Of a stretch of 64,000 bases of DNA, positions 1 to 64,000 are shown in pieces. Location of the stretch: contig CM075996.1 of NCBI GenBank assembly GCA_038087875.1, positions 1,490,001 to 1,554,000 of the forward strand, given 5' to 3'. How positions within the stretch are numbered: position 1 is the stretch's first letter; every line of letters begins with the position of its first letter. A program made the position numbers and the translations under genes. This stretch comes from Malacoraja senta (taxonomy: Eukaryota). The notes beneath the pieces were generated by a model that worked only from the letters and a program-made list of their open reading frames with translations, was not told where the DNA came from and did not search any database.

Positions 1-650
1 AGGAGGCCCAGGACAGAATGGTCAGTGTGGGAATGGGAGGGGAGGTTGGTTTGCGTGATAGTCTGGGCTAAGTCCACAACTCTGTGCAATTCCTTGCTAG
101 GCAGGTCGAGTCTGTTCCGGGACAGGTGATCCATCCTGACCACACCTGGACTCTTCCGGGTGGTGAAATCTCTGACAGCCTTGGCCAGCTCAGTTGTACC
201 GTCACCTCGCGGTGAGTCTGTGGAATTCGTTGCCACAGACGGCTGTGGAGGCCAAGTCAATGGATACTTTTTAAGGCAGAGTTTGACATCTTCTTGATTA
301 GTACGGGTGTCAGGGGTTACAGGGAGTAGGCAGGAGAATGGGGCTGAGTGGGAGAGATAGATCAGCCGTGATTAAATGGCAGAGTAGATTTGATGGGCTG
401 AATGGCCTCATTCTATGGACTTAAGAATGTTTAGTTCAACAAACAACCTGCTGGAGGACCACAGCGGGTCGAGCAGCATCCGTGGGGTGGACTGACATTA
501 ATGATGTTTCGGGTTGAGGACAGAACCATCAACTATATCTGTGCCTGCACAGATGCTGCCTGACCCGCAGAGTTCCTCCAGCACTTTGCTTTTTGCTCCA
601 GATTCCACCATCTGCAGTCTCTTGCGATTCCAACTATTGGGTTCCTTTTT

Positions 651-1080
651 CATAGAAACATAGAAAATAGGTGCAGGAGGAGGCCATTCGGCCCTTCGAT
701 CCAGCACCGCCATTCATTGTGATTATGGCTGATCGTCCCCTATCAATAACCCGTGCCTGCCTTCTCTCCATATCCCTTGATTCCACTAGCCCCTAGAGCT
801 CTATCTAACTCTCTCTTAAATCCATCCAGTGACTTGGCCTCCACTGCCCTCTGTGGCAGGGAATTCCATAAATTCACAACTCTCTGGGTGAAAAAGTTTT
901 TTCTCACCTCAGTCTTAAATGGCCTCCCCTTTATTCTAAGACTGTGGCCCCTGGTTCTGGACTCGCCCAACGTTGGGAACATTTTTCCTGTATCTAGCTT
1001 GTCCAGTCCTTTTATAATTTTATATGTTTCCATAAGATATCCCCTCATCCTTCTAAACTCCAGTGAATACAGGCCTAGTC
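651..1080 (-). mobile_element. CR1-clade (HER1-like) LINE 3' fragment
   Basis: ORF 743-1048 (ETYKIIKGLD...TRGHSLRI...FFTQRVVNLWNSLP) is a CR1 ORF2 C-terminus, followed by the shared 3' tail. Confidence 0.85.
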
Positions 1081-3440
1081 TTTTCTATTTCACAAATGAA
1101 GCCTTGCCATTGAAAGTGTAAACAAGAAATACTTGGCTTTCTTGACATTCTTCCAGCTGACATCCTGTACAAGTCCCCAATGCAACTCAGGTGTCCTCTT
1201 CAAGCGGCAAATCATTGATACACAGGCACAGTGGTGCAGCTGGCCGAGTTGGTAGAATCTTTCAAAGGGGTCCCGACCCGAAACGCCACCTGTTGTTTGC
1301 CTCCACAGATGGTGCGTGACACACTGAGTTCCTCCAGCACTTTTTTATTTCCTCCAGCACAGTTTATTTTCCAGATACTGCGTGGAAACAGGCCCTTCGG
1401 CCCATCGTGTGGGCACCGACCAGCCTATCGCCCGTACACTAGCTTTAGCCTAGAAACAAAGGGCAATATTACAGCAGACAATTAACCTACAAACCTGCAC
1501 GTCTTTGGAGTGTGGGAGGAAACCGGAGCACCCGGAGAAAACCGGAGCAGTCAGTGGGAGAACGTACAAACTCCGTACAGACAGCACCCGCAGTCAGGAT
1601 CGAACCCGGGTCTCTGGCGCTGTGAGGCAGCAGTTCCAGAGATTCACCACTCTCTGTGAGAAAAATGTTTTTCTCATCTCGGTCCTAAAAGACTTCCCCC
1701 TTTTCCTTAAGTCCAGGGCAAGGGGTCACAGTTTAAGGATAAGGGGGAAATCTTTTAGGACCGAGATGAGGAAAACATTTTTCACACAGAGAGTGGTGAA
1801 TCTGTGGAATTCTCTGCCACAGAAGGTAGTTGAGGCCAGTTCATTGGCTATATTTAAGAGGGAGTTAGATGTGGCCCTTGTGGCTAAAGGGATCAGGGGG
1901 TATGGAGAGAAGGCAAGGGGTATGGAGAGAAGGGATACTGAGTTGGATGATCAGCCATGATCATATTGAATGGCGGTGCAGGCTCGAAGGGCCGAATGGC
2001 CTACTCCTGTACCTATTTTCTATGTTCCACCCCTTTGCTTAAAATTCCAGCATCTGCAGTCTCTTGGGTCTCTATGTAACAATCACCTTTCGTGGATTAA
2101 GTTCTGAATGTCAGCCGGGATCCCTGGAGTATCCTTTCCACCGTTCCCATCGCCCTGAGAGTTCATGTGATAGGAGCAGAATTAGGCCATTCGGCCCATC
2201 AAGCCTACTCTGCCATTCAATCATGGCTGATCTATCTTTCCCTCTCAACCCCATTCTCCTGCCTCCCCATAACCCCCGACACACGTACTGATCAAGAATC
2301 TGTCAATCTCCACGTTAAAAATGCCCACTGACTTGGCCTCCACAGACGTCTGTGGCAATGAACTCCACAGATTCACCACCCTCTGACTAAAAAGAAATTC
2401 CTCCTCATCTCCTTTCTAAAGGTACGATTTATAATTCTGAGGCTGTGCCCTCTGGTCCTAGGCTCTCCCACTAGTGGAAACATCCTCTCCACATCCACTC
2501 AGTCCAGGCCTTTCACTATTTGGAAGGGAACCTGGTTTTAAGATTGCTAAGACATCACACCAGATTTACAGCATAGAGGTGACAGGGTACCGCTCTCTCT
2601 GCCAGTGTTGTGTGCTTGAGTCCATGAGTCGGACTTGAATCAACAACCTTTTCATCTAGGGTGCGAGTACCAATCTCTGGGGGTTCACGAGATTTAGTCT
2701 GAATTACCTGCAGCTGAAAAACACACTTGGCTGATTTCATTCCTGGAAGAAGCTACAAGACACGGATACAATTACGACTTATAAAAGGCATTAGGACAGA
2801 TTTATGGATAGGAAGGGTTTAAAGGGAATTGGGCCAAATGCAGGCAAATGAGACTAGCCCAGTCTGCCAACGGCCGGCATGGACAAGATGGGCCGAAGGG
2901 GCTGTTTCCGCACTGTATAGCTCTGTGACTCTAAAGACGCCGCAGTTTTTACTTGAGTTCCCCTTCTTTGGATGTGGAAAGGACGTTTCCACCAGTGGGA
3001 GAGCCTAGGACCAGAGGTCACAGCCTCAGAATTAAAGGATGTTCTTTCAGGAAGGAGCTGAGGAGAAATGTCATTAGTCAGAGGGTGGTGAATCTGTGGA
3101 ATTCTTTGTCACAGACAGCTGTGGAGGTCAAATCAATGGATATTTTTAAGATAGAGATAGATAGATTCTTAGGTAGACAAACTTGCTGGAGAAACTCAGC
3201 GGGTGCGGCAGCATCTATGAAGCGAAGGAAATAGGCAACGTTTCGGGCCGAAACCCTTCTTCAGATCGATTCTTGATTAGTACGGGTGTCACGGGTTATG
3301 GGGAGAAGGCAGGAAAATGGGGTTAGGAGGGAGAGATAGATCAGCCATGATTGAATGGCGGAGTAGACTTGATGGGCCGATTGGCCTAATTCTACTCCTA
3401 TCCCTTATGACCTTATAACCGTTATTTAAAATGTTTTCAG

Positions 3441-3580
3441 AGAAGCCCCAACCCCCAGAGTCCCTGAAGATCACAGACGTGTGGGGATTCAATGCCGGGA
3501 TCGAGTGGACACCCCCGAAGGATGACGGCAACTCTGAAATCATTGGCTACACAATTCAGAAAGCCGACAAGAAAACTATG
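3441..3580 (+). CDS. MYBPC2: Myosin-binding protein C (probably fast skeletal), FnIII (C9) exon
   Basis: ttttcag acceptor, gtgagt donor; 140 bp encoding (E)[46 protein letters not shown], a typical MyBP-C C9 FnIII segment. Paralog assignment rests on adjacency to EMC10. Confidence 0.9.
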
Positions 3581-3615
3581 GTGAGTGGCTGGCGTTGGTT
3601 GGGTGCGAGATGCCT

Positions 3616-3997
3616 CGAAACATATAAGATTGTTAAGGGCTTGGACACGCTAGAGGCAGGAAACATGTTCCCGATGTTGGGGGAGTCCAGAACCAGGGGC
3701 CACACAGTTTAAGAATAAGGAGTAAGCCATTTAGAACGGAGACGAGGAAACACTTTTTCTCACAGAGAGTGGTGAGTCTGTGGAATTCTCTGCCTCAGAG
3801 GGCGGTGGAGGCCGGTTCTCTGGATGCTTTCAAGAGAGAGCTAGATAGGGCTCTTAAAGATAGCGGAGTCAGGGGATATGGGGAGAAGGCAGGAACGGGA
3901 TACTGATTGGGGATGATCAGCCATGATCATATTGAATGGCGGTGCTGGCTCGAAGGGCCGAATGGCCTACTCCTGCACCTATTGTCTATTGTCTATT
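3616..3997 (+). mobile_element. CR1/HER1 LINE 3' fragment (young subfamily)
   Basis: Near-identical to copies at 8775, 46826 and 48469; ends ctattgtctattgtctattg. Confidence 0.85.
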
Positions 3998-4971
3998 GAA
4001 GCTGCGCTCCTCACTGTAGCAGCGATAAAACACCCTGGGGAGACTGCAGCCGAGGAAATGAAGCAGGGCTTATTGCCGTATTTACAAGCACAGTGAAGAG
4101 CAGGTACAAGGAAGATCTTGCTCGCAGGCAACAGAGACGAACACAAAAAAACATTAATTATACATAACATTCTGCAAGACAGTAAAAAGAAAAAACAACC
4201 GCGCAAGAAAATGCAAGACATTAATGCAGGCTGGGATTTTATTCCTTAGAGCGCAGGATGCTGTAAGGGATGATCTTACAGAGGTGTATAACATAATTAG
4301 GAGAATAGATAGAGTGAATACACAGAGTCTTTTGCCCAGGGTGGAGGAGTCAAAAACTCGAGGGCATACAGTAGGTTTAAGAAGAGGGTGGAAAATTTTA
4401 ATAGGAACATGAGGGGAAACTTTATCATGCATATGGTGGTGGGAATAACAACTGCCAGATCAAGCAGTTGTGGCAGATGCAATAACAACATTTAAACAAC
4501 ATGTGGAGACGCACATGATTAGAAAATGTTCATTGGTTTATGGGCCAAACACAGCCAGATGGGACTAGCTTAGATGGGGCATTTGGTCAGCATGGACATG
4601 TTGGGCCCAATGGCCTGTTTCCGTGCTGTAGAGGTATATATATATATATATATTTTTTTTTTCTCTCTCTTTTTTTGTATGGCTTTGTAAATATTTGATT
4701 AGTGTATAAATATAAATAATTTTTTGTACATATAGCTGCTGGTGTACATATGGTGTACATATAGCTGCTAAATTTGTATCAGATAATTATAAGCAGTTGA
4801 ATAAGGGGTGGGAATTAATAAGCTTTGGCTTCTTCCTGCTCCTTTTCGGACACATACGATTTCATTTATTTATAGATATTGTTTATGACACTCTATAAAT
4901 ATTCTTGTTTTGTTTTTTTGTTTTTTTATGCTGTTTCACACTTGCTTTTTATTCTGTTCGAAATAAAGAAT

Positions 4972-5002
<31 letters not shown>

Positions 5003-5152
5003 TATTTGGTCAAGTGTTTGTGGATCTAAGGTCCAGCACAAGTTCACAAACGGGGAAGGGGAATAGTCTTGCGTAGATTTTGAGCACCTTCTCAGATGCG
5101 TCTGGTCTAGGGTTTGATCAAACGATCAAGATATTTCCACCTTTGCCCGCAG

Positions 5153-5312
5153 GAATGGTTCACAGTTTACGAGCACAACCGCAAGCCCAGTTGCACCATC
5201 TCTGACCTCATCATGGGCAACGAGTACTACTTCCGTGTCTTCAGTGAGAACATCTGTGGCCTCAGTGAGAAACCAAAGGTGTCCAAGAACACGGCCTTCA
5301 TCCAGAAAGAAA
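5153..5312 (+). CDS. MYBPC2: MyBP-C exon, second half of FnIII C9
   Basis: ccgcag acceptor, gtaagt donor; 160 bp encoding EWFTVYEHNRKPSCTISDLIMGNEYYFRVFSENICGLSEKPKVSKNTAFIQKE; phase matches the flanking exons. Confidence 0.92.
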
Positions 5313-5596
5313 GTAAGTGTCATAAGATCATAAGTGATAGGAGCAGAATTAGGCCATTCAGCCCATCAAGTCTACTCTGCCATTCAATCATGGCTGATCC
5401 ATCTCTCCCTCCTAACCGCAGTCTCCTGCCTTCTCCCCATAACCTGACACCTGTACTAATCAAGAATCTATCTATCTCTGCCTTAAATATATCCACTGAC
5501 TTGGCCTCCACAGCCGTCTGTGGCAAAGAATTCCACAGAAAGGGTCAGAAGAAGGGTTCCGACCACAAACGCCTGACCCACCATCCTTTTTCTCCA

Positions 5597-6080
5597 GAGA
5601 TGCTGCCTGACCCGCTGAGTTACTCCAGCACTCTGTGAAACGTCACCTATCCATGTTCTCCACAGAAGCTGCCTGACCCGCTGAGTTACTCTAGCACTCT
5701 GTGAAACGTCACCTATCCATGTTCTCCACAGATGCTGCCTGACCCGCTGAGTTACTCCAGCACTCTGTGAAACGTCACCTATCCATGTTCTCCACAGATG
5801 CTGCCTGACCCGCTGAGTTACTCCAGCACTCTGTGAAACGTCACCTATCCATGTTCCGGCAGCATCTATGGAGCGAAGGAAATAGGCAACGTTTCGGCCC
5901 GAAACCCTTCCGGGTTTCGGCCCGAAACTTTGCCTATTTCCTTCAGGGTTTCGGCCCGAAAGGTTGCCCATTTCCTTCGCTCACAGATGCTGCCTGACCC
6001 GCTGAGTTACTCCAGCACTCTGTGAAACGTCACCTATCCATGTTCTCCACAGATGCTGCCTGACCCAGCTGAGTTACTCC
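5597..6080. repeat. 66-bp tandem repeat derived from the Penelope terminal module
   Basis: About 4 plus 1.5 copies of gatgctgcctgacccgctgagttactccagcactctgtgaaacgtcacctatccatgttctccaca, interrupted at ~5856-5980. Confidence 0.9.
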
Positions 6081-6392
6081 TGTGTCTATCTTCGGTATAA
6101 CCAGCGTCTGCAGATTCTCCCTGCACACCAAGTGTCAGGATTAGCTCTCTTGCGACAGGTTGTTGTGGCATGGCCCAAATGCCACCATGGTTGAGGGCAC
6201 TGCCTGACGTGGCATGGCTTGGAACTTTGCCTCGCGATAAATAGCCTCCCCCCTCCATGGACCAGTCCAACAGCATCCACCTCTGGATGGAATGATGCAC
6301 CAGCTTCTTAGTTTAGAGGTACAGTGTGGAAACAGGCCCTTCGGCCCGGCATACGTGACTGGTCGGATGCTAACTCTTCCCTGTTTCATCAG

Positions 6393-6528
6393 GCAAGAAC
6401 TACGTGCGGCCACCGTACAAAGAGCATGACTTTAGCCACGCGCCAAAATTTACCCAGCCGCTGTTAAATCGCTCTGTGGTCGCTGGTTACTCGACAAAGC
6501 TGAGCTGTTCTGTTCGAGGCTTCCTAAG
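6393..6528 (+). CDS. MYBPC2: MyBP-C exon, linker and start of Ig C10 (apparent 1-bp deletion at the 3' end)
   Basis: tttcatcag acceptor, gtgagt donor; encodes KNYVRPPYKEHDFSHAPKFTQPLLNRSVVAGYSTKLSCSVRGF. It ends ttcctaag where ttc-cct-aag (FPK) is expected. Not in the ORF track. Confidence 0.88.
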
Positions 6529-6837
6529 GTGAGTGTGTGGTTTCAGAAGGTTCTTTTTAACTATACCACCTTTTGCGATATACCAAAGAGGCAAGTCTAA
6601 CAGATGTTGAATTCTCCAGTTTTTGTTAACGACATAATCCTCTCCCTTCTTCACCCCCTAACCCCATCCCTATTTCTCCCCCTTTTTCTACCCAACCCCA
6701 CCTCCCCCCCATCTATCCCCCACCTCCCCCATCTATCCCCTTCCCCTTCTCCTCTGTGGCCACTCTGGGTCTCTGTTTCCGCACGTATCTCGAAAGTAAA
6801 AAGTAAACAGCAAGTGCGATTGTTATCCCAAATACAG

Positions 6838-7024
6838 CCGAAGAATTGTCTGGATGAAGAACAAGGTGGCGATCGGACGAGGACCCCAAGTTCCTGATGA
6901 GGCACAACGAGGGCGTTCTGACCTTGCAGATACGCAAACCCGCAGCTTTGACGGTGGGAATTACACTTGCAAAGCCATCAACGACCTGGGCGAGGATGAG
7001 GTGGAATGCAAGCTGGAGTGAGAG
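6838..7024 (+). CDS. MYBPC2: MyBP-C exon, Ig C10 (myosin-binding) domain, containing apparent indels
   Basis: atacag acceptor, gtaggc donor. Frame-corrected peptide [60 protein letters not shown] requires four single-base frame corrections. Confidence 0.85.
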
Positions 7025-8305
7025 GTAGGCACAGACACGGTGGCCCAGCAATAGAGTTGCTGCCTCACGGCGCCAGAGACCCGGGCTCCGTCCTGACTAC
7101 CGGTGCTGTCTGTACCTTCTCCCCCTGACCACGCAGGTCACGGGGGGAACGTGCAAACTCCGTACGTCCGCACGGGCAGTACCTGTAGGTCAGGATCGAT
7201 CCTGGGTCTCCAGCGCTGTGAGGCAGCAGCTCTACCCACTGCACCACCGTGCTGCCCTGTTGCTAAACATGCTGGGATTGCATATTAAGAGTGGGTGAGG
7301 TTAGATTCAAATAGGTTAAGCTGGGAAGAGTGCAGAGACGTTGTACAAGGATGTTGCCAGGACTTGAGTGGCAACAGCTACAGGGAGAGGTTGTGCAAGT
7401 TGGGACTTTATTCTTTGGAGCGCAGGAGGCTAAGGGGTGATCTTATAGCGGTGTGTAAAAGTATGGGAGGGGGCGGGGGAATATATAGGGCGAATGCAGT
7501 ATTGTTCCCAGCGTAGAGGAATCAAGAACCAGAGAGCTTAGGTTTCAGGTGAGAAGGGAAAGATTTAATGGGTACTTGAGCTGTAATCTTTTCCACACGG
7601 GAGGGTGGTGGATGTATGGAACGAGCTGCCAGAGGTGGTAAATGAGGCAGGTGCAAGATCAACATTTAAAAAAGACAGTTACACAGATACATGGATAGGA
7701 TAGGTTTACATAGAAAATAGGTATAGGAGGAGGCCCTTCGAGCCAGCACCGCATTCATTGTGATCATGGCTGATCGTCCCCAATCAATAACCCGTGCCTG
7801 CCTTCTCCCCATATCCCTTATAGAAACATAGAAAATAGATGGATATGAGCCAAGCACATATAAATGTAAGTAAGTTTATTGGGCAAGTATTCACATACAA
7901 GGAATTTGCCTTGGTGCTCCGCCCACAAGTAACAACATGACATACAGTGACAGTTACGAATGACTTAGAAAACACTAAACATTAATAATAATAACGGGAC
8001 TAGCTTCAATGGACAACTTGGGTGAAGGTCCTTTTTCCAAGCTATTTGACACCATAGAATGTTTAAGAAGGAAATGCAGATGCTGGAAAAATCAAAAGTT
8101 GACAAAAATACTGGAGAAACTCAGTGGGTGAGGCAGCATCTATGGAGCGAAGGAATAGGTGACGTTTCGGGTCGAGACCCTTCTCCGGACTGATCGCCAT
8201 AGGATGCTAGCTTTGTAACGCCATCCCTTGGGACAGGAGTGAGGAAAGTCACAGTGACCAAAACACACAAAGTAACTGTATTCTCTGTTTCTCTCTCTGT
8301 TGCAG

Positions 8306-8316
8306 TTCCTCAGTAG
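8306..8316 (+). CDS. MYBPC2: MyBP-C last coding segment (V)PQ*; exon continues as UTR to donor after 8346
   Basis: Strong polypyrimidine tract then ttgcag|TT CCT CAG TAG gives the canonical ...EVRVPQ* MyBP-C C-terminus; gtaagt donor at 8347. Confidence 0.88.
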
Positions 8317-8774
8317 ATGCTTCCTACACCATGCAGCAGCAGTATGGTAAGTGGAGACTGCCTTTTCACGTTACCTTTTCTTACACCTTTCACAGTGAAT
8401 TTATATTCAGGGAATCTGAATTTTTTTTTTCCCCTCTGTGTTTGCACTGAAGATCACATGTCAATGGCTGGCCTGATCTTCCAGGGAGCTGAGTTGATTG
8501 ATGATGGCCATGTACTAGATTGGCTGGAGAGAGTTGGTAGAGGATTTACAAGGGTGCTGCCAGGACTCGGGGCCTGAGCTAGAGGGAGCGGCTGGGCAGA
8601 CTAGGACTCTATTCCTTGGAGCGCAGGAGGACTTTTGTTTTGGAGAGTGATTGGATAGGCAGGCCTTGTCTTCCCTGGAGCCAAGCAGGCGGAGGAGTGA
8701 GCTGAAAGAAGAATTTAAGGTCATAAAGTGAGAATTAAGTTGGCTCATCAAGTCTACTCCACCATTCAATCATG

Positions 8775-9334
8775 ACCACACCTGGAGTATTGTGTGCAGT
8801 TTTGGTCTCCAAATCTGAGGAAGGACATTCTTGCTATTGAGGGAGTGCAGCGTAGGTTTACAAGGTTAATTCCCGGAATGGCGGGACTGTCGTATGCTGA
8901 GAGAATGGAGCGGCTGGGCTTGTATACTCTGGAATTTAGAAGGATGAGAGGGGATCTTATTGAAACATATAAGATTATTAAGGGTTTGGACACTCTAGAG
9001 GCAGGAAACATGTTCCCAATGTTGGGGGAGTCCAGAACCAGGGGCCACAGTTTACGAATAAGTGGTAAGCCATTTAGAACGGAGACGAGGAAACACTTCT
9101 TCACACAGAGAGTTGTGAGTCTGTGGAATTCACTGCCTCAGAGGGCGGTGGAGGCCGGTTCTCTGGATACTTTCAAGAGAGAGCTAGATAGGGCTCTTAA
9201 AGATAGCGGAGTCAGGGGATATGGGGAGAAGGCAGGAATGGGGTACTGATTGGGGATGATCAGCCATGATCACATTGAATGACAGTGCTGGCTCGAAGGG
9301 CCGAATGGCCTACTCCTGCACCTATTGTCTATTG
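8775..9334 (+). mobile_element. CR1/HER1 LINE 3' fragment
   Basis: ORF 8794-9249 is an uninterrupted CR1 ORF2 C-terminus (QFWSPNLRKDILAIEGVQRRFTRLIPG...); inserted into an antisense HER1 tail. Confidence 0.9.
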
Positions 9335-10113
9335 TCATGGCTGATCTATCTCTCCCTCCTAACCACATTCTCCTGCCTTCTCCCCATTACCTCTGACACC
9401 TGTACTAATCAAATACGATTACGAGGGCCAGAGATCGGGTAGGTATTCAAAATCTTTCTCACATGGCATGGGTATCAAAAACAAGAGGGCATAGGTTTAA
9501 GGTGAGAGGTAGGAGATTTAAAGGGATTTTTCTTCCCCATAGAAAGTGATTAATATTTGGAAATTGCTGCCCGAGGTGATAGTTTGGAATCAGATACAAT
9601 GACCACAGGTAAGATACGTTTCAAAAGACACCAAACAGAGAAGGCATGGAAAGATATAAAATGCTGGAGTAACTCAGCGGGACAGGCAGCATGGGTGATG
9701 GTACCCATTCCTTCTCTCCAGAGATGCTGCCTCTCCCGCTGAGTTACTCCAGCATTTTATGTCTATCTTTGGTTTAAACCAGCATCTGCAGTTCCTTCTG
9801 ACACAAGGCACTTTATCTGTTTATTTATTGTGTACATATATGGTCTAGGGTCTATATTCACTGAACTTTTACCTCCTGTTCCGTATTATGTTTACATATT
9901 CTATCATACTGCACCAAGCAAGAATTTCATCGTCCTATCTGGGACACTTGACAATAAAACTCTCTTGACTCTTGAGAAGGGTATGGCCCTAATGTGGGCA
10001 GGTGGGACGAAGGACAAAATGGTAGGCATGGAGATGGTGGGCCGAAGGGCCTGTTTTCTGTACTGAGCAACTCTATGATCCTAAGATTATTCTCTCACCT
10101 TGTGACCCAACAG

Positions 10114-10290
10114 GCAGCTTCAGTGCAGTTTCTCGATGCATGGCAGCGGTGTGTTCATGGCAGCGAAGGGTGACAGGAGTGATGCCAACCTTACCCAGAG
10201 ATGGACACGGCAATTCTCCACTGTGTACCTCCTCGGTTCATCTCACCCATATTTATTTTTAGGGAAAATAAAATGATTACACAATGACAT
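10114..10290 (+). other. MYBPC2: Probable non-coding terminal (3' UTR) exon of MYBPC2 with poly(A) signal
   Basis: caacag acceptor at 10111-10113, non-repetitive sequence, AATAAA at 10267-10272. A downstream exon is needed to partner the donor at 8347. The 3' end is approximate. Confidence 0.55.
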
Positions 10291-10321
10291 TGTATGGTTA
10301 TTCATGTTCTGTCGAATGCAG

Positions 10322-10815
10322 TAAAGATGGACACAAAATGCTGAAGTAACTCGAAGGTAGACAAACATGCTGGAGAAACTCAGCGGGTGCAGCAGCATCT
10401 ATGGAGAGAAGGAAATAGGCAACGTTTTGGGCTGAAACCCCTTCACATCAGTCTGAAGAAGGGTTTCGGCCCGAAACTTTGCCTATTTCCTTCGCTCCAT
10501 AGATGCTGCTGCACCCGCTGAGTTTCTCCAGCACCTTTGTCTACCTTCGATTTTCCAGCATCTGCAGTTCCTTCTTAAATGCTGAAGTAACTCAGCGGGT
10601 CAGGCAGGATCTGGAGAAAAGGCATAGGTGACGTTTCAGGTTGAGACCTTTCTTCAGACTTAATCAGGGAGAGTTTCCCTCTCAGTCGGAAGAAGGGTCT
10701 CGACCCGAAACGTCACCTATGCCTTTTCTCTAGAGATGCTGCCTGACCTGCTGAGTTACTCCAGCATTTTGTGTCCATCTACGATGAAAACCAGCATGTG
10801 CAGTTCCTTCCTACA
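10322..10815. mobile_element. Two nested palindromic Penelope-derived short elements
   Basis: Inner inverted-repeat element ~10353-10576 flanked by the 17-bp direct repeat aaatgctgaagtaactc, inside an outer inverted-repeat element. Confidence 0.75.
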
Positions 10816-11039
10816 CTGGTGAATACAGTAATTGAGCATGTGTTATAGAACATAGGACAGAACCGTTTTGGTATAAGCCAGCAACTGCCGTTCGTTGTTA
10901 TTACATACAGCACAGGACCAGGCCCTTCAGCCCACAATCGAACGTAGACTCTCTTTTGATGTGTGATATCACTCCATTGCAGCTTTCTGGTAATGAGGTA
11001 TCTCCATTGGTGCCAACTGCCTGCACGAGATCCACATCT

Positions 11040-11565
11040 CTCCATTTGCAGCATATCAATTTGCCATCAAGATGCCAGCTGATCTACATCGGTGAGACCA
11101 AGCGTAGGCTTGGCGATCGTTTCGCCGAACACCTCCGCTCGGTCCGCATTAACCAACCTGTTCTCCCGGTGGCTCAGCACTTCAACTCCCCCTCCCATTC
11201 CAAATCCGACCTTTCTGTCCTGGGCCTCCTCCATGGCCAGAGTGAGCACCACTGGAAATTGGAGGAGCAGCACCTCATATTCCCCTTAGGCAGTCTGCAC
11301 CCCAGCGGCATAAACATTGACCTCCAATTTCCGGTAGCCCTTGCTGTCTCCTCCCCTTCTCAGCTCTCCCTCAGCCCTCTGGCTTCTCCTCTTCCTTTCT
11401 TCTTCCCGCCCCCCCCCCCCCCACCCTACATCAGTCTGAAGAAGGGTTTCGGCCCAAAACGTTGCCTATTTCCTTCGCTCCATAGATGCTGCTGCACCCG
11501 CTGAGTTTCTCCAGCACTTTTGCCTACCTTCGATTTTCCAGCATCTGCAGTTCCTTCTTGAACAA
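11040..11565 (+). mobile_element. Penelope-like element 3' fragment (GIY-YIG endonuclease plus terminal repeat)
   Basis: YIGETKRRLGDRFAEHLRSV...PVAQHFNS is a Penelope GIY-YIG segment, followed by the CTGAAGAAGGG...AAACG terminal module. Confidence 0.85.
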
Positions 11566-12655
11566 CATATCAATTTGCCTGTCCAGAAACCTCTTAAACA
11601 CGACTATCGTATCTGCCTCCACCACCACCCCTGGCAGTGCGTTCCAGGCACCCACCACCCTCTGTGTAAAAACACTTCCCTGCACATCTTTAATCTTTGC
11701 CCCTCTCACCTTAACGTTACGCCCTCTAGTCTTTGACGTTTCCACCCTGGGAACACAGTACTGACTGTCTACCCTGTCTACGCCCTTTGTGATGGGTGGA
11801 TTACGTGACAAAGGCTGCAGGAGGAAAGGAAACAAGAAGGTGTCAGATAAGGAATGAGGATGAAATATAAAGCGATGGGGAGGAACAATAGACGATAGGT
11901 GCAGGAGTAGGCCATTCGGCCCTTCGAGCCAGCACCACCATTCAATGTGATCATGGCTGATCATCCCCAATCAGTACCCCGTTCCTGCCTTCTCCCCATA
12001 TCCCCTGACTGCTATTTTTAAGGGCCCTATCTAGCTCTCTCTTGAAAACATCCAGAGAACCTGCCTCCACCGCCCTCTGAGGCAGAGAATTCCACAGACT
12101 CACCACTCTGTGAGAAAATTTCCCCGCACATTAATATGAGTGGAAGGGGATAGGAGGGAGTGGGGTGATGAAAGAGATGGGCAACTGAGGGAGGGATGGA
12201 TGAGGAGAGAGATGAATATACAGCGGAGGGGCAAGTAGCTCTGTGACTGGGGTGGTGAGAGATGGGAGTCGGGGGATATTACTTGAAACTGGAGAATTTG
12301 CAATTCATACCTTGGGTTGTAGACTATCCACATGGGCTTGAAGTGCTTTGAGCGGTTATCTGAAAGTGAAAGACAGAAACATTTCAGGAAACCATCCTCT
12401 CTTGAAAGTTTCCCACTGAAATTCAGGGGTTGATGAAATCATTCAAGGGCTTGCAGCTGATTTTCATTCCTTTAGAACAACTGAAGAAGAGTCTCGACCC
12501 GAAACGTCACCTATCCATGTTCCCCAGAGATGCTGGCTGACCCGCTGAGTTACTCCAGCACTTTGTGTCGGTTTGTGCATTCACCAGCATCTGCAGTTCT
12601 TTGTTCCTGCATCAAACAATCTGTGCTGCTTCTTTGAACCTAATTATAATTTAGT

Positions 12656-12970
12656 TAAATTTAGTTTAGAGATACAGCGCGGAAACAGGCCCTTCGGCCC
12701 ACCGAGTCCGCGACGACCAACGATCCCCGCACATTAACATTATCCTACACACACTAGGGACAATTTATATTTATACCAAGTCAATTAACCTGCAAACCTT
12801 TGTTTTTGGACGTCTTTGGAGTGTGGGAGGAAGCCAAAGATCTCGGAGAAAACCCACGCAGGTCACGGGGAGAACGTACCCAAAACTCCATAGAGACAGC
12901 ACCTGTAGTCGGGATCTAACCCGGTCTCTGGCGCTGCAAGGCAGCAACTCTACCCGCTGCGCCACCATGC
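12656..12970 (-). mobile_element. V-SINE (HE1-like), full length
   Basis: Reverse complement of the 27078 family, with (tttag)n tail. Confidence 0.8.
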
Positions 12971-13666
12971 CGCTCTTAATCTGGAGGCGTGTGTTTTCAC
13001 ACTTCTGTACCTCTTGCCCGATGGGAGAGGGGAGAAGAGGGAGTGATTCCTTCTCGAACAACATATCAATTTGCCTGTCCAGAAACCTCTTAAACGCCAC
13101 TATTGTATCTGCCTCCACATCCAACATGATTAAAGATTTGAGGAAGGGTCTCAACCTGAAAAGTCACCTATCCATGTTTAGCATCTGTATTGTCTGGAAG
13201 AGAGAACCTTTGGTAACACCACACTAAACCCAAAAGAAGGTTCGATTTCTGTGAACATTTTAAAGGATTTATCACACCCTATTCTATTACTGTAAATGTG
13301 GGGGCGCCTGCCCTTATGAAACCACTCAGAAATATCTTGAAAGGCTTGTTCCTTCCTTCCATCTATCAAAGTCGAAGAACCTTCTATTGGCAGACAATGC
13401 ATAGCTCGCAGGTTGGCTTTATTTAGTTTAGTTTAGTTTATTCTCACATGTACCTTGCTATTCATTCAGTGGAAAGATCATACATGATTACAGTGGGGAA
13501 AAGTAATGTCTTCCTTCACCTGTGGTACCTCCATCAGTGCGGTACCTTGATCAATTGTAATCATGTATTGTCTTTCTGCTGACTGGCTACACAACAAAAG
13601 CTTTTCACTGTAGCTCGGTACACGTGACAATAAACTAAACTGAAATTGATCGAACTGACCTCCAAC

Positions 13667-13980
13667 ACTGTGGTACCTCCATCACCTGTGGTACCTCCAT
13701 CACCTGTGGTACCTCCATCACCTGTGGTACCTCCATCACCTGTGGTACCTCCATCACCCGTGGTACCTCCATCACCCGTGGTACCTCCATCACCTGTGGT
13801 ACCTCCATCACCTGTGTACCTCCATCACCTGTGGTACCTCCATCACCTGTGGTACCTCCATCACCTGTGGTACCTCCATCACCTGTGGTACCTCCATCAC
13901 CTGTGGTACCTCCATCACCTGTGGTACCTCCATCACCTGTGGTACCTCCATCACCTGCGGTACCTCCATCACCGCGGTAC
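13667..13980. repeat. 18-bp minisatellite (ctgtggtacctccatcac)n
   Basis: About 17 near-perfect copies; explains the low-complexity ORFs at 13635-13996. Confidence 0.95.
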
Positions 13981-14184
13981 ACAAGTTCATAAGTGATAGG
14001 AGTAAAATTAGACCATTCGGCCCATCAAGTACACACTGCCATTCAGAAATGATGGCTTATCTATCTCTCCCTCCTAACCCCATTCTCCTGCCTTCTCCCC
14101 ATAACCCCTAACACCTACTAACCTCCATCATCTCTGGTACCATTTTTGTGGTCCCTCCATCTTTGTGGTCCATTACTGCGGTCC

Positions 14185-15230
14185 CACCAGTCTCAAATTG
14201 GATCCTCGACTTCCTCATTCACAGACCACAGTGTCCGTATTGGTGGAAATGTGTCAGCCTCGATAACAATCAGCACGGGAGCACCTCAAGGCTGTGTGCT
14301 CAGCCCCCTGCTGTACTCACTCTATACTCATGATTGCGTAGCCAGTCATAGTGCGAACTCCATCATCAAGTTCGCAGACGACACCACTGTTGTGGAACGT
14401 ATCACTGATGGAGTTGAGTCAGAGTATAGAAGTGAAATCAACCGTTTGACCAAATGGTGCCAGCACAATAACCTGGCCCTCAACACCAGCAAAACCAAGG
14501 AACTAATTGTGGACTTCGGAAGGGGTAGGATGGGGACCCATAGTCCCGTTTATATCAATGGGTCGATGGTGGAGAGGGTCAAGAGCTTCAAATTCCTGGG
14601 CGTGCACATCTCTGATGATCTCTCCTGGTCCGAGAACACGGATGCAATTATAAAGAAAGCACATCTGCGCCTCTACTTCCTGAGAAGATTACGGAGAGTC
14701 GGCATGTCAAGGAGGACTCTCTCGAACTTCTACAGGTGCACAGTAGAGAGCATGCTGACCAGTTGCATCGCGGCTTGGTTCGGCAACTTGAGTGTCCAGG
14801 AGAGGAAAAGACTACAAAAAGTTGTAAACACTGCCCAGTCCATCACCGGCTCTGACCTCCCTTCCATTGAGGGGATCTATCGCAGTCGCTGCCTCAAAAA
14901 GGCTACCGACATCATCAAGGACCCACACCATCCTGGCCACTCACTCATCTCCCCGCTGCCCTCAGGTAGAAGGTACAGGAGCCCGAAATCTGCAACATCC
15001 AGGTTCAGGAACAGCTGCTTCCCCACAGCCATCAGGCTGTTAAACTCAACTTCAAACAAAACTCTGAACATTAATAGCCCATTGCACTTTATCTGTTTAT
15101 TTATTTATGTGTGTATATATATATATATATATATTCAATGGTATATGGACACACGGATCTGTATTCATGCCTACTATATTCTGTTGTGCTGATGCAAAGC
15201 AAGAACTTCATTGTCCTATCTGGGACACAA
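14185..15230 (+). mobile_element. Rex1/Babar-type LINE, 5'-truncated RT and C-terminus
   Basis: ORF 14146-15192 has [42 protein letters not shown] and RLYFLRRL motifs; open frame suggests a young copy. Confidence 0.88.
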
Positions 15231-15459
15231 AACCTACACCAAACCCAAACCAATTAGGAGCAGACGAGGGCATTCGATCCAATTTGTGATTCCAGCTACC
15301 AAGACAGATGTGTACAGCAATTAAAGCATGGAATAATCTTCGCACATGTCCCCCGCACAATTAAAGCATGGAATAATCTTCACCCTACCATAGTTACCCA
15401 ACCAGATGCAACTACATTTAAGGTAGCTCTTTCTTCCTAAAAACCCTTTCTGGCTTAAG

Positions 15460-15950
15460 TCTTCCCTCCACCACCTCCAGTTTAAATTCCATTTGGAATA
15501 TTTTGGAGGACCAGGAAACCAAGACCAAGACACAGAGTCAATGCACTGGCTTCAGGTAGTCCTCCCTCCACCACCTCCAGTTTAAATTCCATTTGGAATA
15601 TTTTGGAGGACCAAGAACCAAGACCAAGACAGAGTCAATGCACTGGCTTCAGGTAGTCCTATCTCCACCACCTCTAGTTTAAATTCCATTTGGAATATTT
15701 TGGAGGACCAGGAAACCAAGACCAAGACACAGAGTCAATGCACTGGCTTCAGGTAGTCCTCCCTCCACCACCTCCAGTTTAAATTCCATTTGGAATATTT
15801 TAGAGGACCAAGAGACCAAGACCAAGACCAAGACACAGAGTCAATGTACTGGCTTCAGGTAGTCCTCCCTCCACCACCTCCAGTTTAAATTCCATTTGGA
15901 ATATTTTGGAGGACCAAGAGACCAAGATCAAGACCAAGACCAAGACACAT
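15460..15950. repeat. ~100-bp tandem repeat (about 5 copies) upstream of EMC10
   Basis: Unit cctccctccaccacctccagtttaaattccatttggaatattttggaggacc...(ccaaga)n...gtcaatgcactggcttcaggtagt. Confidence 0.92.
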
Positions 15951-15984
15951 GACAACGAACTCTCTTGAATCTGAGGCAGTCCTC

Positions 15985-16500
15985 CTGAATCCCGGCATGC
16001 CGCTCGCCGTTGGTCCTCCAGTATCCCGTCATGCCTCAGCCCGTGTCCCACAGTGCATTGTGTTGTAGTTCAAGATCGCCCCGCTGTAGTTCTATTGCCG
16101 TTGCCGCCGCTCGCCGTTGGTCCTCCAGTATCCCATCATGCCTCAGCCCGTGTCCCACAGTGCATTGCGTTGTAGTTCCCGATCGCCCCGCTGTAGTTCT
16201 ATTGCCGTTGCCGCCGCTCGTCGTTGGTCCTCCAGTATCCCATCATGCCTCAGCCCGTGTCCCACAGTGCATTGTGTTGTAGTTCCTGGTCGCCCCGCTG
16301 TAGTTCTCCAGCCGTTGCCGTTGCCGCCATGGAGCCGCGCGGCGGGGTGATGGCCAGCGGCCTCCTTCTCCTCAGCGTCTTCGGCGCCGGCCTGTGCAAC
16401 ACCCGGCGGGTGAGTGAGTTAGTGGGGGAGTGAGTTAGTGGGGGCGAGGGGCGGCTGAGGTGGTTCACGTCGCCGCTGTGTAAACGGACAAGGCCCCTGT
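15985..16500 (+). promoter_or_regulatory. EMC10 CpG-island promoter/5' region with three 107-bp tandem units carrying ZNF143(SBS)-like motifs
   Basis: High CpG density; three copies at 107-bp spacing, each with TCCCRTCATGCCTC, TCCCACAGTGCATTG and TGTAGTTC. Confidence 0.6.
16329..16409 (+). CDS. EMC10: EMC10 exon 1 (signal peptide)
   Basis: Perfect Kozak gccgccATGG in a CpG-rich island; MEPRGGVMASGLLLLSVFGAGLCNTRR is signal-peptide-like; gtgagt donor, phase 0. Confidence 0.88.
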
Positions 16501-16825
16501 CCTGTCCCCTGGGCTCTTGTCCTGTCGCTTAGCCCCTGGCCCTGGGCCCCTTGTCCTTGTCCTGTCCTGTCCTGTCCTGTCCCGTCCCCGGGCCCTTGTA
16601 CCGTCCAAATGTTTAAGAAGGAACTGCAGATGCTGGAAAAATCGAAGGTAGACAAAAATGCTGGAGAAACTCAGCGGGTGAGGCAGCATCTATGGAGCGA
16701 ATTAGCACCCGCTGAGTTTCTCCAGCACTTTTGTCTACCCTTGTACAGTCCCCTAGCCCGTGTCCTCTATGGTGTCCCCGGGCCATTGTACTGTCGTCCC
16801 CCGTCTCCAGTCATGTACCCTGTGC

Positions 16826-17037
16826 CAGCCTTGTTCCCAGCCCTTGTTCCCAATCCTTGTTCCCATCCCTGCTCCCAGCCCTTGTTCCCATCCCTGTTCC
16901 CATCCCTGTTCCCATCCCTGTTCCCAGCCCTTGTTCCCAGCCCTTGTTCCCAGCCCTTGTTCCCAGCCCTGTTCCCATCCCTGCTCCCAGCCCTTGTTCC
17001 CAGCCCTGCTCCCAGCCTTGCTCCCATCCTTGTTCCC
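16826..17037. repeat. 12/13-bp minisatellite (cccttgttcccag/ccctgttcccat)n
   Basis: Visible tandem array in EMC10 intron 1. Confidence 0.9.
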
Positions 17038-18899
17038 TAGACTGTCCTCGGCCCCCCTGCCTCTACCACCTGCAATCCGGCACAGGCACCTATATTGTCC
17101 CCCATTCACTGTCCCCCTGCTTCCTGCCCCAACCCCCCTGCATCCACTTGCCCCTCAGCCTGCTGCACCCTGGTCTCTGTCCCCTGCCCCTAACTGAAGC
17201 CCCCCTGGACTCCAGTTTTGCAACCATGACTCCTGACTGCTCCCCTCCTTCCCTCCTGGCTCCGGCCCCTATAATATCCCCTGTATCCCTGGCCCCGGCT
17301 CCTACATTGACTGCTGCCCTAGCCTCAAACCCTGCTCCGCGCAGAGGCCGAGTCACAGGCCCGGCAGCGGTGAAACATCTGTCGCCAGGACGGTGAGGGA
17401 GTCCTCCTTGGCCTTCCTGTGGATCTGACGGGGTCTGATACTGTTCAATAGGTATCTCTGTTGCTGCTCATGCTCTCAGCGTCCTGTACAACCTGTCAAG
17501 TGGAGTTGACTTTTACAGGCTGTGCAAGCCACAAGGGCCCTGAGAGCTTGGGCAAGTCCTTGTCTTTTTCCCACTGCTTTCTCCCAAGTCCCTGTGCACT
17601 ATCAATGAGTAGGAAGCGCTGCACAACCCAGCTGTGGCCAAAGGATATTTGTTACGTGAAGTAGCTCTTACGGATGTGCTTTGTCTGTGTGAAAATTATA
17701 AAAACAAACGCTTGCAGAAGGTTTAGTACGGTGTTAGCTTTTATAATAAGTTGAAACTAAATTGTTGAAGTAATCCTTCAATTATTCACAAAACTGAAAC
17801 CTTCCCTGCTATCCCTGTGCAAAAGTTAATAACCTCGACACTTCCGATTATTTTTAATATAGATCTTTGGATTTTTCATTTAGGATCTTGGTCATTTTGA
17901 GCGAATGATATATCAGTAGTAGACAGGACTGACAGAAGAGGATTTGACTATTTGTTGTAGTCTATGCTTAATTGCTTTAAATACTACATTGGAACAGACA
18001 GGAATTTTGAAACTTTAACATATTAATATGAATATTTTATATACATTATAACATTGCTCTTAAAAATAATATAACATGAGGTCTGGATTTTTACCTCTGA
18101 TAAAATATTATGTTCAAGTTATGGCTATTTAATTAAGTCGAAAATGTCAAGCCTTTGATTGATGCATTCAATTGAGAACTTCCTCATCTTGGGCCAAGGT
18201 TCAAATCCATTAATCCTTGGAGGTATCATCACGGAGCTAGAGGAGATTAAAAATATTGTGTTAATACTCTTGGGACATAAGTGTTGGGTGAGGTTGAATT
18301 GAAGTAAAGGCAGTATGGTGACAGCAGTGAAATTAAATAAATTCCAATGTATGGAAGTTAACGGGTTATACAAATGTTCAGTATGATACAACTGTCCCTG
18401 CATTCTGACACCTAATGTTTGAGAGCACTCTTTAATTTTAGAGAAGAAATGTGAATAACCATGTAGTTGTAGAATTATACAGGCCCTTTGACCCATTATT
18501 TCAATGCTAACCATCAGAAGTTCCAACCTGAAGCATCCCCTCCAGAGATGAAGCATGTCCTCCAGAGATGAAGCATGTCCTCCAGAGATGCTGCCTGAGA
18601 GTGAGGCCCAGCGTAAATTACATGTCACTGCACCTTATGGTGCATGTGACAAATACATTTGAACTTTGAACTTTGCTGGGTTACCCCAGCACTTTGTTTT
18701 TTTTCTGTATGTCTGTATCAAGTACCCATCGACATTAATTCCATTTAGCAGCTCCTGTTTCACAGCTTTGTTAACCTTGGTGATTCAAGTGCTCATCTAA
18801 AAACCTTTTAAATATTATGAGATACAGTATGTGACGATAAATAGGTAGACAGATAGATAAATGTTTATTAATTTTGAAGAATAAGTCCCTTTCTCGTTC

Positions 18900-19430
18900 C
18901 TTTCAGGTTCACTTGCACCTCCTCCAACCTCATCTACTGTATCCGCTGTTTCAGGTGTCAATTCCTGTACATCAGCGAGACCAAGCGCAGGCTCGGCGAT
19001 CGTTTCGCTGAACACCTCCGCTCAGTCTGCCTTAACCTACCTGATCTCCCAGTTGCTCAGCTCTTTAACTCCCCCTCTCATTCCTAATCTGACCTTTCTG
19101 TCCTGGGCCTCCTCCATTGTCAGAGTGAGGCCCAGTGCAAATTGGAGGAACAGCACCTCATATTTTGCTTGGGTAGCTTACACCCCAGCGATATGAACAT
19201 TGACTTCTCTAACTTCAAATAGGCCTTGCTTTCCCTCTCTCTCTATTCCCTCCCCCTTCCCAGTTCTCTCACCAGTCTCTATCTCTGTCCTGCCCACTCC
19301 ACTGACATCAGTCTGAAGAAGGGACTCGACCCGAAAAGTCACCCGTTCCTTCTCTCCAGAGATGCTGCCTGTTCCGCTGAGTTACTCCAGCTTTTTGTGT
19401 CTCCCTTTGATTCAAGTTCTTTCCTACACC
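18900..19430 (+). mobile_element. Penelope-like element 3' fragment
   Basis: Homologous to 11040-11565 (tacatcagcgagaccaagcgcaggctcggcgatcgtttcgctgaacacctcc), with the same terminal module. Confidence 0.85.
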
Positions 19431-21255
19431 TTTCTTATTTCTGTTATGTTCACTATCTACTGAGACACTGACTTGCACCGATAAGGCATCAGGTCCAATG
19501 CAGGTCTGCGCTGAGTTGGACGCAGTTGGTATTATGAGAGTTGGTTAATCTCAGGTCACCACGAAGAGTAGCAGGGTCATCGTGGTTTCTTACTTGTCAA
19601 TGAACACTACTGAGGAGCAGAAGAAGACAAATTGTTGGAGTAACTCAGAGGGCCAGGCAGTGTTTCTGGAGAACATGGATAGGTGACATTTTGGGTCAAG
19701 ACCCTTCAGTTACTGTGGCGCTTTGTGTCGTCTTTTGAAAACCACCTTCTGCAGTTCCTTGTTTCGACGACTGAGGAGCATATTTAAGGACAGATTTCAA
19801 TTGTTGTATTCTGTGTTATCAAATAGCCTTTTAGCTGGTATCTAGTCCTTTACTTGTGCCTAAGTAAAGGTGAGGTATCAGAAGTTAATTAATACCTAGG
19901 GTTATGTAGTGCAACGTTCTGCAAAAGTGGAGAGATAGTCATAGAGTTACACAGCATGGAAACAGGCCCTTCAGCCCAACTTGTGTCTGTTGTCCAGTTG
20001 CCTATCTGAGCTCATCTCATTTGCCTGTATTTGGCTTATATCCTAAGTCTTTTCTGTCCATGTTCAAGATGTGTGTTGGTTTGATCTGAAAGTTTGGAAG
20101 ATGCCCAAATGAGAGTACTAAATCTGTTTCTGGATTCTGAAAGTGTTTTATGGTTTGATATGTAAGATGTCCATTTTCTTAATAGATACTTTATAATTTT
20201 TTTTAATATCTCTGCCAGCAACATTTTCATCCACAAGAACATTTCACTGTACAAGTATTAGAAAATGAACCAGACCAGTTTATTAATTTGCAAGGGCTGG
20301 AATAATTATATTGCCTCGGGACAGCACAGCTTGAATTATTCATTCAGTGAAAGTTCACTTAGATGTTGAAGTTTGGAAGTTAGTGTCTGGGAATATTTTG
20401 TTGTGTGATATAGACAGCATCGTGCTGTGTCAGGCCGACACATAGTTCATCGATCCAGTGCTGAGCATGTGCAATGATGTGTCTTTGTGATTAAGACGGC
20501 AGCGGTGGAGGACGAAGGGTAAAGTTAGCGGCTGTGATCGGTCCACGAGAGGTTGCCTCGCGGGCCCTTGGAAACGCCCAAAGGTTCTGTGATGGGCTCG
20601 GAAAGCGGGACACGACGACCTCGGTGCACGAAGGCAGAGGAGTGGCTGCTGGAGGCGACGGACGGCACGTTTACGGTGGTCGCGGGTGGTGGTGCTGGCA
20701 GAGGCGGCCCTACAGCAGCCGTGTGAGCGAGCGGATCGAGTGCAGCCTGCGGCAGCTGCACGGAGCGGCAGTGGAAGGAGCCGACAGCATCGCGCTATGC
20801 CTGGCCCAACCGTACTTCACTCATCCAGTGCCATCACCACACCGGGGCTTGAAATGAGAAAATAAGAAATTGCAGATCTCCTTGGGCCAAGATTGGACGT
20901 TTCAGAATGGAAGATGGAGTTGGATGAAGCCAACTCTCTGTGTGCTGTTCCAGAAGAGGTCTGTTGTACTCGTGTATAGTATGATTTGACCGGGTAGCAT
21001 GCAGAACAAGCATCTGTACAACAAAATTATTGGGTGCCGAGAAACACTACCAAATCTGTTCTGACAGCCAGTTTAACCTCAGCCTCACAAGATGATAAGA
21101 AAACAAAACCAACATTCTCAAGGACTAAATACTAGAAGAGCTTACACATGTAGATGGACACAAAAAGCTGGAATAACCCAGCGGGACAGTCAGCATCTCT
21201 GGAGAAGAAGGAATGGGTGACATATCGGGTAGAGACCCTTCTTCTGCACTATATT

Positions 21256-23733
21256 GGGCAATTCCATAATTTCGGACGTACATTTCAGACACTTAAATGA
21301 GTTGCCAATGGAAAAATAATTACAAACAAGGAATTTTTATTTGACCAATACGTGACATCTACTGAGTAGAAAACAATTACAGATATAAATATAGTACAAA
21401 CACCATAATGACCTTGTACTAATTTAAAAACACCATGTGGTCGGATGTACACAGAAAAGTGCGTTTTTCTGACATTGGAAATTCAAGTGAAAATCTCTGA
21501 AGTGTACTGGCTTTTTCCTCAAAAATCACATAACCATTTCAGTTAGATGTCAAATGATGAGAAATGGCAAGAATAATGTGTCATCTCTACTTTCAAGTAA
21601 TGAATAATTAAGTTTTTTCTTTGTGTCGGACGTACAATGTCGGACGTACAGTACTGTTGTGTCGGACGTACATGTGTGCATGTCTATTTGTTGCAGACAT
21701 TTGTTGGTAATTAAGCCCTTATTACATCACTAACTACTTGACTTTGTCTTACATGACAAATGAAACACACCATGGGTAACATTACTTATTGATAATATTA
21801 ATGACATTTATAAAGCACTTAATACAATACCTTATGTTTCTAAGCGCTGTGAACAACAACCAAATATTACAAATATCACAAAACTCAGCAAAACGATATC
21901 AAACTTAAACAAAAGAAACCTCATCAAACACAAAACAAAGAAAATAACTATTAACCATATACTTGACAACACTTCAACATTAAAATGGGTTTAATGTATT
22001 TGACAAATAGATTTTCATGTACAGTCTGCATTGGGATCATGTTATTAGATCTGTAACATCTTTTCCCATCAGATTTATTAAATTGAAAATAAAGCTGCTC
22101 ATAAATTTGAGATCTGGTATATAATTCTGTGTATTGGAGTACAATTTGAATGCTGTTAATGCAACTGTAAAAGTAACATTTAATCCAACAACTTGAGCAT
22201 ACTTACTGAATTGTCATGCCTTCAAACAATGGCAGAACATTCTCGCAAATTGATTCTTTCATTCCTCTCACACATTGCACAAGTGAATATTGTTTATATT
22301 TTAATGACTCAGAATTAGAAACAAAAACACTAAGGAACATGTGAAAAGATTATAACCAAGGTATTTTAATACTTTTTTTAGCTATCCTGTACATGCATGG
22401 TCACACAGAAAGGGGTGGAGGATCTTAGGGAAAAGGGCGTAGAAAGTAAAAATGTACTGTTCCCTGCTGCCAGCGACCACTGGTGGAGATATTTTTTTGA
22501 TAACATCTTTCCTGAAATAGAAAATTTGATCTGGGTGTTGTGGCCATCTCCAGTGCCCACCTGCTTGATTATTAACATTGACCTTGAGATCAGTGTTATT
22601 GGGACCAAATTCATTGACTTCACCAGGGAAAGTGTCCCCTTGATAGGCAACCAGCACCCTGTCCCCAATTTGTATTTGTAATTCATCACTTTCATCATCA
22701 GATGATTCATTCATGCTGTCAAGGGACTCATTGAGATCCTCAACCTCTCTGATGCGAACATGCCGGTCGGTACTCGCTACTGTTGGACACGTCACTGACA
22801 AACAAGTGATGTTGTCCAACTGGTACCACACTATGAATTTTGTGCGTGTTTGGTATAGGTATTGTGGTTTGCCAGAATGCCTCCAAATTCTCTCTCTTCT
22901 CTGCAATCGCTTCTTTGGAAATAAACATGATCTCAATGGTAGGGTTTCTGTGAACTGCAACTTCATAGGAAGTAATTGGCGTTGATGCCGTTCCTTTCCC
23001 ACTACGGCTTCACACTATTGAAATTATGATCTTAGTAAACTTGTGTTGGAAACAAAGTTTTATTAATTATAGTGCTACACACTTATAATGATGCAGAGAC
23101 ATTGTGCTGTAATTACAAGGCCTTAAGGCATATTAATATGGCAGAAACTTATTCATTGTAAATGCCGTGTCGGACGTACATGAATATATGATGTCGGACT
23201 TACAAAAAAAAGTGTACGTCCGACCACACATTTTTTCCTTAATTAGAGATAATTAAATAAATCTAATGTACAGTCTTTGCAGAGGATCTAAAACTTGCTT
23301 TGCATTGAGATCGTGCAGTTAATTGGGTTCTTTGTCTTTTTGTAAAATTAAAAAATCACGTTTTTTTGTGTCGGACGTACATGACCAAAGTACATATAAT
23401 ATTATATGTAATAAATCATAACTTTTAAAAGTTTCACATTTTCTAATGTATGATCATGGATACATTGGTTATACTGTTTATATCTATCATAGTGAGTGAC
23501 ATAATTCACTTAATTTTCTTTTAGAAAAAACAAAAAGTTAAATAGTACAATATATTGGCTGTCTTTGAATGCTTCCGTCGGAGCAGTCTGGTGACCTTGA
23601 ACTTGCTCCAGTGTATCTGTAACTTGCATATTTTGATAGTTCACATCTTTACCTTTAAAATGATATAACATTTGAACCAATTTGATTATTTAGAAAATAT
23701 GGCCTACTGGTTGCCATATTTATGGAACTGCCC
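21256..23733 (-). mobile_element. Internally deleted TIR DNA transposon (Sola-like, tentative) with transposase C-terminal remnant
   Basis: TIRs GGGCAATTCCATAA and reverse-complement GGGCAGTTCCATAA; nine subterminal TCGGACGTACA-type motifs; frameshifted ORF remnant 22382-23002 (-). Confidence 0.65.
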
Positions 23734-26701
23734 CATTTTAGATTTTTCCTCAGCCAGCTACTTTGGATACGGGTGAAATGAAAATCTGTGCATTTTTTTG
23801 GAACGCCTTCACATAAAATGCTGCAGTGGTTTAAGAAGTAGCTCACCAGGGCAATTAGGGATGAACAATAAATGTCAGGCCAGCCAGGGAACCCCATGTT
23901 CAGATCAAAGAATAAATAAAACAACTGTAGCAGGCAGCGACGGCCCACATTTACCCACAACCTGTAAATGGAATCATTTGTATTGGATTTAAATGTAGAT
24001 TCAAAACATAAGAGTATGTAAACTCCTGTTTAGGAAGGAACTGCAGAAGATGGGTCTCGACCCAATAAGTCACCCATTCCTTCTCCAGATATGCTGACTG
24101 TCCTGCTGGGTTACTCCAGCTTTTTGTGCCTGTCTTTGTCTGTAAACTCTTGTAGTATCTGGTCCTTGAGAATGTTGTTTTTTCCCCTTTATCATTCAAT
24201 ACCCTAATCTAGGCATGGTGATCTCTGAGGTAGAATCCGTAATTGGAAGTTGTGTGAAATGATTTTGTCCCAGATTACAAAAAGAGCTTAAGAACAAGAC
24301 ATACATAAAATTAAGTGTCACATTTGCTTCCTGAAAAACTGCACATTTCTGCCTTAGCTGTAGCGCAATGTACACTTTGTGCAGTCACCCTGTGATTTAC
24401 TGCACAGTATTATCCAATAAATCTACACTAATGACAGTTATAATCTCTTGGAGAGAGTACTGTTCTGTACTGCTGCGATTGGAATGTACCTGGAAATGGA
24501 CAGAAATGTTTCAACTTTGATTCATTCCAAAAATATTTCTCTCGAAGGAAAGGCAGCTTTGAATATAAAGTGTGAACCTACTTGATACATTTGTGAATAT
24601 GATCAGCTGCTCTAAGATGACTTTTAATTTGAGAGAGAATTATTCCCACTGAGTTATCACTGTGCTGGTACATAGCATCTTTAGCATGTTGGTAAACCAC
24701 TGTAGTGATAATTGCTCTTGATGCTTTTTAATGTTGGTGCTGATATGCCGACTGTATAATGTTTTAATTCATCACTATCAGTTACTCTCATCAGAGACTT
24801 CTGGTTGACTAGCAGTTCAAATGCATTTGGAGAAAAATAAATGACTCGACCACTGCATTCATGCTTGAAATTGTTTCCAATCAAAGGACCAGAGGGCACA
24901 GCCTAAGAATAAAAGGATGCATCTTTAGAATGGAGATGAGGGGGAATTTCTTTAGCCTGAGGGTGGTGAATCTGTGGCATTCATTGCCACAGATGGCTGA
25001 GGAGACCAAGTCAATAAGTATCATTAAAGTGGAATTTGATAGATTCTTAACTAGTAAGGGTGTTTAAAAATAAGGCAGGAGACTGGGTTGAGTGCAAAAC
25101 AGATCAGCCATGCTCACATGACAGAGCAGACAATGGTACGAATGGTCTAACTCTACTCTGTCTTATGGTCTAAAACCCTGCGTCACCGATGATGCTATTA
25201 ATTGCAACGCTTCCAGCTAGACATCCATCTTTAAAATCCTTTATTCAGCAGTGAAGCTATCGCAGTGCTAGCTATGTGTAGGAAAGAACTGCAGATGCTG
25301 GTTTAAATCGAAGTAGACACAAAATGCTGGAGAAACTCAGCAGGACAGGCAGCATCTCATTACTTCTCTCCAGAGAGGCTGCCTGTTCTGCTGAGTTACT
25401 CCAGCATTTTGTGTCTACCCTTCAGTGTATATTGTCCCTAGTGTGTGTAGGATAGTGTTAATGTGCGGGGATCGCTGGTCGGTGCGGACACGGTGTCCCG
25501 ATGGGCCTGTTTCCGCGTTGTATCTCTAAACTAAACTAGATGTGCGGATAGATGTGATTCATTTATCTTGGCGTCATGTGCAGCACTGACACTGGGGGCC
25601 TATAGGCCTGATCCTGTACTGTACCTTTCCATATATGTTAGTTTATAATAAACTTAAATGATGCGGTGGCATTGTTTGAGAGGAAACTGGAAAGTTTTCC
25701 TTGTTGTCCTAGCTCATATTTATCCTTCAACTGATAGCACAAAAAAACTATCTAACTCAATCCTTGCCTTTGAGAGGCATGGGCTTAATGTGGGTAAATG
25801 GCATGAGTGTAGAATGATGTCAGTCTTATGGACAAGGGGGGCTAAATAGGTTTCTTTCTGTTTTGCACAATTCTATAAACTCGCAGTTGCTGCCTCACAG
25901 CGCCAGAGACCCGGGTTCGATCCTGACTATCGGTGCTGTCTGTATGGAGTTTGCACATTCTCCCTGTGACCTGCGTGGGTTTTCTCCGATTTCCCCGTTT
26001 CCTCCAACATTCCAAAGATGTACAGGTTTGTAGGTGAATTGCCCTGTGTAAATTGTCCCTAGTGTGTAGGTGAGAGATTCAGACGTGTAACTGTTGCCTC
26101 TGGGTCTCTAGGTCCACACCGTCAGACGTTAAATTAAAGTTTTGTATGATCTTAAGAATTTGTACTTTGTCTATCTTTCTAAGTGAACTTTTTCATAGGA
26201 GAGCGAGGGACATTTTAATTGAAGTGTACAAAATTGTGAGTAGCCTGGGCAGGTTGACTATGAAGAATGTATTTGCTTTACAGTGATCAATAACATGCTA
26301 TTATGGGTTTTACTTAATTACATAGGATACAGTGGAGTGAAGAAAAAATCTTCTTGCTCAATATGTCTTAAGTGTATGGAAGTTATTGCCTGAAAGGGTA
26401 GTTGAGGCTGAAATCCTCATTGTTTTAAGATACTGGTCCACAATTGATTTTCCGGCATCCTTGTTTCTAGAGCCTTTGTGGATTATCCATTTTGCTGGAC
26501 TACCAGAGGTCACAGCCTTGGAGAGGAGTCCAATGGTACCGGAATGGTCTGTCTAGGCCAAAAGATCTAAATGCAGGGTGTATGGCACTGGGAGGCAGTA
26601 GCTCTACCAGCTGTGCCACTGTGACGTTGTTGAACACTGTTCTACAACCCGACAGGAACACGCACACGCACACACGCTAATTTGTTTTCCTTATCTTTCA
26701 G

Positions 26702-26768
26702 CCTGGAGACGTTCTAGATCCTGAGGTTGCAGGCGTGTCTGTACTCCTTGAACACTCGTTTGAATTTG
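26702..26768 (+). CDS. EMC10: EMC10 exon 2
   Basis: ctttcag acceptor, gtaagt donor; PGDVLDPEVAGVSVLLEHSFEF matches the EMC10 LLEHSFE motif; 67 bp. Confidence 0.92.
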
Positions 26769-27077
26769 GTAAGTTTAAAGAGGAGATGAGAATGATGAAT
26801 ATTGGGTCAAGATGGTCAGTGGTTTTCATATGGACACCCTTATCTCAGTGGAAATGTCTGCATCAAACATTTCCTGTGTTTATAGGTACCTTAAGCAGGG
26901 AGCACAGAATAAAGTTATGAGTAAAAGAACCAGATGCAACATGAGGCAAAAAAATATTTCGACAGTTGGTTAGGATTGGACAGGAACGTCTGATAGGCTG
27001 AGTGATGTGATTCACAAATTGCCATGAAGAGAATTTGCATAAATATGTGAATGATTAAAGAAACTTGCCGAGATAGG

Positions 27078-27387
27078 AGCGGCACGGTGGTGCAGCGGTA
27101 GAGTTGCTGCCTTACAGCGCGAGAGACCCGGGTTCCATCCTGACTACAGGTGTTGTCTGTACGGGGTTTGTACGTTCTCCCTGTGACGTGTGGGATTTCT
27201 CCGAGTGCTCCGGTTTCCTCCCACACTCCAAAGACCTACAGGTTTGTAGGTTAATTTGCTTCGGTAAAATTTTAAATTGTCCCTGTAAAGTGTGTAGGGT
27301 AGTGCCAGTGTACGGGGTGATCGCTGGTCGGTGCGGACTCGGTGTGCTGAAGGGACTGTTTCCGCACTGTATCTCTAAAGTCTAAAG
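27078..27387 (+). mobile_element. tRNA-derived V-SINE (HE1-like), full length
   Basis: A/B-box head (ggtggtgcagcggta...ggttccatcc), central domain (gtttgtacgttctccc...ctccggtttcctcccaca) and HER1-like tail ending (tctaaag)n. Confidence 0.8.
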
Positions 27388-27688
27388 TAAATAAGGAGAA
27401 GAGCTGGCTGTGGTACTAACAATTGCTTTTTGAAAGAGTTAGTATGCACTGGATGTACCATGTGGCCTCCTGTTACAGAGCAGTGAATGCATCCGTGGTA
27501 TGCTGTGAGGGGACTGACCTGGGCTGTGAGAGCAGTTGTTTGCAGTAATTAAACTTTCAGCCTTCATCGTTGCTCCTCATTGTTATTCGGTCTCCAAGAG
27601 CAATATTCTGAAGTTATGCTTCACGAAATTCAGATACCTTTAGTTTACAGCCCATCAGAGAGCAATAAAGATTGTTTTATCATTGTAG

Positions 27689-27801
27689 ATGATAGCGTGC
27701 GTTACAAAAAAAGAGGTACGTTGCTGTGGAGACCAGGCCGTGAAAACTCTCTCACATTATCTCAGATGCAGCTGACAGAGGATGAGAGGGTCAAACTCAG
27801 A
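27689..27801 (+). CDS. EMC10: EMC10 exon 3
   Basis: ttgtag acceptor, gtaagt donor; (D)DSVRYKKRGTLLWRPGRENSLTLSQMQLTEDERVKLR; 113 bp. Confidence 0.93.
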
Positions 27802-27934
27802 GTAAGTGATTATACATTCTTGTACTTCCTGAAGCGACTGCTGGAGAAGTGTCTTCAAACTAACAAGTACCATTTTTATTCTGTGGAAGCAAGGAACTGC
27901 AGATGCTCGATTACAAAAAAAAGAGATAATTTAT

Positions 27935-29296
27935 GTTGCTTATGCCTTACCTACACCAATATACCATCCTGGAAACATTCCAATCAGGTTTCAGGGTCCA
28001 CCACAGCACAGAGTCTGTCTTGTTGAAGGTACATAACGACCTACTTCTCACCATTGACTCCGGCGACTGTGCAATCCTGCTCCTTCTCGACCTCAGCGTA
28101 GCATTTGATACAGTCGACCACACCATCTTAATTGACCGTCTCCGGTACGGGGTTGGTATTGATGGCTCTGCCCTGAGCTGGTTCGTCTCCTACCTCAAAG
28201 ATAGGAGTTTCTCTACAAACATAGGCAACTCTTTCTCCTCCCCAGCTAGCCTCTGCTGTGGGGTTCCACAAGGTTCCATCCTTGGCCCCATTCTCTTCTC
28301 CCTGTACATGCTCCCCTTAGGCCAAGTTATCCAAAGACACGGCATTTCCTTCCACTGCTATGCAGACGATACACAACTCTATCTCCCCCTGAAACCCAAC
28401 AACCAATCAAATCTACTCAGCCTTATCCACTGCCACGAGGATATAAAGTGTTGGATGGTCCAGAACTTCCTCCAACTAAACGAAAGTAAGTCTGAGGTCA
28501 TCCTACTCGGCCCCTCGGACTCAATCAAAACGATAGCAGGCAGCCTTGGAAGCCTTACCCCATTACTCAAATCTCATGTTGAAATTTGACAAACAAGTCA
28601 ATGTCGTGGTAAAAGCTAGCTTCTTCCAGCTTCGGACGATAGCTAAAATAAAACCATTCCTCCAATTTGTCGACCTCGAAAAGATCATCCACTCATTTAT
28701 CTCCTCCCTCCTTGATTACTGAAACTCCCTTTACACTGACATCAGCCAATCATCCCTGTCCCGCCTGCAATTGGTCCAAAATGCCGCAGCGAGACTTCTG
28801 ACGGGCACCCGAAAAAGGGACCACATCACCCCGATCCTGGCCTCTCTCCACTGGTTCCCAGTGCGGTTCCGAATCAATTTCAAGCTCCTTCTTTATGTTT
28901 ACAAAGCCCTTAATGGGCTTGCCCCCACCTAGATCAAAAATCTGCTTACCCACCATACTACCTCCAGGTCCCTCAGATCGGCCGACTTGGGGTTACTGAC
29001 TATCCCACGGTCTAGGCATAAGCTCAGGGGCGACCGCGCTTTTGCGGTTGCAGCCCCTAGACTATGGAACAGCATCCCTCTTCCCATCAGAACTGCCCCC
29101 TCCATCAAGTCTAGACTTTAAACTTATTTCTACTCTCAAGCCTTTCTTGAGGTCCTCTGAGGGAGCGCTGTATTGTATGTATTTATGTATGTATTGCTGA
29201 TCTATGTACCACTGTTTGTAGCACTAATGTAAAGCACTTTGGTCAACAAGATTTGTTTTTAAATGTGCTATAGAAATAAAATTGACTTGACTTGAT
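27935..29296 (+). mobile_element. L2-clade LINE, 5'-truncated RT with disrupted C-terminus
   Basis: [37 protein letters not shown] and YADDTQLY motifs; ends AATAAA plus (ttgac)n tail. Confidence 0.88.
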
Positions 29297-29949
29297 TTAG
29301 CAGTCTATTATTATTGAGCAAAACGCCAAATGCTGGAGGAACTCAGCAGCATATGTGGAGGGAATGGACAGGTGATGTTTCAGATCGGAGGGCTTTTTCA
29401 GACAAAGAAGAATCCTGACCGAAACATCATCTATCCATTCCCTCCACAGATGCTGCCTGACCCACTGAGTTCTTCCAGCACTTTGTGTTATGCTCAAGAT
29501 TCCAGCATCTACAGTTCCTTGTGTCCAGCAGCCAAAATATAATTGAGTTCCTTATGTTGATAATTATTTCCTGCTTTATTAAAATACAGTGAAGACCAGT
29601 AAAGATACATCATTTTGCTCTCCACATTTATTTAACAGATGTTTAAGAATGATTTTATAGATGTTTTATGCAGAAAGTTGTTTGAAACATGATGTATGTT
29701 TTAAAAACATTCTTGTGTTGATAAATCTGCTACATCTGTCAAGTCTAGTGAGGTTTCTAACATTTTAGTGGGGTTTATTTGATGTGATTGATGGATTTTG
29801 TGTGCATTTACAAAGTTATGTTCTTTTCAATACTTATCAATCATCGGCATTCCAAGTTCAGGTTCAGAAAGTAACAGTGTTTTGTGTGTTTGCTTTTGGT
29901 GCCAGTGTAGTAGGGAGAGAACAACATGAGGATATACCTTAGCATAGTG

Positions 29950-30290
29950 TTAACTGTACCCTTGGATGAACTGGAGGGACAAGGGAACCGTGACCTTATC
30001 CTTTACCAGGCCACCACCTCAAGCATTAAGGGCCGAGATACTCACAGACAGCTACATTGGGCTGGCCACATTGTTCATATTACCAAAGCCAGACTCCGGT
30101 AACAGATACCCTCTACTGTGAACTTTATTACGGGAGGAGATTACCAGGCAGACATGGATAAAGATTCAATAATGTGCGCAAAGCTTCTTTGAAGAACATC
30201 TCCACGGACTCCTGGAAATCCCTGGCCATGGTTCAAAGTGGAGAAGCAGCATTTTGGGGTGGTGTTGAGAATCAGAAGAATCTGTACAGG
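29950..30290 (+). mobile_element. Degenerate RTE-clade LINE fragment
   Basis: cagctacattgggctggccacattgtt translates QLHWAGHIV, resembling the RTE 'QLRWAGHV' C-terminal motif. Confidence 0.55.
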
Positions 30291-30302
30291 AAACACACTA
30301 CA

Positions 30303-30605
30303 GGGCGGTAAGTGGCGCAGAGGTAGAGTTGCTGCCTTACAGCTCCAGACACCCGGGCTCCATCCTGACTGCATGCTCTGTCTGTATGGAGTTTTACGTT
30401 CTTCTCGTGGTTTTCTTCGGGCGCTCCAGTTTCCTCCCACATATCAAAGACGTGCGGGTTTGTAGATTTATTGGCTTCTGTAAATTGTAGTGTGTTGGAT
30501 AAATTGGGATAACATGGAACTAGTGTGCGGGTAATCGTTGGTCGGCACGGACTCGGTGGGCCGAAGGGCCTGTTTTGATGCTGTATCTCTAATACTAAAA
30601 CTAAA
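30303..30605 (+). mobile_element. V-SINE (HE1-like)
   Basis: Same head, central domain and tail as the 27078 copy. Confidence 0.75.
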
Positions 30606-30737
30606 ACACGAAAATCCTGTGGGAACAGTGGGAGGAGTGCAATACTTTTGTCAACTATCCACCCATCTGAATATATTGTGATTGATCAAGATTTTATTTG
30701 GACATTCATAATCTTTTTGTCTCTTTCCTTCGCTTAG

Positions 30738-30836
30738 GATATGGCTGGTTCAGACGGGTTGTACCGGATTAGAATCCCAAGAAAACTAGGCAGTGAGAGT
30801 TCTACTTCGGATTATGTCTCATCCTTTGTTCGAATA
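30738..30836 (+). CDS. EMC10: EMC10 exon 4
   Basis: cgcttag acceptor, gtaagt donor; DMAGSDGLYRIRIPRKLGSESSTSDYVSSFVRI; 99 bp. Confidence 0.93.
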
Positions 30837-32924
30837 GTAAGTATCAGAAAAATTGCTGGATCTGCAGTTTTGTACAAGATTTTGCTGCAAGAACAGGTAC
30901 AGTACAGGTCAGTCTGAAGAAGGGTCTCGACCCGCAACGTCGCCTATTCCTTCGCTCCATAGATGCTGCCTCACCCGCTGAGTTTCTCCAGCATTTTTGT
31001 CTACCTTTGATTTTTCCAGCGTCTGCAGTTCTTTCTTAAACAGTACAGGTGTCAGAAGTTTAGCGGTATACTTGATTAGTACGAGTGTCAGAGATTATGG
31101 GGAGAAGGCAGGAGAATGGGGTTAGGAGGGAGAGATAGATCAGCCATGATTGAATGGTGGAGTGGACTTGATGGGCCGAATGGCCTGATTCTACCCCTAT
31201 TCCTTATGAGTTTATGACATTGCTAGCATTAGCAGACGGCTCAAGGATGAGGGTCACAGATTAAAACGTCAAGCAGATTATACAAGGGGCAATGTGATGA
31301 AAAGATATTTTACTCCGAATAGTGAAGGTCATTCATTTGCTGCCTGCAGAGCTGGAAACAATCAGTGGCTTCAAATGAGAATTGATTTGACACAAGTGAA
31401 TAATTTGCAGGCGTGTGTTGAAGGAGCAGAGGAATTGACGTTATGGATTTCTGGGTGGGAGTCAGCGTAGACTCAATGGGCTAAATGGCCCCATTCCATG
31501 CTGTAATGATTCAATGATCTGCGGCCCTGTTCCAATCTTGTTACCAACCACTTGATATTATTGAAATTAAGTTTAATTTCAACAATATCAAGTGATTGGT
31601 TAACAAGTACAAGGGTGGAGTAGGTCCTCATTGATCATTTTTGTCAGTAGACAAGAATTGTATGAAAGTTGAAATTTATATGGCACTTATGCCCAGAAAG
31701 ATTTTTCTTGTTGGTTTGTGAGATGTATAAAAGCTGTGTTTCCAGTTCGGTTTCTCAATGCCTTCCTTTATTATCAGAACCAATCTCCCATTGTGTAAAT
31801 TGCAGCATTACCGTGTTGCGTTACTGTGTATCTGCCACCACCTACCTTAGCCACTTTTGCTTTGATATCAGTGGATGTAACAGTGCAGATTAGGGGAGAG
31901 AAATTGAAAAGATTCACCGCTGGTACTAAACCTTTAAGGGTGAATGGGTTGTAGATAGGACTGTAACAGTATAACCTTGACACTGGCCAGCACTTGTGTC
32001 CAAAAGTCCAGTGACTGAAGACTCATGGTTCCTATTCTGGAAATTACTGGCAAGAGCTTGCAAATATGTACGCATTTAAATGGCAAAAGGATTTTCAATA
32101 CCGCACGCAACAGAAAATGGCCCGCAAATGGTACAGAACAGTTAGGTGTCGTTGTTGTAGCTCTTGTTCATTCCTGTCCAGGGAGTGTTAGACATTGCAG
32201 TTTCATTAGCCACTTGATTTGCTGTTGAAGCAAGAGAAGCCCCAATCATTACAATTTAAAATGCACAGCGGAATGAATAGATGTGTAGCCTCACCAAAAT
32301 AAATCATTTGGCACCAAGGCATGTAGTGCCGCACATGGTTTATTATATGTCCAGCACATCACTGCTGCTTTGTTTTATCTGTGTAGCACAGATCAATTAC
32401 AAATAAATTCTCCTGTGCTTGGCTGACAATGAGTGGGAGCTGTGGGTCATTACCAGCATGTCTCAGTCCAGGTTCAGGCACTTGTGTGTACGTGGGTGCG
32501 AAGAAGGAAAGGGCTAACGGTACAATAATAAACAAGAAGTGGATGTCTCCACAAGCCACCATGATCCAGCGAACCCTCAGCTGCCAACACCAACATGTTT
32601 TTTTATGATCACAGGACGAAGCAAGTCAAAATCATCTGTTGGAAAAATCATTGAAACTATGAAATGAGTCTTGAATTGGAAATTTTGACAGATGTTGAGA
32701 TTGTTTAAGTATGCAGCGAAATGGAAAGGCCAACGGTGCAATTAAAAGTCCATGGAGCTGATGTAGATGAGCATGTGGTGGGACATAACGTGCTGGAGTA
32801 ACTCAGCAGGTCAGGCAGCATCTCTGGTATTAAACCAGCAGCGGCAGTTTCTTGTACGTTCTATATAGTAGGACATAATATGTTATCATTGATAACATTT
32901 GTATTTGAATTGTAGATAATTGTG

Positions 32925-33435
32925 TTCCCTTGGGCATCATGTTATAAGAAAGATGTTGTCAAGCTGGAAAAGGTGCAGAGAAGATTTACAGGATGTTTTC
33001 AGGACTTGAGGGCCTGAGCTATAGACAGAGGGTGAGCAGGCTAGGACTTTATTGTTTGGAGTGCAGGAGGCTGACGGGTGTATAATGTGCACAAAAGTGT
33101 ACAAAATCATGAGAGGAATAGAGAGGTAAATGCAGAGTTGGGGAATTTTGCCCAGAATAGTGGAATCGTGAACCAGGGGACATAGGTTACAGTGAAGGGG
33201 GAAAGATTTAATAGGAACCCGAGGGGTAACTTTTGTACACAGAGTAGTGGTTATATGGAATGAACTGCCGGAGGAGGTAGTTGATGCAGATACTATTGTA
33301 ACAAATAAGACATTTGGACAGGTACTTGGATAGGATAGGTTGAGAGGGATATGGGTCAAGTACTGTGCAGGTGGGACTAGTGTAGATCGTGCATGTGGAC
33401 AAGTTGGGTGGAAGGGCCTGTTTCCACGCTGTATA
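32925..33435 (+). mobile_element. Degenerate CR1/HER1 LINE 3' fragment
   Basis: Diverged match to the same ORF2 end and tail (aaggtgcagagaagatttac...gaagggcctgtttccacgctgta). Confidence 0.7.
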
Positions 33436-34577
33436 ACAATGAGATGCTTAAAGTATCCAACATGTTGACAAAAAGGATTTTAAATGCTGGATGTGTAGGA
33501 AAGAACTGCAGATGCTGGTTTACATTGACGATAGACACATAAAGCTGGAGTAACTCAGCGGGTCAGTCAGTATCTCTGGAGTAAAGGAATAGGTGACGTT
33601 TTGGGTCTGAAGAAGAGTCGACACGAAACGTCACCTATTCCGTTTCTCGTGTAAATGCTGAATTCTTGATCAAAAAACAAATTAGAGGAACTCAGCAGGT
33701 CTGGTAGCACCAATGGAAGGAAATCGACAAACTGCGTTCCTGGTTTGGATCCTTCTCCAGACTATTTACTTGCATGAAAGAGTCTGAAACGATCCCGCCT
33801 TTACCCATTGACCCAATTGCTTGCATAATGTAATTTTTGATAATGCAAATTTTCGAAAGAAAACAATTATTGCAGAGTTATTTGGTACAGCAAATGTTGA
33901 AGAAAGAACTGCAGATACTAGAAAAATCGAAGGTAGACAAAAAGCTGGAGAAACTCAGCGGGTGAAGAAGGGTTACTGTCAGCATCTTCATTGTAGAGTT
34001 TTGTATGTTAATGTTCTGAATCATATTTGATAGAGTTGTACCAGTAACTAGGATTCCGTCCCATCCCCTACTACAGTCCAGCAGAGCAGTGCCAGATGAA
34101 CAAGCTGTCATTTGAACCGATTGCTCCTTAGTTCCAAGTCCTGGGTGTTGTATCGAGATCGCAATCTAGTGGTTGCCTGTGGAAGGTACAAATTTGTGGA
34201 CATTGCTGTAGTGGAACAACCTCTCAACAACCAGCTTCTGAGCTTCTTTAGGCATCAGTAACTTGGGTGGGGCACTGCAGAGTTGTTGCATCTGTGCTTG
34301 TGTCACTGATTCTTGAAAAAGAGTTGAGGGTGTGGAAGTGGGCAGTGGTACCGTGCTTGTGAAACATTGGTCAGCCCACAGCTGGAGTATGTGTGCAGTT
34401 CTGGCTGCCACACCACACCAACAATGTGGTGGCATTGGAGCGGATGCCAGGATGTTGCTGTGGTGGAACGTTTCAGTTATGAGGAGAAATAGGGGAGGCT
34501 GGAACTGTTTTTTCTGGAGTGGAGGGGGTTCAGCGACGACATGTAGACATGAGGATCCGCAGAACGGAAACGTCAAT

Positions 34578-34757
34578 TATCCATGTTCTCCACAGATGCT
34601 GCCTGACCCGCTGAGTTACCCCAGCACTCTGTGAAACGTCACCTATCCATGTTCTCCACAGATGCTGCCTGACCCGCTGAGTTACTCCAGCACTCTGTGA
34701 AACGTCACCTATCCATGTTCTCCACAGATGCTGCCTGACCCGCTGAGTTACTCCAGC
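34578..34757. repeat. 66-bp Penelope-derived tandem repeat (second locus)
   Basis: Same unit as 5597-6080, about 2.7 copies. Confidence 0.9.
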
Positions 34758-37700
34758 ATGTTTAATCCTTCAGAGACCACATGGTTGAGAAATATAAAAT
34801 TGAGAGGCAAAGATAGTTTAGGCTGCAAGAAGCTGTTCTTCATATCCGAGGTAGATAAGTAAGAAGACATTGACGTAGGAAAAGTGATTTGAGGGGGACA
34901 TAGAGCATGGCAGAGCGCTGGAATAGGCCCTTTGACCCAGAATGTTTGTGCTGAACACCATGCCAAGTTATACTGCTCTCATCTGCCTGAACATGATCCA
35001 TATCCTTCAATTCCCTGCATACCCATGTGCCTATGTACAAGCCACTATTGTATCTGCCTCCTCCACCATCACCACCACGCACGTTCTAGGCCCTCACCAC
35101 TCTGCGTATAATAAACTTATGTCACTATATGCCCTCTAGCATTGGACCTTTCCACCCTGGGGAAAATGGTTCCAACTGTGAACCTTTTACATGCAGAGCA
35201 GGGTGAGTACCTGGAATACACTGCCTGATAAATGTTATAGGAGCAGAATTGCTGATAGCATATTAGACGTCTCTAGGTGAGCGCTTGAATTGCCTGGGCA
35301 TGGAAGGCCATGGGGCGAGTGCTGGAGTAAGACGTCTCTAGATGACACTTGAATTGCCTGGGCACAGAAGGCCATGGGGCGAGTGCTGGAGGGTGCGATG
35401 AATGTGGACAGGTGCCCCCGGTCAGTGTGGATGCAGTGGGACGAGTGTTCTGTCACTGGCTTCGAGCATACGTGAGCTGCAGTTATGTATTGCCTGATGA
35501 ATTGTGTGCGAAATCTGAGCTATCGGGACAGATTCTCCCTAGATGATATTTGATTAGATCAGCGTGTTTCCCCTGATGTAATGTATTTGTTGACCAGCCA
35601 GATATATTTAGTTAACCACATGTTTAACAAATAGCATCTAGTATTTACTTACTATATATCATTCCCACACTGCCTTATTAGTCGTGCACTGTATATTGAC
35701 ACCGTCTAAGTTAAAACCAATTACCAAAGCTGCTCTTGCAATCTTTACTGGATGCTGTCACCCTTTTTCTAATATGGTCACCTCTGCTCGAGATCGTGTT
35801 GCTGGTCTTTTCGTTTCCATGTAAAATATGATCCTGGCATGACCCACATATTGCAATCAACTCCACACTTGCTCCTTTGCAATTGTTCTTTCTGCAGGGC
35901 TGAGAATTTTTTATATGGTGTGTTAGATTATGCTTGTTAGACGTCTAGATTTCAAGGAACTTGGGTTTAATACTGAGAAACTGGGCTGAAGTACAAGATC
36001 AATCATGATCTTATTAAGCACCAGAGTCCTTACCCTGCTCTTTCTGTTGTTCTTGTGTCTGGGCAGTACAATGTTTGGGCTGAAGTGTTCGCTGAATAGC
36101 TCTCTACCAGGCTGGTGTTTGAGGCACCACAATTACAATACCTAGCCTGGAACGTGGGAATGAAAAGTCAGTCAAGATACTTCTCGACACAATCAACTGA
36201 CTTAGAAAGTACTTGTGTTTGTGAACTTTGGTGATATATGTTTTTGGAAGCAATGCTCATGATGGGTGGAAAAGCATCAGTAGCAATTGGGCTTGTACGT
36301 GGTGGCAATGGGCTGAGACTTTGGGTGATAAATCTAATGTAGCGTGCCTTTTAGGAGTGATGGCGTGCAGACTGGAGGGATTGTAGAGGTAATAAGCAGA
36401 AATACTTGGCTAACTGTCATGATTAGATGTCTTCATTTTAACTGTGTAAGAAAGAACTGCAGATGCTGGTTTAAATCGAAGGTAGGCACAAAATGCTGGA
36501 GTAACTCGGCGGGACAGGCGGCATCTCTGGAGAGAAGGAATGGGTGACGTTTCTTCAGTCTGAAGAAGGGTCTCGACCCGAAATGTCACCCATTCCTTCT
36601 CTCCAGAGATGCTGCCTGTCCCGCTGAGTTACTCCAGCTTTTTGTGTCTATCTTCACTTTAACTAATGTCAGATAGTTGTGTGAACGAACTGACATGCCT
36701 AACACAAGCCTTGTAATGATTTAATCATGGAGTCATACAGCATGGAAACAGGCCCTTCGGCCCAACTTGTCCATGTCGACCAAGATGCCCATCTACCTGC
36801 CTGCGTTTGGCCCATATCCTTGTAAACCTATCCTATCCATGATTAGTTTAATATTGATCAGTTTCATCTGATCTGTTCGATGCCATTTGTTCCCTCTGCA
36901 TTGTCCCAGAAGTCTGCTTTAAGCTGTGTTGCTTGCAGTGTTAAACTATTACAACTATTAAACTCTGTACCAGCCTGATATTAATGCCTTCATTGCATCA
37001 TTTGGCAAAGACTTTTTAGAGTTACAGTTCGATCTTACCATTTGTATTGAAGATTTGCTTCGTAGACAAACTTCTATGCTGACTGATACATTGTGATCTT
37101 TGTGAATACTAAACCTGATATTGCTGAAGTACACTATGTAACATGGTTCTCCCAGACATGGCTGGCAGGTCAGACAGCAGTTACATCAATATTCCTCAAT
37201 CTCTGGCACCCTCTTCCTGCTGGTGCCGTACCTGGGAAGTTCACAAGTCATGGAAGCAGAAGTAGGCCATTTGGCCCATCGAGTCTACGCCACCATTCAA
37301 TCATGGCCGATTTATCCTTCCACCTCAACCCCATTTTCCTGCTTTCTCCTAAAGTGCTCTTTAATAAAATCTCCCGCTGCATCTCCCGCTTCTGATCTGT
37401 CCACTTTGGCGTCACCAACATAACCACCATCTCTTCCAGCACCCACGTACCCCTATCATCAAACACAGACACACAACTCCACAGCTACCTCTGCTCAAGA
37501 GGTTCTGTGGAAATTATGTTTGAATGTACTTGCCATGAAATATTTACTGCATGAATATGTAGGGAGAGTTTGATCAATGTGCACTAACTAACCTCTGTTC
37601 CTGCTAATTCAAATATACGTTTATGAAGGAGAAAAATTGCTGGTTGGAATTAAGCAAGTTTTATAAAACAGTACAGGAACAGGACAGTAACTCATTCTCT

Positions 37701-38753
37701 TTGTCTTTCTCATCTTATGTAGTGGCTCCAAACCAAAATAAAATGGTTAATATTGGCACTTTTTGTGAGACAAAAAGATGTTGGTACACATGGATCTATT
37801 GGCTTCTGTGCATCAATCTGGTTTTAAAGTATTTAGAGGCACTATCACAAAAAAAAGCACTGGTTACTATACTGATCTGATCTGACAACATCTGCGGAAA
37901 GACTCCTTTGATTAGTATTTTGGGTGTGCAGATTTTCATACGTTCTAGGAGCAGAATTGGGCCATTCGGCCCATCAAGTCTACTCCGCCATTCAATCACG
38001 GCTGATCTATCTTTTTCCTCTTAACCCCATTCTCCTGCCTTTTCCCCACAACCCCTGACACGGGCTTTTGTAAATTTTATGCCCTCATCACAAACTTTGA
38101 TAAGAAAGCGCGACCACTTGAATCATTAACTCATCTGCTCTTTCTGCAGATTCTGCATGGGTTGGGATGCAGATTTTCCGCAGAGTTTTGCCTTTTGTTG
38201 TGCACAAATATGATCACAATTATGGACGTGAACTTAGTTTAGTTTATTACTGTCACATATACTAAGAGTGGAAAAACCTGTTCCGCATGCGATCCAGTCA
38301 AATCGACCTCTGGGAGAGCGTGCAAAAAAGTAGTTCCAGTGGATCTTGCGACTTTCAAGTCTGCAATCTCTGAGAAGTCTGATCTTGGTCTAAGCTGATA
38401 CGCCAAGTGTCCTGAATTCACTGGATTGGCGATGTTGGGGTCAATCTGGCCCAGACAACGCCGTGCCTCCATTCATCACCGCTTGATGTACCACTAGTAT
38501 TCATATCATCCACGATAAAGTATTCCATCATTGTTAATTCCTAACCCTCAATATTTTCTGGGTTGAAGCAATACATCCTCAGATGGTGTCTTAGGAGATC
38601 TGCTAATGACTGGATGAACAGGACACACCAAGATGTGACTGGCAAAATGCACAGATAATAACGTTAATAAAATACTATCATTGATATTTGAAAATAGCCA
38701 ACTGTTCACACGCAACATTATTGCCTGGTGGCGACTAACAGATTGAATGCAAG

Positions 38754-38932
38754 CTAAGGGGCTGTCCCACGGGGTGACGCCTGTATGGTCATGAGTAGTC
38801 GCCCAAAGAGTCGTACCTTTTTCTGGTCGCCACTGGATTTTCAACATGTTGAACATTTTCGGCGACCTGCTGCGACTATGACGGGTGCCGGCAGTCGCTG
38901 AAAAAAACGCGTAAATGGGACAGGCCCTTTAG
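38754..38932. mobile_element. MITE (possibly PIF/Harbinger-type)
   Basis: Terminal inverted repeats ctaaggggctgtccca ... tgggacaggccctttag around a CpG-rich, partly palindromic interior. Confidence 0.6.
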
Positions 38933-40097
38933 ATTCCGAACCTATCTGTGATGCTAGTTTATGTTCCATTACAGTGGAGGATACGACTGGATGATTCAAG
39001 ATGATAAAGAATAGACCTGATCTACAAGAGAACAGAATGGAATAGAATCTGATTATATGTTGACCCTGGAGAATCGTGGAATGTCTCAGCCCCGAAAGTA
39101 CATTTCTAATGATTGATTATTGCAGCGAAGTCTGCAAAATTAGATCATTCGGCCGAAAAAGTAAAGTTCAGAGGCTCTCATGATTAAAAGCACCAGCATG
39201 TGCAGCATGAAGACATAGGCGTAGAAGGTTCATGGCTCAGTGTCTAATCTGTTGTATGTTCATCTTGATTGCAGCAAACTTTAGGAAATAAAGCAGAATA
39301 AGGCAAGGCTTTAATTCCTGTTGATGATTTCTCTAGATTGTTTGAATTGTTGTCTCAGGAATGTTGGAGGGCGAGGGGAGACTTGATAGAAATGTTTAAA
39401 ATTATGATAGGCATCAATGGGGTCGAAAGTCAGTATCTTTTTCCCAACGTGGAAATGTCAAAGATTAGGGGGAATAGCTATAAGGTTAGAGGAGGCAAGT
39501 TTAATGGAGATGTGCGCGGCAGTTTTTTTTCCACGGAGAATGGTAGCCTGGATGACGGGGTGGTGGTGGAGGTAGATATGATAATGGCATTTAAGAGGCT
39601 TTTAGATAGGCACATGGATGTGCAGGGAATAGAGGGATATGGATCACGTGCAGGAAGATGGCATCATGTTTGGCACAAACATTGTGGGCCGGAGGGCCAG
39701 TTCCTGTACTGTTCTATTCTATGTCTGTGTTCTATTTACTGTCCTAATTCCTGATGAAATGTGTGATTATGTGGATACCAACTGGCAGCATCAGTGCAGA
39801 TCGGCCATTTGGTAGAGCTGACAAAGGTTGGAGGCAACTTTGCAATGGCATGAGCAGCAGCAGCAGCCGCATGTGTCCGCGGACAAAGGTAGGAAGGAGA
39901 AAAGGGAGTGGGAAAAGGCATTGTAAAGAGCCATGGTGGTCATTGAATGTCTTAATTCAAATTGAGAGGTTTGTAGTTACACGTGTAAAGTCCTTTTATG
40001 GAAGGTTTATGTTCTGTACAAGCTGTAACATAATGTTTTTATTATTCCACTGCTCAGTTGCTAATTCTGTGTCTTCATTTTAATTTCCTTTCTTCAG

Positions 40098-40279
40098 TGC
40101 GCACTGGTTGAGTCTCACCTCTCTGATGTGATCACAGTTAACACAGATGTGTCTGGCAATATCATCGGTGTTTCCATAGTAACTATCCCAGGGTCCTGCA
40201 ATGGAGCCGAGGTGGAAGATGTGGATTTGGAAGTGTTTAACACAACTGTGCACCTCATGCAACCAGTACTGGCGGCAGC
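40098..40279 (+). CDS. EMC10: EMC10 exon 5
   Basis: tcttcag acceptor, gtgagt donor; [60 protein letters not shown]; 182 bp. Confidence 0.95.
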
Positions 40280-40580
40280 GTGAGTATTCCTTGCCGTACG
40301 TATATTGTATGCTCGGTGGTTCATTTCCCCGTGACGATCTCGTTCAAGTACTGAATGCCTCAATCGTCTGGTGATAAAACATGGAAAATATGCAAGTTGA
40401 GAGTAAGCAGAGTGAGCAGGTTGAACTCGTTCACCCAGCATGAGTGGCATTGGGTGTGAATTTGACACAAATACTAGTCAATCCTGGTGAAAATTGGATA
40501 CACTTGGACAAGAAAATTGATTGAGTGGCCATGTGCAGTTTTAAGTGAGTGTGGTGTTTTACTGGGGAACATGTGTAAAA

Positions 40581-40878
40581 CTATACGAGTTTACCCAAGA
40601 GCTCTCCCGAGTAAAAAAAAAATAATCAAACTCGTGGTAAGCACGTAGAATGTACTTAGCGGGTACGTCGGAGCTCGGGACGTCTCTTAGCGGCTCGTAA
40701 CGCTAACGGCAGGTACTCGGGAAACGCGGTAAGCTCGTGAAGTTTTTTCCAACGTTGAAAAATGTCCACGAGAGCCCCGAGTACTAACGAACGGTTATTA
40801 CCGTAATTCTCCGAGTTCGAATGAGGGGAAACTCGGGAGAACTCTTGAATTACCTCGTACAGTGGGACAGGCCCTTAA
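40581..40878. mobile_element. Related MITE with left end truncated
   Basis: Ends ...cgtacagtgggacaggcccttaa (same terminus as the 38754 element); interior rich in ctcggg/cccgag inverted motifs. Confidence 0.55.
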
Positions 40879-41318
40879 GTGAGCTTGATATCTTTAAGTA
40901 TAAGCTCCACCAGGGTGTTTGTCAACAGCGACGAGGAGAAAGCAACACATGGGTGGATTTTTTAAATCTGTTCATTCCATTTGTGTTAAGAGAGGGTGCA
41001 GAGAGTGCACTATTGTATTTGAGTTTGACCAGTATATTTATGTACAGTATCATCTGATCTGGTTGGATTGCTAGCACAGCAAAGGTTTTCATTGTACTTC
41101 GGTACATGTGACAATAATGAACCTAAAGGTAGTGGCGCAGCAGATAGTGTTGACCCTGGCAGATCCTGCAGCCTGGGATCAGTCCTGTGGGTGTGGAGTT
41201 TGCAGGTTCACCCTGTGACCGCCTGGGCTTCCCCGGGATGCATGTGTTTCCTCTCACATCTCAAAGAACAAGCTGCTAGGTTTAACTGGCCACTTTAAAA
41301 GATCCCTTGTGGTAGGTG

Positions 41319-41467
41319 TTTAAGAAAGAACTGCAGATGCTGGAAAAATCGAAGGTAGACAAAAATGCTGGAGAAACTCAGCGGGTGAGGCAGCATCTAT
41401 GGAGCAATGGAGTAGGTGACGTTTCGGGTCGAGACCCTTCTTCAGACTGATGCTAGTACTAGTCAGA
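41319..41467 (-). mobile_element. Short Penelope-derived insert with hammerhead-like core and 14-bp TSD
   Basis: TSD ccttgtggtaggtg at 41305-41318 and 41468-41481; - strand reads CTGAAGA-A-GGGTC-TC-GACCC-GAAAC-GTC. Confidence 0.75.
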
Positions 41468-43638
41468 CCTTGTGGTAGGTGGGTGACTGGAGAATTGAGT
41501 GTAGTTATAGAGTCACGGAGAGAGCATAGAAGCAGGCTCTTCAGCCCACTGAGCCTGTGCCAGCCATCAACCGGCCATTTACACTAATCCTACTTTTATC
41601 CCAGAGGAGATAGATCAATGGGGAATAAATGGAGGGTAGGATCACTGTGAGAACTGGCATGGATTCAATGGACTGATTGGCCTCAATGTCATGTGAAATG
41701 TGAAACTTCTATTGATATTGCCCTGGAGTAATGAAGAAAGATTAGCTGGTTTGGGTTGTTTAACTTTTGGTTCAGAGGAAGCTAAAGGAAGATTTATCTG
41801 AGATACATAACATTTATAAAGGACTTAGAGTAGATAGCAAGGACCTGTTTCCTTGGCAGAGCAATCAATAGCTTAGATTTAAAATAATAGCTCAAAGGAT
41901 TTGAAAGAAGATGAAGAGAATATTTTTGATCTGCTGCGTTTGAGTTTGAAGCTCATTGCCTGTTTGTGCGGTAGAGGCAGAAATCTTCATCACATTTAAA
42001 AATATTTGGTTGTGCCTCTGAATTGGTAAAATCGACAATACATTCTATGTACGAAGCCACAAAGAACAGGAATGTGGGGGTTAAGCAACCTGTTCTACAA
42101 CCACAGCCAATGGGTTGAATGGACAATAGGTGCAGGAGTAGGCCATTCGGCCCTTCCAGCCAGCACCGCCATTCAATGAGATCATGGCTGATCATCCCCA
42201 ATCAGTACCCCGTTCCTGCCTTCTCCCCATATCCCCTGACTCCGCTATCTTTAAGAGCCCAATCTAGCTCTCGAAAGTATCCAGAGAATCGGCCTCCACC
42301 GCCCTCTGAGGCAGAGAATTCCACACATTCACAACTCTGTGTGTGAAAAATAATATCCCCCATGGCAGTATATATCTCTGATCCTTTCTATAGCTCAGAT
42401 TGCTGAGGTCGTAAACAGCAGCCAAATATCCCAGTTAATGTTGACTAATTTGGTATTACTCTTGATTTATTATTGCTACGTGCACAGAGACAATTAAAGT
42501 TTGTTTTATTGGTGTGCTGTTGAATTAAACCAGCTAATACTGTAAATGAATCAAGCCATTCTGAATATAAACAAGTAAAACTGGTAAAACAAAGAGAATA
42601 TAGAAGAGAGCAAAATATAGTTTTACAGCATTGGAGCATTACAATTCCATGGAAAAAATCCATTGCTGCAATGAGATCGTTTGGAAGATCGGGACTGCAC
42701 CTTAGTTTATGGGGGGGGGGGGGGGCAATAGAGGGGAAGAAGCTCTTCCTGAGTCTGGTAGTATGTGCTAACAAGCTTTTAAATCCTGCCTGATGGAGGT
42801 CGGGAGTAGAGGGAATGATGGAGGTCAAAACAGTCCTTGATTCTGAAGAAGGTGTCAAGACCCTAAACGTCGCCCATTCCTTCTCTCCTGAGATGCTGCC
42901 TGACCCGCTGAGTTACTCCTGCATTTTGTGTCTACCTTGATTATGTTGGCTGTTTTCCCAAGGCGAAGGGAACAGGTGGTGTTTTGGGTTGGAACCCTTC
43001 TTCAGAGTTCCGAACCAAAACGTCACCTACTCCTTTTCATCAGAGATGCTACCTGACCCACTGAGTCACTCCAGCACTTTGTGTCCATCTTCGGTATAAA
43101 TCAGCATCCGCGGTGTCTTCCTGCACACAGCGTCAGTGGTGGGAGTCTGCTCTGTGCAGTGGACTGGGCTACATCCACAATACACTGCAATATCTGTGGC
43201 ATGACTATCACTAATCTTAGAGATTTCTAGTATACGCAGCTCAGATGTACATGAACCAATTTCGTTATTTCAAGGGCAAAGTTAAGATTAAAAGAGTTTA
43301 CTTGTGAAATGACAAAAGGGAAGAGATTTCACTTTTTTTTTGCTTTCCATCGCAGTGAGGAATGTGGGGGAGTCACTGTCATGGATATCTATGTTAAAAT
43401 GTCTATGTTTGTGTTCTGTTGCTTTTTATTTGTATGACTGACTTGGCAAATGAAATTCCTCGTATGTTGCAAAACATACTTGGCTAATAAAGCATTATTG
43501 TGATTGTGATTGATTGTGAAAAGTACACCGTAATAATGTTCTCTTTTGGTGGCCACAACTTTAATTGATCATCTTTTCACAGTCTCTGAGGTCTAAGCAT
43601 GGAACAACTTGCCTTTCTGCCAATCTATACATGTACTT

Positions 43639-44104
<466 letters not shown>

Positions 44105-46825
44105 TGAAATGGAATGCCTTAATTTAGCAGAATTACTGCACCCATAACTAAATCCTACCAAAGTATTGCTAATCTATAGCAAATGCTAAACAATATATGT
44201 ACTTGATATTTGTTATGTAGCACAGGTTAGAGTGTGATAGTGTCAATATGCACAGAGGGTGCAATTGATCTGTGAAATGGTGGTGAAATAAAAACCAAAG
44301 TCTTCTAAATTGTTCCCTGCAGTCAGATAACCCTGCCATGAAACACACCATAATCGCATCAAAGAAAGCTATATGTTTCCCTTCCATTAATCTATAGTAT
44401 GACATAGTTCTCTTTAATATATAGTACAGACATTAGAATTTGGATCGTGGCTGTTGATGTGCATGGGCTTGGCTTTGTGCGTTTGGCCATTGTGTGTAAG
44501 AGAGTGATAGGGTGTGGAGCAATTGATTGCAACTTGGGCAGGATAAAAAGGGATCAGTATGGGATTAATTGAAGGACCTGGTGGGCCGAAGGGCCTGTTT
44601 CTATGTTGTATGTGTCTATGAACTAGCTGTGGTCAGCCATGTGATCATGATCAGCCATGGCTCGAAGGGCCGAATGGCCTACTGCACCTATTGTCTATTG
44701 TGAGCTAAGGGCAATTGACAGCTGTGAACTAGAAAAGGAGAGAATAGAAAAAGGAATAGTAGAAAAATAAATCTTTTAACACACCCACCCCCTTTCAAAC
44801 AAGTAATATTTGTATATGTTATGAATAGTGCAAGCTTCATTATTTCTGATGTCACTGATGCATCTTTTGAGGTGTTGCTATCATAATATTAATGCACAAT
44901 AACAGGAAATATTAAATATATTAAACACTCATACTGTTAATAGTAAAATAGGCAAGATAGGATTGCAGATAATTGAACAGGAGGAAGCAAATTATGAATG
45001 AAAATGAGAAAACAACAGTCTAACATTTTGCATGGGGTCAACGTGAGTGGGAGAAGATATTGAGCTGAACATTTTTGCTGATCCCTCTCTCTGTTGAGTG
45101 CTGATTGCAGTGACAATCACTGCAAGCGAGTTCATTGCAAATGTGGTCAGATGTAGATAGATGGCCCCATCTTCTATCATTACTGCTGGAAGCATCTTCT
45201 GACCGTCTGGGAATTGGCAGTGATCCAGAAACTTGACACTAGGAACTTGATGGAAATCTGTCTCCATCTGGAGACCATTTCTTGGCATGGCTGCTTTTAG
45301 TAATTGAACTATTCCTGGGCCTGTGCTCTTGTTGAAGTGGCCGGCACTTCATTTGGTTATTAATGCCTGAAATTAATGAAAGATTTAGTAACTGTACTTG
45401 GATTCATTACCAGGTTTGGATTCTTGTATGAATTGTAGATTCCTCATCCATGCTTTTCTATTCCCCTTGTTCCTCTTTGACGCTGACTCTTCAACACCAG
45501 AGTGCAGTTCTGCAGGTGTCAGCATTTCTTTAATGCACTGTCCAAAAAGTCATTCTTCAAACACAAAATGAAATGATATAATTTTCTGCCTGTGATCTTC
45601 CTTTTCTCTGTTGATTAAAAAATACATTTTTATGGGTGAGAGGAGAAGTTCTGAGCTGATGAGTGTGAAAGACTGATTGGGAAGAAAGCACACTTGCTCA
45701 GTGATCACTGTTGAATCTGATTCTGAATCCATTCTGCTTTCACATCTCACCAGTCAACACTGGATGACCAGACGTCTGACAGCTCTAACTTTCTTCTGAC
45801 GCAGGCAGCAGTAATTGCAGTTTCTTCCTTGCACATCAGCTGGCTATTCAAACATTCTCCTCACTAGACAGGTGTCCTTGCTTCCCCACCGATATCATGT
45901 GGTTCTGGCCAGGACCGGGGACCAGGTCAGTAATAATGCCCCAGTTGCAGCTGCAAGCAGCTGATGGCATTGACTGGGGTTCTGACCTCCATGCTTTGTA
46001 AACTTTGCTCATTAGACAACCTCAGCAGCAGGAGAAGAAGAACCCTGATGTTTTAATGAGGAATTGCAAGGAGGATCTGTGACTGGAATCCTTCGACACA
46101 GAAGTAAGCAAATTCACTGCAGAATGTCCTTAAAGAGTTGTCAGTGGGGAGGAGTCATTGATTTCATTGTACTCTGAGTTCTGAGCTGTTTCAAACTGCT
46201 GACTACTGCAGTGAATGTGACCTGACCTGCTCACCAGAAACTAATGTATTCATTTGGTGACGGGATTAAATGGAGCACAAACATGTTCCATGCAGTAATA
46301 CATTTACGGCTACAAATAATGCGTTAAACCGCATTAGTGAAGTTCATTAAGTTTCAGGAATCGTGTTCTCCGGAGACTGCTGTAGTTCTAATCACGCTGT
46401 CATGCATTATTTATTTTTATAACATATTGTTTTAATATTTTATCCATTTTTGGCGATATTGCATCGGAGTTGTTCTTATTTTCAGGAATCTTTGATCAAA
46501 TATTAGATGGTTAGAGAATTATTTTGTTTGTCATTCACTTCTGAAGGTGTCCATTCGAGCTGAGATACATTTTCCGAATTGCTGTCAGCCCTGTCCCTCT
46601 TGATTAGATTAATAGTGAATCTACATCCAAGCCCATTGTTCCATGGACTGGGGCCATGCAACATGGTGCAAACTCTGTCCTTCCACCCAAGGGTGGTGAG
46701 ATTATCTGGTGCTCACTCCCAGCGTCCCAGCTGTGAATCAGCTATGCTGTTCACTCCCAGCTGTGAATCAGCCGCCATCTAGCTTAGCCTGTGTCGTTCA
46801 ATGCCATGCTGAGAAGTTCTTTAAG

Positions 46826-47264
46826 CTGAGAGAATGGAGCGGTTGGGCTTGTACACTCTGGAGTTTAGAAGGATGAGAGGGAATCTCATTGAAACATATA
46901 AGATTGTTAAGGGCTTGGACACACTAGAGGCAGGAAACATGTTTCCGATGTTGGGGGAGTCCAGAACCAGGGGCCACAGTTTAAGAATAGGGAGTAAGCC
47001 ATTTAGAGCGGAGATGAGGAAACACTTTTTCTCACAGAGAGTGGTGAGTCTGTGGAATTCTCTGCCTCAGAGGGCGGTGGAGGCAGGTTCTCTGGATGCT
47101 TTCAAGAGAGAGCTAGATAGGGCTCTTAAAGATAGCGGAGTCAGGGGATATGGGGAAATGGCAGGAACGGGGTACTGATTGGGGGTGATCAGCCATGATC
47201 ACATTGAATGGCAGTGCTGGCTCGAAGGGCCGAATGGCCTACTCCTGCACCTATTGTCTATTGT
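46826..47264 (+). mobile_element. CR1/HER1 LINE 3' fragment
   Basis: ORF 46834-47178 is a CR1 ORF2 C-terminus followed by the 3' tail. Confidence 0.88.
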
Positions 47265-48409
47265 CTGAGAGGGAAAGATTTAAGAGTAACCTGAGGGACA
47301 ACTTTTTCACACAGAGGGTGGTGATAATATGGAATGAGCTGCCAGAGGAGCTTCCTGTTCAGGAAGATACTATAAAAGCATTTAAAAGGATTTTGAACAG
47401 GTCCGTGGATAGGAAAGGTTTAGAGGGATACAGGCCAAACAAAGTTAGGTGGGAGTAGTGTAGATGAGGCATCTTGATCGGCATAGTCGAGTTGGGACGA
47501 TGGGCTGTGTGACTCTGAGCAGTCTGGGAAATAGACACAAAAAGCTGGAGTAACTCAGCGCATCAGATCTCTGGAGAAAAGGGAAGTAGTATAATCAACC
47601 CACAGATAATAAATGACCCGTAGAGGCACGTATCAACCACAATTGACAGCTCGGGCTTCTGTGCACTTATGGCAGCACGATGGATTGATGTTTTGAAATG
47701 CGCTGCTCCAAGTAAGAGCAACTGAGGTGCTAGCCCTTTAACATAGTCTGCAGCATCTTCTAACTCAGTTCTGGTTCACTTCTGTGCCTCTGCTTTGTTG
47801 ATGGAGCCCCCTCTTGGTTCTACGGGTAAATATAACGCCCTGACATGGTCGCGGAAAGGCATGTAATTTAAAATGGGGAAAGTAACATTTTGAAACATTA
47901 ACAACTAGAAAAGGGCAATGAGAGTAAGCATAAAAATAAACGTTGCCAAATATTGCAGAGGAAATGAATAATATGGAAAGAAATGCAAGGAACTGCAGAT
48001 GCTGGTTTACCAAAGAAACTCAGTGGGTCAGGCAACATCTCCGGAGAACATGGATAGGTGACTTTTTGGGTCGGAATGCTTCTTCAGATTATGGATTATG
48101 AAAATTGAGAATGTGGAAAGAAAGCTAGATGAATTTTATCAGTTTGATAAGTACTGCGGCATAAAAGTTACAAGTTACAGTTAACATGTTCCCCGCTGAA
48201 TTCCTGTCATGCTACATTAAGCAAGATGCAAATGTTGTTGAGGCTAACATATCTGGTTTGGAGGTTGAACTTGTGTTTACTGCAGTAGTGTTGTTTTTGA
48301 TGGATCAATAGAGGTCCATCTCCTGTGATTGAACCTCATGACTTGAAAAGTGATAATGGAATTTATTTCACTACCTGAACAAGAGAACTATTGCAATTTG
48401 CGCATATTG

Positions 48410-49440
48410 TCATAAGTGATAGGAGTAGACTTAGGCCATTTGGCCCATCAAGTCTACTCCGCCATTTAGAAGGATGAGAGGAGATCTTATTGAAACGTAT
48501 AAGATTATTAAGGGATTGGACACGCTAGAGGCAGGAAACATGTTCGCGATGTTGGGGGAGTCCAGAACCAGGGGCCACAGTTTAAGAATAAGGGGTAGGC
48601 CATTTAGAACGGAGATGAGGAAACACTTATTCACACAGAGAGTTGTGAGTCTGTGGAATTCTCTGCCTCAGAAGACAGTGGAGGCCGGTTCTCTGGATAC
48701 TTTCAAGAGAGAGCTAGATAGAGTTCAAAGATAGCAGAGTCGGGGGATACGGTGAGAAGGCAGGAACAGGATACTGAATGTGGATGTTCAGCCATGATCA
48801 CAGTGAATGGCGGTGCTGGCTCGAACAGCCGAATGGCCTACTCCTGCACCTATTGTCTATTGTCAATCATGGCTGATCTATCTCTCCCTCCTAACCCCAT
48901 TCTCTTGCCTTCTCCCCATAACCTCTGACACCTGTACTAATCAAAAATCTATCTCTGCCTTAAAAATATCCACTGACTTGGCCTCTACAGCCTTCTGTGG
49001 CAAAGAATTCCACAGATTCACCACCCTCTAAAGAAATTTCTCCTCATCTTCCTAAAAGAACGTCTTTTAATTCTTATGCTGTGACCTCTAGCCCTAGACT
49101 CTCCCACTAGTGGAAACACTCTCTCCACATCCACTCTAACCAAGCCTTTCACTATTCTGTATGTTTCAATGAGGTCCCCCCTCATTCTTCTAAACTCCAG
49201 CGAGTACAGGCCCTGTGCCGACAAATGCTCATCATGGGTTAACCCACTCATTCCTGGGATCATTCTTGTAAACCTCCTGTGGACCCTCTCCAGGGCCAGC
49301 ACATCCTTCCTCAGATATGGTGCCCAAAACTGCTCACAATATTCCAAATGCGGCCTCACCAGCACCTTATAGAGCCTCAGCATTACAGCCCTGTTTTTGC
49401 ATACTAGCCCTCTTGAAATAAATGTTAGCATTGAGTTTGC
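48410..49440. mobile_element. Nested CR1/HER1 fragments (+ strand copy ~48469-48863 inside a - strand copy)
   Basis: ORF 49018-49473 (-) contains LYKVLVRPHLEYCEQFWAPY; ORF 48474-48734 (+) is a second CR1 copy interrupting its tail. Confidence 0.85.
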
Positions 49441-50014
49441 TAATGTGTCAGACAATGCTGCAGGGATGCTCATTAAAACAGCATCTACAAATAAAAGGTT
49501 AGCAATTCAATAATTCTCCCTTGGGTAGAGAATCCACCACATGACTTACTGTTTGGTGAATCCAGTAGCGTTAATTATGAGTGAGACGTTTGGGCGATCC
49601 CATGATAGGGTTTGTCAGTACATTCCCTCTGTAGTAAGTCAGCCCACCAACAGCAGTGGCCTGGGTGCACGTACGCATGTGCAAGGTACTAGATGGTGAC
49701 CCTACAACCAACACACCATAGCAAGACAAGAACAACATCTAGAAAGGGAGAGAAGGAACAGGCCCTTGTGCAATGACGTGGAGATGTTTTGTGATATAAT
49801 GGGCTTCACACGACCACCTGCATTAATGGAACTACTGCAAAATGTACAAAGGAATGGCTTGAAATGTTCTTGACACACAACAGGCGGAGAACGAAGAAGG
49901 ACATCCCTAAAAGCTGCTATTGTGAACCAACCGGTCGTTCGATGTTGCTTGTCTATTGCCTAATCCTGTGTACCATTTGTATCTGTATCTTTATTTCTGT
50001 TTTCTTTTATGCAG

Positions 50015-50077
50015 TGGCATTTAATTCTGGGCGGGGCCATCTTTCTCATGATTACAAATAACGTCCAAGCGCCCTGA
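50015..50077 (+). CDS. EMC10: EMC10 alternative coding exon (secreted/soluble-isoform-type C-terminus)
   Basis: Long pyrimidine tract then atgcag|TGG; phase 0 after exon 6; encodes WHLILGGAIFLMITNNVQAP*, resembling the recalled human soluble-isoform end WHIILGGAVLL... Confidence 0.8.
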   Translation, partial: WHLILGGAIFLMITNNVQAP

Positions 50078-51789
50078 GAACTAGCAGCACAAGCATGACG
50101 TCTACAAAGTAATGGTGGTTCCCAATTATCTCCAAGACATTGTGTGCAGTGGCAAGCAAGGTGCTATTCACTTTATTATTAAGGTCAAATGATTATTTCC
50201 CCTTATACCAAATATCCAGACCCTCTCTTTTGATTCTCAGCGATCCTTAGCTGTGGACGAGTAAACTTTATTTTTAGAGAGATAAACATGAGGTGGCTAA
50301 AAGGCTTCTGTTGGGACAAACCTTTGCAACTTGTAGCCACTGGTTGTCTTTAACAGGGCAGGCATGATTCCAGTCATTAAGAAATCTTTCTGTTTGCTGG
50401 ATAGACAATTTAGTGCATTGTGGAAACATCTTTGCACCATAAGACCCATCAGGCACAAGTGGTTGTTCATTGGAAAGTAATATTCTAAGTGTGAAACGTT
50501 TCCAAGTGTTTAAGGTTCCACCTGGCATTCAGCCTTCTGGTGTGGGCTTGCTGGATGACTTCTTTGATGTAGCTTTGTGTAAATCATTTAGTTTAAGATG
50601 TATTTCGTTTACACTCTCCAAAAGACATTTTGATTTGGAGCCGCTAACAGGTGACGTGGCTATGTGCTCATTTCTATTTTTTTTCCCTTAATTTCTGTGC
50701 TGAACGCGATGAAATATGTAAAGTCGTAAATATCATTTGACCTTTAATCATTTGTTTGACACTTGCACACTTCCTTATTTTTCTGGGTGGAATTGCTTCT
50801 GGTGTGATACAAACTGCACCAATGCTTGACATTAGTACGCCTTCATTCATTGACTCATGGTGGCATTGGTCATGTGAACCTTCGCTCTTTGCCTCCTGGT
50901 GACGGTTACTCCATTACTCGCATTTTGGCTGAACCATGACAGTTTTTGCAGCCACCTTGAAAGTTAATTTGTTGCTCCTGCGAGTAATTTAATCGTTTAT
51001 CCGTGAGAACTCGTGTTGCATTTCAGGTGGCTGCAAGTACAGGGCTGCGGGGATTGTAGTTGGCTGGAAAATCAGCGACAGAAGTCTTCGTAAAGATTGG
51101 GTGAAAATAAGTTCCTGAGAAGGATCCAGGACAAATATATACTAGTGCCAAAGAATTGGAATTTAATTGGCGTTGGAAATTCTGGGCAAGTTGTGACCCT
51201 TTGGGAATTCTTGATTAGTAAGAGTGTCAAAGGTTATGGGGAGGAGGCAGGAGAATGGAGTTGAGAGGGAAAGATAGATCGATAATAGACAATAGGTGCA
51301 GGAGTAGGCCATTCGGCCATTTGAGCCAGCATCGCCATTCAATATGATCATGGCTGAGTAGATGGCGGAGTAGAAGCGATGGGCCGAATGCCCTAATTCT
51401 ACTTCATCATTTTATGAACTTATGGAGAAAGTTCAGTCACCTGGGAGACTTTTCTGTTCTGTCGAGCTGTCATTCTTAACTGGTAGTGATCTAATTTTAT
51501 TTTCCTTTCCACTGCTGTCTAACATACCAAAGAACTTGTACCCATGATAGACATCAGGCCTCGTCATCATTCACACCGTGCCTTTTTAAATGAAGGGTCT
51601 GAAGCACTTTCTAATGACATATCAGGCAGCCTGAATGACATGACAGACGGAAAGATCTGCGGTTCTATTCTTCGACCATACTAAGTTTGGTTTTTCTCTC
51701 CTCCCCTGGAACAAATCGGTCATAGTTCCATCATTACTAGAAAAAAAAATGTTATGGTGAGATGTGGTGGAAATGGACTTTGGTGATTT

Positions 51790-52075
51790 AATGTAGTTTA
51801 GAGATACTGCATGGAAACAGGTCCTTTGGCCCATCAGTGATCCCCACACACTAACACCATCCTACCACACAATAGGGACAATTTTTAATTTATACAGAGC
51901 CAATTAACCTACAAACCTGTACGTCTTTGGAGTGTGCGATGAAACTGAAGATCTTGGAGCAAACCCACGCGGTCACGGGGAGAACGTACAAACTCCGTAC
52001 AGACAGCACCAGTAGTCAGGATCGAACCTGGGTTTATGGTGCTGCAAGGCATTAGCTGTATCGCTGCGCCACGTG
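51790..52075 (-). mobile_element. V-SINE (HE1-like)
   Basis: Reverse-strand copy of the same family. Confidence 0.75.
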
Positions 52076-54484
52076 TCATGTGCATATCCTGTGTAATGAT
52101 GTTGTCAAGCTTGGTGGCATTACCTTCTGTGGTGGTTATTCCACAAGCACATGAAGAATGGTCACTTGAGTGAGATACAAGTGGGGATTTGTGCGCCATT
52201 CTTTACATGAGCCACTATGGATGTCTTCCATCACATCGGTGGGGAGGAAGTGGTGTAGCTTGGGCAATATGATTCCACAGAGTTAGAATCAGCTCACATA
52301 CTCCTGCAAAGACAGGGCAGAATTGGCAGAGAAATAATGCCAGAGGGTGGGTGTAAATCCTGGCTTCAATCCTGACCTCGGGTGCTGCTTGCGTGGAGTT
52401 TACACGTTCTCCATGTGACTGTGTGGGTTTCCTCCAGGTGCTCTGGTTTCCTACTACATCCCAAAGGTGTGAAGGTTGGTAGATTATTCGGCACCTGTAA
52501 ATGTCCACTTTGTGTGTCGGGAGGAGCAGAATCTGGGGAAGTGGGATTAATAACAAAGTTGGATGAGATTAGTGCAGGTTTAGTGTAAATGGGTGTTTGG
52601 TAGTCACCATGGACACGTGGGTCAAAGGGCCTTCTCTCCTGTATCTTTTTTTAATAGAGGAATAAATGAAATTCCAGAGGCTACTAGCTGTTGATAATTC
52701 ATGCTGTCTTGCAGATCTGAGTTAAAGAATAGAAAGATCAGCACAATGCACTGGGCATTTTAATTGGATTGAAATTTGCTGCTTAAGTCTGGCAGACTTG
52801 AGGAGACCAACCCTGTATCTATTAAAGTTTAAAAACTTTTGTTCTAAGTGCTTTCCCAGTTAATATTGCATTAACAAATCTTAACAGAAAATGTTGTTGG
52901 GCAAACATGTTAATTATTTTAATCTCAGCGCAGTCATCAGGTTGATGCTGATTGCCTCGAGTATGTTGTAGAAAACTGGTTAATTCATGGCTGGAATATT
53001 GTGTTCAGTTCTGGTGCCCCACTTTATGAAAGGTGAAGGCACTGGAGAGGTTGCAGAAAGGATTTACCTGAATTATTATATTACAATAGGTGGAGCAAAG
53101 GTGAAGATACAGAGTGCAGAATATAGTTCACACCATTGTAGTTCCATAGATAAGGATGCTTCCAAGATGAGGCCCAACCCAGGCGACTATTTGGGTGCTA
53201 GCCACAGAACCAGATCTATAATCACGTTACAATCTTAAATCTCTCTGTCCACTGTAAATGGCTCAATTGTAATCATGTATTGTCTTTCCGCTGACTGGAT
53301 AGCAGGCAGCAAAATCTTTTCACTGTACCTCAGTGCACATGACAATAAACTGAACTGAACCATAGATACGTCTAATGTCCTCACGGGATTAGTGATGAAT
53401 CGGACAGCACCCCAGGTTGTGGAAGGACCGGTCAGAAGCCCAATAACTTTGAAGTTCTTGTAGTGATCTTGGCAAATTCATGAGCCCCTTTTACAGAGGC
53501 GAGTTTTATATTTGGAAAGACAAGGAACTGCAGGTGCTGCAATCTTGGGCAAAACACAAAGTATTGGAGTAACTCAACGAGTCGGGTACCATCTGTGGAG
53601 AGAATGGACAGACATTTCAAGCTGGGACCATTTCTTATGAAGAAGGGTCCCGACCCAAAACGTCACTTATCTATTCCCCCCACCGATGTGTTTTGTTCCA
53701 GTTTTATATTTGTGTTTTTATCAGACTGATTTTTTTTGATTTTGTTTGGAAATTAATGATCTCACCAGTCTGAGAATGCTGAGTTGTTGTCTGTTAAATG
53801 TGATGGGTAACCTTCTTGCCTGTCTTCATATCGTAAGGTGAAGGTTACCATACGCTACAGTAATGTCGACCTGCTGGTTGGATATCAAAAGGCTGGGGAA
53901 AATGTGTTTATGTTTAATTCACACTGCACTGTGGATTCCTGGCTTTGCTTACCCTGCTAGAGCAAAGCAAGTATTCTTACCAAACCTATACCCAGAAGAA
54001 TCTTTACAGCACACTCAAGACAGCGAGCTGCTGAATATCTGATTTTTTTGTTGTTTCATTTTACTTTTGCTGAATATCTCTTGAATTAAAATATTTGCAT
54101 CCCTATGGAAGGAAGCCATTTGCCTAACGAAAAAATGTTGCCGATATTTAATGACAGCCCTGTGTATCTCTGAGCCGAAGGTTCCAAGTTGGGATGCTTG
54201 CCTCTGCTGACTTAATGAATCTTGGCAGACGTGGCATTTGGAAATGCTACAACTGGCCTCATTGCCTTTGGGGTAAGGGCGTGAGGAAATGAGCAATCCC
54301 ACTGCCGATTCCTACACAACATATTTAGCCTTCCTTCTGGGCTGCAACAGTCTTGTCGGCACTCGATGCAGCAAGCAGTTTTCTAACCGAGCTGGTAGAG
54401 GGCAGTGCCCACTGTGGAACTGGGCACCTTCAGCAAGTATTGATGCTATCAGCAGAAGAAAAGGCAAGAAAAACAGCAAAAAAA

Positions 54485-54990
54485 ACTACCTGATCTCCCA
54501 GTTGCCAGACACTTTAATTCACCTTCCCATTCCTATGCCGACCTTTCTGTCCTCGGTCTCCTCCATTGTCAGAGTGAGGCTAAACGCAAATTGTTGGAAC
54601 AGCACCTCATATTTCGCTTGGGCAGCTTACAGCCCAGTGGAATGAATATTGATTTCTCTAACTTCAGGTAACCCCGGCATTCCCTCTCTCTCCATCCCTC
54701 CCCCACCCAAGTCGCACCAGCTTCTCGTTTTCACCCAATAAACAGCCAACAATGGCCTGTTTCCTTTATCATCGTTACGTTTTGCAAATCTTTCATTCAT
54801 TGTTCTTTATCTCTCCACATCACCGTCTATATCTCTTGTTTCCCTTATTCCTAACCAGTCTGAAGAAGGGTCTCGACGCGAAACGTCACCCATTCCTGCT
54901 CTCCAGAGATGCTACCTGACCCGCTGTGTTACTCCAGCTTTTTGTGTTTATCTTTGGTTTAAACCAGCACCTGCAGTTCCTTCTTCCACG
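54485..54990 (+). mobile_element. Penelope-like element 3' fragment
   Basis: Homologous to the end of the GIY-YIG ORF plus the terminal module at 54858-54990. Confidence 0.8.
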
Positions 54991-57900
54991 TCAAACATAA
55001 GTGGTCAGTCTGACAGCTAGCGGCATGCAGCAATGCTACATTACAGGGTGATCTGGGGGCTGACATTGCCAGAAGGGCATGAGCTTCATTATTCTTCTGA
55101 GGAAATGCATGGATGACTTGGTTCAGAAACCTTTAAAATATAATTATTTTGAAATTTAATGTTTCGAAGGAAAAAACGATGTCAAGATGTATGTGTTTAA
55201 AATCATTGATTTTCTTTGCACTTGCATAACCCTTAGTTACAGAGAGGGTAAATCGTGGCATGTTTATTGAGCAAGAAAGCAAGAATTTGAAACGATGTCG
55301 CACCTTTTATGTTCTTGGGGAATCCCAAAACAATTGGGCAGTTTGTTATTTTGAAGTCAGTTTATTTGGTGTATGTCACTAATGTGGGCAAATGACAACC
55401 AAAATGGAACAAAAATGGCCCCACATACATTTTCAAAAAGTCAGAGTGATACATTGTGGAAACAGGCCCTTCGGCCCAACATGCCCACACCGGCCAACAT
55501 GTCCCAGCTACACTAGTCCCACCTGCCTGCGTTTGGTCCATATCCCTCCAAACCTGTCCTATCCATGTACCAGTCTAACTGCTTCTTAAACGTTGGGGTA
55601 GTCCCTGCGTCAACTACCTCCTCTGGCAGCTTGTTCCATACACCCACCACCCTTTGTGTGAAAAAGATACCCATCAGATTCCTATTAAATGTTTTCCCCT
55701 TCTCCTTGAACCTATGTCCTGTGGTCCTCGATTCCCCTCCTCCGGGCAAAAGACTCTGTACATCTAACAAGGATTCTGTTGTGTTCACTTGAGGGAACTG
55801 GGCTTAATGACACAACTGAAAGCTTGCATCCTCTTAAATCGGTTCTCAATATTAGGCCCAATAACAGGCACCTTGTGCTTTACACAGAGATTACGTGCTT
55901 AAAAAGCAACACATAATTCACAAACGCTTAAATTAAACCTATAGACAACTACGCAGTCAGTAGTCATTTTGTGCGCAGTATTCCAAAAATACCAGTGTGT
56001 AAATCAGACTTTGCTATTAGACGAACAAGCGGGTTATTTGAAAAATGTACAGGTGCCTGTATATAGAACAGTACAGCACAGGAATAGGCCCATCGGCCCA
56101 CAATGTCCGTGCCGAACATGATGCCAAGCTAAACTAATCGTCTCTTTCTGCACGTGACCTATACCCCTCCATACCCATGTTTGCTCATATGTTAGTCACT
56201 CAGTGGGACAGGCAGCATCTCTGGATAGAAGGAATGGGCGACGTTTCGGGTCACCTGTTTTTCGACCACTGCCGAACTGCGGGAATCAGGTATTTGAACA
56301 GCAGGGAGTTGATTCAAAAATAACTTCCTGAAAGGAATTGGAGTTGTGTAGACTTTTATAAATTAAAATACTTCTGATGTTCAACCTTGTGGTGATCCAT
56401 CTCAAGCTCTGAACTGTATTCTTCAGAAATCCTAACTGAGTCTGTCTTTTTTTCATATCATTACCTACTCTTACATTTCTAGATAGCTGTCTTGACAGAG
56501 TGCTGTTCAGAATTGACTCCATTGCACAGTCAGAGGTGGGAAGAAATAACATTTGGTATCACAAGAGATTTGTTAACTTGTTGGATATCTGTCAGGCTGA
56601 CTTCGACCTGTTGACCCTAACACCATTTCAGTTAAAAACCTGGAAATAGGCCCGAGCTGCCTTTGTCAGGGTGTATTATTATATCGGAGATCGGAAGCTG
56701 CCGTGTTAGATGTCTGGTCTGTACTTGGAGAACTCTGCTGCAATTCAGTGTTCTCATTAACTACTCTGCCTCTTGATAGAAATGCATGGAAGATATGGAG
56801 ACACAAGGAACTGCAGATGCTGCAGTCTAGGGCAAAGCACCAAGTGCTGGAGGAACTCAGTGGGTCAGGCAACATCTGTGGTGGCCTCGCCATGTCCTGG
56901 AACTTTGGTTACTTAGGTCGATTGTCTCTGGGTGTGATCAATAAGCACCTGGGTACTGACCATGCAGACTCACCAGCAACCTGGGTGTGGGGCGACTGAT
57001 TACTAACTGATCTTGAGATGGTGAGAGTTGGGACGGGCTGACTTGGACAGGATTTCACTTGGGACTGACTTTATTTCGGAAATATGGTCAAGAATCAAGG
57101 AGTCAAGGACATACTTCACTTTGATATAGGGAAAAAAATATTGATCCCCCCACCCCCAGAAAATGATCTGATAGAGAGTTGGATGGGCTTAGAAGGCTGA
57201 GGACGTGCTTTGGTCCTTGATGGATTAACAAATAGCCTTTGTTATTTGTTAATAGTGTCATCAATCTGCTGCTGGGAAATTATTCTGGGGATTATGTCTC
57301 TATGATTTAAAAATAACCTCTGAAATGCTGCATATTGAGGACGGCCACACAAACCTGTGCTGGTTTTCTCCGGGTGATCCGGTTTCCTCCCACATTCCAA
57401 AGTTTGCAGGTTTGAAGGTTAATTGGCTTCTGTAAATTGTCCCTGGAGTGTAGAATAGAAATAGTGCACTGATGATCATTGGTCGGCGCGGACTCGGTGG
57501 GCCAGGGGCTGTATCGCTAAACTAAACCAGAAATCTCACTATCCTCCCTGTTCCCTCGCCACTGAGGCCAAACTCTGCCCTAACTCCATTTGCAAGTTTG
57601 CAGATGACACCATTGATGCTGACCGTGACACGGACACAACCTCCGTTTCCTGATGTCAATAACCAGTTCCTGCGTCTTGCTGACATTGAGGGTGAAGCGT
57701 TTGGAGAGGTATGGGTCAGAAGTGCGACTAGCTAGGTTAAGCAACTTTGTTAGCATGGGTGAGTTGGGCTGAAGGGCCTGTTTCCTTGATACTCAACTCT
57801 ATGAATCTATGACTCACAGTAGGTCAGCTGATTGCTGTTGTGTTTGTGCAAACAATCGCAGCCCTGGATTTACTAAACACCGCTGTGGAAAACTTTAACA

Positions 57901-58429
57901 TTGCAATGTTGCATGTATTAATATTAAATGTTCTTTTGTGTATTCTCCTGCGAACTCCTGGTGGTGGTGTCAATGCTACAGGTTAACACTGATTGTAGTT
58001 CAATGGGAAAAGCGTGCAACAAGAGGGCATCAGATGGGTCCTTGTAATAATGAATTGTCTGAAGGGCTTTTGTCATTAGGCTGCTTTTATCAAAGGCAAA
58101 GGCCTCTCCAGAAGCTCAGACATGAAATCTTTCTCCAGTAGTACTGTTAATGAGCCTGACTGACATTGAATTGAATTATATATCCTACTGACGCTTGAAA
58201 CATCGTCTTTGGGTCATTGACTGTCGTTTCTGATATTTAAAAAAAAAAAACAGCTGATTACCATTGTCAACCTCTGTAATATATTCAACATAGCTTTGAT
58301 GATGTTGTTGGTACTTGTGCATGTAATGAACTGAGTAAGAAGGGATTCTGGTGGTGTGGATGCTTCGAAGTTTCCAGTGGAAGCTCAACTAATTGGTGAA
58401 TACACCATTGAATGCGGTAGTTTAGCTTA

Positions 58430-58575
58430 GCTCCAGCACTCTGTGAAACGTCACCTATCCATGTTCCCCACAGATGCTGCCTGACCCGCTGAGTTACTCC
58501 AGCACTCTGTGAAATGTCACCTATCCATGTTCCCCACAGATGCTGCCTGACCCGCTGAGTTACTCCAGCACTTTG
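58430..58575. repeat. 66-bp Penelope-derived tandem repeat (third locus)
   Basis: Same unit, about 2.2 copies. Confidence 0.88.
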
Positions 58576-58817
58576 TGTCTTCCTTTATCAGTGGCAGGGA
58601 TGATAGGGTTGCTTTTTGTAGATGCTAGCTCTCCCACCATGGTTTTAAACCAATTCCTCAACTTGGCTTTATAAAATGAGTGGCATTGTGCACTGGATAC
58701 AAGAACAATGCTCTATCACAGCCTTGTGCTCGTTCACTGACCTGTCTCTCACTCGCTGTTTCTGCAGAGCTTGGTTAGTCTGAGGTTGACCTGCTTTTCC
58801 TGCCTTTCCTTTCACAG

Positions 58818-58913
58818 TGGATGTACATCGTTCCCATCGTGATTTTCCTGATGATGTCGGGCGCACAGGACCCTAACGGGGGCAGCGGTGGCTCGGGCGG
58901 AGGTGGGAGGTGA
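58818..58913 (+). CDS. EMC10: EMC10 terminal exon (membrane isoform: TM helix plus Gly-rich tail)
   Basis: ttcacag acceptor; [31 protein letters not shown]; joined CDS is 732 nt = 243 aa plus stop. Confidence 0.95.
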
Positions 58914-59101
58914 TGTACGCGGCCACCAGGAAGCGCCCCGAGACCGAGGCATTCCCAGCCGCCAGGGACCGCGGATCGATCGCCACTCGTTGTAAATACA
59001 TCTTGTCTCATATTTGCTGGATAAAGGTAGCAGGACACACACACCTGCCATCTGGGAAAAGTGAAGTATGAATCGTAGAGGTATAACACTGTTGATTTGA
59101 A

Positions 59102-59411
59102 AATAAAGTACATTACTGTTTGTTTGTGATCCTTCATCGCAGAACTCCTTTCCAGCCACTAGTTGCCACCAATGCACTGTAGTTTAACAAGGTCGGTGAA
59201 CAAGTAACGGGTTCAAGGTGAGCATGTGCTCTCACTTGTGTTGGTTCTTGCATACGAAGCCTAAACTCCTCAGTGTTGCCACTGTTTATGCATTACCTGT
59301 AGTAGGTGTCTGAACAAACTTACCCCAAGTGTATGGTGTTCTGAGACAATAAATGGAAATTACTGAGAGGCTGTGATAGTTGTAAATGTATTCTGTCATG
59401 TCTCCAATAAA
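59102..59411 (+). terminator. Candidate EMC10 polyadenylation signals
   Basis: AATAAA at 59102, 59348 and 59406, downstream of the stop and before repeats resume near 59460. Confidence 0.55.
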
Positions 59412-60306
59412 TTAGTCTGTGATCTTGTTCACATCTGTTATGAGCAGTGCATGGTAATTAGGGTCAGCTTTAAGGTGAGAGGCAAAGATTTAATCGGAGC
59501 CTGAGGGGCAATGTTATCTCACGAAAGGTGGTCGATATTTTAAACGAACTGCCAGAGGAAGTAGTTGATACAGGTATGATAGCAGCACTTACAAGTCATT
59601 TGGATGGGTATATGGATATGAAAGGTTTAGAGGGCTACAGGTCAAACGCGGGCAAATGGGGCATCTTGGTCAGCAAGGCTGGGTCGGGCCGAAGGGCCTG
59701 TTTTTGCCCTGTGTGACTCTGGCTCGAGTTACCTTAGAGTTATGAATGAACAAGCTGGTTAGCAGAATTGGACTGAAACCGTCCAAGACTCTCTCAAGAA
59801 CATCTTCACATTAGATACCAGCGCTGGCGTGGGTTGACATAGGAAGGGGAGAAATCGGGTCAAATATTCACAGCTGTGACTGGTGAAAGCGAGTGCATAT
59901 GGATGTATGCATCGCTGAACCCCTGGTGTTTATAATGCAAGAGTCAAGTGTTTAACACATCTGATCTGTTTGCAAAACATAGCTTTCCACTGTACCTTGG
60001 TACACGTGACAGTAGCAAACCCAAACCTGTCCACGGAAAACTCTTACTTGCCTTCATCTTTACAGGGACATTAACATAAACCACACAAATAAATTCCAAT
60101 CATTAATAAATTAATATTCAGCATTGCTGCTAACCATACCATAAATGTGCAAAACTCAAGTGTGTAGTGCAACTAAAGTCCATGGTGGTTCACAGTTGCT
60201 GAGGTTAGTGTTGTGCAGTGTTCAAGAGCCTGGAGGTTACTGGGAAGTAGTTGTTCTTCAACCTGGAGGTCACGGTTCTCTGGCTCCTGTACTTTCTCCC
60301 AACAGG

Positions 60307-60585
60307 GCGGCACGTTGGCGAAGCGGTAGAGCTGCTGCCTCACAGCGCCAGAGACCCGGGTTCGATCCTGACTGCGGGTGCTGTCTGTACGGAGTTTGTA
60401 CGTTCTCCCCGTGACCTGCGTGGGTTTTCTCCGGGGTCTCCGGTTTCCTCCCACACTCCAAAGACGTACAGGTTTGTAGGTTAATTGGCTTTGGTAAAAA
60501 TTGGAAATTATCCCTAGTGTATAAGTTAGTGTTAGTGTATGGGGATCGCTGGTCGGCGCGGACTCGGTGGCCGAAGGGCCTGTTG
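60307..60585 (+). mobile_element. V-SINE (HE1-like)
   Basis: Well-preserved A/B boxes and central domain. Confidence 0.8.
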
Positions 60586-62279
60586 CCTGTGGAGTGGGGG
60601 AGGGGGGGTTAGAGTGCTGGAGTGCCCCTCCCTCCCGGAGTGGCCCATCCTGCCTTGCGAGTGCATTGTGGCGTCACTCGGATTTTTTTTCCTCCAAAAT
60701 GGGTGATTTTGAAGAAATCGGGCTGTTTTAAAAATTTCAATGATTAATAACTTTGGAAATATAGGTGGAAATGCGACGGGAAGATGTTTATCGCCACCAC
60801 TGGAAAAATGTGAGTAGGATGTGTGCAAATGGGAAGGCTGTGGTCTAGCGTTTGGAAGAAGATAGGAATTAACCAGATTGACACACACACAGACACAGAA
60901 ACAAGACAAATACTTTTACTTATATAGAGATCGATGAAAGAACGTAAGTGAATGAGATTCTCTTTTGCTCAACAAACCATTTGCTCTGCAATGCAGCACC
61001 TGAAGGGGCAAAGGGAACGGATTTAATAGTAACTTTCGAAATAGAATTGGCGATATGTTGGAAGAGATTAAAAAATGTGCATAGCTACAGGGAAACAGTT
61101 GAGGTGTGATCCAAATGGACTCCTGTGCAGCACAATTCCCAGAATTCTGGAGAAGGGGTCCAACATGAGGCTGGGTTTATATTACAACGCTGTAATGATG
61201 GCACACGGTCTGGTGTCGGTGCGCGAAGGAGGGTGGATTTGCACTATCCCAAAATTGGTTAAGAAGGTTTGGGCGTCTGTTCAGATGCACATCAGCTCAG
61301 GAGGTGATTGAGATTAACTGTGATCTTGGTGCGTAGCCTTTTAACACCCAGTGTCTAAAGTTACACGGAATAGCTGCATGAGTCGAATGTTAAAGGACAG
61401 CTGGTGGGTCTGGCACTGAGCCTTGGATGTATCTTGCTGGCTGGGGGAGAAGGTGCATGGAATACACTTCAGACAAAGCTCGGAGCCATTGACCCCAAAG
61501 AGAAAAAGAGTACATTTAAAATCAGTTCAGTTTATTGTCACGTGTGCCGAGGTACAGTGAAAAGCTTTTGTTGCGTGCTATCCAGTCAGCGGAAAGGCAA
61601 TACATGATTACCATCTAGCCATTACAGTGTATAGATACATGTTAAGGGAATAACCTTTAGTGCAAGGTTAAGACAGCAAAGTTCACAAGTTATAGGAGTA
61701 GAATTAGGCCATTCGGCCCATCAAGGATAGCCTGATTCAGCTCTGCTCTCTAGTTGTGGTAAGGTGATTCAGTTGGTGAAGGATTGGGGTTGAGATTCAG
61801 AGGGGGGTTGTGTACAAGTTCTTGATAGCATTGTGCTGGTAAATGAGGAATTAAAAAAGCAAATAGTATGTAAGCCATTGTTACAAGGAACTTTTGAATA
61901 TTGAAGAAGTCTTCATGCGATTGTGTCAGGTCTTGAGTATATTGTGCACCTTTTTAAAACGATACGTGTCATAGGAGCAGAATTAGGCCATTTTGGCCAT
62001 CGAGTCTACTCCGCCTTCTGATCTATCTCTGATATAGACCTCTGATCTATAATCTCTAGCTTCTTCAACGTATTCCACCTACAGACTAGCCTCTGAGTTC
62101 TCTCTTAAATCTCTCCCCCTTCACCTTAAGTCTGTGCCCTCTAGTTTCAAAATCCTTTACCCTCTGGTGAAAAAATACATTTGATAGTACTTGATAGTCA
62201 CAATTTATAATACAGCTTCTTTGTTCAAACTTTTCTTACAACATTTTTTTCCACAATTGCAGGTAAAACGGTTTTGATT

Positions 62280-62835
62280 AAAAGATACAGCGTGGAAACA
62301 AGCCCTTCAGCTTACTGAGTCTATTCCAACCATTGATCACCCGTTCTGTGTTATCCCACTTCCTCATCCACATCCTACACACTAGGGGCAATTTACAGAG
62401 GGCCAATTAACCGACAAACTTGCACGCCTTTGGGATATGGGGGTGGTACGGTGGCACAGCGGCAGAGTTGCTGCCTGACAGTGCCAGACTCCCGGGTTCA
62501 ATCCTGACAAGGGGTGCTGTCTATGTCGTTTGTACGTTCTCCCCTTGACCACGTGAGTTTCCCACGGATGCCCCGGATTCCGCCCACATTCCAAAGACGT
62601 ACAGATTCGCAGGTTAATTGGTTTTGGTTTAAAAAAAAAAAAAAAAGGAAATTGTCCCTAGTGTATGGGGTAGCGTTAGTGTATGTCGATCGCTGGTCGG
62701 CGTAGGCTGAAAGGCCTGTTCCCACACTGTATCTCTACACTAAACTAAACCCACGGGGTAACGTGCAAACTCCACACTGACGGCACTGAAGATCAGGATC
62801 GAACCCGGGTCTCTGGCACTGCTCTACCAACTGTA
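62280..62835. mobile_element. Nested V-SINEs (+ copy ~62440-62750 inside a - copy)
   Basis: The - strand copy is split into ~62280-62438 and ~62750-62835 by a + strand copy. Confidence 0.7.
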
Positions 62836-64000
62836 ATCCCTTCGGGTTAGTGCACCTTAAAGAAAAGCGCACATTTTTCGCCATCAGCTCAACTGAATGA
62901 CATCTCTGGTGATGAAAACGCACAGCTGTCCTGCACGCCAGGGCTCCGTCGCTGATTGCGATTGCTTCCTTTCTCGGTTATCTGAGTAATTTTCTTGGAG
63001 TGAGCTGAATAAAATGGAGACATATAATCCTTCATCCCAGTCAGTGAATTGTGGGTTTTGCCTGGTTAGTTCACTGTTTCAGTTTAATTAATTAACACAA
63101 AAATCAATGCCGATGATAATGTCACACTTTTATTCCCAGACTCAAGTAATCAGGGATTTCCATTGTCAATTAGGCTCGATATCCAGCCTGTGAATTTCTA
63201 TTCTATATTTACAAAAGGGCACAGTGGAAGAGACTAAGCTTCCATATTTCACCTAATATTACAAAGATTGCTATCTTCTTTTGAATTGGGCAGGTGTATT
63301 TCTTATGCTAATAGATAACTTTAAGAGTGTTATGTTAATGATACAATTTGCATATAGATACCAAATATAAATTTCATTCCTTTTCCCTGCTATTTGGAAC
63401 CAGGGGTTCTGTACTTCCAAAAGACATTTAGACAGATAGCAGACACAAGAAGCGGGAGTAACTCAGCGGATCAGGCAGCATCTCAGGAGAGAGACTGGTC
63501 TGAAGAAGGGCGTTGACTCGAAACGTCACCTATTCCTTTTCTCCAGAGATGCTGCCTGACCCACTGACTTACTCCAGCTTTTTGTGTCTATCTTCGGTTT
63601 AAACCAGTATCTGCAGTTCCTTCCTACTCTACAAACCAAGTTATCTGTTTGAAGAAGGGTCCCATCTGTCTGAAGAAGAGTGGACTTGATGGGCCGAATG
63701 GCCTAATTCTACTCCTATTCCTTATGACTAACCTGAAACGTTGCCTATCCACGTCCTCCAGAGATGCTGCCTGACCTGCTGAGTTACTCCTGCTTTTTGT
63801 GTCTACCTTCTGTTTAAACCAGGACCTGCAGTTCCTCCTTACACATTTAGACAGATATATATGGATAAGAATCTCTGCCACAGAAGGTAGTTGAGGCCAG
63901 TTCATTGGCTATATTTAAGAGGGAGTTAGATGTGGCCCTTGTGGCTAAAGGGATCAGGGGGTATGGAGAGAAGGCAGGTACAGGATACTGAGGGATGATC

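What the first reader, a model, noticed from the sequence alone, without database searches (positions are those of the whole stretch)
50015..50108. Hidden EMC10 alternative exon: the secreted-isoform (scEMC10/HSS1-type) C-terminus in a cartilaginous fish
Seen in sequence: in the 14.7-kb last intron, a repeat-poor island holds a branch-like ctaat (~49960), a long pyrimidine tract and AG|TGG. In phase with exon 6 it encodes WHLILGGAIFLMITNNVQAP*, giving a 232-aa isoform. A possible donor gtaatg at 50109 lies ~31 nt past the stop, which would be compatible with escaping NMD. Established (recalled from memory): human EMC10 has a membrane isoform ending WMYIIPVVLFLMM... and a secreted isoform ending WHIILGGAVLL... 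with reported hormone-like activity. Inference: the two-isoform switch predates the shark/bony-fish split. Both exons start with W and share I(F)LM, so they may be an ancient exon duplication. This version is fairly hydrophobic and might be a second membrane anchor rather than secreted.
Basis: partly seen in the sequence, partly recalled or inferred. Interest (0 to 1): 0.75.

Follow-up and report, generated by a model that had tools for sequence, protein, structure and literature searches.

The report
Ancient alternative EMC10 exon, shortened here
This skate gene carries the same alternative exon that in humans makes a secreted form of the ER protein EMC10; the exon is as old as vertebrates and already in gene databases, but this lineage has gained an early stop codon in it.

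Summary
The exon is real. The acceptor at 50015 is the top match of 8571 AG sites in the window to a profile of non-chondrichthyan tails (44.8 bits, next -6.9). It is the orthologue of the human scEMC10/HSS1 exon. It is not hidden: RefSeq 'isoform X2' models carry it in 10 of 22 chondrichthyan species seen, and in two lampreys; 7 of 7 amphioxus entries have only the membrane tail. In-register likeness to the membrane exon supports tandem duplication. First, the TGA at 50075 is derived (CGA in 3 of 3 relatives' runs), cutting a conserved 27-residue tail to 20 and removing every charge. Second, the donor may be 50161, not 50109 (one contig, weak hint), which would put the stop 83 nt before the last junction and expose it to NMD. 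Splicing in this species and secretion are not shown; hydropathy cannot separate 'secreted' from 'second anchor'. The scan's earlier findings hold nothing on EMC10.

The parts
16329..16409 (+). EMC10 exon 1 coding part (hydrophobic N-terminus, presumed signal peptide)
   Evidence: tblastn; GT donor and open joined frame; signal peptide is by homology, no predictor run
26702..26768 (+). EMC10 exon 2
   Evidence: AG/GT
27689..27801 (+). EMC10 exon 3
30738..30836 (+). EMC10 exon 4
40098..40279 (+). EMC10 exon 5
   Evidence: matches human EMC10 chains in PDB, E about 1e-21
43978..44071 (+). EMC10 exon 6, last common exon, ends in phase 0
   Evidence: matches human EMC10 196-226, E 3.4e-12
49960..50014 (+). 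Branch-like ctaat, pyrimidine tract and AG acceptor of the alternative exon
   Evidence: two relatives carry 10+5 extra letters at 49986-49987
50015..50077 (+). Alternative exon, coding part in this species (20 codons and TGA)
   Evidence: Amblyraja radiata X2 tail is identical at 25 of 27 positions over the ancestral length
50075..50077 (+). Derived stop: TGA where relatives have CGA (Arg)
   Evidence: C at 50075 in runs X2, X4, X21; T with no C row in X1; Arg in 7 and Gln in 3 of 10 elasmobranch proteins
50078..50098 (+). Six formerly coding codons and the ancestral stop, now untranslated
   Evidence: aligns to the Pristis, Narcine, Heterodontus and Heptranchias tails
50109..50114 (+).
   Evidence: the X21 contig runs through it without a break
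50161..50166 (+). Candidate donor 2; 4 of 9 matches to the U1 consensus; would make a 146-nt exon
   Evidence: X21 contig 22 fits 50012-50160 and has 30 letters that do not fit, read as lying beyond 50160
58818..58913 (+). Last exon, membrane (mEMC10) tail, 31 codons and stop; AATAAA at 59102, 59348, 59406

Best explanation
A pan-vertebrate cassette exon in the last intron of EMC10. It arose by tandem duplication of the ancestral membrane-anchor exon after the split from amphioxus and before the split of lampreys from jawed vertebrates. Skipping gives the type I membrane subunit of the ER membrane complex (243 aa here). Inclusion swaps the anchor for a weaker hydrophobic segment with His/Tyr at position 2 and a nearly invariant Gly-Gly, followed by a stop, so the last exon becomes 3' UTR. 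By analogy with human HSS1/scEMC10 this form most likely fails to stop in the membrane, is not held in the complex, and is secreted whole. In this skate lineage a CpG change (CGA to TGA) removed the last 7 residues and all C-terminal charge, which should if anything favour release into the lumen. Shown: exon sequence, orthology, age bracket from database models, derived stop. Inferred: duplication, cassette structure, inclusion in this species, secretion.
For: Profile scan. 123 tails of this type among the 204 proteins held, with W1, I4, L5, G6, G7 in at least 122 of 123. Lamprey X2 models. Zebrafish isoform 2 is an NP_ record. Among the 145 new representatives, 92 had a readable tail: 88 membrane-type, 3 this type (all with the vertebrate exon-6 motif), 1 other. 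Fixed-register match of the two window exons is 6 of 15, shuffle p 0.003-0.006 without the first W, and no other offset has more than 1 identity. Against a profile of 84 distant membrane tails, 9 of 10 tested tails give p below 0.003. Cassette: three frameshifted mammalian models read from this exon into other frames of the last exon at the position of the normal stop (P0194-P0196); no AATAAA or ATTAAA in 50078-51300. C-terminally His-tagged human HSS1 is found in the medium (PMC3052511 section 21).
Against: No joint 44071-50015 or onward to 58818 was seen in any run; only the island was laid. Hydropathy barely separates the tails (KD19 mean 1.44 against 1.68; recalled Hessa scale 0.08 against 0.07). 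The uncharged run is 17-20 residues in elasmobranchs against 14 in mammals, so secretion may not carry over from mammals. The human tail alone does not pass the duplication test (p 0.052), and a shared upstream KY motif could select the first W independently. PMC3052511 draws the exon as an alternative last exon, not a cassette. 12 of 22 chondrichthyan species showed only other isoforms. The two coding differences from organism J are both protein-changing and both on this lineage, a small hint of relaxed selection.
Confidence: 0.6

Rival explanations
1. Outside mammals the exon is a second membrane anchor: the isoform stays a type I membrane protein with a different helix (Gly-Gly in place of Pro), and secretion is a mammalian innovation that came with Arg at position 15 and a proline-rich tail.
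For: Uncharged run 17 in lampreys and most elasmobranchs, 20 in Amblyraja, 24 in teleosts, against 17-18 for the membrane tails and 14 in mammals. The AlphaFold model of the Amblyraja isoform has one helix over 203-230 (pLDDT 64-81 by block). Descent from a membrane helix.
Against: KD19 of the window tail (1.56) is closer to human scEMC10 (1.51) than to its own membrane tail (1.76). The first 11 residues are almost the same as in the secreted human form. A helix in an AlphaFold model says nothing about the bilayer.
Confidence: 0.22
2. In skates, or at least in this lineage, the exon works mainly as a poison exon or is decaying: with the donor at 50161 the stop lies 83 nt (62 nt for the ancestral stop) before the last junction, so inclusion triggers NMD and tunes EMC10 levels rather than making protein.
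For: The X21 contig runs through 50109 and stops fitting at 50160, next to a GT (GT frequency 0.065 per position), with 30 unfit letters, as expected for a 31-mer graph joining a shared downstream exon. Distances. Derived stop plus Thr-to-Asn on this lineage with no silent change against organism J. The 50-55 nt rule is established knowledge, recalled.
Against: One contig, one study, another species; the run is labelled 'RNA? (probably DNA)'; the loose letters were not displayed and their side is inferred from the table's convention; the contig begins at 50012, three letters inside the intron, with no exon-6 overhang. Ten elasmobranch models are kept as coding and the peptide is conserved to lampreys. 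In mammalian models the junction sits at the stop. Acceptor and hydrophobic core are intact here.
Confidence: 0.18
3. The TGA at 50075 is an assembly error or a private allele, and the species makes the ordinary 27-residue tail.
For: Only one run of this organism was laid (X1), it may be the assembly's own sample, and contigs drop rare variants.
Against: X1 has one unbroken contig over 49559-51200 reading T with no C row; it differs from the window at 49673, so it is not a mere copy of the assembly. CGA to TGA is the expected CpG change, and the same codon is Gln in 3 sharks.
Confidence: 0.1
4. Chance open frame in an intron.
For: None beyond its shortness.
Confidence: 0.005

Closest known systems
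RefSeq XP_032869508.1, EMC10 isoform X2 of Amblyraja radiata (and X2/X3/X4 models of nine other sharks and rays)
   Same: Same exon, same place after exon 6; 25 of 27 tail positions identical to the window read over the ancestral length.
   Different: Arg where the window has a stop, Thr where it has Asn; 27 against 20 residues. These are computed models; their donor is not visible from the protein.
Human scEMC10 / HSS1 / EMC10-2 / INM02 (NP_778233.4, 254 aa)
   Same: Same gene, shared luminal domain, tail swapped after the KY motif, 8 of the first 11 tail residues identical. Described as secreted in PMC3052511 (passages and section 21 read), PMC9705309 and PMC7188443 (passages read).
   Different: Human tail has Arg at 15 and a proline-rich end (28 residues); the window tail has no charge and 20 residues. 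Secretion and activity are shown for mammals only. In three mammalian models the junction sits at the stop; here it is 31 or 83 nt away.
Membrane EMC10 / HSM1 last exon
   Same: Phase-0 exon starting with Trp; 6 of 15 identities in register. Type I topology shown for human EMC10 (PMC10200711, passages).
   Different: Pro6 replaced by Gly-Gly, Met-Tyr by His-Leu; no glycine-rich cytosolic tail; DNA identity only 21 of 45.
Tandem exon duplication-derived C-terminal substitutions such as KRAS4A/4B (catalogue of PMC8373072)
   Same: Homologous alternative C-terminal exons, upstream one with its own stop, vertebrate age.
   Different: EMC10 is absent from that catalogue's supplement (0 hits for EMC10, EMC or C19orf63; FGFR2 and KRAS found as controls); homology is barely detectable in the human tail.

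Membership tests
scEMC10/HSS1 isoform | Encoded by EMC10 and shares exons 1-6 | tested here: met
scEMC10/HSS1 isoform | Alternative exon between exon 6 and the membrane exon, in phase | tested here: met
scEMC10/HSS1 isoform | Tail homologous to the human secreted tail | tested here: met
   8 of first 11 residues; profile score
scEMC10/HSS1 isoform | Exon is spliced into mRNA in this species | tested here: inconclusive
   no joint seen; one contig of a relative covers 50012-50160; RefSeq models in relatives
scEMC10/HSS1 isoform | No functional transmembrane helix | tested here: inconclusive
   KD19 1.56 against 1.51 (human secreted) and 1.76 (own membrane tail); no TMHMM-type predictor available
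scEMC10/HSS1 isoform | Stable mRNA (stop close to last junction) | tested here: inconclusive
   31 nt with donor 50109, 83 nt with donor 50161
scEMC10/HSS1 isoform | Protein secreted and active in circulation | not testable with these tools
   shown for mammals only, in the papers read
Tandem exon duplication-derived substitution | Detectable homology of the two exons in one register | tested here: met
   (9 of 10 tails p below 0.003; human 0.052); the null is a composition shuffle, not a set of unrelated membrane helices
Tandem exon duplication-derived substitution | Same splice phase, adjacent in the gene, outgroups with one copy | tested here: met
   both phase 0; amphioxus 7 of 7 entries membrane-type only, from protein models, not genomic DNA
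Poison (NMD) exon | Stop more than 50-55 nt before the last junction | tested here: inconclusive
   depends on donor
Poison (NMD) exon | Inclusion form rises when NMD is blocked | not testable with these tools
   needs experiment

The most novel reading that the evidence does not exclude
The exon behind the human 'hormone-like' scEMC10 is an uncatalogued duplicate of the membrane-anchor exon that arose at the base of vertebrates. In non-mammals it may still be a membrane anchor or be coupled to NMD, with true secretion a mammalian change; this skate's stop gain, which strips all C-terminal charge and may push the transcript into NMD, is a natural experiment on that transition.
Probability: 0.25. 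Interest if true: 0.55.

Novelty: new member of a known kind. Interest (0 to 1): 0.3.

Why it matters
scEMC10 is studied as a circulating factor and antibody target in obesity and heart repair (PMC9705309, PMC7188443; passages read), yet those papers speak of the gene's conservation, not the isoform's. Conservation of the tail from lamprey to human argues that the isoform is functional and about as old as vertebrates, and its likeness to the membrane helix raises the question whether 'lacks a transmembrane domain' is the whole story. The finding itself adds one more species to a set already annotated in RefSeq; the new items are small: the duplication origin, the derived stop and the uncertain donor.

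Tried and rejected
Sequencing-run search: no RNA holder listed; not used for or against expression. Reads were laid on the repeat-free island only, so joints to exon 6 or the last exon could not appear; 336 loose-end rows and 63 difference rows were not displayed; contig depth (13.9 on the exon, 2.8-4.1 on X21's intron pieces) is not taken as an expression level. One search used the wrong frame and is void (redone). Idea that mouse has a 198-nt NMD-type cassette, from '975 bp' against '777 bp' in PMC9456234 section 2.1: dropped, because 264 aa needs 795 nt, so the figure is probably a misprint; the supplement that would settle it is an unreadable ppt. GPI-anchor reading of the uncharged 20-residue end: rejected by recalled omega-site rules (no small residues at the needed places); no predictor was run. 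Intramembrane cleavage at Gly-Gly as the route to secretion: disfavoured for human, because the C-terminal His tag is recovered in the medium. Terminal exon with its own poly(A) site: no AATAAA or ATTAAA in 50078-51300. Stop readthrough or selenocysteine: no evidence, and relatives have plain Arg. Ten paper searches listed no paper on the non-mammalian isoform, its duplication origin or NMD of EMC10; some searches were loose and dominated by papers without EMC10, and the library lacks most subscription papers. PMC8933327 (passages) lists emc10 as differentially spliced in a reef fish during a heatwave without naming the exon in the passages seen. No complex prediction was run.

Full report
Gene and observation. 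The window holds EMC10 on the + strand. Exons 5 and 6 match human EMC10 chains in the PDB, and tblastn of elasmobranch proteins gives six common exons whose AG/GT ends join to an open frame of 636 nt. The closest proteins are from skates. A profile built from 113 non-chondrichthyan tails scores 44.8 bits at 50015; the next of 8571 AG sites is the membrane exon at -6.9. The feature is not chance.

It is already annotated in relatives. Of 22 chondrichthyan species whose EMC10 proteins appeared have a model with this tail (Amblyraja, Pristis, Narcine, two Mobula, Heterodontus, Heptranchias, Cetorhinus, Rhincodon, Stegostoma); 12, including Callorhinchus, Leucoraja and the catsharks, showed only other isoforms, which is not evidence of loss because only protein models were seen. 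The tail also occurs in lungfish, bichir, sturgeon, gar, teleosts (zebrafish NP_001157390.1), amphibians, reptiles and mammals. Among 204 proteins held, 123 were of this type, 69 of the membrane type and 12 unclassified. The exhaustive profile search added a representative that proved to be Petromyzon marinus isoform X2, with Lethenteron in the same cluster; 7 of 7 Branchiostoma entries have the membrane tail only. Of 145 new representatives, 53 had no readable tail motif, 88 were membrane-type, 3 this type and 1 other. The switch therefore dates to the vertebrate stem, bracketed by protein models only; hagfish and tunicates were not identified.

Origin. Both exons are phase 0 and start with Trp. 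In register the window's two exons share 6 of 15 residues (shuffle p 0.0003; 0.003-0.006 without the Trp), and offsets of -4 to +4 give at most 1. Against a profile of 84 distant membrane tails, 9 of 10 tested tails score above composition shuffles at p below 0.003; the human tail does not (0.052). The sturgeon tail even keeps the proline. The membrane type is ancestral. Tandem duplication is the simplest reading; the null is a shuffle, not unrelated helices, and DNA identity is only 21 of 45. EMC10 is not in the human catalogue of such events (PMC8373072: abstract, outline and supplement searched).

All 10 elasmobranch tails are 27 residues, with Arg (7) or Gln (3) at position 21. The window reads on past its TGA through six conserved codons to a second TGA at 50096-50098. 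Runs of three related organisms read C at 50075 and C at 50061; the run of the window's own organism has one contig over 49559-51200 with T and no C row. So a CpG change created the stop on this lineage, next to a Thr-to-Asn change. Organism J differs at three places in 50012-50160: these two and one in the untranslated part. The result is a tail with no charged residue. Only 2 of 123 tails are shorter than 25 residues. X1 may be the assembly's own sample, so fixation in the species is not shown.

The 3' end is open. Three frameshifted mammalian models read from this exon straight into other frames of the last exon after 29 codons (P0194-P0196), which shows a cassette of about 87 nt ending at the stop, outside the reach of NMD by the recalled 50-55 nt rule. 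PMC3052511 instead draws two alternative last exons (passages). In the window there is no poly(A) hexamer in 50078-51300, and both candidate donors are weak (5 and 4 of 9 against 5-7 for the constitutive ones). In run X21, labelled 'RNA? (probably DNA)', one 179-letter contig fits 50012-50160 and has 30 letters that do not fit; by the convention of the other minus-strand records they lie beyond 50160, where a GT begins, while the contigs of X2 and X4 run on unbroken. That is what a splice at 50161 into a shared exon would leave in a 31-mer graph. It is one contig of another species, the letters were not shown, and its start three letters inside the intron is unexplained, so it is a weak hint. 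If right, the exon is 146 nt and the stop lies 83 nt (ancestrally 62 nt) before the last junction.

Secreted or anchored. Human HSS1 with a C-terminal His tag is found in the medium of transfected cells (PMC3052511 section 21); reviews and later work call it TMD-less (PMC7188443, PMC9705309, passages); human membrane EMC10 is a type I protein with a flexible helix (PMC10200711, passages). Best 19-residue Kyte-Doolittle means are 1.56 for the window tail, 1.51 for human scEMC10, 1.37 for lamprey and 1.76 for the window's membrane tail; a recalled Hessa scale does not separate the two types. The uncharged run is longer in fishes (17-24) than in mammals (14). The AlphaFold model of the Amblyraja isoform shows a helix at 203-230 and disorder after it, which fits either. 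I put secretion or poor retention first by homology, a second anchor at about 0.2, and NMD or decay in this lineage at about 0.2.

Novelty. The isoform is known in mammals and modelled in databases from lamprey to skate; this is one more member, with a lineage-specific truncation. Ten searches of the held library listed no paper on its age, duplication origin or NMD; several key EMC10 papers are outside that library and were not read, and the supplement of PMC9456234 could not be opened. PMC9456234 was read in passages and section 2.1, PMC13241820, PMC8933327, PMC12374974 and PMC9922982 in passages. The scan's earlier findings contain nothing on EMC10. Interest 0.3.

Noticed in passing
window 3419-7018 (+): Last exons of a myosin-binding protein C gene (fn3, fn3, I-set; best single-domain PDB matches MyBP-C). 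MYBPC2 next to EMC10 in human is recalled, not checked.
   Followed up: partly
window 16197-16430 (+): An upstream in-frame ATG gives an N-terminal extension like that of Amblyraja isoform X1 (P0123); it sits at the end of a short repeated array upstream of exon 1.
   Followed up: no
window 22385-23014 (-): A 210-codon stop-free frame inside intron 1 with no Pfam match; possibly a transposon remnant.
   Followed up: partly
window 49986-49987 and 49935: Two relatives carry 10+5 extra letters inside the pyrimidine tract and lack 4 letters upstream of the branch-like site; direction of change unknown; could alter inclusion.
   Followed up: no
window 49442-49558 and 49673: Run X1 has no cover over 49442-49558 and reads G at 49673, so it may be another haplotype or individual.
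   Followed up: no
P0046 (Acipenser ruthenus X2): The sturgeon alternative tail is 20 residues and keeps Val-Pro as in the membrane tail, intermediate between the two types; retention, reversion or conversion.
   Followed up: partly
P0015, P0017, P0018, P0027, P0030-P0033: Several frogs end the alternative tail in a different sequence, apparently a frameshift that reads past the usual stop.
   Followed up: no
P0009, P0011, P0125, P0127, P0146, P0149: Hypanus and Mobula have further EMC10 C-termini unrelated to either exon, probably lineage-specific models; no Hypanus model with the conserved alternative tail was listed.
   Followed up: no
P0212, P0360, P0361: The three bird entries seen have only the membrane tail; whether birds keep the exon was not tested.
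   Followed up: no
window 14122-15189, 27930-29118, 46864-48864, 58431-58577: Reverse-transcriptase-like retroposon frames (recognised by eye), a 400-base 90% direct repeat and a 66-base tandem repeat.
   Followed up: no
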